64,000 nucleotides of DNA. Origin: Eledone cirrhosa. Lineage: Eukaryota. The translations under genes and the position numbers were made by a program. This document shows, in pieces, positions 1 to 64,000 of this stretch. The notes under the pieces were generated by a model. That model ran no database searches. It had not been told where the DNA came from and saw only the letters and a list, made by a program, of their open reading frames with translations. The DNA lies in the NCBI GenBank assembly GCA_964016885.1, contig OZ024758.1, positions 27,528,001 through 27,592,000 of the forward strand, read 5' to 3'. Within the stretch, counting starts at the first letter, position 1; every line of letters starts with the position of its first letter.

Positions 1-15884: not shown

Positions 15885-15925
<41 letters not shown>

Positions 15926-16278
15926 ACACACACACACTAACTTTCCGTCTATCAATTTCCACTTTCAATGTATTGGTCAACTCAAGGATATAGTAAAAGA
16001 TATTTACTTGAGGTGTTACGTAGTTGTGCTAAACCCAGAATCTTAACTACGTAACCATGCCTAAGCCATATGTACTTCGCTGCCTCTTTCTTTTGACTGC
16101 CACTGAAGTTCAGAGTGACCTTGGTGTCCCGAAGACACTTATCCCCAATAACATCCTGGTTCATGTCAGCACGGTATAGCGCCATCCAATACAGAATATT
16201 TCATACTTCACATTCTTTTGGCAAAGCATTATCAAATCTCCTTCTCTCAACCTCATTCACAGCTAGATAAAACTGATA

Positions 16279-16346
<68 letters not shown>

Positions 16347-16633
16347 TATCAGTTGAGACCCTGGAGAAAACCAAAGACAAAGGTTTTAGACTGTTGAAGC
16401 AAGTAGCTGAGAAAGTCTTATGAAAGTTAGTAACAGATAAAGTTATTTTAAATGCAATGTAGTTTGGGTGATGTTTTTTAGTTTCAGCATCAAGTCAGTC
16501 CCGATTGAGCAGGCTTATTTATGATCTAAAGCAGTGGTCTCCAACCTTTTTTATACCACGGACTGGCTTCATGTTGGGCAATCTTTCCGCGGACAGTAGT
16601 TGGACATATGTTATTTAAGTGCATTTCGATAAA
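15577..16633. repeat. About 280-bp near-perfect inverted duplication (15577-15854 / 16355-16633)
   Basis: Direct reverse-complement match. Confidence 0.9.
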
Positions 16634-17479
16634 GAGAACAATAATAAAAAAGGCCAACTTATTAAAGTAGATGAATATTGAATATTTAAACAAATCTTTT
16701 AAAATTAAAGTCTAATATTCAATTTATCTATTATATAATTTTAAACAAGTTAATTATTTCTTTGCAGTCCGGTGGTTGGGGACCTCTGCTCTAAAGGCAT
16801 TCCAGCTGTAATCATCTTTCTAAGACTATATTAATTAATAAGTCCTAATTTTAAGAAGGTAGAAGATGATTTGAGGCAGATTTGGCTACTATTTCTAGTA
16901 GACCAAGCAGCTGATAGAGCCTCTCTCACAGTTTAGGTTTGTAACAGGATATAAAATCAGAAATTCCATATTTGTTTTCAAGAGGGAAATGACATAATTA
17001 TGTGTAACATTATCTAAAATGATAGGCATGGCAGTCAGTTACCCCACCAATTAAGTATATCACTAAAAAATGAAGAGTATTTATTTATACACCCAGACCA
17101 CACTGTAAAGTGGTAATGTTGATGATACCAAAAAGCACCCAGTCCACCCTGTAAAGTGGTCATGTTGGTGACACAACAAAACGCACTCAGTCCACACCAG
17201 CTGACCATGTCTTGCCCATACAGAACTGTTTTTGGCTTGGTTGCTATGGCTGGATGCCCTTCCTAATGTCAACCACATTTACAGTGTTGACTGGGTGCTT
17301 TTTGTCACAACACCTACATGACCACTTTAAGACATTTATTTCAAATTTTTTTCAATGATGTAGGAAACAAAATCACCATTTGATCAGCTTCCCAAGAGAA
17401 AAATAAATGATGTGTAATTCAAGGAAAAATACAAGGAATATGATATATTTGGAAGAATTGACTAGAAACAATAACTCAC

Positions 17480-17572
17480 CTTGCAGCTACTATCATTGTA
17501 ACAGTACCACCGATTGTTAGGATTTTTGGCAAATGCTACATAGTGCCCACCACCAAGGATACCAGTATGACA
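17480..17572 (-). CDS. USP32: USP32 His-box exon (last visible exon)
   Basis: ttttAG|TGT; encodes [31 protein letters not shown]|GTGAGT, containing the catalytic His box of USP-family proteases. Confidence 0.95.
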
Positions 17573-18653
17573 CTAAAATATAGAAATAATGTATTGTAAC
17601 TAAAATAACATGGCAACAGAAAATAAATCATACAAGGGTAGGCTGAAAAGTTCATAGGCTAACTATGAGGGCGTGATGCTATGGCTGTGAAATCTTGATG
17701 CATTAATTTCAACTCTTCTTATTAACCATTTAGTTAACAACCTGACCAAAACTAGCTCTGGTTCTATGAAATAAAACCACTCATTTTAAAGTTTTCCAAT
17801 TTAGATTAAAATCTTCCAACATAATTTTATATGAGAACCTTACATTACGTTACTATCTTTGTAAGGAAATAATTTATAATTTCCAACCAATGTTTTTGGT
17901 CTTATGGTGAATGGAACATGACAAATACTAAAATATTAAGCAATCAACTATATTCCAGACTTGTTAACTCTCCCCCGTCCGACGAGGAGATCTCCCAACC
18001 ACTTTGTGGTGGGTGAGAGATGCCTTCTCTTGTGAAAATGGGTATGTAAAATGGGTATGTAAAATGGGTATGTAAAACTTCCCCATTTTGCCTCATTTCT
18101 CCACGTTTTGGAGCACTTTTTTTCATGGTACTCCCCGTTTGGGTTTTTAGAGGTTAGCAGGCCTGATATTCAGTGTCGAATGTTGATATATAGTGAGGCT
18201 TTTTATAAACACATGTTTTACAATACATATATTCTCTATTTACACTGCCCATGTTTCAAACATTCTTGTATGAGATACATGCTAAAATCTCATACACCAC
18301 ACCATTTCATATAAAGTTGTCAGTCAAACTTGAAGCTTCTTAAATTAGTTTTGTAACCTATGTGGGCCATGTGCAACTTGTGATGAAGTCAAGTGCAAGT
18401 GTATTTTGTTGAGGAGAGCAAGAGTAGAGGCCCAGGAAGATCTAAGAGGACTTGGATGGAGGATCTTCGTCGGGATCAAGGTAGGCGTGGCCTGGCCCAA
18501 GTGAGACCGGCAGGCAGAAACACATGGAGCAGGACACTAAGGAGCGCTGTCAGGCAGGACTCATCCCTACTTGGGGATTAATTGTGTCCTGCATAATTAA
18601 AAACTGGACGATGGTGATGAAGAGATCAAAGTGCATACATTTCAGATACTCAC

Positions 18654-18883
18654 CGAGACAGCGTAAAGGTCATAACGAACATCGTTATCATCATGGTCAG
18701 AGTCTGGACTTAAAGCTGAGCAACTTTTTTCTTTTGATTGGTTTTCTATCTCTTGAACATTTATGTACTTTGTAAAGGAGTCACCATTAGTCAATGGTTG
18801 ATGTAGTTCCTGCATTGATGACTCTTTGCTGTTAGTGTGCATCACTCGTTGACGTTTGCAGCTACTGCTATTTTCAACAGAAT
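18654..18883 (-). CDS. USP32: USP32 exon
   Basis: ttttgtAG|AT (phase 1); encodes DSVENSSSCKRQR...DHDDNDVRYDLYAVS|GTGAGT, with the USP YxLYAV motif. Confidence 0.88.
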
Positions 18884-19002
18884 CTACAAAATCAACAGAT
18901 AATACAATATATACAGGGTGTCCCACAAAAATGTATACACATATTTATTAGAATGTTGTTGAAGTGTGTATGCATTTTTTTTTTGGGGGGGGGGGTACAA
19001 CC

Positions 19003-19445
19003 TGTTTGTGTGGTTGTGTGTTTGTGTGTGAGTGTGTTTGTGTGAGTGTGTGGTTGTGTGTTTGTGTGTGTGAGTGTGTGTTTGTGTGTGGTTGTGTGTG
19101 AGTGTGTGGTTGTGTGTGAGTGTGTGGTTGTGTGTGAGTGTGTGTTTGTGTGTGAGTGTGTGGTTGTGTGTTTGTGTGTGTGAGTGTGTGTTTGTGTGTG
19201 AGTGTGTGGTTGTGTGTGAGTGTGTGGTTGTGTGTGAGTGTGTGTTTGTGTGTGAGTGTGTGGTTGTGTGTGAGTGTGTGGTTGTGTGTGAGTGTGTGGT
19301 TGTGTGTGAGTGTGTGGTTGTGTGTCAGTGTGTGGTTGTGTGTCAGTGTGTGGTTGTATGTCAGTGTGTGGTTGTGTTTCTGTGTGTGTGTGTGTCTGTG
19401 TATGTGGTGTGTGTGAGTGTGGTTGTGTGTGAGTGTGTGGTTGCA

Positions 19446-19476
<31 letters not shown>

Positions 19477-19500
19477 CTGTGGTGTGTGTGTGAGTGAGAG
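19003..19500. repeat. (GT)n-derived repeat with 18-bp periodicity
   Basis: GTGTGAGTGTGTGGTTGT units. Confidence 0.92.
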
Positions 19501-19610
19501 AGCACAAAAGTGTTCAAGAAATGCTTCTGAAGTATAAGAGATCAACTGAAAGATATTGTAGAAATTGTATGCCAGCAAATTACAGGAGGACTTCATTAGT
19601 TGTATATAAT

Positions 19611-19798
19611 AATTGTTTCTACGTTAGGCACAAGGCCAGCAATTACCCAGTGTATTACTGGTACTTTATTTTATCGACCCCGTAAGGATGAAAGGCAAAG
19701 TTAACCTCGGCGGGATTTGAACTCAGAATGGCAAGTGCCGTAACTCTATGCGTCAAAGCATGGCGTTCGACCCTCTACCAATACTGCCAATCCGCCGC
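19611..19798 (-). mobile_element. Full-length Nin/Deu-domain SINE with target-site duplication
   Basis: A box TGGCAGTATTGG and B box GAGTTCAAATCC, flanked by CATTAGTTGTATATAATAAT at 19594 and 19799. Confidence 0.88.
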
Positions 19799-20470
19799 CA
19801 TTAGTTGTATATAATAATATTAAGTTCTTATATTTTAATGTGTGACCAATAGTGTAAGTTGGTTCCATGTTTCTGGTTAATCATTGGTCTCTAACATTTC
19901 TGCGAGGCTGACAAAAAAGTATCTGTAACTTGAATTTTGTTCAAACAACACCAGTTTTTTTATGATGTTTACATCATTTGCCAATATACATTGGCAAAAT
20001 ATTTAAGCATGTATGCACACACACATATATATATATATATCATCATCACTGTTTTACGTCCGTTCTTCTAGCATGGGTTAGACGGGTTGTCCTGTTGTGG
20101 GCAGTGTCTGGTCGGCTGACCATGCCTTGCTCATACAGGAACTGATTTGGCTAGATTTCTACAGCTGGATGCCCTTCCTAACAGCAACCTCATTTACAGT
20201 GAGTGCTGGGTGCTTTTTCGTGGCGCCTACACGTCCACTTTACAGTGTGGGCTGGGTGCTTTTTCGTGGTGCCTACACGTCCACTTTACAGTGTGGGCTG
20301 GGTGCTTTTTTGCCATGGCACCTCCACAACCACCTTGCAATGGGAGGGTGTGGGGGCATATTGTCTATATATATATATATATATATACAAATAAAATACA
20401 GAGTTACTAACTCATACTGATACCCTGTAATTAACAAGCTCAAAGTATAAACAGTGAGCATTTCAATAAT

Positions 20471-20895
20471 ATATGTAGTAATAAACAGTAAATCATGTCT
20501 AAAATTACGAGGGTTGAAATACCACATTTGTTTGAGAAATTTAATCAGAAGCAAACGGAATATACATAAAATAAAATAAAATATATACAGACCGCCTTAA
20601 TAACTATTACATCTCTCGGACAGATTAGGGATTTAATCTGTTTCGCCCTGAGAATTGTGTCTGTAACAGATAATCCGTGAGCATCATCAGCGAGAGAATT
20701 AGATTAAATGAAACAAAGACCTAAGCCAAAAGCCACACGAATGAATATTTCACCTCGTGTGCTAGAAGTCAAAACCGGTGTGAGTGGATTGGCCTGAAAC
20801 AATAGCCTTAATAAACCCTCATAATTTTAGACACACGATTTACTGTGTTTATTACTACATATATTATATATATATATATGTAGTAATAAACACAC
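20471..20895 (-). mobile_element. Penelope-type or retrozyme-like non-autonomous element
   Basis: Hammerhead at 20612-20697 enclosed by the inverted repeat 20471-20515 / 20814-20862. Confidence 0.55.
20612..20697 (-). ncRNA. Type I hammerhead ribozyme, full-length, intronic, sense to USP32
   Basis: Minus strand reads TCTCTCG-CTGATGA-T-GCTC...GGGC-GAAA-CAGATTA-AATCCC-TAATCTG-TC-CGAGAGA. Perfect 7-bp stem I and 7-bp stem III, intact core, GUC cleavage triplet. Confidence 0.85.
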
Positions 20896-21633
20896 TTACA
20901 CCTCTCCAAGACAATGTCACTGGACCGAGATCTTTGGCGCTACACAGTAATAGAGAAGACCCGCCTTACTTAAGTGCAAAGTGAAACCTACTACAGCCAG
21001 TAGGCACCTCTAACAAAATACACCCCCGTCCCACTACCCCCACCCCATCCACACCACCCCTTTCAATGTAAAGTTATGTTGGTACCACAACATCCAGCCC
21101 GAAACAAATGAGGTCGTGTAGGTGTCACGACAAAAAAAACACACGGTCCACGCTGTAATGTGGCCATGTAGGTAACACGGTAAAACCTCCCAGTTCCACA
21201 CTGTAAATGTGGTTGGTGTTAGGAAGGGCATCCAGCTGTAGAAAACCCGCCAGACAGTCCTATGCGAGCAAGACAACCACTCTTGCCTCAAGTGGGAAAA
21301 CTCCCGTCCAAACCCATGCAAGCGTGGAATATGGACATTAAACGATGATGATGATGATGATGATATATAAATATATATATATATAACACCAACTGCTTTA
21401 CAGAGTGTACTAGGTACATTTTATCATGTTACCGCCACTCGGGAGGTTGTCATGTCTTTGATACAACTGTTGAGTCTGCTTTACCCCATCTTTAGCAAGT
21501 TTTCTATGGCTAGATGCCCTAATTTTAGTTTAGCAAATTTTACTTCTAATACAGATGTTCTATTTAAAATACAGAAATTTGATTCAGAATGATGAGATAA
21601 ATTTTTTAATGAAGTGTGAAATAAAATAATTTA

Positions 21634-22010
21634 TACAAATTTAAATAAGTTAAAAGCCCTACAATGCATAGAAGATTAAAGGGGCCAAAATAATAGGTGT
21701 TATAGATGAAATAATGAGGACAATAGAATTTTAACCTAGCAAATTTGATTATCTCAAATATTTTGGGGTCTAAAAACCCATTATCAAAAGAGGATCTGTG
21801 TGTAGGTCTTCAAAGAGCAATCGGAGAAAAGGTGTTGTTTGGCTGGCAGATTTGATTTAAATAATGGGTTTTTAAACATCAAAAATATTTGAGATAATTT
21901 TGTAAGTTAAAATTCTATCATCCTCATTCTTTCCTCTATAACACCTGTTACCTTGGCACCTTTAAATCTTCTACACAATGTGGGGCTTTTAAACTTATTT
22001 AAATTTGTAT
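21634..22010. repeat. Fold-back element with about 150-bp imperfect arms
   Basis: 21634-21785 is the reverse complement of 21860-22010. Confidence 0.8.
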
Positions 22011-22014
22011 TTCC

Positions 22015-22690
22015 TACTGTTAAAATAATTAATATAAAAACTGTTAAAATAATTAATATAAAAACTGTTAAAATAATTAATATAAAAACTGTTAAAATAA
22101 TTAATATAAAAACTGTTAAAATAATTAATATAAAAACTGTTAAAATAATTAATATAAAAACTGTTAAAATAATTAATATAAAAACTGTTAAAATAATTAA
22201 TATAAAAACTGTTAAAATAATTAATATAAAAACTGTTAAAATAATTAATATAAAAACTGTTAAAATAATTAATATAAAAACTGTTAAAATAATTAATATA
22301 AAAACTGTTAAAATAATTAATATAAAAACTGTTAAAATAATTAATATAAAAACTGTTAAAATAATTAATATAAAAACTGTTAAAATAATTAATATAAAAA
22401 CTGTTAAAATAATTAATATAAAAACTGTTAAAATAATTAATATAAAAACTGTTAAAATAATTAATATAAAAACTGTTAAAATAATTAATATAAAAACTGT
22501 TAAAATAATTAATATAAAAACTGTTAAAATAATTAATATAAAAACTGTTAAAATAATTAATATAAAAACTGTTAAAATAATTAATATAAAAACTGTTAAA
22601 ATAATTAATATAAAAACTGTTAAAATAATTAATATAAAAACTGTTAAAATAATTAATATAAAAACTGTTAAAATAATTTATATAAAAACT
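22015..22690. repeat. 24-bp near-perfect minisatellite (about 28 copies)
   Basis: Unit AAAAACTGTTAAAATAATTAATAT. Confidence 0.95.
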
Positions 22691-22704
22691 GAAACACGAC
22701 TTAC

Positions 22705-23032
22705 CTGAAATGGTGCAAGGCTCTATACAATTTTCTACATGATTAGAAACAGGTTCTTTTTGAATGTTGGGAATGGCTGGAAGGGAACTGGAATCATTAG
22801 TAAAATTTGTACTTTCATGGTTAGTGATGCCATTTTTAATTATATTGCGATTGCACTGGTCTTCTTCACTAATATTGGTCAGTTCTATATGATCAGTATT
22901 TATTTTCTTGTACTGTCTGGCACGAGGGGCTATATAAGAACTAGGATCAAAGTCTTTGAATGGAAACTTGACAATTTTATGGGACTTAACCCAGCGCCCA
23001 TTTAAACACTGGAACCGTTTCAAATTTATAAT
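22705..23032 (-). CDS. USP32: USP32 exon
   Basis: ttcctcAG|ATT; encodes IINLKRFQCLNGRWVKSHKIVKFPFKDFDPSSYIAPR.... Ends G|GTAAGT (phase 1). Confidence 0.93.
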
Positions 23033-23249
23033 CTGAGGAATAAAAAGAAAAATTAAAAATTAATTTAAAGCTCATTATTTCTAAAAAATATATTTTTAGA
23101 GTGGTAGCAATAATAAAATACAAGAATCTTAAATAGTTAAAATATTATACAATATTTAACTTATTTCATATTGTCGATGACACTAAAATTTGGTGGACAT
23201 AACTTGATAAAGGATTTGTTCAAATTTGAATTATTAGCTATACAATAAT

Positions 23250-23775
23250 TATTTATACTTTTGGCACAAGGCCAGCAATTACCCAGTACATTACTGGTAC
23301 TTTATTTTATCGACCCCGTAAGGATGAAAGGCAAAGTTAACCTCGGCGGGATTTAGCTATACAATAATGGTTTCTGATTTCAGCAAGAGGCCAACAATTT
23401 TGAGGGAGGGGAAAGTCAATTAAATTGACCCAGTGCATTACTGGTACTTTATTTTATCGATCACATAAGACTGAAAGGCAAAGTTAACTACGATGGAATT
23501 TGAACATAGAATGTAAAGACCAAGTTGCCCGACACTCCACCAATCCTCGGCCCTTTAGTTATACAATAATGATACAAACTATCTTAATAATTGTTTCTAA
23601 TTTTTGGTAAAAGGCCAGCAATTACCCCAGTGCATTACTGGTACTTTATTTTATCAACCCCGTAAGGATGAAAGGCAAAGTTGACCTTGGGAGTTTTTGC
23701 ACTCAGAACGCAAAGGGCCATAACTCTATGCTGCAAAGCATGGTGTCTGACGCTCTACCAGTTACTGCAAATCCT
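23250..23775 (-). mobile_element. Three stacked Nin/Deu-domain SINEs
   Basis: Core motif present three times; TTAG(C/T)TATACAATAAT at 23234, 23353 and 23555. Confidence 0.8.
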
Positions 23776-24002
23776 ATACTAAGATATGATTCAACATAAA
23801 ATAATATATGTATCTATGTTCGATACAACAATTAAAGAACACCATAGTAATTAATGATGTAATTACCTTCAGAAAATTTCATTCTTAAACATTTTCTTAA
23901 AGAAAACAAACAAACATCTATAAAATTGAAACTATTTTTGATCTTTGATGTTGAACATTATGTCATGAAATTAATTCAAAAGAATAAAGTATATTAGCGA
24001 AA

Positions 24003-26930
24003 TGAATCAGTTATATTTCTACTTACTAAAATCGGTAGTAGTCACCAACCAATCAGTTATATTTCTACTTACTAAAATCAGTAGTAGTCACCAATCAATC
24101 AGTTATATTTCTACTTACTAAAATCAGTAATAGTCACCAATCAATCAGTTATATTTCTACTTACTAAAATCGGTGGTAGTCACCAATCAATCAGTTATAT
24201 TTCTACTTACTAAAATCGGTAGTAGTCACCAACCAATCAGTTATATTTCTACTTACTAAAATCAGTAGTAGTCACCAATCAATCAGTTATATTTCTACTT
24301 ACTAAAATCGGTGGTAGTCACCAGTCAATCAGTTATATTTCTACTTACTAAAATCGGTGGTAGTCACCAATCAATCAGTTATATTTCTACTTACTAAAAT
24401 CGGTGGTAGTCACCAATCAATCAGTTATATTTCTACTTACTAAAATCGGTGGTAGTCACCAGTCAATCAGTTATATTTCTACTTACTAAAATCGGTGGTA
24501 GTCACCAATCAATCAGTTATATTTCTACTTACTAAAATCGGTGGTAGTCACCAATCAATCAGTTATATTTCTACTTACTAAAATCGGTGGTAGTCACCAG
24601 TCAATCAGTTATATTTCTACTTACTAAAATCAGTAGTAGTCACCAATCAATCAGTTATATTTCTACTTACTAAAATCAGTAATAGTCACCAATCAATCAG
24701 TTATATTTCTACTTACTAAAATCGGTGGTAGTCACCAATCAATCAGTTATATTTCTACTTACTAAAATCGGTGGTAGTCACCAATCAATCAGTTATATTT
24801 CTACTTACTAAAATCGGTGGTAGTCACCAGTCAATCAGTTATATTTCTACTTACTAAAATCGGTGGTAGTCACCAATCAATCAGTTATATTTCTACTTAC
24901 TAAAATCGGTAGTAGTCACCAGTCAATCAGTTATATTTCTACTTACTAAAATCAGTAGTAGTCACCAGTCAATCAGTTATATTTCTACTTACTAAAATCG
25001 GTAGTAGTCACCAACCAATCAGTTATATTTCTACTTACTAAAATCAGTAGTAGTCACCAACCAATCAGTTATATTTCTACTTACTAAAATCAGTAGTAGT
25101 CACCAACCAATCAGTTACATTTTAACTTACTAAAATCGGTAGTAGTCACCAATCAATCAGTTATATTTCTACTTACTAAAATCAGTAGTAGTCACCAACC
25201 AATCAGTTATATTTCTACTTACTAAAATCAGTAGTAGTCACCAACCAATCAGTTATATTTCTACTTACTAAAATCAGTAGTAGTCACCAACCAATCAGTT
25301 ACATTTTAACTTACTAAAATCAGTAGTAGTCACCAATCAATCAGTTATATTTCTACTTACTAAAATCGGTAGTAGTCACCAATCAATCAGTTATATTTCT
25401 ACTTACTAAAATCAGTAGTAGTCACCAATCAATCAGTTATATTTCTACTTACTAAAATCGGTAGTAGTCACCAATCAATCAGTTATATTTCTACTTACTA
25501 AAATCAGTAGTAGTCACCAATCAATCAGTTATATTTCTACTTACTAAAATCGGTAGTAGTCACCAATCAATCAGTTATATTTCTACTTACTAAAATCAGT
25601 AGTAGTCACCAATCAATCAGTTATATTTCTACTTACTAAAATCAGTGGTAGTCACCAGTCAATCAGTTATATTTCTACTTACTAAAATCAGTAGTAGTCA
25701 CCAATCAATCAGTTATATTTCTACTTACTAAAATCAGTGGTAGTCACCAGTCAATCAGTTATATTTCTACTTACTAAAATCAGTAGTAGTCACCAACCAA
25801 TAAGTTATATTTCTACTTACTAAAATCAGTAGTAGTCACCAAGCAATCAGTTATATTTCTACTTACTAAAATCGGTGGTAGTCACCAACCAATCAGTTAC
25901 ATTTTAACTTACTAAAATCAGTAGTAGTCACCAACCAATCAGTTATATTTCTACTTACTAAAATCAGTGATAGTCACCAACCAATCAGTTACATTTTAAC
26001 TTACTAAAATCAGTAGTAGTCACCAATCAATCAGTTATATTTCTACTTACTAAAATCGGTGGTAGTCACCAATCAATCAGTTATATTTCTACTTACTAAA
26101 ATCGGTGGTAGTCACCAATCAATCAGTTATATTTCTACTTACTAAAATTGGTAGTAGTCACCAATCAATCAGTTATATTTCTACTTACTAAAATCGGTGG
26201 TAGTCACCAATCAATGTTATATTTCTACTTACTAAAATCGGTGGTAGTCACCAATGAATCAGTTATATTTCTACTTACTAAAATCAGTATTAGTCACCAA
26301 TCAATCAGTTATATTTCTACTTACTAAAATCGGTGGTAGTCACCAATCAATCAGTTATATTTCTACTTACTAAAATCGGTGGTAGTCACCAATGAATCAG
26401 TTATATTTCTACTTACTAAAATCAGTATTAGTCACCAATCAATGTTAAATTTCTACTTACTAAAATCGGTGGTAGTCACCAACCAATCAGTTATATTTCT
26501 TCTTACTAAAATTAGTATTAGTCACCAATCAATGTTATATTTCTACTTACTAAAATCGGTGGTAGTCACCAATCAATGTTATATTTCTACTTACTAAAAT
26601 CGGTGGTAGTCACCAATCAATGTTATATTTCTACTTACTAAAATCAGTATTAGTCACCAATCAATCAGTTATATTTCTACTTACTAAAATCAGTAAAGTC
26701 ACCAATCAATCAGTTATATTTCTACTTACTAAAATCGGTGGTAGTCACCAATCAATCAGTTATATTTCTACTTACTAAAATCAGTAATAGTCACCAATCA
26801 ATCAGTTATATTTCTACTTACTAAAATCGGTGGTAGTCACCAATCAATCAGTTATATTTCTACTTACTAAAATCGGTAGTAGTCACCAATCAATCAGTTA
26901 TATTTCTACTTACTAAAATCGGTGGTAGTC
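24003..26930. repeat. 46-bp minisatellite (about 63 copies) containing exon end and 5' splice site
   Basis: Unit ATCAGTTATATTTCTACTTACTAAAATCGGTGGTAGTCACCAATCA overlaps the exon boundary at 26914. Confidence 0.95.
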
Positions 26931-27105
26931 GCCAAATGTCAAGCTTTTTTGATGCTAAACAGTGTTTATTGCATTTGGAGCAGAAATAAAGTTCATCTTC
27001 GCCAAGCTCTTCTTCTTTAGTAAATGCTTGAAGGCACGTGTCAAGATCAATGGGTTCTGTTTGTAGTCTGCGACTTTCCTCTACACTACGATGCTCTTGA
27101 ATAAA
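26914..27105 (-). CDS. USP32: USP32 exon (not in ORF track)
   Basis: cctattAG|TTT; encodes FIQEHRSVEESRRLQTEPIDLDTCLQAFTKEEELGEDELYFCSKCNKHCLASKKLDIWRLPPIL|GTAAGT. 192 nt, phase 0/0. Confidence 0.94.
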
Positions 27106-27359
27106 CTAATAGGAAAAGAAACAAAAAAGCTTCAATAATGTCTGTGTTATGACTTTAAAATATTTTTTTCATTTTTTTTATTAAAAGTGGATTTTCATTT
27201 GAAATATAAATGATGTATAGGATATTGATTTAAAATATTTGCAACAGAATATAAATTTAAAATATTTACAATTGGACAAAAATATTTTAAATTTCGTTTC
27301 TGAATTATTGGTAACATGACCCTCCCAAAGTATAACAATATTTTAAATGTTTTGTTTTT

Positions 27360-27840
27360 TTAAACTAATTTATCTACCAGCCTGCTTGTGATTCCACAAA
27401 CCTTCTTGTACATTCAAAGAGTACACTGGATATACCATATGGAATTTTTACCTACTCCTTTTCTGCATATAGAGCATGGCCAGTATAATGATGGGAGCAG
27501 GGCCCTGTCATCATTTGGTCTTTGTTACATTTATTTTGATGTCTTCTGGTTCTAGGTTTTGCTTCAAAGCATGGAATTTCTTCCCTAATTCTTCTACAGA
27601 TTCAGCTATAAGAACTAAGTCATCAGTATACAGGAGCTTCCACAGACAGCCAGTCTTAAATTTTTCTGTTATGGCCTCAGAGACTATAATAAACAGGAGG
27701 GGGCTGAGAACTGAGTCTTCGAGGACCTTTACCTGCACACTAAATTTGTTGCTGAACTCATTAACTTTCACCTTGTTGACTGCACCACTGTACGTGGCTT
27801 GCACAGCCCTCACAAATCATCCATCTACTTCTTGTTTCCT
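27360..27840 (-). mobile_element. RTE LINE reverse-transcriptase fragment
   Basis: SVLSPLLFIIVSEAIT...WKLLYTDDLVLIAES...INVTKTK. Confidence 0.85.
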
Positions 27841-28249
27841 TTGAAACTATGAAACAATAGAGCCAGAGTCAATATAGGGCCTGGAGGAAACATATTTTTA
27901 AAATAGGCTCAAATTCTTGGGGATGCTAAAAAATAACATTAATGAAATAAGGGTGAGGTATTCAATTCAATGAGTATGGGCTTAGTATTATGTAGGCAAT
28001 ACAACTAATGAGATCACAAGATATAAAATAGCAATTCAGTTAAGTTAATGAAGATTGACATAAGATGAGTTGTTCATAAGGTTATAAATTTGGGGACCAT
28101 TAACCTCATCTTTAGGAAAACACTAAAAGAAGATAAGCCATGGAGACTTAAAAGAAATTATACAACACAAACTTGTGTAAATGAAACTAAACTCCAAAGA
28201 GTAGAAACCAGTAAAACTCAAATAAGATTGTTTATTTTGTGATCCTTAC

Positions 28250-28370
28250 CTTCTCATTACTAGTTTGGTATCGAAGATGCAAAGCTGTAGGTTCCCAGTC
28301 AATAGCCACAAAAGAGCTACCAAAGTTAAATACATTTGTATTGCAATCTATTACACAGCCTCGGCAGAAC
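28250..28370 (-). CDS. USP32: USP32 exon (not in ORF track)
   Basis: ttcttacAG|G; encodes (K)FCRGCVIDCNTNVFNFGSSFVAIDWEPTALHLRYQTSNEK|GTAAG. Confidence 0.93.
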
Positions 28371-28979
28371 CTGTAAGAAAAAGAATATCTATTGACAATA
28401 TGAACAGCAAATGTTCAAACAAAATCATTCAACAATATTTAAAATAATAATCAAAATACAAACAAGTTTACAGTGAAACATTATTTACAAGGAATCAGTA
28501 TTCAGTTAATTTGTGATTTGAAATAATTAGAAAAATTTATGCAGTTTGAAAAGTTGAAATCTTGCATGCATCAATTTCAACTTTTCTTATCAATAACTAC
28601 ATTGTTTCTTTCCAGGGATTATGGTGAAAAATAAACCTCATTTGGTCATTCCATGAGAGTATCTTGGTCAGCCTATGAACTTTTCAGCTGACCTGTAGAG
28701 TTAAATTCTAATCATTAACACAAACTTACAAGATTTGATTCTGAATGTTTAAAACAAAAAATTGATGATCTAATGATAATTCAATAAGAACTGGCTAGTA
28801 GATTTGGTTTGTATTTTGTCATCACTACTGCAGCAAGTATAATGAAGGCTATGATTCACTGATGAGACCAGAATAAGACTGAAGCATATCCTATGCTATC
28901 TCTCGTACTTGTCAGAAGAGTGAAAAATATTAGTCATTGACTAATTATTATTTTTCTCCCTGCATAATTATTTTAAGTT

Positions 28980-29931
28980 TAAACCTTTATCATTTAAACC
29001 GACCGTAATTGGCTAGAATTCTCTCACCTCTTTCTATTCAAACTGGCTGTGACCAGCCACTCATACTAACGTTAAGGTATTGTTCTCAAAATAAATAATA
29101 TCAAAATCTCATAGATTCGATATTATGTGAAATATTATGTGAAATATTATGTAAAGTAGAGCCTTTACCATGAAAATACAATAGTAAATTTGGAGTAATG
29201 TAAATGCTAAAGGGTTAATGGTAAGTACTAAAATATATGCTCCCTGCATTAAATATGTTAACAATATCTAGTTTAATACCTTACTATTGTACTATACCGA
29301 TACAGCTAAAGTTATTTAATTATAAAGCTTATATGGATCTAGTCAAATCAAACAAAGTCAAGTCAAAGCAGAAAAATGTTTCTAAGGGTTATGAATTCTA
29401 TTTAACCCTTTAGTATTCACATTACTCTATATAAACTATTGTATTTTCATGGTAAAGGCTTTATCTCACATAATATCGAATCTATGAGATTTTGAAAGTA
29501 TTTATTTTGAGAACAATACCTTAACATCAGTTTGAGCGACCAGTTACAGCCAGTTTCAACAGAAATAGGTAGAGAATTCTGGCCGTTTTTGGCTGGTTTG
29601 AACATTAATGGGTTAAATTAGCTGTATCTGGCCAGAATTCTCTCATCTCTTCCTGTTCAAACCAGCCATAACTGGCCACTCATACTTTATGTTACGGTAT
29701 TATTCTCAAAATATATAATTGGTTCTACGTTTGGCACACGGCCAGCAATTACCCAGTGCATTACTGGTACTTTATTTTATCGACCCCGTAAGGATGAAAG
29801 GCAAAGTTAACCTCGGCGGGATTATATCGAAATTTCAGATTCGATATTATGTGAGATAATTATGTGTCGTAAAGCGTTTACTGTTAAAATATAATAGTAA
29901 ATATAGAGTAATGTAAATGCTAAAGGGTTAA
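28980..29931. mobile_element. Three piggyBac-like MITE copies in alternating orientation, one interrupted by a SINE
   Basis: Homologous to 59162-59367; SINE core at about 29715-29822. Confidence 0.75.
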
Positions 29932-29978
29932 AGTATTTATTGATACCTTGAACACTTAATAACTGAGAAGCTACTTAC

Positions 29979-30065
29979 TTGTACCAAGGACACCAGGCAC
30001 AGGCAAAACCATCTTTCTGAACCACTTTAAGTGTAAATGGATATTCATAGCCAAGACTGTCATCA
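29979..30065 (-). CDS. USP32: USP32 exon (not in ORF track)
   Basis: tttttAG|T; encodes (C)DDSLGYEYPFTLKVVQKDGFACAWCPWY. Ends AA|GTAAGT. Confidence 0.93.
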
Positions 30066-30657
30066 CTAAAAAGAAATTGATAATTTAGCAATTTTACCTA
30101 TACAGGTAAAAATCTGTTATAACGAATACCATTATAACAAAGTTTTCAGTATAACGAAATTTTTTTCAATCCCTGGCCACATGTTCAATGTGTTAGGTCG
30201 ATCTTGTTATAAAGAATTTTTCGTTACAACAAATTTTTTTATACCCAGTGAATTTCATTATAACAAGTTTTATTGTTTCTGGTGTGACCATATTTCTAAT
30301 GAAATACACCCAGGTTCAGTTAGTTAATGAAGAGTTTTGCAGGATTTACAAACATTATTAATTATTTCATTATTAAAATAGTAAGATATATAGTTATTAT
30401 ATGGAATTATGTTGGAGGTTTTAAGTTAAAAAAGAACCCTTTCAAATGGGTGGTTTTGTTTCGTATAACCAGAGGCAGTTTTGGGAAGGTTGATATCAAT
30501 AAGATTAAAAACCTTTAAAAAAAACTTTACATTTAGAAAACAATGTACACACATTTTCTTTTACAAGATAAAAACAGCAACAATGATTTCTTATATTTTT
30601 TGGCACATAGTTTTAAATTTCCGAGAACAAACAACAATTTTTCAACTATATCTCTTT

Positions 30658-31000
30658 GGAGTCACATGGCTTAGTGGTTAGAGCATTGGGCTTGCAATCA
30701 AAAGGTTGTAAGTTCAATTCTCAGACCGGGTGATGTGTTGTGTCCTTGAGCAAGACATTTTATTTAACATTTGTCCAGTTTACTCAGCTGTAGAAATGAG
30801 ATGATAGAGACTGGGGTCCCTATCATTCCACTGTAAAATGGACGTGTATGCACCACGGAAAAAAAGCACCCAGCACTCACTGTAAATGAAGTTGGTGTTA
30901 GGAAGGGCATCCAGCTGTAGAAATCAAGCCAGAATCAGTTCCCGTCCCACCCTTGCAAGCAGCGAAAAGCGGACGTAAAATGATGATGATGATGATGATC
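30658..31000 (+). mobile_element. tRNA-derived SINE with RTE-type tail
   Basis: TGGCTTAGTGG A box, GTTCAATTC B box, GTCCTTGAGCAAGAC, GGAAGGGCATCCAGC and a (GAT)n tail. Confidence 0.8.
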
Positions 31001-33899
31001 TCTTTCTGTATCAAGAACATCTATTTCACCTCTCTCCTCTCAAAAACGATTACCTTCAGTAATTTCATTACTTACAACTCTTCTTGGCTCTCCCACTCAT
31101 CCCATACTGTTACCAGTGAAGAAACTGAATAACTTTTAGTACTCAACCCTCTACATCAACTAGTCTGGTCTCCTACATGCATTGCTTATTGACACACAGA
31201 CATCAAACACACTTTATCTTTTTACCACCTCCAAACCTAACCTCTGACTCACTTTGTCTCTACACCAAGCGACTCATTCAACCACTACATTACCCTCACT
31301 ATCCATTACACGTCTACATACAACTCAATGACTGTTTCACCACATAGACTTTATAGCACTTCAAAACAGCAGACCAGCTGGAGCTTTGCACCTGACCCCA
31401 GACCTTTCATTAACTCTTTAGCATTTAAACCGACCATATCCAGCCAGAATTCTCTTACCTCTTTCTGTTCAAACTGGCTGTAATTGCCCGCTCATACTGA
31501 TGTTAAGATATTGTTCTCAAAATAAATAATATAAAAATCTCATAGATTCGATATTATGTGAAATAAAGTGTTTACTGTAAAAGTACAATAGTAAATATAG
31601 AGTAATGTAAATGCTAGACGGTTAATCCAGTACTTTCTTCCCAAACATTGGCTCTATCGAATTCCTCTTTGCACATGTTTTTTTCTTCTGTAGTCTCCAA
31701 GATAATGAAAGAATGTGATTAACCTGTTGACTGCTGCATATATTTTACACAGCTACAGTTGCTGTGCCATTTTTCCCCCCAGTAAAATGACTATTTTGAT
31801 TGACAAACATCACATCAATAAACTAGTAACCCCATCTAGCTTTGAAGTTAAACATGTTAGGACGAGTTATCTCCTCCACAGCACTGAAGAGGTTAAGAAG
31901 CAGACTATCAAAGTTTTACATCTTTCAGTCTCCAGGTTTACTATATTAACCACAGTTCTCTGAATAAGACTTCCTTTGATTACAGAGCATGTATAGTAAT
32001 TTGTTGTATGCAAGTAAATATGCATAACATAGAGTATAATTTAAACACTTAAGTATAAATAACACACGGTTATATTTGTATTGTATTTCAATAACTATCA
32101 CAAAACTAAATATTCTTGTTAATCTTATTTGCTTCGCTGCTTTCTTTCAACTGTATATCATCCAGATTTATATGAAGTCTTTCTTGGGCAAATGCCAGAA
32201 TTAACTTCATCAAGTTTATTATGAAACTAACTAATCTAACTTCATTCTAAACTGTCAATACTAATATATGGCAAAAGTTTAGAATTAGGGGAAATAATTT
32301 ATATTCTCATACTAATTTATAGCTCATCATCATTTAATGTCTGCTTTCCCTGCTAGTAAGGATTGGACAAGTGTACATAGACAAAGTTAGTACTAACTAC
32401 TGACCTTCCAAACAAGCCGAAGGGGTTGGCATCTTGCTTACATTCTATCAAGTGCACAGGAGAGGTTGTCATGTCTGTGACACAACTGGAGGGTTCTCCC
32501 AATACTTTGTTTGGCAGACTTTCTATGGCTGGATGCCCTAGAAAGCCTGACAAACAAGAAATTTCTTACAACAATCTTTAATCTCAGTTTTTCTAGTCTT
32601 GGATAGCATACAATTAAAACCTTCAGAATTATGACAAATACTCCGTCTCCCAATCTTTAATGATATTCCTTGGTAATCTATCATTATAACACAGCATAAT
32701 CAGTATCTTCCAGACTAGCTTACCTCATCAGGATCAGAAGTAATACAACTCTGAACATTTGATCATTCTCTACATAGCTGAAGTAAGACTTACAATGAAA
32801 TACTACTACTACTACTACTACTACACACAAACATTCTGGAGGTAAAATTCTGTTATAACAAATACCATTGTAATGAATTTTTAGGTATAACAAATTTGTT
32901 TAACCCCCGAGGTTTAACAAAACAAACACTCAATTTGTTCTGGTCGATCTCGTTATAAAGAATTTTTCATTACAATGAATTTTTTTTATACCCCATGAAT
33001 TTCGTTATAGCATAATTTCACTGTATATTGCATTCAAAAGAAGGCCATCTGATTGATTGCAAAGACTCTCTCACCAACATTACATCTTACACACAAATAC
33101 AGTCTCCTCACTGACAATTACATCACTATTAGAATGACCTCTGCTCCTATAAACTAGCTTGTTACAACATACCATCTCTACCATGTTCACTCTATACACC
33201 TGACTCTCGCCCTTCTAATCCTTCCTTCTCAGAACATCAACCCTTTGGAATTCCCTTCTTGCTTGCATTTTGCCTGCAGGATATTCAAACTGAACAGTGA
33301 CTTTATCACTCCTACGAGGAGGTCCTACAAGGGTCCTGAGCACTGACCTATTTTCATGAAATATTAAACATGTCATTGAAGAGGGATCAGAATGACAGGA
33401 TACTACAACTTAGTCAAGTAGAATAACCTTAACACAGTTTTAAATACTAAACATTTCCAGTTGTATTTTTTTAACACTTAATGTACACATTAAAATACAC
33501 TAGCAGAAAAACCACCCTTAGGGTGGTTTTCTGCTAGCATGTGTAGTGTGTATATTGATATTATACGCAGGTAAATATATACATGTAGATATGATACATG
33601 AAATAAAATCGTAATTGACAATATATAATACATAGAAATTGAACGAAGACTGCGTTACACTGTCTTATGTAATCAGTAACGTAATCCATGATACATTAAA
33701 AAAAGACGATATTATATATAAACTGCATTAGGAGAGAATTAGTGACAGAAAATTAGAATGTTTATTTAAGCAAGGACCAACCAGAAATGTTGAAATTTCA
33801 GAAATTTTAAAGAAGTGAATCTTTAAATAAGCTATAAAATATATTTAATGAACAGCCACGAAATTTAGTAGATAAATTATGTAATATTCATTCATTATT

Positions 33900-34012
33900 T
33901 ATTCAAATCCCGCCTAGGTTAACTTTGCCTTTCATCCTTACGGGGTCGATAAAATAAAGTACCAGTAATGTACTGGGTAATTGCTGGCCTTGTGCCTAAA
34001 GTAGAAACAATT
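33900..34012 (+). mobile_element. 5'-truncated Nin/Deu-domain SINE
   Basis: Core motif with ATTATTTATTCAAA flanking duplication. Confidence 0.75.
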
Positions 34013-35009
34013 ATTTATTCAAAGTAATCCAACTTATTTTACAAGCGGGATAAAAAAAACAAAACTGTACGCAATCCTGCAGACCTTCCTTTATTATAGT
34101 TTAGATTAGCAATACCTTCTTAGAAATTACAAAATACCACTATGACTGCATCACATTAAATAGCAAAGTCTTTACTTAAGTTTACTGCAAATCTTCACAA
34201 CAATTTGCACAGTTGTAGATATACTGTAAATATATGAATTAACAAACCCATTTTTAGATATTTAAAGCTAAACCATTACAGGATGTTATTAGTAAAATAT
34301 TTATTACTTCAATTTTAGAGAAAAGAGGTCATAGACACATATTTCAGTTCTATAACACCAACCTGATAGCTTCAGAAACCTATTTAATTTTTCATATCTG
34401 ATATTCTAAATAAAACTTATTTGGGATAATATATATATATATTAATATAATATATATATATATAATCATATCCGCTCTCTTGCTCTGGAACCCTGACTCC
34501 AGCCTGACTAGGAAGCTGTCATTCCCTGACGTTATCTCTAGGGATACGGGAATCAGTAGACAGGACCTGGCGGCGGCGATGGGGGACAGGGAATTCTGGG
34601 GCATGAGAGTGAGATCCATCATCTCGACAGTAGTCGACGAATGATGATGATGATGATATATATATATACATATATAATCATTTAACATCCATTTTCCATG
34701 CTAGCATGGAAGAATGGACGTAAAACGGATGATGTTGATGATATATTTATATCATCATCATTGTTTTACGTCCATTTTTGCACGCTAGCATGGGTTAGAC
34801 GGGTTGTCCTGTTATGGGCAATACCATGTCAGGTGACCATGTCTTGTTCATACAGAACTGATTTGGGCTTGATTTCTACAGCTGGGATGCCCTTCCTAAC
34901 ACCAATCTCATTTACAGTGAGTGCTGGGTGCTTTTTTGTTGTGACACCTACACGACCACTTTACAGTGGAAGGGGTGGGGGCATACTGTCTATATGCTTC
35001 AGCTTGTAC

Positions 35010-35530
35010 CCGTGGAAAGTCAGGTCTTCTGTATTACTACGTAACACCAGAAGTCTTGGTCGTGTGTCATCACCTTTGAGAGGTGCAATTGGGCATGGTC
35101 AGCTTTTATCACCTTATCCCAGATCTTTTTGGGTCTCTTCACTCCAAGGTTTCCATCGACTTCTAGTGTTCTGCACCTTTTTATGCAGCTGTCATCCTTC
35201 ATACGCATCACATGTCCATACCAACATAATCTCCTCTCCTGTACACAGCATTTGATTTCTCTTATGCTTAGTCTCTCTCTCTCTCAATTCATTGATGCTT
35301 TGCCATTCGGCGTATATTACTATTACACATCCATCAGAGCATCCAAGCTTCGTTTCTTTCTAATCTATGCAAGTCTTCTGCACACAACGTCCAGGTCTCA
35401 CTACCATGTAACATTGCTGTTCGTATGCACACATCATACAGTCTGCCTTTCATTTTGAGGGAAAAGCCTTTTGCAGCTAGCAGTGGCAGTAGCTCCCTGA
35501 ACTTCTTCCATTCTGTTCTTACCCTGGTTA
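35010..35530 (-). mobile_element. RTE LINE 3' fragment
   Basis: WKKFRELLPLL...KGRLYDVCIRTAMLHGSETW...RPKKIW. Confidence 0.85.
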
Positions 35531-35699
35531 TTGTGTATATATATATGTGTGTTTGTAGGTGAGTAATATTGTAGAACAATAAAACTATGCATATATCAGA
35601 TAAGTAGCACTCAACAGTTGGTAGAACTGGAGTATATATTAAAGAAGAAATTAAAAGATGGTTAAAGAAGTTCCATATATTTTATTATGCACATTATAC

Positions 35700-36440
35700 T
35701 ATTAAATTCTCATATTCCACTACCCCGAACATTTCTAAAATTATCTCAAGACATAATTCTAACATATTAAATAATAACTCATATGCATCCAACCATGAGA
35801 GTCATAATAATAACACTATAAGGCCTGACGTCAATGTAAACTCTAGGCAAAATAACACAAGTATAAATACGACATCAAACGTAACTTTGAGGAATACATC
35901 AAATAGTAATGTAAATCTAGAAACTTTAGCACCTCCTTTAGTTAATTCCACCACTCCAGTTCCTAATATAATTAACCCTGGGCCACTTGCCAATAACACT
36001 GTAAATAATCTTAATCATAAATGCAACTGCCCTATTAGAACTAATTGTCCTCTTAGTAATTTCTGTCTCAATAAAAACCTAGTATACGAATGTAAAGTGG
36101 TAACTAGTACCAATACTTATATTGGCTCTACTTCTACCTCTTTTAAAGCAAGATTCTATAATCATTCTTCTACATTTAAATATCCACTTAAAAGGACCTG
36201 CACCGCACTCTCAGAGCTTATTTGGTCCTTAAAAGACAAAAACATTAATTACAAAATTTCTTGGCATAAAATCTACAACGCATCTCCATACTCCAATGCT
36301 TCCATATCTAGTGTTTGTAATTTATGTCTAGTTGAAAAATTTACCATTATCTCGAATTTCAACTATAATAAATAGAAGAACAGATTTATTTGGTCTTTGC
36401 AATCATAAATCCTTCAAGACCTATCACAAAGTATATAGCT
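35700..36440 (+). pseudogene. Penelope GIY-YIG endonuclease remnant
   Basis: KFSYSTTPNISKIISRHN...CNC-x5-CPL-x3-CLNKNLVY...TYIGST...FKARFYNH...TALSELIWSLK...CNLCLVEKFTII. Premature stop near the C-terminus and no RT portion. Confidence 0.85.
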
Positions 36441-37233
36441 AATGTCCTATAACTTTTTCCCACGAATAACGGTTAATTTTTTACACATATTTTTTTTACA
36501 TATATATTCTTTTTACATATATATATATATTTTTACACATATTTCATTATATTCTACAATGTATTAATTCAGTTTTCTCAGCATATTTTAAGCCTTTGAC
36601 CTTTTTTCAATAGCCTTAAATTTTCGCTCAAACCTTCATAGATTTTGTAAATAAATCATGACGTCATATGTTTTTCTACGTTTATAAACCTTTCTAGCAA
36701 TTTCCTTTATTTACTTGTTGATATTAAATAATAATTAAATAGTATACCCCACATTTATAGATTTTTAATAGAAATTTTTAATTTTGACATAGACTATTTT
36801 TATTTTTTTATTTTATTTTATTTTATTTTATTTTATTTTATATAAAAATCTTTTTTTATACTTATTTTAATTTAATTTAATTTTATTTTATTAATACATT
36901 TTTACACTTCTTAATCCAAGTTTTAGTATATAAAATAATATACCCAGTTTCTATATTTTAGACCTCTAATATTTGAATACCATCTATAATATTCGCACAT
37001 ACACCTCATCAATTTACTTTTTAGCTGTTATTTACAGTTGTTTTCATTTTGACAGCGTTCCTGATAAAAAGTCTCTCTCTCTCTCTCTTTCTCTCTCTTC
37101 CTTCTTTCTTTTTCCTTTTTCTCCTTCCCTTTTTTTCTATTTTCCTATCTTTTTCTTACTCTTATATTTTCTGTCATATGTAGGCTGCACTTTCCTGTTG
37201 ACAAGTGTTTTTAGGCCTAATATCATGTTACCT

Positions 37234-37300
37234 TATTTTATCTGATGAGAACACAATTTTTGTCCCAGGATGATGTTTTCGAAATGCGCATAATAAAATA
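37234..37300 (+). ncRNA. Minimal hammerhead ribozyme in Penelope pLTR
   Basis: TATTTTAT-CTGATGA-GAAC...TTTC-GAAA-TGCGCA-TA-ATAAAATA. The palindromic short stem III is typical of Penelope-like elements. Confidence 0.75.
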
Positions 37301-37558
37301 TATGGAACTTCTTTAACCATCTTTTAATTTCTTTTATATATATATATATAAAGAATTTTGAAGGATTTACTAAAATTATTAATTATTTCATCACTAACAT
37401 AGTAATTTAATGTAAAGTTCTTATATAAAATTATGTTAAAAGATTTTTATTTAAATAGGAACCTTTTAAAATGGGTAATTTTATTTCATAAAACCAGAGC
37501 CAGTTTTAGCTGGGTTGGGATCAAAAGGTTTAAGATGGAATAAAATAAAAACACTAAC

Positions 37559-37749
37559 CAATCTTGTGCATGATTCGGAATCTTAGCTTCTGATGGTGGT
37601 AGCGGGCTCACTAAGCGGGCCACTTGAGTCCAGACAAACTGGTAAAGGTTCTGATTAGATGTGCTTTCTTGACATGGCAAAATCAAAGGAGTACCAAATA
37701 GATCGGGATGGGCTTTTTGAGATGACAAGAAATAGTCATCCACGTGGAT
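37559..37749 (-). CDS. USP32: USP32 exon
   Basis: tttttAG|ATC; encodes IHVDDYFLSSQKAHPDLFGTPLILPC...VWTQVARLVSPLPPSEAKIPNHAQD. Ends TG|GTTAGT (phase 2). Confidence 0.93.
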
Positions 37750-38019
37750 CTAAAAATGAAGAATAAAAAGTTTTCTTTTTCATATCAATATTTCAAAAAA
37801 TTATAGTATTAGAAGTACAAGACATCAATATTCTATTTTAGGCAATATATGAAATACTTAAACAAAAAGGTTGCTTTGACAACTTATAGACAATATATAA
37901 AGCCAACTAAATTATTACATGCATTGAAATTACTATTTCTTCACAGACAAATATTTTATACAGTAAAAATTGAGAAAATCTGAATATATAAAAAAAAATG
38001 TTGACAACCTTAAACATAC

Positions 38020-38300
38020 TGATTCTGGCTTGATTTCTACAGCTGGATGCCCTTCCTAACACCAACCTCATTTACAGTGTGGGCTGGGTGCTTTTTTGCC
38101 GTGGCACCTCCACGACCACTTTGCAGTGGAATGATAGGGACCCCAGTCCCTATCATCTCATTTCTGCAGCTGAGTAAACTGGAGCAATGTGAAATAAAGT
38201 GTCTTGCTCAAGGAAACAACACATCACCCGGTCTGAGAATTGAACTCACAACCTTTCGATTGCAAGGCCAATGCTCTAACCACTAAGCCATGTGCCTCCA
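38020..38300 (-). mobile_element. tRNA-derived SINE
   Basis: Near-identical reverse complement of 61065-61345. Confidence 0.8.
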
Positions 38301-38504
38301 TATATATATAAGAATAACATTAAAATGATGCTATTACATAGATCGTTTTATGTAAGATTAGCATCTTTTTTAAAGTTATTCTTATACTGAATCTCCATTG
38401 TAACTACACATTATGAATGTAGAGCTTTCTCCTGCTTTTTGTTACCAAAACAACTTTTACTGAACACAATATAATATATATATATATATATTATATATAA
38501 AAGG

Positions 38505-38850
38505 GTAAAGACCCCCTTCAGTCACGAATGACCATGGGGTTTGCACCTAGAAAGTTCCCCTCCGAGGCACAAGTCCGGGCAAGGTTTATTTTGTGGAAGA
38601 CCAGTAGTTGCCCATGCAAACCAGTCTTCCCTCTCCACGCCATCGATGTTGTCCAAGAGAAAGGCAATGGCTGATACAGCTTGATACCAGTGACGTCACA
38701 ACTCATTTCTCTGCAGTTGAGTAAACTGGAGCAATATGAAATAAAGTATCTTGCTCAAGGACACAATGCATCACCCTGTCTGAGAATTGAACTCACAACC
38801 TCCAGATTGCAACCCCAATGCTCTAACACACTAAGCTATGTGCCTTCACA
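38505..38850 (-). mobile_element. tRNA-derived SINE
   Basis: Same tRNA head and CTTGAGCAAG core with a different 3' part. Confidence 0.7.
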
Positions 38851-39165
38851 TATATATATACATATATTTATAATATATATATATATATATCGGCTTCTGC
38901 TCACAACAGGACAACCCGTCTAACCCATGCTAGCGTCGAAGAATGGACGTAAAATGATGATGATGATGATGATATATATATATATATATATGTATAAATG
39001 AAGAAGAAGGCAGTATGTTAGAATCTTATATAATTTTATTAATTACATGATTGCTGTTATATGTATTTCAATGGTATCAACCATATGGCAGCCGAGTGCT
39101 GAAGGAGCAACATCAAAACACTCACCTGGGGCATATCACAGTATGAATTAAAAAATTACATAATA

Positions 39166-39224
39166 GCTGCCTGGTGAGGTTGTATCTATTGCATAACTGA
39201 TACCATTGAAATACGTATAACAGC
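39166..39224 (+). ncRNA. Degenerate hammerhead motif
   Basis: GCTGC-CTGGTGA-GGT TGTATC...GATACC ATT-GAAA-TACGTA-TA-ACAGC. One core substitution; lies inside an inverted repeat at 39010-39250. Confidence 0.45.
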
Positions 39225-40654
39225 AATGACATAAGATTCTAACATACTGCTTTCTAGGTTGTACAGATAGTTTGTGTAGGTTTACAATTTACACTTACAC
39301 AATTTTTATCTTAAAAGACATAGTTCTTCCTTTTACATTCACTTTACCTCCTATTGCCAACCACTTTTCAGAGTCTACTGGGTGCATTGAAAGTTACTGC
39401 ACTTTTAGGCATTTTAGGAGTTACATCTCACTCATGCCATCTTTTTTGTATTGTTTCTATGACAATACTTTCTTTCACCAACCACCTTATTGGTATTGGG
39501 CGTATTTTATCATGTCCAGGGCAACTCAAGAGTTTTCTCTATCTAAATAATCTCACTCTCAGCAAAACTAAAGATGATGATGATGATGATGATGATGAAA
39601 TTGAACAGAAACAGCATGAGTAGTGTAATGGGGGAAGAGAGTGAGAGGGAGGAAAGAGTCATGGGAGAGAGAGAGAGCGAGCGAGAGAGACTGATGGCTA
39701 GCAATAACGGTAAATGATAGTAAGAGGGAGATTAAATACAAACAGAACCAATGTGATGCCATCCCTTATTATACAAACAGTGGGGGAGGGGGGATATAGA
39801 GTGAAAGTAAGGAGGCACATTGATAAGGGAAGAAATGTGTGGAAGATGAGGAAACAATAAACAGAGAGGGAGAATGGTAGCTGGAGACTTAATCTTAATA
39901 TGAACATAAAGGATGGGGGCGTCCCAAATGTAGGCATTATACATCACCATTTTTATTTCCATCTTTCTACATTTGCATAGCTTTAGGGGATCACCTCTAG
40001 CACAGCTTCCTTTATACAAACTCAACACACACAGTCTATGTTAACCTTTTACCATTTACATTACTCTATATTTACTTTTGTATTTTCATGGTAAAGGCTT
40101 TACCTCGCATAATTATCTCACATAATATTGAATCTATGAGATTTTGATATTTATTTTGAGAACAATACCTTAACCAGTATGAGCGGCCAATTATAGCTGG
40201 TTTGAACAGAAAGAGGTGAGAGAATTCTGGCTGGATACAGCCAGTGTAAATGCTAAAAGATTAAATCTGGTTGATAAGAGAAAGCATCCACTTGTAACAT
40301 TATACTGAAACCTATGCAATGTAGATACACATCTCCATCACCATCACTTTAATTTCCATCTTTCTATGCTTGCATAGGTTTGGGGGATTGTCTCTAGCTC
40401 AGTGTCCTATCAGCACACACTGTCTATGTTAAATCTGGTTGATAACAGAAAGCATCCACTTGGAACATCATACTGAAACCTATGCAATCATCATCATCGT
40501 CATCTTCGTTTAACGTCCATCTTCCACGCTAGCAAGGGTTAGTCGGGAGTTGTCCCACTTGAGGCAAGGTTGGTTGGGTGACCGTGTCTCACTCATATAG
40601 GACTATCTGGCAGGTTTTCTACGGCTGGATGCCCTTCCTAACACCAACCACATT

Positions 40655-41015
40655 TACAGTGTGGAACTAGGAACTTTTTACCATGTTACCTACGCGACCA
40701 CATTACAGCGTGGAACTGTGTGTTACCTACGCGACCACATTACAGCGTGGAACTGTGTGTTACCTACGCGGCCACATTACAGCGTGGAACTGTGTGTTAC
40801 CTACGCGGCCACATTACAGCGTGGAACTGTGTGTTACCTACGCGACCACATTACAGCGTGGAACTGTGTGTTACCTACGCGGCCACATTACAGCGTGGAA
40901 CTGTGTGTTACCTACACGGCCACATTACAGCGTGGAACTGTGTGTTACCTACGCGACCACATTACAGCGTGGAACTGTGTGTTACCTACGCGACCACATT
41001 ACAGCGTGGACTGTG
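40655..41015. repeat. 37-bp minisatellite (about 9 copies) within an RTE-tailed repeat
   Basis: Unit TGTTACCTACGCGACCACATTACAGCGTGGAACTGTG. Confidence 0.9.
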
Positions 41016-41571
41016 CAATGTAGAAAAAAAATAATAAAATCCCCAATTACATATACAGGTCAAGCATGTTTTGTGCTGGTGTTATGCACAATAGGATTGT
41101 CATGTGTGACAGAACCTAGACAACCATGATCTACTTTTCAATATATTTTTCTCAGGATAGCTAGCAACTAAATATATGGATAAACATTTATATTTCATTC
41201 ATCATCATCATTTTTACGCCTGGTTTTCCATGATGACATGAGTTGGATGCGATATTTGGCCAAGATATACTACATGAACATTACCCCTTCAACCATGAAG
41301 ATTCAAGAGAACTGTGAAGTGAAGTAAATTCTAAGGCCCTTCTTAATGCTAAACCTTTTAGTCGATTTCTATGACATACAAGATATAGTTAGCCTATTCT
41401 TAAAACTGTGATAAACAATGTGATAGAAGTCTAACTTAAATGAATAATAAATGAGACAAGGGGTGATTTTCAGTCCTAGAATGAACAACCTCAAAGATAA
41501 CATCGCAGGCTTTAATATAGACATGCCCAACCTTTGGACAAACAAAGGAAATGAATTTGCCTTGTCTATTC

Positions 41572-42110
41572 AACACTGTAAAGTGGTTATGAAGGTGTCA
41601 CGACAAAAAGCACCCAGCACACACTGTAAAGTGGTCGTGTAAGTGTCACAACAAAAAGCACCCAGCCCACACTGTAAAGTGGTCGTGTAGGTGTCACAAC
41701 AAAAAGCACCCAGCCCACACTGTAAAGTGGTCGTGTAAGTGTCACAACAAAAAGCACCCAGCCCACACTGTAAAGTGGTGGTGTAGGTGTCACAACAAAA
41801 AGCACCCAGCCCATACTGTAAAGTGGTTATGTAGGTGTCACAACAAAAAGCACCCAGCCCACACTGTAAAGTGGTCGTGTAAGTGTCACAACAAAAAGCA
41901 CCCAGCCCACACTGTAAAGTGGTTATGTAGGTGTCACAACAAAAAGCACCCAGCACACACTGTAAAGTGGTCGTGGAAGTGTCACGACAAAAAGCACCCA
42001 GCCCACACTGTAAAGTGGTCGTGTAAGTGTCACAACAAAAAGCACCCAGCCCACACTGTAAAGTGGTCGTGTAAGTGTCACAACAAAAAGCACCCAGCCC
42101 ACAATGTAAA
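41572..42110. repeat. 48-bp minisatellite (about 11 copies) within an RTE-tailed repeat
   Basis: Unit CACACTGTAAAGTGGTCGTGTAAGTGTCACAACAAAAAGCACCCAGCC. Confidence 0.9.
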
Positions 42111-43379
42111 TGAGGTTGGTGTTAGAAAGGACATCCAGCTGTAGAAATCAAGTCAGAAACAGTTCTATATGAGTGAGACACGGTCACCTGACCCAACTTG
42201 CCTCGAATGAGACAACCCGTCTAACCCATTCTAGTGTGAAAAGTGGACATTAAACGACAATGATGATGATATTGAATGCACTCTCTCTTTATAAATGAAA
42301 TATGTTACTCTTGAGTGATGACCCATCATTGGATACATCTTACCTGTAATATTACACACCAAAGATTTAGGTTCAACTAAAAAATAATGAGAAATCTGCA
42401 AATTTTTTCCCAAATCTATTCCCTTGAGATATGTAATTTTGTAAGTTCTTCCCACCCACCAAAATTTCTTGTGCTATGAATTCTTTTCAAGGCATGAATA
42501 ATCCTGTGTCCTTTGTATACAAGAGAATTACATTTTTACAAGATATTTATCATTTAGCCTAACATTCATTAATTCTTATACACCACATTTCATATTTTCA
42601 TTGTAATTAATGTTGGATTATTTGTGTTATTTTTCCCATGTCATCATCATCATCATCTTCATTTAATGTCCCTCTTCCACGCTAGCATGGGTTAGATGGG
42701 AGTCGTTCCACTTGAGGCAAGGTAGGTCGGGTGACCGTGTCTCGCTCGTATAGGCAGGTTTTCTACGGCTGGATGCCCTTCCTAACACCAACCACATTTA
42801 CAGTGTGGGTCTGGGAGGTTTTTACCGTGTTGCCTACACGGCCACATTACAGCGTGGACTGTGTGTTTTTTTGTCATGACACCTACACGAGACATGTAAT
42901 AATGTTAATCTTATGAAGTGTAATTAAAAAGAGATGTTAATTTGTACTCAGTTTTAAAGTCTGTTCTAAGCCACTCATCAGGTCGGTGCTTATCCCCAGT
43001 TTCCTTGACACTAAACAACTGAGAGTTCAAGACTCTCCCTGGACAGGACACCTGTCTATCACAGGTTTAAGGTTTAACTCCACAACTACTACTGGTACTC
43101 ATATCAGCTGAATATACTGGAGCAACATGAAATAAAGTGTTTTGCTCAAGAACACAATGCAGGAATCGAACTGACATTATTATCATACATCATACATCCT
43201 AGCTATTAGGCCTTGTGCCTTCACAGTTTTGATTTAATAAACTGTATTATTTAGCTTTGCTGATTTTCCTTTTGCACATTTTTACTCCAAGGTAAATGTA
43301 GTACATATGTCAAAAAATATTGGGATGGAAACTGTTGGATATAGCACAGTAAATTTGAGGCTATTGATTTTCTGTAAGA

Positions 43380-43750
43380 TAAATACATTTTCAATCTGAG
43401 CAGTGACTGCAGAAGACATGGATAGACTGGAGAGAAATGAAGCAACCAAGGTTTGTTGGATGTGCAATGTAAATGTGAGAGAAAGGTAGAGCTTAGATGA
43501 ACTGAGGGAGAATCTGGGTTTAAGAGGAATCTAAAGTGGTGTGCAAGAAAGAAGACTGCATTGGTATCGACATGTGGTGTGAATGGATAATGATTGCTGA
43601 GTGAAGAAGTGCCAGGAAATCCCAGTGGAAGGAAGCTGCAGTAGAGGTAGATCAAGAAAGACCTAGGCAGAGGTGGTGAGAGCTGATCTCAAATTGCTGA
43701 GACTCACAGAGGAGATGACGAGGGAACGTGGCGAATGGAGAGATGCTGTG
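43380..43750 (+). mobile_element. RTE LINE 3' fragment
   Basis: Degenerate RLERNEA..WMCNV..RRLHWYRHV..GRSRKT. Confidence 0.7.
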
Positions 43751-44021
43751 CTGAAAAGGACCCTATGATGAACACAAAATTTAGGAAGGTAGCCAATAAG
43801 TTGGTTATTGATGAAGAGTCACATTGAAATATTTCTGACCAGGTGAAGAAGGGTGATTAAGACCACAAACCCTGGGAATGTGCTCCCAACCAATTATTGG
43901 GAGTTCAAATTGAAAATAAACAAGAGAGGGAGAAAAGTGAAGATGCTGAAAGATGCCTCTGGATGCCAGCTTTGTCATGATAAATAACTATATAGACAAA
44001 ATGTAATGGTGTATAACTTAC

Positions 44022-47000
44022 TTAGTGGAGAGAATAACTGGATATAGTGGTATTTAGTGGAGAGAGTAACTGGATGTAGTGGTATTTAGTGGAGAGAGTA
44101 ACTGGATGTAGTGGTATTTAGTGGAGAGAGTAACTAGATATAGTGGTATTTAGTGGAGAGAGTAACTGGATGTAGTGGTATTTAGTGGAGAGAGTAACTA
44201 GATATAGTGGTATTTAGTGGAGAGAGTAACTAGATGTAGTGGTATTTAGTGGAGAGAGTAACTGGATGTAGTGGTATTTAGTGGAGAGAGTAACTGGATG
44301 TAGTGGTATTTAGTGGAGAGAGTAACTAGATATAGTGGTATTTAGTAGAGAGAGTAACTGGATATAGTGGTATTTAGTGGAGAGAGTAACTAGATGTAGT
44401 GGTATTTAGTAGAGAGAGTAACTGGATATAGTGGTATTTAGTGGAGAGAGTAACTAGATGTAGTGGTATTTAGTGGAGAGAGTAACTAGATGTAGTGGTA
44501 TTTAGTGGAGAGAGTAACTGGATGTAGTGGTATTTAGTGGAGAGAGTAACTGGATGTAGTGGTATTTAGTGGAGAGAGTAACTAGATATAGTGGTATTTA
44601 GTGGAGAGAGTAACTAGATGTAGTGGTATTTAGTGGAGAGAGTAACTAGATATAGTGGTATTTAGTGGAGGGAGTAACTAGATATAGTGGTATTTAGTGG
44701 AGAGAGTAACTGGATGTAGTGGTATTTAGTGGAGAGAGTAACTGGATATAGTGGTATTTAGTAGAGAGAGTAACTGGATATAGTGGTATTTAGTAGAGAG
44801 AGTAACTGGATATAGTGGTATTTAGTAGAGAGAGTAACTAGATGTAGTGGTATTTAGTAGAGAGAGTAACTGGATGTAGTGGTATTTAGTGGAGAGAGTA
44901 ACTAGATGTAGTGGTATTTAGTAGAGAGAGTAACTGGATGTAGTGGTATTTAGTGGAGAGAGTAACTAGATGTAGTGGTATTTAGTAGAGAGAGTAACTA
45001 GATGTAGTGGTATTTAGTGGAGAGAGTAACTGGATGTAGTGGTATTTAGTGGAGAGAGTAACTAGATGTAGTGGTATTTAGTAGAGAGAGTAACTGGATG
45101 TAGTGGTATTTAGTGGAGAGAGTAACTAGATGTAGTGGTATTTAGTAGAGAGTGTAACTGGATGTAGTGGTATTTAGTGGAGAGAGTAACTAGATGTAGT
45201 GGTATTTAGTGGAGAGAGTAACTAGATGTAGTGGTATTTAGTGGAGAGTAACTAGATGTAGTGGTATTTAGTGGAGAGTAACTAGATGTAGTGGTATTTA
45301 GTAGAGAGAGTAACTAGATGTAATGGTATTTAGTGGAGAGTAACTAGTTGTAGTGGTATTTAGTAGAGAGAGTAACTGGATGTAGTGGTATTTAGTAGAG
45401 AGAGTAACTAGATGTAGTGGTATTTAGTGGAGAGAGTAACTAGATGTAGTGGTATTTAGTGGAGAGTAACTAGATGTAGTGGTATTTAGTGGAGAGAGTA
45501 ACTAGATGTAGTGGTATTTAGTGGAGAGTAACTAGATGTAGTGGTATTTAGTGGAGAGTAACTAAATGTAGTGGTATTTAGTAGAGAGAGTAACTAGATG
45601 TAGTGGTATTTAGTGGAGAGTAACTAGATGTAGTGGTATTTAGTAGAGAGGGTAACTGGATGTAGTGGTATTTAGTGGAGAGAGTAACTAGATGTAGTGG
45701 TATTTAGTGGAGAGAGTAACTGGATGTAGTGGTATTTAGTAGAGAGAGTAACTGGATGTAGTGGTATTTAGTGGAGAGAGTAACTAGATGTAGTGGTATT
45801 TAGTGGAGAGAGTAACTAAATGTAGTGGTATTTAGTGGAGAGAGTAACTGGATGTAGTGGTATTTAGTGGAGAGAGTAACTAAATGTAGTGGTATTTAGT
45901 GGAGAGAGTAACTAGATGTAGTGGTATTTAGTGGAGAGAGTAACTGGATGTAGTGGTATTTAGTGGAGAGAGTAGCTAGATGTAGTGGTATTTAGTAGAG
46001 AGAGTAACTAGATGTAGTGGTATTTAGTGGAGAGTAACTAGATGTAGTGGTATTTAGTGGAGAGTAACTAGATGTAGTGGTATTTAGTGGAGAGTAACTA
46101 GATGTAGTGGTATTTAGTGGAGAGAGTAACTAGATGTAGTGGTATTTAGTGGAGAGAGTAACTAGATGTAGTGGTATTTAGTGGAGAGAGTAACTAGATG
46201 TAGTGGTATTTAGTAGAGAGAGTAACTAGATGTAGTGGTATTTAGTGGAGAGAGTAACTAGATGTAGTGGTATTTAGTAGAGAGTAACTAGATGTAGTGG
46301 TATTTAGTAGAGAGAGTAGCTAGATGTAGTGGTATTTAGTGGAGAGAGTAACTGGATGTAGTGGTATTTAGTAGAGAGTAACTAGATGTAGTGGTATTTA
46401 GTAGAGAGAGTAACTGGATATAGTGGTATTTAGTAGAGAGAGTAACTGGATGTAGTGGTATTTAGTAGAGAGAGAGTAGCTAGATGTAGTGGTATTTAGT
46501 AGAGAGAGTAACTAGATGTAGTGGTATTTAGTGGAGAGAGTAACTAGATGTAGTGGTATTTAGTGGAGAGAGTAACTAGATGTAGTGGTATTTAATGGAG
46601 AGAGTAACTGGATGTAGTGGTATTTAGTGGAGAGAGTAACTAGATGTAGTGGTATTTAGTAGAGAGAGTAACTAGATGTAGTGGTATTTAGTAGAGAGAG
46701 TAACTAGATGTAGTGGTATTTAGTAGAGAGAGTAACTGGATGTAGTGGTATTTAGTGGAGAGTAACTAGATGTAGTGGTATTTAGTAGAGAGAGTAACTA
46801 GATGTAGTGGTATTTAGTAGAGAGAGTAACTGGATGTAGTGGTATTTAGTGGAGAGTAACTAGATGTAGTGGTATTTAGTGGAGAGTAACTGGATGTAGT
46901 GGTATTTAGTAGAGAGAGTAACTAGATGTAGTGGTATTTAGTAGAGAGAGTAACTGGATGTAGTGGTATTTAGTGGATAGTAACTAGAGGTAGTGGTATT

Positions 47001-50000
47001 TAGTGGAAAGAGTAACTAGATGTAGTGGTATTTAGTAGAGAGAGTAACTGGATGTAGTGGTATTTAGTGGAGAGTAACTGGATGTAGTGGTATTTAGTAG
47101 AGAGAGTAGCTAGATGTAGTGGTATTTAGTAGAGAGAGTAACTGGATGTAGTGGTATTTAGTGGAGAGTAACTGGATGTAGTGGTATTTAGTAGAGAGAG
47201 TAGCTAGATGTAGTGGTATTTAGTAGAGAGAGTAGCTAGATGTAGTGGTATTTAGTAGAGAGAGTAACTAGATGTAGTGGTATTTAGTGGAGAGTAACTA
47301 GATGTAGTGGTATTTAGTGGAGAGTAACTAGATGTAGTGGTATTTAGTAGAGAGAGTAACTAGATGTAATGGTATTTAGTGGAGAGTAACTAGTTGTAGT
47401 GGTATTTAGTAGAGAGAGTAACTGGATGTAGTGGTATTTAGTAGAGAGAGTAACTAGATGTAGTGGTATTTAGTGGAGAGAGTAACTAGATGTAGTGGTA
47501 TTTAGTGGAGAGTAACTAGATGTAGTGGTATTTAGTGGAGAGAGTAACTAGATGTAGTGGTATTTAGTGGAGAGTAACTAGATGTAGTGGTATTTAGTGG
47601 AGAGTAACTAAATGTAGTGGTATTTAGTAGAGAGAGTAACTAGATGTAGTGGTATTTAGTGGAGAGTAACTAGATGTAGTGGTATTTAGTAGAGAGGGTA
47701 ACTGGATGTAGTGGTATTTAGTGGAGAGAGTAACTAGATGTAGTGGTATTTAGTGGAGAGAGTAACTGGATGTAGTGGTATTTAGTAGAGAGAGTAACTG
47801 GATGTAGTGGTATTTAGTGGAGAGAGTAACTAGATGTAGTGGTATTTAGTGGAGAGAGTAACTAAATGTAGTGGTATTTAGTGGAGAGAGTAACTGGATG
47901 TAGTGGTATTTAGTGGAGAGAGTAACTAAATGTAGTGGTATTTAGTGGAGAGAGTAACTAGATGTAGTGGTATTTAGTGGAGAGAGTAACTGGATGTAGT
48001 GGTATTTAGTGGAGAGAGTAGCTAGATGTAGTGGTATTTAGTAGAGAGAGTAACTAGATGTAGTGGTATTTAGTGGAGAGTAACTAGATGTAGTGGTATT
48101 TAGTGGAGAGTAACTAGATGTAGTGGTATTTAGTGGAGAGTAACTAGATGTAGTGGTATTTAGTGGAGAGAGTAACTAGATGTAGTGGTATTTAGTGGAG
48201 AGAGTAACTAGATGTAGTGGTATTTAGTGGAGAGAGTAACTAGATGTAGTGGTATTTAGTAGAGAGAGTAACTAGATGTAGTGGTATTTAGTGGAGAGAG
48301 TAACTAGATGTAGTGGTATTTAGTAGAGAGTAACTAGATGTAGTGGTATTTAGTAGAGAGAGTAGCTAGATGTAGTGGTATTTATTGGAGAGAGTAACTG
48401 GATGTAGTGGTATTTAGTAGAGAGTAACTAGATGTAGTGGTATTTAGTAGAGAGAGTAACTGGATGTAGTGGTATTTAGTAGAGAGAGAGTAGCTAGATG
48501 TAGTGGTATTTAGTAGAGAGAGTAACTAGATGTAGTGGTATTTAGTGGAGAGAGTAACTAGATGTAGTGGTATTTAGTGGAGAGAGTAACTAGATGTAGT
48601 GGTATTTAATGGAGAGAGTAACTGGATGTAGTGGTATTTAGTGGAGAGAGTAACTAGATGTAGTGGTATTTAGTAGAGAGAGTAACTAGATGTAGTGGTA
48701 TTTAGTAGAGAGAGTAACTAGATGTAGTGGTATTTAGTAGAGAGAGTAACTGGATGTAGTGGTATTTAGTGGAGAGTAACTAGATGTAGTGGTATTTAGT
48801 AGAGAGAGTAACTAGATGTAGTGGTATTTAGTAGAGAGAGTAACTGGATGTAGTGGTATTTAGTGGAGAGTAACTAGATGTAGTGGTATTTAGTGGAGAG
48901 TAACTGGATGTAGTGGTATTTAGTAGAGAGAGTAACTAGATGTAGTGGTATTTAGTAGAGAGAGTAACTGGATGTAGTGGTATTTAGTGGATAGTAACTA
49001 GAGGTAGTGGTATTTAGTGGAAAGAGTAACTAGATGTAGTGGTATTTAGTAGAGAGAGTAACTGGATGTAGTGGTATTTAGTAGAGAGAGTAACTAGATG
49101 TTGTGGTATTTAGTGGAGAGTAACTGGATATAGTGGTATTTAGTGGAGAGTAGCTAGATGTAGTGGTATTTAGTGGAGAGAGTAACTAGATGTAGTGGTA
49201 TTTAGTAGAGAGAGTAACTAGATGTAGTGGTATTTAGTGGAGAGAGTAACTGGATGTAGTGGTATTTAGTAGAGAGAGAGTAACTAGTTGTAGTGGTATT
49301 TAGTGGAGAGAGTAACTAGATGTAGTGGTATTTAGTGGAGAGAGTAACTAGATGTAGTGGTATTTAGTGGAGAGAGTAACTGGATGTAGTGGTATTTAGT
49401 GGAGAGAGTAACTGGATGTAGTGGTATTTAGTGGAGAGAGTAACTAGATGTAGTGGTATTTAGTAGAGAGAGTAACTAAATGTAGTGGTATTTAGTGGAG
49501 AGTAACTAGATGTAGTGGTATTTAGTAGAGAGAGTAACTAGATGTAATGGTATTTAGTGGAGAGTAACTAGTTGTAGTGGTATTTAGTAGAGAGATTAAC
49601 TAGATATAGTGGTATTTAGTGGAGAGAGTAACTGGATGTAGTGGTATTTAGTAGAGAGAGTAACTGGATGTAGTGGTATTTAGTAGAGAGAGTAACTAGA
49701 TGTAGTGGTATTTAGTGGAGAGTAACTAGATGTAGTGGTATTTAGTGGAGAGTAACTAGATGTAGTGGTATTTAGTGGAGAGAGTAACTAGATGTAGTTG
49801 TATTCAGTGGAGAGAGTAACTGGATATAGTGGTATTTAGTGGAGAGAGTAACTAGATGTAGTGGTATTTAGTAGAGAGAGTAACTAGATGTAGTGGTATT
49901 TAGTGGAGAGTAACTAGATGTAGTGGTATTTAGTGGAGAGTAACTAGATGTAGTGGTATTTAGTAGAGAGAGTAACTAGATGTAATGGTATTTAGTGGAG

Positions 50001-53000
50001 AGTAACTAGTTGTAGTGGTATTTAGTAGAGAGATTAACTGGATGTAGTGGTATTTAGTAGAGAGAGTAACTAGATGTAGTGGTATTTAGTGGAGAGAGTA
50101 ACTAGATGTAGTGGTATTTAGTGGAGAGTAACTAGATGTAGTGGTATTTAGTGGAGAGAGTAACTAGATGTAGTGGTATTTAGTGGAGAGTAACTAGATG
50201 TAGTGGTATTTAGTGGAGAGTAACTAAATGTAGTGGTATTTAGTAGAGAGAGTAACTAGATGTAGTGGTATTTAGTGGAGAGGGTAACTGGTTGTAGTGG
50301 TATTTAGTGGAGAGAGTAACTAGCTGTGGTGGTATTTAGTGGAGAGAGTAACTGGATGTAGTGGTATTTAGTAGAGAGAGTAACTGGATGTAGTGGTATT
50401 TAGTGGAGAGAGTAACTAGATGTAGTGGTATTTAGTGGAGAGAGTAACTAAATGTAGTGGTATTTAGTGGAGAGAGTAACTGGATGTAGTGGTATTTAGT
50501 GGAGAGAGTAACTAGATGTAGTGGTATTTAGTGGAGAGTAACTAGATGTAGTGGTATTTAGTGGAGAGTAACTAGATGTAGTGGTATTTAGTGGAGAGAG
50601 TAACTAGATGTAGTGGTATTTAGTGGAGAGAGTAACTGGATGTAGTGGTATTTAGTGGAGAGAGTAACTGGATGTAGTGGTATTTAGTGGAGAGAGTAAC
50701 TAAATGTAGTGGTATTTAGTGGAGAGAGTAACTAGATGTAGTGGTATTTAGTGGAGAGAGTAACTGGATGTAGTGGTATTTAGTGGAGAGAGTAACTGGA
50801 TGTAGTGGTATTTAGTGGAGAGAGTAGCTAGATGTAGTGGTATTTAGTAGAGAGAGTAACTAGATGTAGTGGTATTTAGTGGAGAGTAACTAGATGTAGT
50901 GGTATTTAGTGGAGAGTAACTAGATGTAGTGGTATTTAGTGGAGAGTAACTAGATGTAGTGGTATTTAGTAGAGAGAGTAACTAGTTGTAGTGGTATTTA
51001 GTGGAGAGAGTAACTAGATGTAGTGGTATTTAGTGGAGAGAGTAACTAGATGTAGTGGTATTTAGTGGAGAGAGTAACTAGATGTAGTGGTATTTAGTAG
51101 AGAGAGTAACTGGATGTAGTGGTATTTAGTAGAGAGAGTAGCTAGATGTAGTGGTATTTAGTAGAGAGAGTAACTAGATGTAGTGGTATTTAGTGGAGAG
51201 AGTAACTAGATGTAGTGGTATTTAGTGGAGAGAGTAACTAGATGTAGTGGTATTTAGTGGAGAGAGTAACTAGATGTAGTGGTATTTAGTGGAGAGAGTA
51301 ACTGGATGTAGTGGTATTTAGTAGAGAGAGTAACTAGATCTAGTGGTATTTAGTAGAGAGAGTAACTGGATATAGTGGTATTTAGTAGAGAGAGTAGCTA
51401 GATGTAGTGGTATTTAGTGGAGAGAGTAACTGGATGTAGTGGTATTTAGTAGAGAGAGTAACTAGATGTAGTGGTATTTAGTAGAGAGAGTAGCTAGATG
51501 TAGTGGTATTTAGTAGAGAGAGTAGCTAGATGTAGTGGTATTTAGTGGAGAGAGTAACTGGATGTAGTGGTATTTAGTAGAGAGAGTAACTAGATGTAGT
51601 GGTATTTAGTAGAGAGAGTAGCTAGATGTAGTGGTATTTAGTGGAGAGAGAGTAACTGGATGTAGTGGTATTTAGTAGAGAGAGTAACTAGATGTAGTGG
51701 TATTTAGTAGAGTGAGTAGCTAGATGTAGTGGTATTTAGTGGAGAGAGTAACTGGATGTAGTGGTATTTAGTAGAGAGAGTAACTAGATGTAGTGGTATT
51801 TAGTAGAGAGAGTAACTGGATATAGTGGTATTTAGTAGAGAGAGTAACTGGATGTAGTGGTATTTAGTAGAGAGAGAGTAGCTAGATGTAGTGGTATTTA
51901 GTGGAGAGAGTAACTAGATGTAGTGGTATTTAGTGGAGAGAGTAACTAGATGTAGTGGTATTTAGTGGAGAGAGTAACTGGATGTAGTGGTATTTAGTGG
52001 AGAGAGTAACTGGATGTAGTGGTATTTAGTGGAGAGAGTAACTAGATGTAGTGGTATTTAGTAGAGAGAGTAACTAGATGTAGTGGTATTTAGTAGAGAG
52101 AGTAACTAGATGTAGTGGTATTTAGTGGAGAGAGTAACTAGATGTAGTGGTATTTAGTGGAGAGAGAGTAACTGGATGTAGTGGTATTTAGTAGAGAGAG
52201 TAACTAGATATAGTGGTATTTAGTTGAGAGAGTAACTGGATGTAGTGGTATTTAGTAGAGAGTAACTAGATGTAGTGGTATTTAGTGGAGAGTAACTAGA
52301 TGTAGTGGTATTTAGTGGAGAGAGTAACTAGATGTAGTGGTATTTAGTAGAGAGAGTAACTGGATGTAGTGGTATTTAGTGGAGAGTAACTAGAGGTAGT
52401 GGTATTTAGTGGAAAGAGTAACTAGATGTAGTGGTATTTAGTGGAGAGTAACTAGATGTAGTGGTATTTAGTAGAGAGAGTAACTGGATGTAGTGGTATT
52501 TAGTAGAGAGAGTAGCTAGATGTAGTGGTATTTAGTAGAGAGAGTAACTGGATGTAGTGGTATTTAGTAGAGAGAGAGTAGCTAGATGTAGTGGTATTTA
52601 GTAGAGAGAGTAACTAGATGTAGTGGTATTTAGTGGAGAGAGTAACTAGATGTAGTGGTATTTAGTGGAGAGAGTAACTAGATGTAGTGGTATTTAGTGG
52701 AGAGAGTAACTAGATGTAGTGGTATTTAGTGGAGAGAGTAACTAGATGTAGTGGTATTTAGTGGAGAGTAACTGGATGTAGTGGTATTTAGTAGAGAGAG
52801 TAACTAGATGTAGTGGTATTTAGTGGAGAGAGTAACTAGATGTAGTGGTATTTAGTGGAGAGTAATTGGATGTAGTGGTATTTAGTGGAGAGAGTAACTA
52901 GATGTAGTGGTATTTAGTAGAGAGAGTAACTAGATGTAGTGGTATTTAGTAGAGAGAGTAACTAGATGTAGTGGTATTTAGTAGAGAGAGTAACTGGATG

Positions 53001-55203
53001 TAGTGGTATTTAGTGGAGAGTAACTAGATGTAGTGGTATTTAGTAGAGAGAGTAACTAGATGTAGTGGTATTTGGTAGAGAGAGTAACTGAATGTAGTGG
53101 TATTTAGTGGAGAGTAACTAGATGTAGTGGTATTTAGTGGAGAGTAACTGGATGTAGTGGTATTTAGTAGAGAGAGTAACTAGATGTAGTGGTATTTAGT
53201 AGAGAGAGTAACTAGATGTAGTGGTATTTAGTAGAGAGAGTAACTAGATGTAGTGGTATTTAGTGGAGAGTAACTGGATGTAGTGGTATTTAGTAGAGAG
53301 AGTAGCTAGATGTAGTGGTATTTAGTGGAGAGAGTAACTGGATGTAGTGGTATTTAGTGGAGAGAGTAACTAGATGTAGTGGTATTTAGTAGAGAGAGTA
53401 GCTAGATGTAGTGGTATTTAGTAGAGAGAGTAACTAGATGTAGTGGTATTTAGTGGAGAGAGAGTAACTGGATGTAGTGGTATTTAGTAGAGAGAGTAAC
53501 TAGATATAGTGGTATTTAGTGGAGAGAGTAACTGGATGTAGTGGTATTTAGTAGAGAGTAACTAGATGTAGTGGTATTTAGTGGAGAGTAACTAGATGTA
53601 GTGGTATTTAGTGGAGAGAGTAACTAGATGTAGTGGTATTTAGTAGAGAGAGTAACTAGATATAGTGGTATTTAGTGGAGAGAGTAACTGGATGTAGTGG
53701 TATTTAGTAGAGAGAGTAACTGGATGTAGTGGTATTTAGTAGAGAGAGTAACTAGATGGTATTTAGTGGAGAGAGAGTAACTGGGTGTAGTGGTATTTAG
53801 TAGAGAGAGTAACTAGATATAGTGGTATTTAGTGGAGAGAGTAACTGGATGTAGTGGTATTTAGTAGAGAGAGTAACTAGATGTAGTGGTATTTAGTGGA
53901 GAGTAACTGGATATAGTGGTATTTAGTGGAGAGTAACTGGATGTAGTGGTATTTAGTGGAGAGAATAACTGGATATAGTGGTATTTAGTGGAGAGTAACT
54001 GGATGTAGTGGTATTTAATGGAGAGAGTACCTAGATGTAGTGATATTTAGTAGAGAGTAACTGGATGTAGCGGTATTTAGTAGAGAGAGTAACTAGATGT
54101 AGTGGTATTTAGTAGAGAGAGTAACTAGATGTAGTGGTATTTAGTAGAGAGAGTAACTAGATGTAGTGGTATTTAGTGGAGAGAGTAACTAGATGTAGTG
54201 GTATTTAGTGGAGAGAGTAACTAGATGTAGTGGTATTTAGTGGAGAGAGTAACTGGATGTAGTGGTATTTAGTAGAGAGTAACTGGATGTAGTGGTATTT
54301 AGTAGAGAGTAACTGGATGTAGTGGTATTTAGTAGAGAGTAACTGGATGTAGTGGTATTTAGTAGAGAGTAACTGGATGTAGTGGTATTCAGTAGAGAGT
54401 AACTAGATGTAGTGGTATTTAGTGGAGAGAGTAACTGGATGTAGTGGTATTTAGTAGAGAGTAACTAGATGTAGTGGTATTTAGTGGAGAGAGTAACTAG
54501 ATATAGTGGTATTTAGTGGAGAGAGTAACTGGATGTAGTGGTATTTAGTGGAGAGAGTAACTAGATGTGGTATTTAGTAGAGAGAGTAACTAGATGTAGT
54601 GGTATTTAGTGGAGAGAGTAACTAGATGTAGTGGTATTTAGTAGAGAGAGTAACTAGATGTAGTGGTATTTAGTAGAGAGAGTAACTAGATGTAGTGGTA
54701 TTTAGTGGAGAGAGTAACTAGATGTAGTGGTATTTAGTGGAGAGAGTAACTAGATGTAGTGGTATTTAGTGGAGAGAGTAACTAGATGTAGTGGTATTTA
54801 GTAGAGAGAGTAACTAGATGTAGTGGTATTTAGTGGAGAGAGTAACTGGATGTAGTGGTATTTAGTGGAGAGAGTAACTGGATGTAGTGGTATTTAGTGG
54901 AGAGAGTAACTGGATGTAGTGGTATTTAGTGGAGAGAGTAACTGGATGTAGTGGTATTTAGTGGAGAGAGTAACTAGATGTAGTGGTATTTAGTGGAGAG
55001 AGTAACTGGATGTAGTGGTATTTAGTGGAGAGAGTAACTGGATGTAGTGGTATTTAGTGGAGAGAGTAACTAGATGTAGTGGTATTTAGTGGAGAGTAAC
55101 TAGATGTAGTGGTATTTAGTGGAGAGAGTAACTGGATGTAGTGGTATTTAGTGGAGAGAGTAACTAGATGTAGTGGTATTTAGTGGAGAGAGTAACTAGA
55201 TGT
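44022..55203. repeat. About 11.2-kb intronic satellite, 30/32/34-bp unit
   Basis: Unit GTAGTGGTATTTAGT(G/A)GAGAG(AG)TAACT(G/A)GAT, roughly 350 copies. Confidence 0.97.
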
Positions 55204-56339
55204 TCCAAAAAGACAACAATTTATTGCAAGTCTCTGACTTGATGTGAATGAAACAGAAACTCAATCAAGTAATGAGTTAAGATAATGGTGGAATGGTATG
55301 ATAACTAAAGGATAAGTTATAAGGCTTGAAAGAAATAGGGAAAAAGAAGGTATATAGAGGTAAAACTAAAAGTTAGACATCTGGTTTCCTGAACATGAAG
55401 GCTAGCATGGAACAACGGGCGTAAAATGATGATGAAGATGACAATGATGATGGTGGTGATGATGATGATGAGAAAGAAGCATATCTAAAGTGATATAGAC
55501 ATACAGGTATGCAGTAATAAGGATAAAGTGCAGATGTGTCATTATGTGAAGCTGCAGAACAATGAATATGATATGCGTCCATGACCAGTTAAAGAATCAA
55601 CAACAGAGATCAATGAATGAGGAGACAGTTATTAACCCTGTTAATAACATGTGAAAAGTTACAGGACATGATTAGTAAAGAAATTTCAGCGATAATATTT
55701 ATTAATATGTATAAAGGAAATGCCAGTGGAATGAAGTTGCAGCGGAGGAAGACCAAGAAATATCTGGACAGTGGTGGTTAGAACTAATCACCATAGTCTG
55801 AATCTTGCAGAAGAGATGAGAAAAGGCTGTTGCATGTAGATAGAAGAAGGCTGTGCTGGAAAGGACCCATCCAACCCATGCAAGCATGGAAAAGCAGACA
55901 TGCAATGATGATGATTATTATAAAGAATAATTTCAATGTAAAGAATATTTTTTGTTTCTAAATTAAAATGTAGAAGACTATTAGGAAATAAAGTTTCAAA
56001 TATAAAATTTAATCCCAAAGAGAAGAAACCAGAACATTTTTCTCTGAAAGTTCCTTAAACTCTAAAGAAGGGAATTTTAAGTCCTGAAATATTAGGACAA
56101 AAGAAACAACAAAAAGACAAAACAAAGATAACCAGGTAACTTACTTTTTCGTTACATTCATCTTATCGTCCATTTTGTATTGTTTAGCCATATATCACTT
56201 TCAACATTATCTATCATATATTATACAATGCTTCAAGCAAACTACATTTTATTATTGAAATAAAAGGAGATAACTCGTCCTGATATGTTTGAACTCGTTT
56301 CCAACACTTCATAACTTCAAAGCTAGATGGGGTTACTAG

Positions 56340-57096
56340 TTTGTTGATGTGACATTTTATAGTTTATTGATGTGACATTTTATAGTTTATTGATGTGACA
56401 TTTTATAGTTTATTGATGTGACATTTTATAATTTATTGATGTGACATTTTATAGTTTATTGATGTGACATTTTATAGTTTATTGATGTGACATTTTATAG
56501 TTTATTGATGTGACATTTTATAGTTTATTGACATGACATTTTATAGTTTATTGATGTGACATTTTATAGTTTATTGACATGACATTTTATAGTTTATTGA
56601 TGTGACATTTTATAGTTTATTGATGTGACATTTTATAGTTTATTGATGTGACATTTTATAGTTTATTGATGTGACATTTTATAGTTTATTGATGTGACAT
56701 TTTATAGTTTATTGATGTTACATTTTATAGTTTATTGATGTGACATTTTATAGTTTATTGACATGACATTTTATAGTTTATTGATGTGACATTTTATAGT
56801 TTATTGATGTGACATTTTATAGTTTATTGATGTGACATTTTATAGTTTATTGATGTGACATTTTATAGTTTATTGATGTGACATTTTATAGTTTATTGAT
56901 GTGACATTTTATAGTTTATTGATGTGACATTTTATAGTTTATTGATGTGACATTTTATAGTTTATTGATGTGACATTTTATAGTTTATTGATGTGACATT
57001 TTATAGTTTATTGATGTGACATTTTATAGTTTATTGACGTGACATTTTATAGTTTATTGATGTGACATTTTATAGTTTATTGATGTGACATTTTAC
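56340..57096. repeat. 23-bp minisatellite (about 33 copies) inside a MITE
   Basis: Unit TTTATTGATGTGACATTTTATAG; flanks match the reverse complement of 31718-31875. Confidence 0.93.
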
Positions 57097-57192
57097 TAAA
57101 AAAAAAAAAAACCTGGCACAGCAACTGTAGCTGTGTAAAATATGCATGGCAGTCAACAGATTAATGATAAATATATTTTAATAAAGACTTAC

Positions 57193-57452
57193 CATCTTTC
57201 TATGGACAGCAATAATAAATCCTTTGAAAACATCACCGACAGAGCGAGTTAAACTGTCACTTAGTGAGCTACTACAAGAACTAGCATTGCTTGGATTCCG
57301 TGAATGGCCATTACTGCTTCCAGAATTGCCATTTGTCAGGCAGGAATGAGGAGAATAGTCGGGATTTTGTGATGGAGAGTCCCAACTATTGTTTTGTAAA
57401 AGTGATCCAGAATTTGTTCCGTTCTTGTTAACATTGTGGTATGGACTTCTTC
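57193..57452 (-). CDS. USP32: USP32 exon
   Basis: ttaacAG|GA (phase 1). Ser/Asn-rich insert ending in FKGFIIAVHRKM|GTAAG (cf. FTGYIIAVHRKM). Confidence 0.9.
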
Positions 57453-57559
57453 CTGTTAAGTAAATAAATAGGTTACCCATATGTTTATTGTTTACAAGCA
57501 TATTATATATGTTTATATGTTTTCATATAAATAAATAGGTTATACAAGGGTGAAAAGTT

Positions 57560-57822
57560 GTTTGAAAGGCTGAGATGGTATGGGCATGTGATGCGCATGG
57601 AGGATGACCGCTGGGTAAAGAAGTGCCAAGAAATCCCAGTAGAAGGAAGACGCAGAAGAGGTAGACCACGTAAAACATGGGCGGAGGTAGTGAGAGCAGA
57701 CCTCAGATCGCTGAAACTCACCAAGGAGATGACGAAGGACCGTGACAAGTGGAGATGCTGTGGTGAATAGGACCTGCCCAACCCTTGCAAGCAGGGAAAA
57801 GTGGACGTAAAATGATGATGAT
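57560..57822 (+). mobile_element. RTE LINE 3' end
   Basis: RLRWYGHVMRMEDDRWVKKC...GRPRKTWAEVVRADL, followed by an (ATG)n tail. Confidence 0.85.
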
Positions 57823-58269
57823 AAGGATTGGCTGAAAGGTTCAAAAGCTGACTATGAAGGATTGATGCTAGAGCTGTGAAATCTTGCATGCATTAATTTC
57901 AACTCTTCTTCTTAATAACTGCAGTGTTTCTTTCCGTTGAAAAATAAACCTCATTTGGTCATTCTATGAGAGTATCTTGGTCAGCCTATGAACATTTCAA
58001 CTGACCCCTGTATTTCTAATGAAATGACAATTTTAGTAAACACTTTTGATACCTAACTCCCTAAAACCACCCCTGGTTCTACAAAACTAAGCAATTTGAC
58101 TTGTGTTTTCATTTATCTAAAGACATTAATATTGTGTAAGAATCTTTGTAAAACAATGTTCCAAACAACAGACAGTTTGTTATATTACTAAATCCCCACA
58201 CCCACAAATTCTTGATTATTTTCAAAATAGTTTTAAAATCATAGATAGTGTCTTTTATTATAAATATGG

Positions 58270-58640
58270 GAATGAAAGGCTCTTTGGAGTAATGTTACTC
58301 GCTAAAGTGCATAGCACAGAGATCATAGAGTCACTCCAGTTAGAGCTGCTACTTCTCAGAATTGAGAGATCACAGCTGCGATACTATGGATATGTGGTTA
58401 GAATGTCTCAGGAGAGAATCGCTGGACAGATTTTCGGGCAAAACCAACTGGCAGGAGAACCAGGAGTAGACCCCAAGCAAGATGTTTGGATAACATCCAT
58501 GAGCTTGGCTGGTCATACTTGGGGATCCAGCCGGATCAGTTAGAGATGTTTGCTTCTGACAGGACCCACTGGAAGGAGTGTTTGAAGACTCTACCCCAAC
58601 GACCCTCCCAGTAATAAGTGGGCGAAGAAGAAGAAGAAAC
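58270..58640 (+). mobile_element. RTE-like LINE 3' fragment
   Basis: IERSQLRYYGYVVRMSQERI, followed by a (GAA)n tail. Confidence 0.7.
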
Positions 58641-58854
58641 AAAAGGGTTAAATAATGAAGAATTCTGAGGGATTTACAAAAATGATTAACTATTTCATAA
58701 CTAAGATAGTAGCGTAACATATGGTTCTAATATGAAGTTATATCAGAAGATTTTCATTTAGATAAGTTTTATTCCATAGAACCAGAAGTGGTTTCGACTA
58801 AGTTGGTATCAAATGGGTTAATATAGGTTGAGCAATAAATTAAACAGGATTTAC

Positions 58855-59083
58855 TTGTTGATAACCCCCGTTGTATTTCACTTAAACCAATACATTCTTT
58901 TCCAGCTGACGTTGGAATTGCTGTAGAATTAGTTGTAGTGCTGACAGAAGCTGTAATAATTGCTATTGATGAATCTGTTGACCCAATATCAGTATCACTA
59001 TTTGAGGCAGGAGGAGGCAACTCATAAGCATAAAGACTTCCACCAAGTAGAGTTCGAACTTTTTGATTATCCTGAGGAAGAGT
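58855..59083 (-). CDS. USP32: USP32 exon
   Basis: ttccAG|ACT; encodes TLPQDNQKVRTLLGGSLYAYELPPP (cf. USP32 NFPQDNQKVRLSVSGFLCAFEIP). Ends phase 1 at A|GTAAAT, compatible with the next exon. Confidence 0.88.
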
Positions 59084-59161
59084 CTGGAATAGAAGAAAAA
59101 ACAAAAAAAAAATTTAATTTAATGCCATTGTAATATTTACAATTTGGTTAATGTAGTTTAA

Positions 59162-59367
59162 CCCTTTAGCATTTACATGACTATATTTACTATTGTATTT
59201 TCATGGTAAAGGATTTATCACACATAATATCGAATCTATGAGATTTTGATATTATTTATTTTGAGAACAATACCTTAACATCAGTATGAGTGGCCGGTTA
59301 CGACTGGTTTGAACAGAAAGAGGTGAGAGAATTCTGACCGGATGTGGCCAGTTTAAATGCTAAAGGG
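59162..59367. mobile_element. TTAA-flanked piggyBac-like MITE
   Basis: TTAA|CCCTTTAGCATTTA ... TAAATGCTAAAGGG|TTAA. Related copies at about 28980-29218, 29402-29617, 29615-29931, 31410-31625 and 40042-40264. Confidence 0.82.
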
Positions 59368-59419
59368 TTAATATGAGTACAGTAGCCAGAGTAAGGATTG
59401 GTTGTTAAATGTTCAGGGA

Positions 59420-60480
59420 GCTATTACCACTAATGGCTACAACGGGTCTTTCGCTCAGAGTGAAAAGCAGACTGTATGGTTCTTACGTGCCAACAGCAAT
59501 GCTACATGGTAGTGAGACTTAGACTTAATCTACAGAGGACTTACAAAGATTGGAAAGAAATGAGGCAAGAATGATGTGATGGATATCTAATAGGAGTAGT
59601 ATACATGAGTGATGTAGTATCAATGAGCTGAGAGAATAACTGGGGATAAGAGGCGCTGGTTGCAGCATGTAGGAAAGGAGACTGTGATGGTATGGACATG
59701 TGATAGGTATAAAGGGGAGAATAACTGGTTGCAACATGTAGGAAAGGAGACTGTGATGGTATGGACATGTGATAGGTATAAAGGGGAGAATAACTGGTTG
59801 CAGCATGTAGGAAAGGAGACTGTGATGGTATGGACATGTGATAGGTATAAAGGGGAGAATAACTGGTTGCAACATGTAGGAAAGGAGACTGTGATGGTAT
59901 GGACATGTGATAGGTATAAAGGGGAGAATAACTGGTTTCAACATGTAGGAAAGGAGACTGTGATGGTATGGACATGTGATAGGTATAAAGGGGAGAATAA
60001 CTGGTTGCAACATGTAGGAAAGGAGACTGTGATGGTATGGACATGTGATAGGTATAAAGGGGAGAATAACTGGTTGCAGCATGTAGGAAAGGAGACTGTG
60101 ATGGTATGGACATGTGATAGGTATAAAGGGGAGAATAACTGGTTGCAGCATGTAGGAAAGGAGACTGTGATGGTATGGACATGTGATAGGTATAAAGGGG
60201 AGAATAACTGGTTGCAACATGTAGGAAAGGAGACTGTGATGGTATGGACATGTGATAGGTATAAAGGGGAGAATAACTGGTTGCAACATGTAGGAAAGGA
60301 GACTGTGATGGTATGGACATGTGTTATGTATAAAGGGTGACAGTTGCATAAAGAAATGCTGGCGAATTGAAGAGAAAGGGTCTATTGGAAGAGAAAGACT
60401 AAGGAAAATGTGGGATGATGTGAAGGGGCACCTCACAAAAGAGATGACCCAGGATTGAGAAAAAAGGTGATATTACGAAA
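59420..60480 (+). mobile_element. RTE fragment containing about 10 x 69-bp tandem duplication (59656-60340)
   Basis: RLYGSYVPTAMLHGSET.. precedes the array and the LINE resumes after it; units start at 59656, 59725 and onward. Confidence 0.85.
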
Positions 60481-61065
60481 TACAAGGAGGATGACCACTC
60501 CACCTACCTCCCTCCACTTTAAACCCAAAATAGAAGAGGGGCAGTACAACACTCAGGTCCCACCTCCCAGTATACCCCTGAATTCCATGCCAGTTTGCCT
60601 CTGAACCCCTCCACCACTGTAAACCTGAAGAAAAGCAGATAGATGGAACAACTGCCAGGTCCTTACCGGGCAATATACTTCTGACATCTTTTCCCAACCC
60701 ATGATAGCATGGAAAGCTAGGAGAAACCTTGACTGATTCACCTTCCTTGCTGAACCCTTGCACCCCTAACACATTCCCAACTCAGGATATATAAATAACA
60801 GTCATCACCCACCCATCCATTTGTTCCAATCAGTATATAAACGCTACTCTAAAGGCCATGAAAGGAAATCAGACAGCATCCATTTACTTCAAGGCCACCA
60901 CCATGTCATAGAAACTAATACAAAGTATACAAGCAGAACCTAGTCACCTGACCGGTCTGGCTTCAACACAGCAGCAGCTGCCTAACCATGCATGCATGGA
61001 AAATAGACATTAAACTGTGATGATGATGATAAAGATGAAATAAAAATAATTATAGTTTTGAAATA

Positions 61066-61405
61066 GAGGCACATGGCTTAGTGGTTAGAGCATTGGCCTT
61101 GCAATCGAAAGGTTGTGAGTTCAATTCTCAGACCGGGTGATGTGTTGTTTCCTTGAGCAAGACACTTTATTTCACATTGCTCCAGTTTACTCAGCTGTAG
61201 AAATGAGATGATAGGGACTGGGGTCCCTATTATTCCACTGCAAAGTGGTTGTGGAGGTGCCACAGCAAAAAAGCACCCAGCACTCACTGTAAATGAGGTT
61301 GGTGTTAGGAAGGGCATCCAGCTGTAGAAATCAAGCCAGAATCAGTTCCCGTCCCACCCTTGCAAGCAGGGAAAAAGCGGACGTAAAAATGAAATGATGA
61401 TGAAT
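61066..61405 (+). mobile_element. Full-length tRNA-derived SINE with RTE-type tail
   Basis: A and B boxes, core, and (ATG)n tail. Confidence 0.82.
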
Positions 61406-61592
61406 GAAATAGAGTTAATTTTGAAAATAATTATATGTAAAAACACTATTTAAAATGCTGTTAGTTGCTATAAATGTTTTTGATTAATGGCTTTTACTTT
61501 TCAGAAATAATATCAAACTCATATCTTCCTATTTCCTAAACCACTTTCTCATCTCTCAGATGTAGGGTATTACTGACCATATTAAATCTTAC

Positions 61593-61744
61593 CTTTACAA
61601 TTGAACCAAATATTTCTACAAAAAGGATTTGGTTAGCAGCAATATCAGTGAGTTTACTTAACTCTTTTTTTAGAGTTTTATATTTTTCATCCATGTTAAG
61701 TCTGAGACCATATTTTACTGAAACAGAGCCATCTAACCATATCA
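61593..61744 (-). CDS. USP32: USP32 exon (first visible; gene continues beyond window)
   Basis: ttttAG acceptor and GTAAG donor. Encodes (V)IWLDGSVSVKYGLRLNMDEKYKTLKKELSKL...EIFGSIVK, matching recalled USP32 VIKLDGTTPVRYGLRLNMDEKY. Confidence 0.92.
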
Positions 61745-62459
61745 CTAAAAATAGAAAAAAATATTTAAAAATTTTAGATCAGTTTTCATGTATTTTGTAT
61801 AAGTAAATCTTAAGGTAGTGATTTAGCAAAGTCGTTAGAACGTCAGAATACTTTGTGGTATTCTGAGTCAAAATCCTGTTGAGGCCAACTTTGCCTTTCA
61901 TCCATTCAGGTTGATAGAAAAAATACCAGTCAAGTACTGGGGCCGATTCTTCCTCTATATCTCTTTCCCACTTCCTCTCTCTCTTTATCCTTCTCTGAAA
62001 GAATCTACTGTACTCAGGCCTGGAGAGGGGATGGGTTCCTCCAGGTTTAAAAATGTCCTGAGAAACCCCTTATGTCACTATGGTGACCCCACAACTCCCT
62101 CGAGTCCATATCATATCATAAGTAAATCTTAAATAATTCAAACAAATTTAGAACTAGAAAATTCATCCACAGAAGTCTAATCCTTTCAGAGTCTATATAT
62201 TCCACTCTGTATATGTAGTCTCATAAATTAACATACACACGCAACGACAAGAGAGAAAATATGACAATTCAGTAAAAAGTAGTTTGTTCGTCAAATTATG
62301 TTAAGTTTTCTGCCTGTAATTCAAACTCCAGTCTTGGCATACACTGTGTCATGCTGAATCTCCTCCAAAAATTGCATAAAGTGAACAAGTGTCTGTGGAA
62401 TGCTCAGCTATTTAGACATTAATTTCATGAGCAATGATGATTTACATGTGCATAAGCAT

Positions 62460-64000
62460 ATGCACATTCCATGTGTCTAACACACGTGGGCATGCCCACA
62501 AAGTCAGAAAACAGCACAGCTCCGATGACTATCGGAAATATTTTTTCACGCTCAATGTTGCTGAAGCATGGAACAAACTACCTGCATCGGTTGTTAGCTG
62601 TCGAGACACTGCATCCTTTAAAACCTCCATGGAACAAACTACCTGCATCGGTTGTTAGCTGTCGAGACACTGCATCCTTTAAAACCTCCATGGAACAAAC
62701 TACCTGCATCGGTTGTTAGCTGTCGAGACACTGCATCCTTTAAAACCTCCATGGAACAAACTACCTGCATCATTGTTAGCTGTTGAGACACTGCATCCTT
62801 TAAAACCTCCATGGGACAAATTACCTGCATCGGTTGTTAGCTGTCGAGACACTGCATCCTTTAAAACCTCCATGGAACAAACTACCTGCATCGGTTGTTA
62901 GCTGTCGAGACACTGCATCCTTTAAAACCTCCATGGAACAAACTACCTACATCAGTTATTAGCTGTCAGGACACTGCATCCTTTAAAACCTCCATGGAAC
63001 AAACCACCTGCATCAGTTGTTAGCTGTCGAGACACTGCATCCTTTAAAACCTCCATGGAACAAACTACCTGCATCGGTTGTTAGCTGTCGAGACACTGCA
63101 TCCTTTAAAACCTCCATGGAACAAACCACCTGCATCGGTTGTTAGCTGTCGAGACACTGCATCCTTTAAAACCTCCATGGAACAAACCACCTGCATCAGT
63201 TGTTAGCTGTCGAGACACTGCATCCTTTAAAACCTCCATGGAACAAACCACCAGCATCAGTTGTTAGCTGTCGAGACACTGCATCCTTTAAAACCTCCAT
63301 GGAACAAACTACCTGCATCAGTTGTTAGCTGTCGAGACACTGCATCCTTTAAAACCTCCATGGAACAAACTACCTGCATCGGTTGTTAGCTGTCGAGACA
63401 CTGCATCCTTTAAAACCTCCATGGAACAAACTACCAGCATTGGTTGTTAGCTGTCGAGACACTGCATCCTTTAAAACCTCCATGGAACAAACTACCAGCA
63501 TTGGTTGTTAGCTGTCGAGACACTGCATCCTTTAAAACCTCCATGGAACAAACCACCTGCATCGGTTGTTAGCTGTCGAGACACTGCATCCTTTAAAACC
63601 TCCATGGAACAAACCATGTGCATCAGTTATTAGCTGTCGAGACACTGCATCCTTTAAACCTCCATGGAACAAACTACCTGCATCGGTTGTTAGCTGTCGA
63701 GACACTGCATCCTTTAAAACCTCCATGGAACAAACTACCTGCATCGGTTGTTAACTGTCGAGACACTGCATCCTTTAAAACCTCCATGGAACAAACCACC
63801 TGCATCGGTTGTTAGCTGTCGAGACACTGCATCCTTTAAAACCTCCATTGGTTGTTAGCTGTCGAGACACTGCATCCTTTAAAACCTCCATGGAACAAAC
63901 TACCAGCATTGGTTGTTAGCTGTCGAGACACTGCATCCTTTAAAACCTCCATGGAACAAACTACCAGCATTGGTTGTTAGCTGTCGAGACACTGCATCCT
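62460..64000 (+). repeat. 61-bp minisatellite derived from a CR1-type LINE 3' end (runs off window)
   Basis: SNTRGHAHKV...RKYFFTLNVAEAWNKLPASVV..ASFK; unit starts at 62567, 62628 and onward, more than 23 copies. Confidence 0.88.

What the first reader, a model, noticed from the sequence alone, without database searches (positions are those of the whole stretch)
24003..26930. Minisatellite made of an exon end plus 5' splice site: about 63 tandem decoy donors
On the transcribed strand the exon ends TGG CGA CTA CCA CCG ATT TTA|GTAAGTAG. The 46-nt unit repeats TGGTGACTAC(C/T)AC(C/T)GATTTTA|GTAAGTAGAAATATAACTGATTGAT for about 2.9 kb, so nearly every copy has a donor with the same local context as the real one. 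Any downstream donor adds GTA AGT AGA AAT ATA ACT GAT TGA, an in-frame stop upstream of the His box. Only the first donor yields enzyme; the others would give NMD substrates. The exon's CGA is TGA in the copies. Inference: this is a natural test of first-come donor choice, a possible U1 snRNP sponge, or a copy-number-dependent expression rheostat.
Basis: partly seen in the sequence, partly recalled or inferred. Interest (0 to 1): 0.75.

Follow-up and report, generated by a model that had tools for sequence, protein, structure and literature searches.

The report
Splice-donor minisatellite in octopod USP32 intron
A 46-base piece spanning the end of one exon and its splice signal in an octopus-type animal's USP32 gene has been copied 63 more times into the intron, but the one spliced transcript found uses the original signal, and this kind of repeat is already described in several human and lancelet genes, so it is most likely an ordinary by-product of a repeat-rich genome.

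Summary
On the minus strand, an octopod USP32 exon ends at 26914 and is followed by 63 tandem 44-46-nt copies of its last ~21 nt plus donor; 62 keep TTA|GTAAGT. Any later donor brings in a stop (26892-26890) ahead of the His box. One transcript-like contig of the same species joins 26914 to 23032 (donor 1), and no other join was listed; contigs drop rare forms. In a related species the intron is about 489 nt with no array, so the array is lineage-specific. The class is known: human F7 intron 7 (first donor only, no effect of 1-12 copies), IFI6, CBS, LMNB2, PDGFA, ABCA7 (up to ~427 units) and lancelet 'mirages'. Straddling arrays are not enriched here: 0 at 310 sampled kinase exon edges (1.6 expected). 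The donor motif is not significantly better conserved than the rest of the unit, and predicted folding does not single out donor 1. The scan noted the same kind before, in this genome (ECM29, NEDD4, fasciclin) and in shark, mussel, urchin and annelid DNA. Verdict: new member of a known kind, probably neutral; the sponge and rheostat ideas are unsupported and untested.

The parts
26914..27105 (-). USP32 coding exon (FIQEH...RLPPIL) inside the split UCH catalytic domain; its last ~21 nt seeded the repeat
   Evidence: transcript-like contig of X4 matches it with 0 differences and stops at 26914
26908..26916 (-). Authentic 5' splice site TTA|GTAAGT (phase 0), of middling strength: rank 13 of 31 USP32 donors
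24001..26935 (-). 46-nt minisatellite, 64 units counting the exon-overlapping first one; 63 pseudo-donors at 26868...24027
26890..26892 (-). In-frame TGA that every downstream donor would include, also the weak TTG|GTGACT site at 26887
23033..24026 (-). Rest of the intron after the last pseudo-donor, 994 nt, the inferred length before expansion; ends in the real acceptor
22705..23032 (-). Next USP32 exon (IINLKRF...), joined to 26914 in the transcript-like contig
28250..28370 (-). Preceding USP32 exon, joined to 27105 in the same contig
17480..17572 (-). USP32 His-box exon ([14 protein letters not shown]...), lost from the protein if any pseudo-donor is used

Best explanation
This is a lineage-specific intronic minisatellite whose first unit straddles a USP32 5' splice site, and it is likely neutral: the spliced contig found uses donor 1, and the 63 copies are probably ignored. 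Shown: the anatomy, the stop, the donor-1 junction, and a relative's short intron without the array. Inferred origin: a 46-nt tandem duplication across the exon end, near a shared CATT on both sides; a C-to-T change at a CpG (CGA to TGA) in the founding copy; then expansion by ordinary minisatellite turnover. Inferred mechanism of choice, by analogy with human F7: donor 1 is transcribed first and is paired across a 192-nt exon with the upstream acceptor, so it is committed before the later copies can compete. A small leak to donors 2-3, as in IFI6, CBS and ABCA7, would be removed by NMD, which would keep the array's cost low.
For: X4 contig (4873 nt): record 479-806 = 22705-23032 and 807-998 = 26914-27105, and its loose end at 23032 carries the exon's CGA version; it was the only X4 record laid on the acceptor stretch. 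X9 (organism B, DNA) contig (4412 nt) puts the exon end at record 1126 and the next exon at 1616, an intron of about 489 nt whose similarity ends 7 nt past the donor. Base rate: 63 minisatellites in 600 kb around kinase exons and 24 within USP32; chance predicts 0.47 straddling arrays at 60 USP32 junctions (1 seen, this one) and 1.56 at 310 kinase exon edges (0 seen). Donor core invariance is not unusual: P = 0.20 for GTAAG, and P = 0.33 for some invariant run of 11. Precedent: in F7 only the first donor is used, and 1-12 monomers made no difference (PMC1557585); mirages do not disturb splicing (PMC3087553, PMC3902484).
Against: The RNA evidence is one contig from one run that is not on record as RNA; contigs drop rare forms and NMD would hide them, so leak is not measured. 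The specific 11-nt window around the donor (-6..+5) is fully invariant, with nominal P = 0.02 before allowing for choice of window. The array is predicted to lower the accessibility of donor 1's -3..+2 bases from 0.63 to about 0.1, so it may not be entirely inert. The F7 result is mammalian and covers at most 12 copies. The organism C run was inconclusive: its contig covers the downstream exon but no record was laid on the upstream exon.
Confidence: 0.8

Rival explanations
1. Leaky but unselected: donors 2-3 are used at a measurable rate, giving NMD substrates that trim USP32 output by a few per cent regardless of array length.
For: The copies score the same as the real donor and their predicted accessibility is similar. 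IFI6 and CBS use two further pseudo-sites (as cited in PMC1557585); ABCA7 retains one unit and makes a PTC isoform that rises with cycloheximide (PMC5954066).
Against: No alternative contig at the acceptor in X4, which is weak evidence; F7, LMNB2 and PDGFA use only the first site.
Confidence: 0.12
2. Copy-number rheostat: array length tunes USP32 level through leak, slowed splicing or exon skipping, and is functionally relevant.
For: ABCA7 VNTR length correlates with lower expression and more skipping of the next exon (PMC5954066, passages). The array is predicted to pair with donor 1's -3..+2 bases.
Against: F7 copy number had no effect. The ABCA7 effect was not through NMD. The array is absent in organism B, and there is no significant selection signal on the donor core.
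Confidence: 0.05
3. U1 snRNP sponge or telescripting aid: the 63 sites bind U1 and act in trans, or shield the intron from early polyadenylation.
For: 62 copies carry the full GTAAGT complement to the U1 5' end.
Against: One locus adds tens of sites per nascent transcript against a U1 pool of order 10^5-10^6 per cell (recalled), and the gene has 77 equally good GT sites elsewhere. The relative does without it.
Confidence: 0.02
4. Recursive-splicing or poison-exon cassette built from the TTTTAG in each unit.
For: Each unit has an AG next to the donor and a CTGAT branch-like motif 27 nt upstream (sequence); an included piece would begin with TAA.
Against: AG and GT share one G, so cutting at the AG leaves no donor (not AG|GT). 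These AG sites score -17.5 to +1.9 (median -13.8), while 28 of 31 real acceptors score 3.8 or more.
Confidence: 0.01

Closest known systems
Human F7 intron 7 37-bp VNTR (Borensztajn et al. 2006, PMC1557585; read parts 1-4 of 6: abstract, introduction, results, start of discussion)
   Same: First monomer spans the exon-intron boundary; identical pseudo-donors follow; the first site is used.
   Different: Here 63 copies against 4-8, about 21 nt of exon per unit against 4, a mollusc, and every alternative donor hits a stop. The silence of the copies is not measured here.
Human IFI6 (6-16), CBS intron 13, LMNB2 and PDGFA donor-reiterating minisatellites (seen only as described in the introduction and reference list of PMC1557585; originals not read)
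   Same: Same architecture, 10-26 units.
   Different: IFI6 and CBS use two extra proximal sites; whether that happens here is unknown.
ABCA7 intron 18 25-bp VNTR (De Roeck et al. 2018, PMC5954066; passages)
   Same: Units start at the donor GT; one-unit retention gives a PTC isoform; alleles of about 12-427 units, so longer than this array.
   Different: ABCA7 units hold no exon sequence; length variation and an expression link are shown there and untested here.
Amphioxus 'mirages' in Adh3, globins BflGb6/BflGb9, troponin C and PGBD5 (PMC3087553, PMC3902484; passages)
   Same: Invertebrate tandem duplications of exon-intron boundaries that do not disturb normal splicing.
   Different: The globin and PGBD5 arrays have few units (3-6 in BflGb6). 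Mirages were suggested to be a general lancelet trait, whereas no excess over chance was seen in this genome (0 of 310 edges).

Membership tests
Donor-reiterating minisatellite (F7/IFI6/CBS type; 'mirage') | First unit spans an authentic exon-intron boundary | tested here: met
   Array begins at 26935 inside the exon; donor at 26914
Donor-reiterating minisatellite (F7/IFI6/CBS type; 'mirage') | Head-to-tail copies repeat the donor inside the intron | tested here: met
   63 of 63 copies keep GTAAG; 62 keep TTA|GTAAGT
Donor-reiterating minisatellite (F7/IFI6/CBS type; 'mirage') | Normal mRNA is spliced at the most upstream donor | tested here: met
   One X4 contig joins 26914 to 23032; shows presence only
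Donor-reiterating minisatellite (F7/IFI6/CBS type; 'mirage') | Pseudo-sites silent, or only the nearest ones used | tested here: inconclusive
   No alternative contig listed, but contigs drop rare forms; no raw RNA reads were offered
Donor-reiterating minisatellite (F7/IFI6/CBS type; 'mirage') | Length polymorphism among alleles (VNTR) | not testable with these tools
   One assembly; no long reads of other individuals
Recursive splice site (ratchet point) | Abutting AG|GT with a strong polypyrimidine tract | tested here: not met
   AG and GT overlap by one G; acceptor scores -17.5 to +1.9
Intron gain by tandem duplication (Rogers model, as described in PMC3087553) | The duplicated segment creates a new intron | tested here: not met
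   The intron exists at the same place without the array in organism B

The most novel reading that the evidence does not exclude
The array is a length-variable dial on USP32: longer alleles divert more transcripts to stop-containing donors, or slow donor 1 by pairing with it. It would be one of a genome-wide set of octopod arrays born preferentially just inside intron 5' ends (9 of 59 start within 120 nt of an exon end, 2.3 expected), making these animals a natural dose series for co-transcriptional donor choice.
Probability: 0.06. Interest if true: 0.5.

Novelty: new member of a known kind. Interest (0 to 1): 0.15.

Why it matters
Little on its own. It extends a known mammalian and lancelet oddity to a cephalopod and is consistent with first-donor preference holding against 63 equal competitors in a conserved gene. 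It could serve as a ready-made minigene for measuring donor-choice fidelity at high copy number, but longer arrays are already in print (ABCA7) and noted by this scan (ECM29, unchecked). The side result, that minisatellites here seem to start close behind donors, may deserve a genome-wide look.

Tried and rejected
1) RNA hairpin masking. Strand folding gave z = -4.9 for 261 nt, but with the proper null (shuffle one unit, then repeat it) z = +0.17. Mean unpaired probability over -3..+8 at 37 C is 0.36-0.41 for donor 1 and 0.36-0.38 for the median copy, so structure does not pick donor 1. The DNA-parameter fold was not obtained (timed out; one search was RNA only). 2) Selection to keep the donors: not significant. 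3) Excess of straddling arrays in this genome: none, 0 of 310. The sample was 60 hand-picked 10-kb regions around short-exon hits out of 138 kinase matches; edges are HMM edges, and some weak hits may not be exons. 4) Recursive or poison-exon reading: rejected on acceptor scores. 5) Raw RNA reads: no RNA holder was listed, so junction counts could not be made; reads were laid only on the two flanks, not across the array. 6) Organism C (X7): inconclusive. 7) Turri et al. 1995 was not held. Searches for an octopus or cephalopod report of such arrays, for recent human biobank cases and for donor-proximal enrichment (listing only) found nothing directly relevant; this covers the held library only. 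PMC10078293 passages added nothing. No supplements were read. 8) One search was translated out of frame and not used; (alignment summary) added nothing.

Full report
Observation. The minus strand carries a 46-nt tandem array at 24001-26935 (64.0 copies, 94% matches). It holds 64 TTTTA|GTAAG sites, at 26914 and then every 44-46 nt to 24027; 62 of the 63 copies read TTA|GTAAGT and one TTA|GTAAGA. The 63 units fall into 23 distinct sequences, with a mean of 2.4 differences per 46 nt among the 57 full-length units and variants clustered in blocks. All copies carry TGA for the exon's CGA, and the second CpG is lost in 27 of the 57 full-length units, as expected of CpG decay (inference). A genome search with 151 nt of the array returned one candidate region, this one. 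Summed contig depth in DNA run X1 is about 250 on the array and 6.7-7.6 on unique flanks, so the repeat is in the reads; X1 may be the assembly's source.

Gene. The exon is 98% identical to Octopus vulgaris USP32 (P0003). P0003 maps to 32 exons over the window and the next 93 kb, of which 31 were used for scoring. Its UCH domain spans residues 764-1598, and this phase-0 intron falls at about residue 1365, before the His-box exon at 17572-17480. Reading past donor 1 gives VSRNITD and a stop at 26892-26890, which every later donor would include. Further exon junctions lie well downstream, so such transcripts are predicted NMD targets (established rule; not tested in this animal).

Which donor is used. 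Run X4 (same species label; not on record as RNA, but with no cover on unique intron stretches) has a 4873-nt contig whose positions 479-806, 807-998 and 999-1124 map to 22705-23032, 26914-27105 and 28250-28375. I take these as one contig because length, depth and strand agree in both calls. Its loose end at 23032 is the true exon end with CGA, so donor 1 is used. It was the only X4 record on the acceptor stretch. A 122-nt, depth-2.2 X4 contig of array sequence was not seen joined to the acceptor. Contigs drop rare forms, so this shows the main form only. No raw RNA run was offered.

Age. In DNA run X9 (organism B; 6 differences over 205 nt at this exon and 30 over 352 nt at the next), one 4412-nt contig aligns at 27111-26907 and 23052-22701, which gives an intron of about 489 nt, with similarity ending 7 nt past the donor. 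Here the intron is 3881 nt, or 994 without the expansion. The simplest reading is a gain in this lineage; with one informative relative and no outgroup, loss in B is not excluded. Organism C was inconclusive.

Is it more than chance? Minisatellites are dense here: 24 arrays within USP32 and 63 in 600 kb around kinase exons. Placing their founding units at random predicts 0.47 straddling arrays at the 60 USP32 junctions (1 seen, the ascertained one) and 1.56 at 310 kinase exon-hit edges (0 seen; the 19 array-edge cases within 210 nt were inspected by eye). A rate of 0.5-0.8% per junction, or even a few times less, would give many such arrays in a 3-Gb animal genome (inference). The scan's own unchecked notes list three more in this genome and seven in other animals. 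The 155 kinase hits are HMM edges from 60 hand-picked regions, so this is a rough estimate.

Signs of function. Twelve of 46 positions vary; invariance of GTAAG has P = 0.20, of the -6..+5 window a nominal P = 0.02, and of some 11-nt run P = 0.33. The donor ranks 13th of 31 in a matrix built from this gene's donors, and 77 GT sites outside the array score as well, about a dozen of them real donors. The AG sites in the unit are poor acceptors and do not form AG|GT. A hairpin joining the exon end to the next unit is predicted, but the unit folds no better than shuffled units repeated the same way (z = +0.17), and donor 1 and the copies have similar predicted accessibility. The one hint of an effect is that donor 1's -3..+2 bases fall from 0.63 unpaired without the array to about 0.1 with it, in the lowest quarter of the gene's other 30 donors.

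Mechanism. Shown: anatomy, stop, donor-1 junction, short intron in a relative. Inferred: birth by a 46-nt duplication across the junction, growth by ordinary minisatellite turnover, and tolerance because the first-transcribed, exon-defined donor wins while any leak is degraded. I put about 0.8 on this, 0.12 on measurable unselected leak, 0.05 on a length-dependent rheostat and 0.03 on the sponge and recursive readings together.

Comparison. Borensztajn et al. 2006 (PMC1557585; parts 1-4 of 6 read) describe the same architecture in human F7 intron 7. They show that the most upstream functional donor is chosen, that the next one takes over if it is mutated, and that 1-12 monomers make no difference; they list IFI6, CBS, LMNB2 and PDGFA as further cases (originals not read; one search failed). 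Lancelet mirages are the invertebrate precedent (PMC3087553, PMC3902484; passages). ABCA7 (PMC5954066; passages) has up to about 427 units, one-unit retention with a PTC, and a length-expression link that is not through NMD. I found the F7 paper, before opening the scan's notes; the mirage papers were a lead from those notes. No cephalopod report turned up (held library only).

Verdict. Real, correctly described, a new member of a known kind, and most likely neutral. Interest 0.15.

Noticed in passing
L056-L115 (60 kinase regions) and USP32 introns (window 22016-22691 and 56337-57095; 87147-87918 in the window extended by L006-L025): Minisatellites start shortly behind exon ends more often than chance: 9 of 59 within 120 nt against 2.3 expected (Poisson P = 7e-4; P = 0.0007-0.035 over 12 settings). 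The acceptor side shows a weaker excess (3 of 58 against 2.2 at 120 nt; 7 against 3.8 at 210 nt). In USP32, three other arrays begin 14, 98 and 106 nt below a donor. Edges are approximate, the sample is small and the test was post hoc.
   Followed up: partly
window 22016-22691: A 24-nt array of 28 near-identical units begins 14 nt behind the next donor (22705); on the transcribed strand each unit ends in an A/T-rich run and AG, loosely acceptor-like. The X4 contig's loose end at 22705 reads into the next exon's coding sequence, consistent with normal splicing.
   Followed up: partly
window 44022-55203: An 11.2-kb array of a 32-nt unit (354 copies, GC skew about 0.83) in the 19-kb intron of USP32.
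   Followed up: no
window 41573-42110, 17090-17197, 20193-20310 and many fetched loci: A dispersed family of 46-50-nt tandem units with a shared core recurs at many unrelated loci, probably derived from an interspersed repeat.
   Followed up: no
window 27430-27840: The upstream intron holds a decayed, multi-copy element, heavily covered by contigs of all four runs; it looks like a reverse-transcriptase fragment (recalled motifs, not tested).
   Followed up: no
window 11958-15580: About 3.5 kb of (AT)n-type simple repeat containing the window's only gap (200 N, 13175-13374).
   Followed up: no
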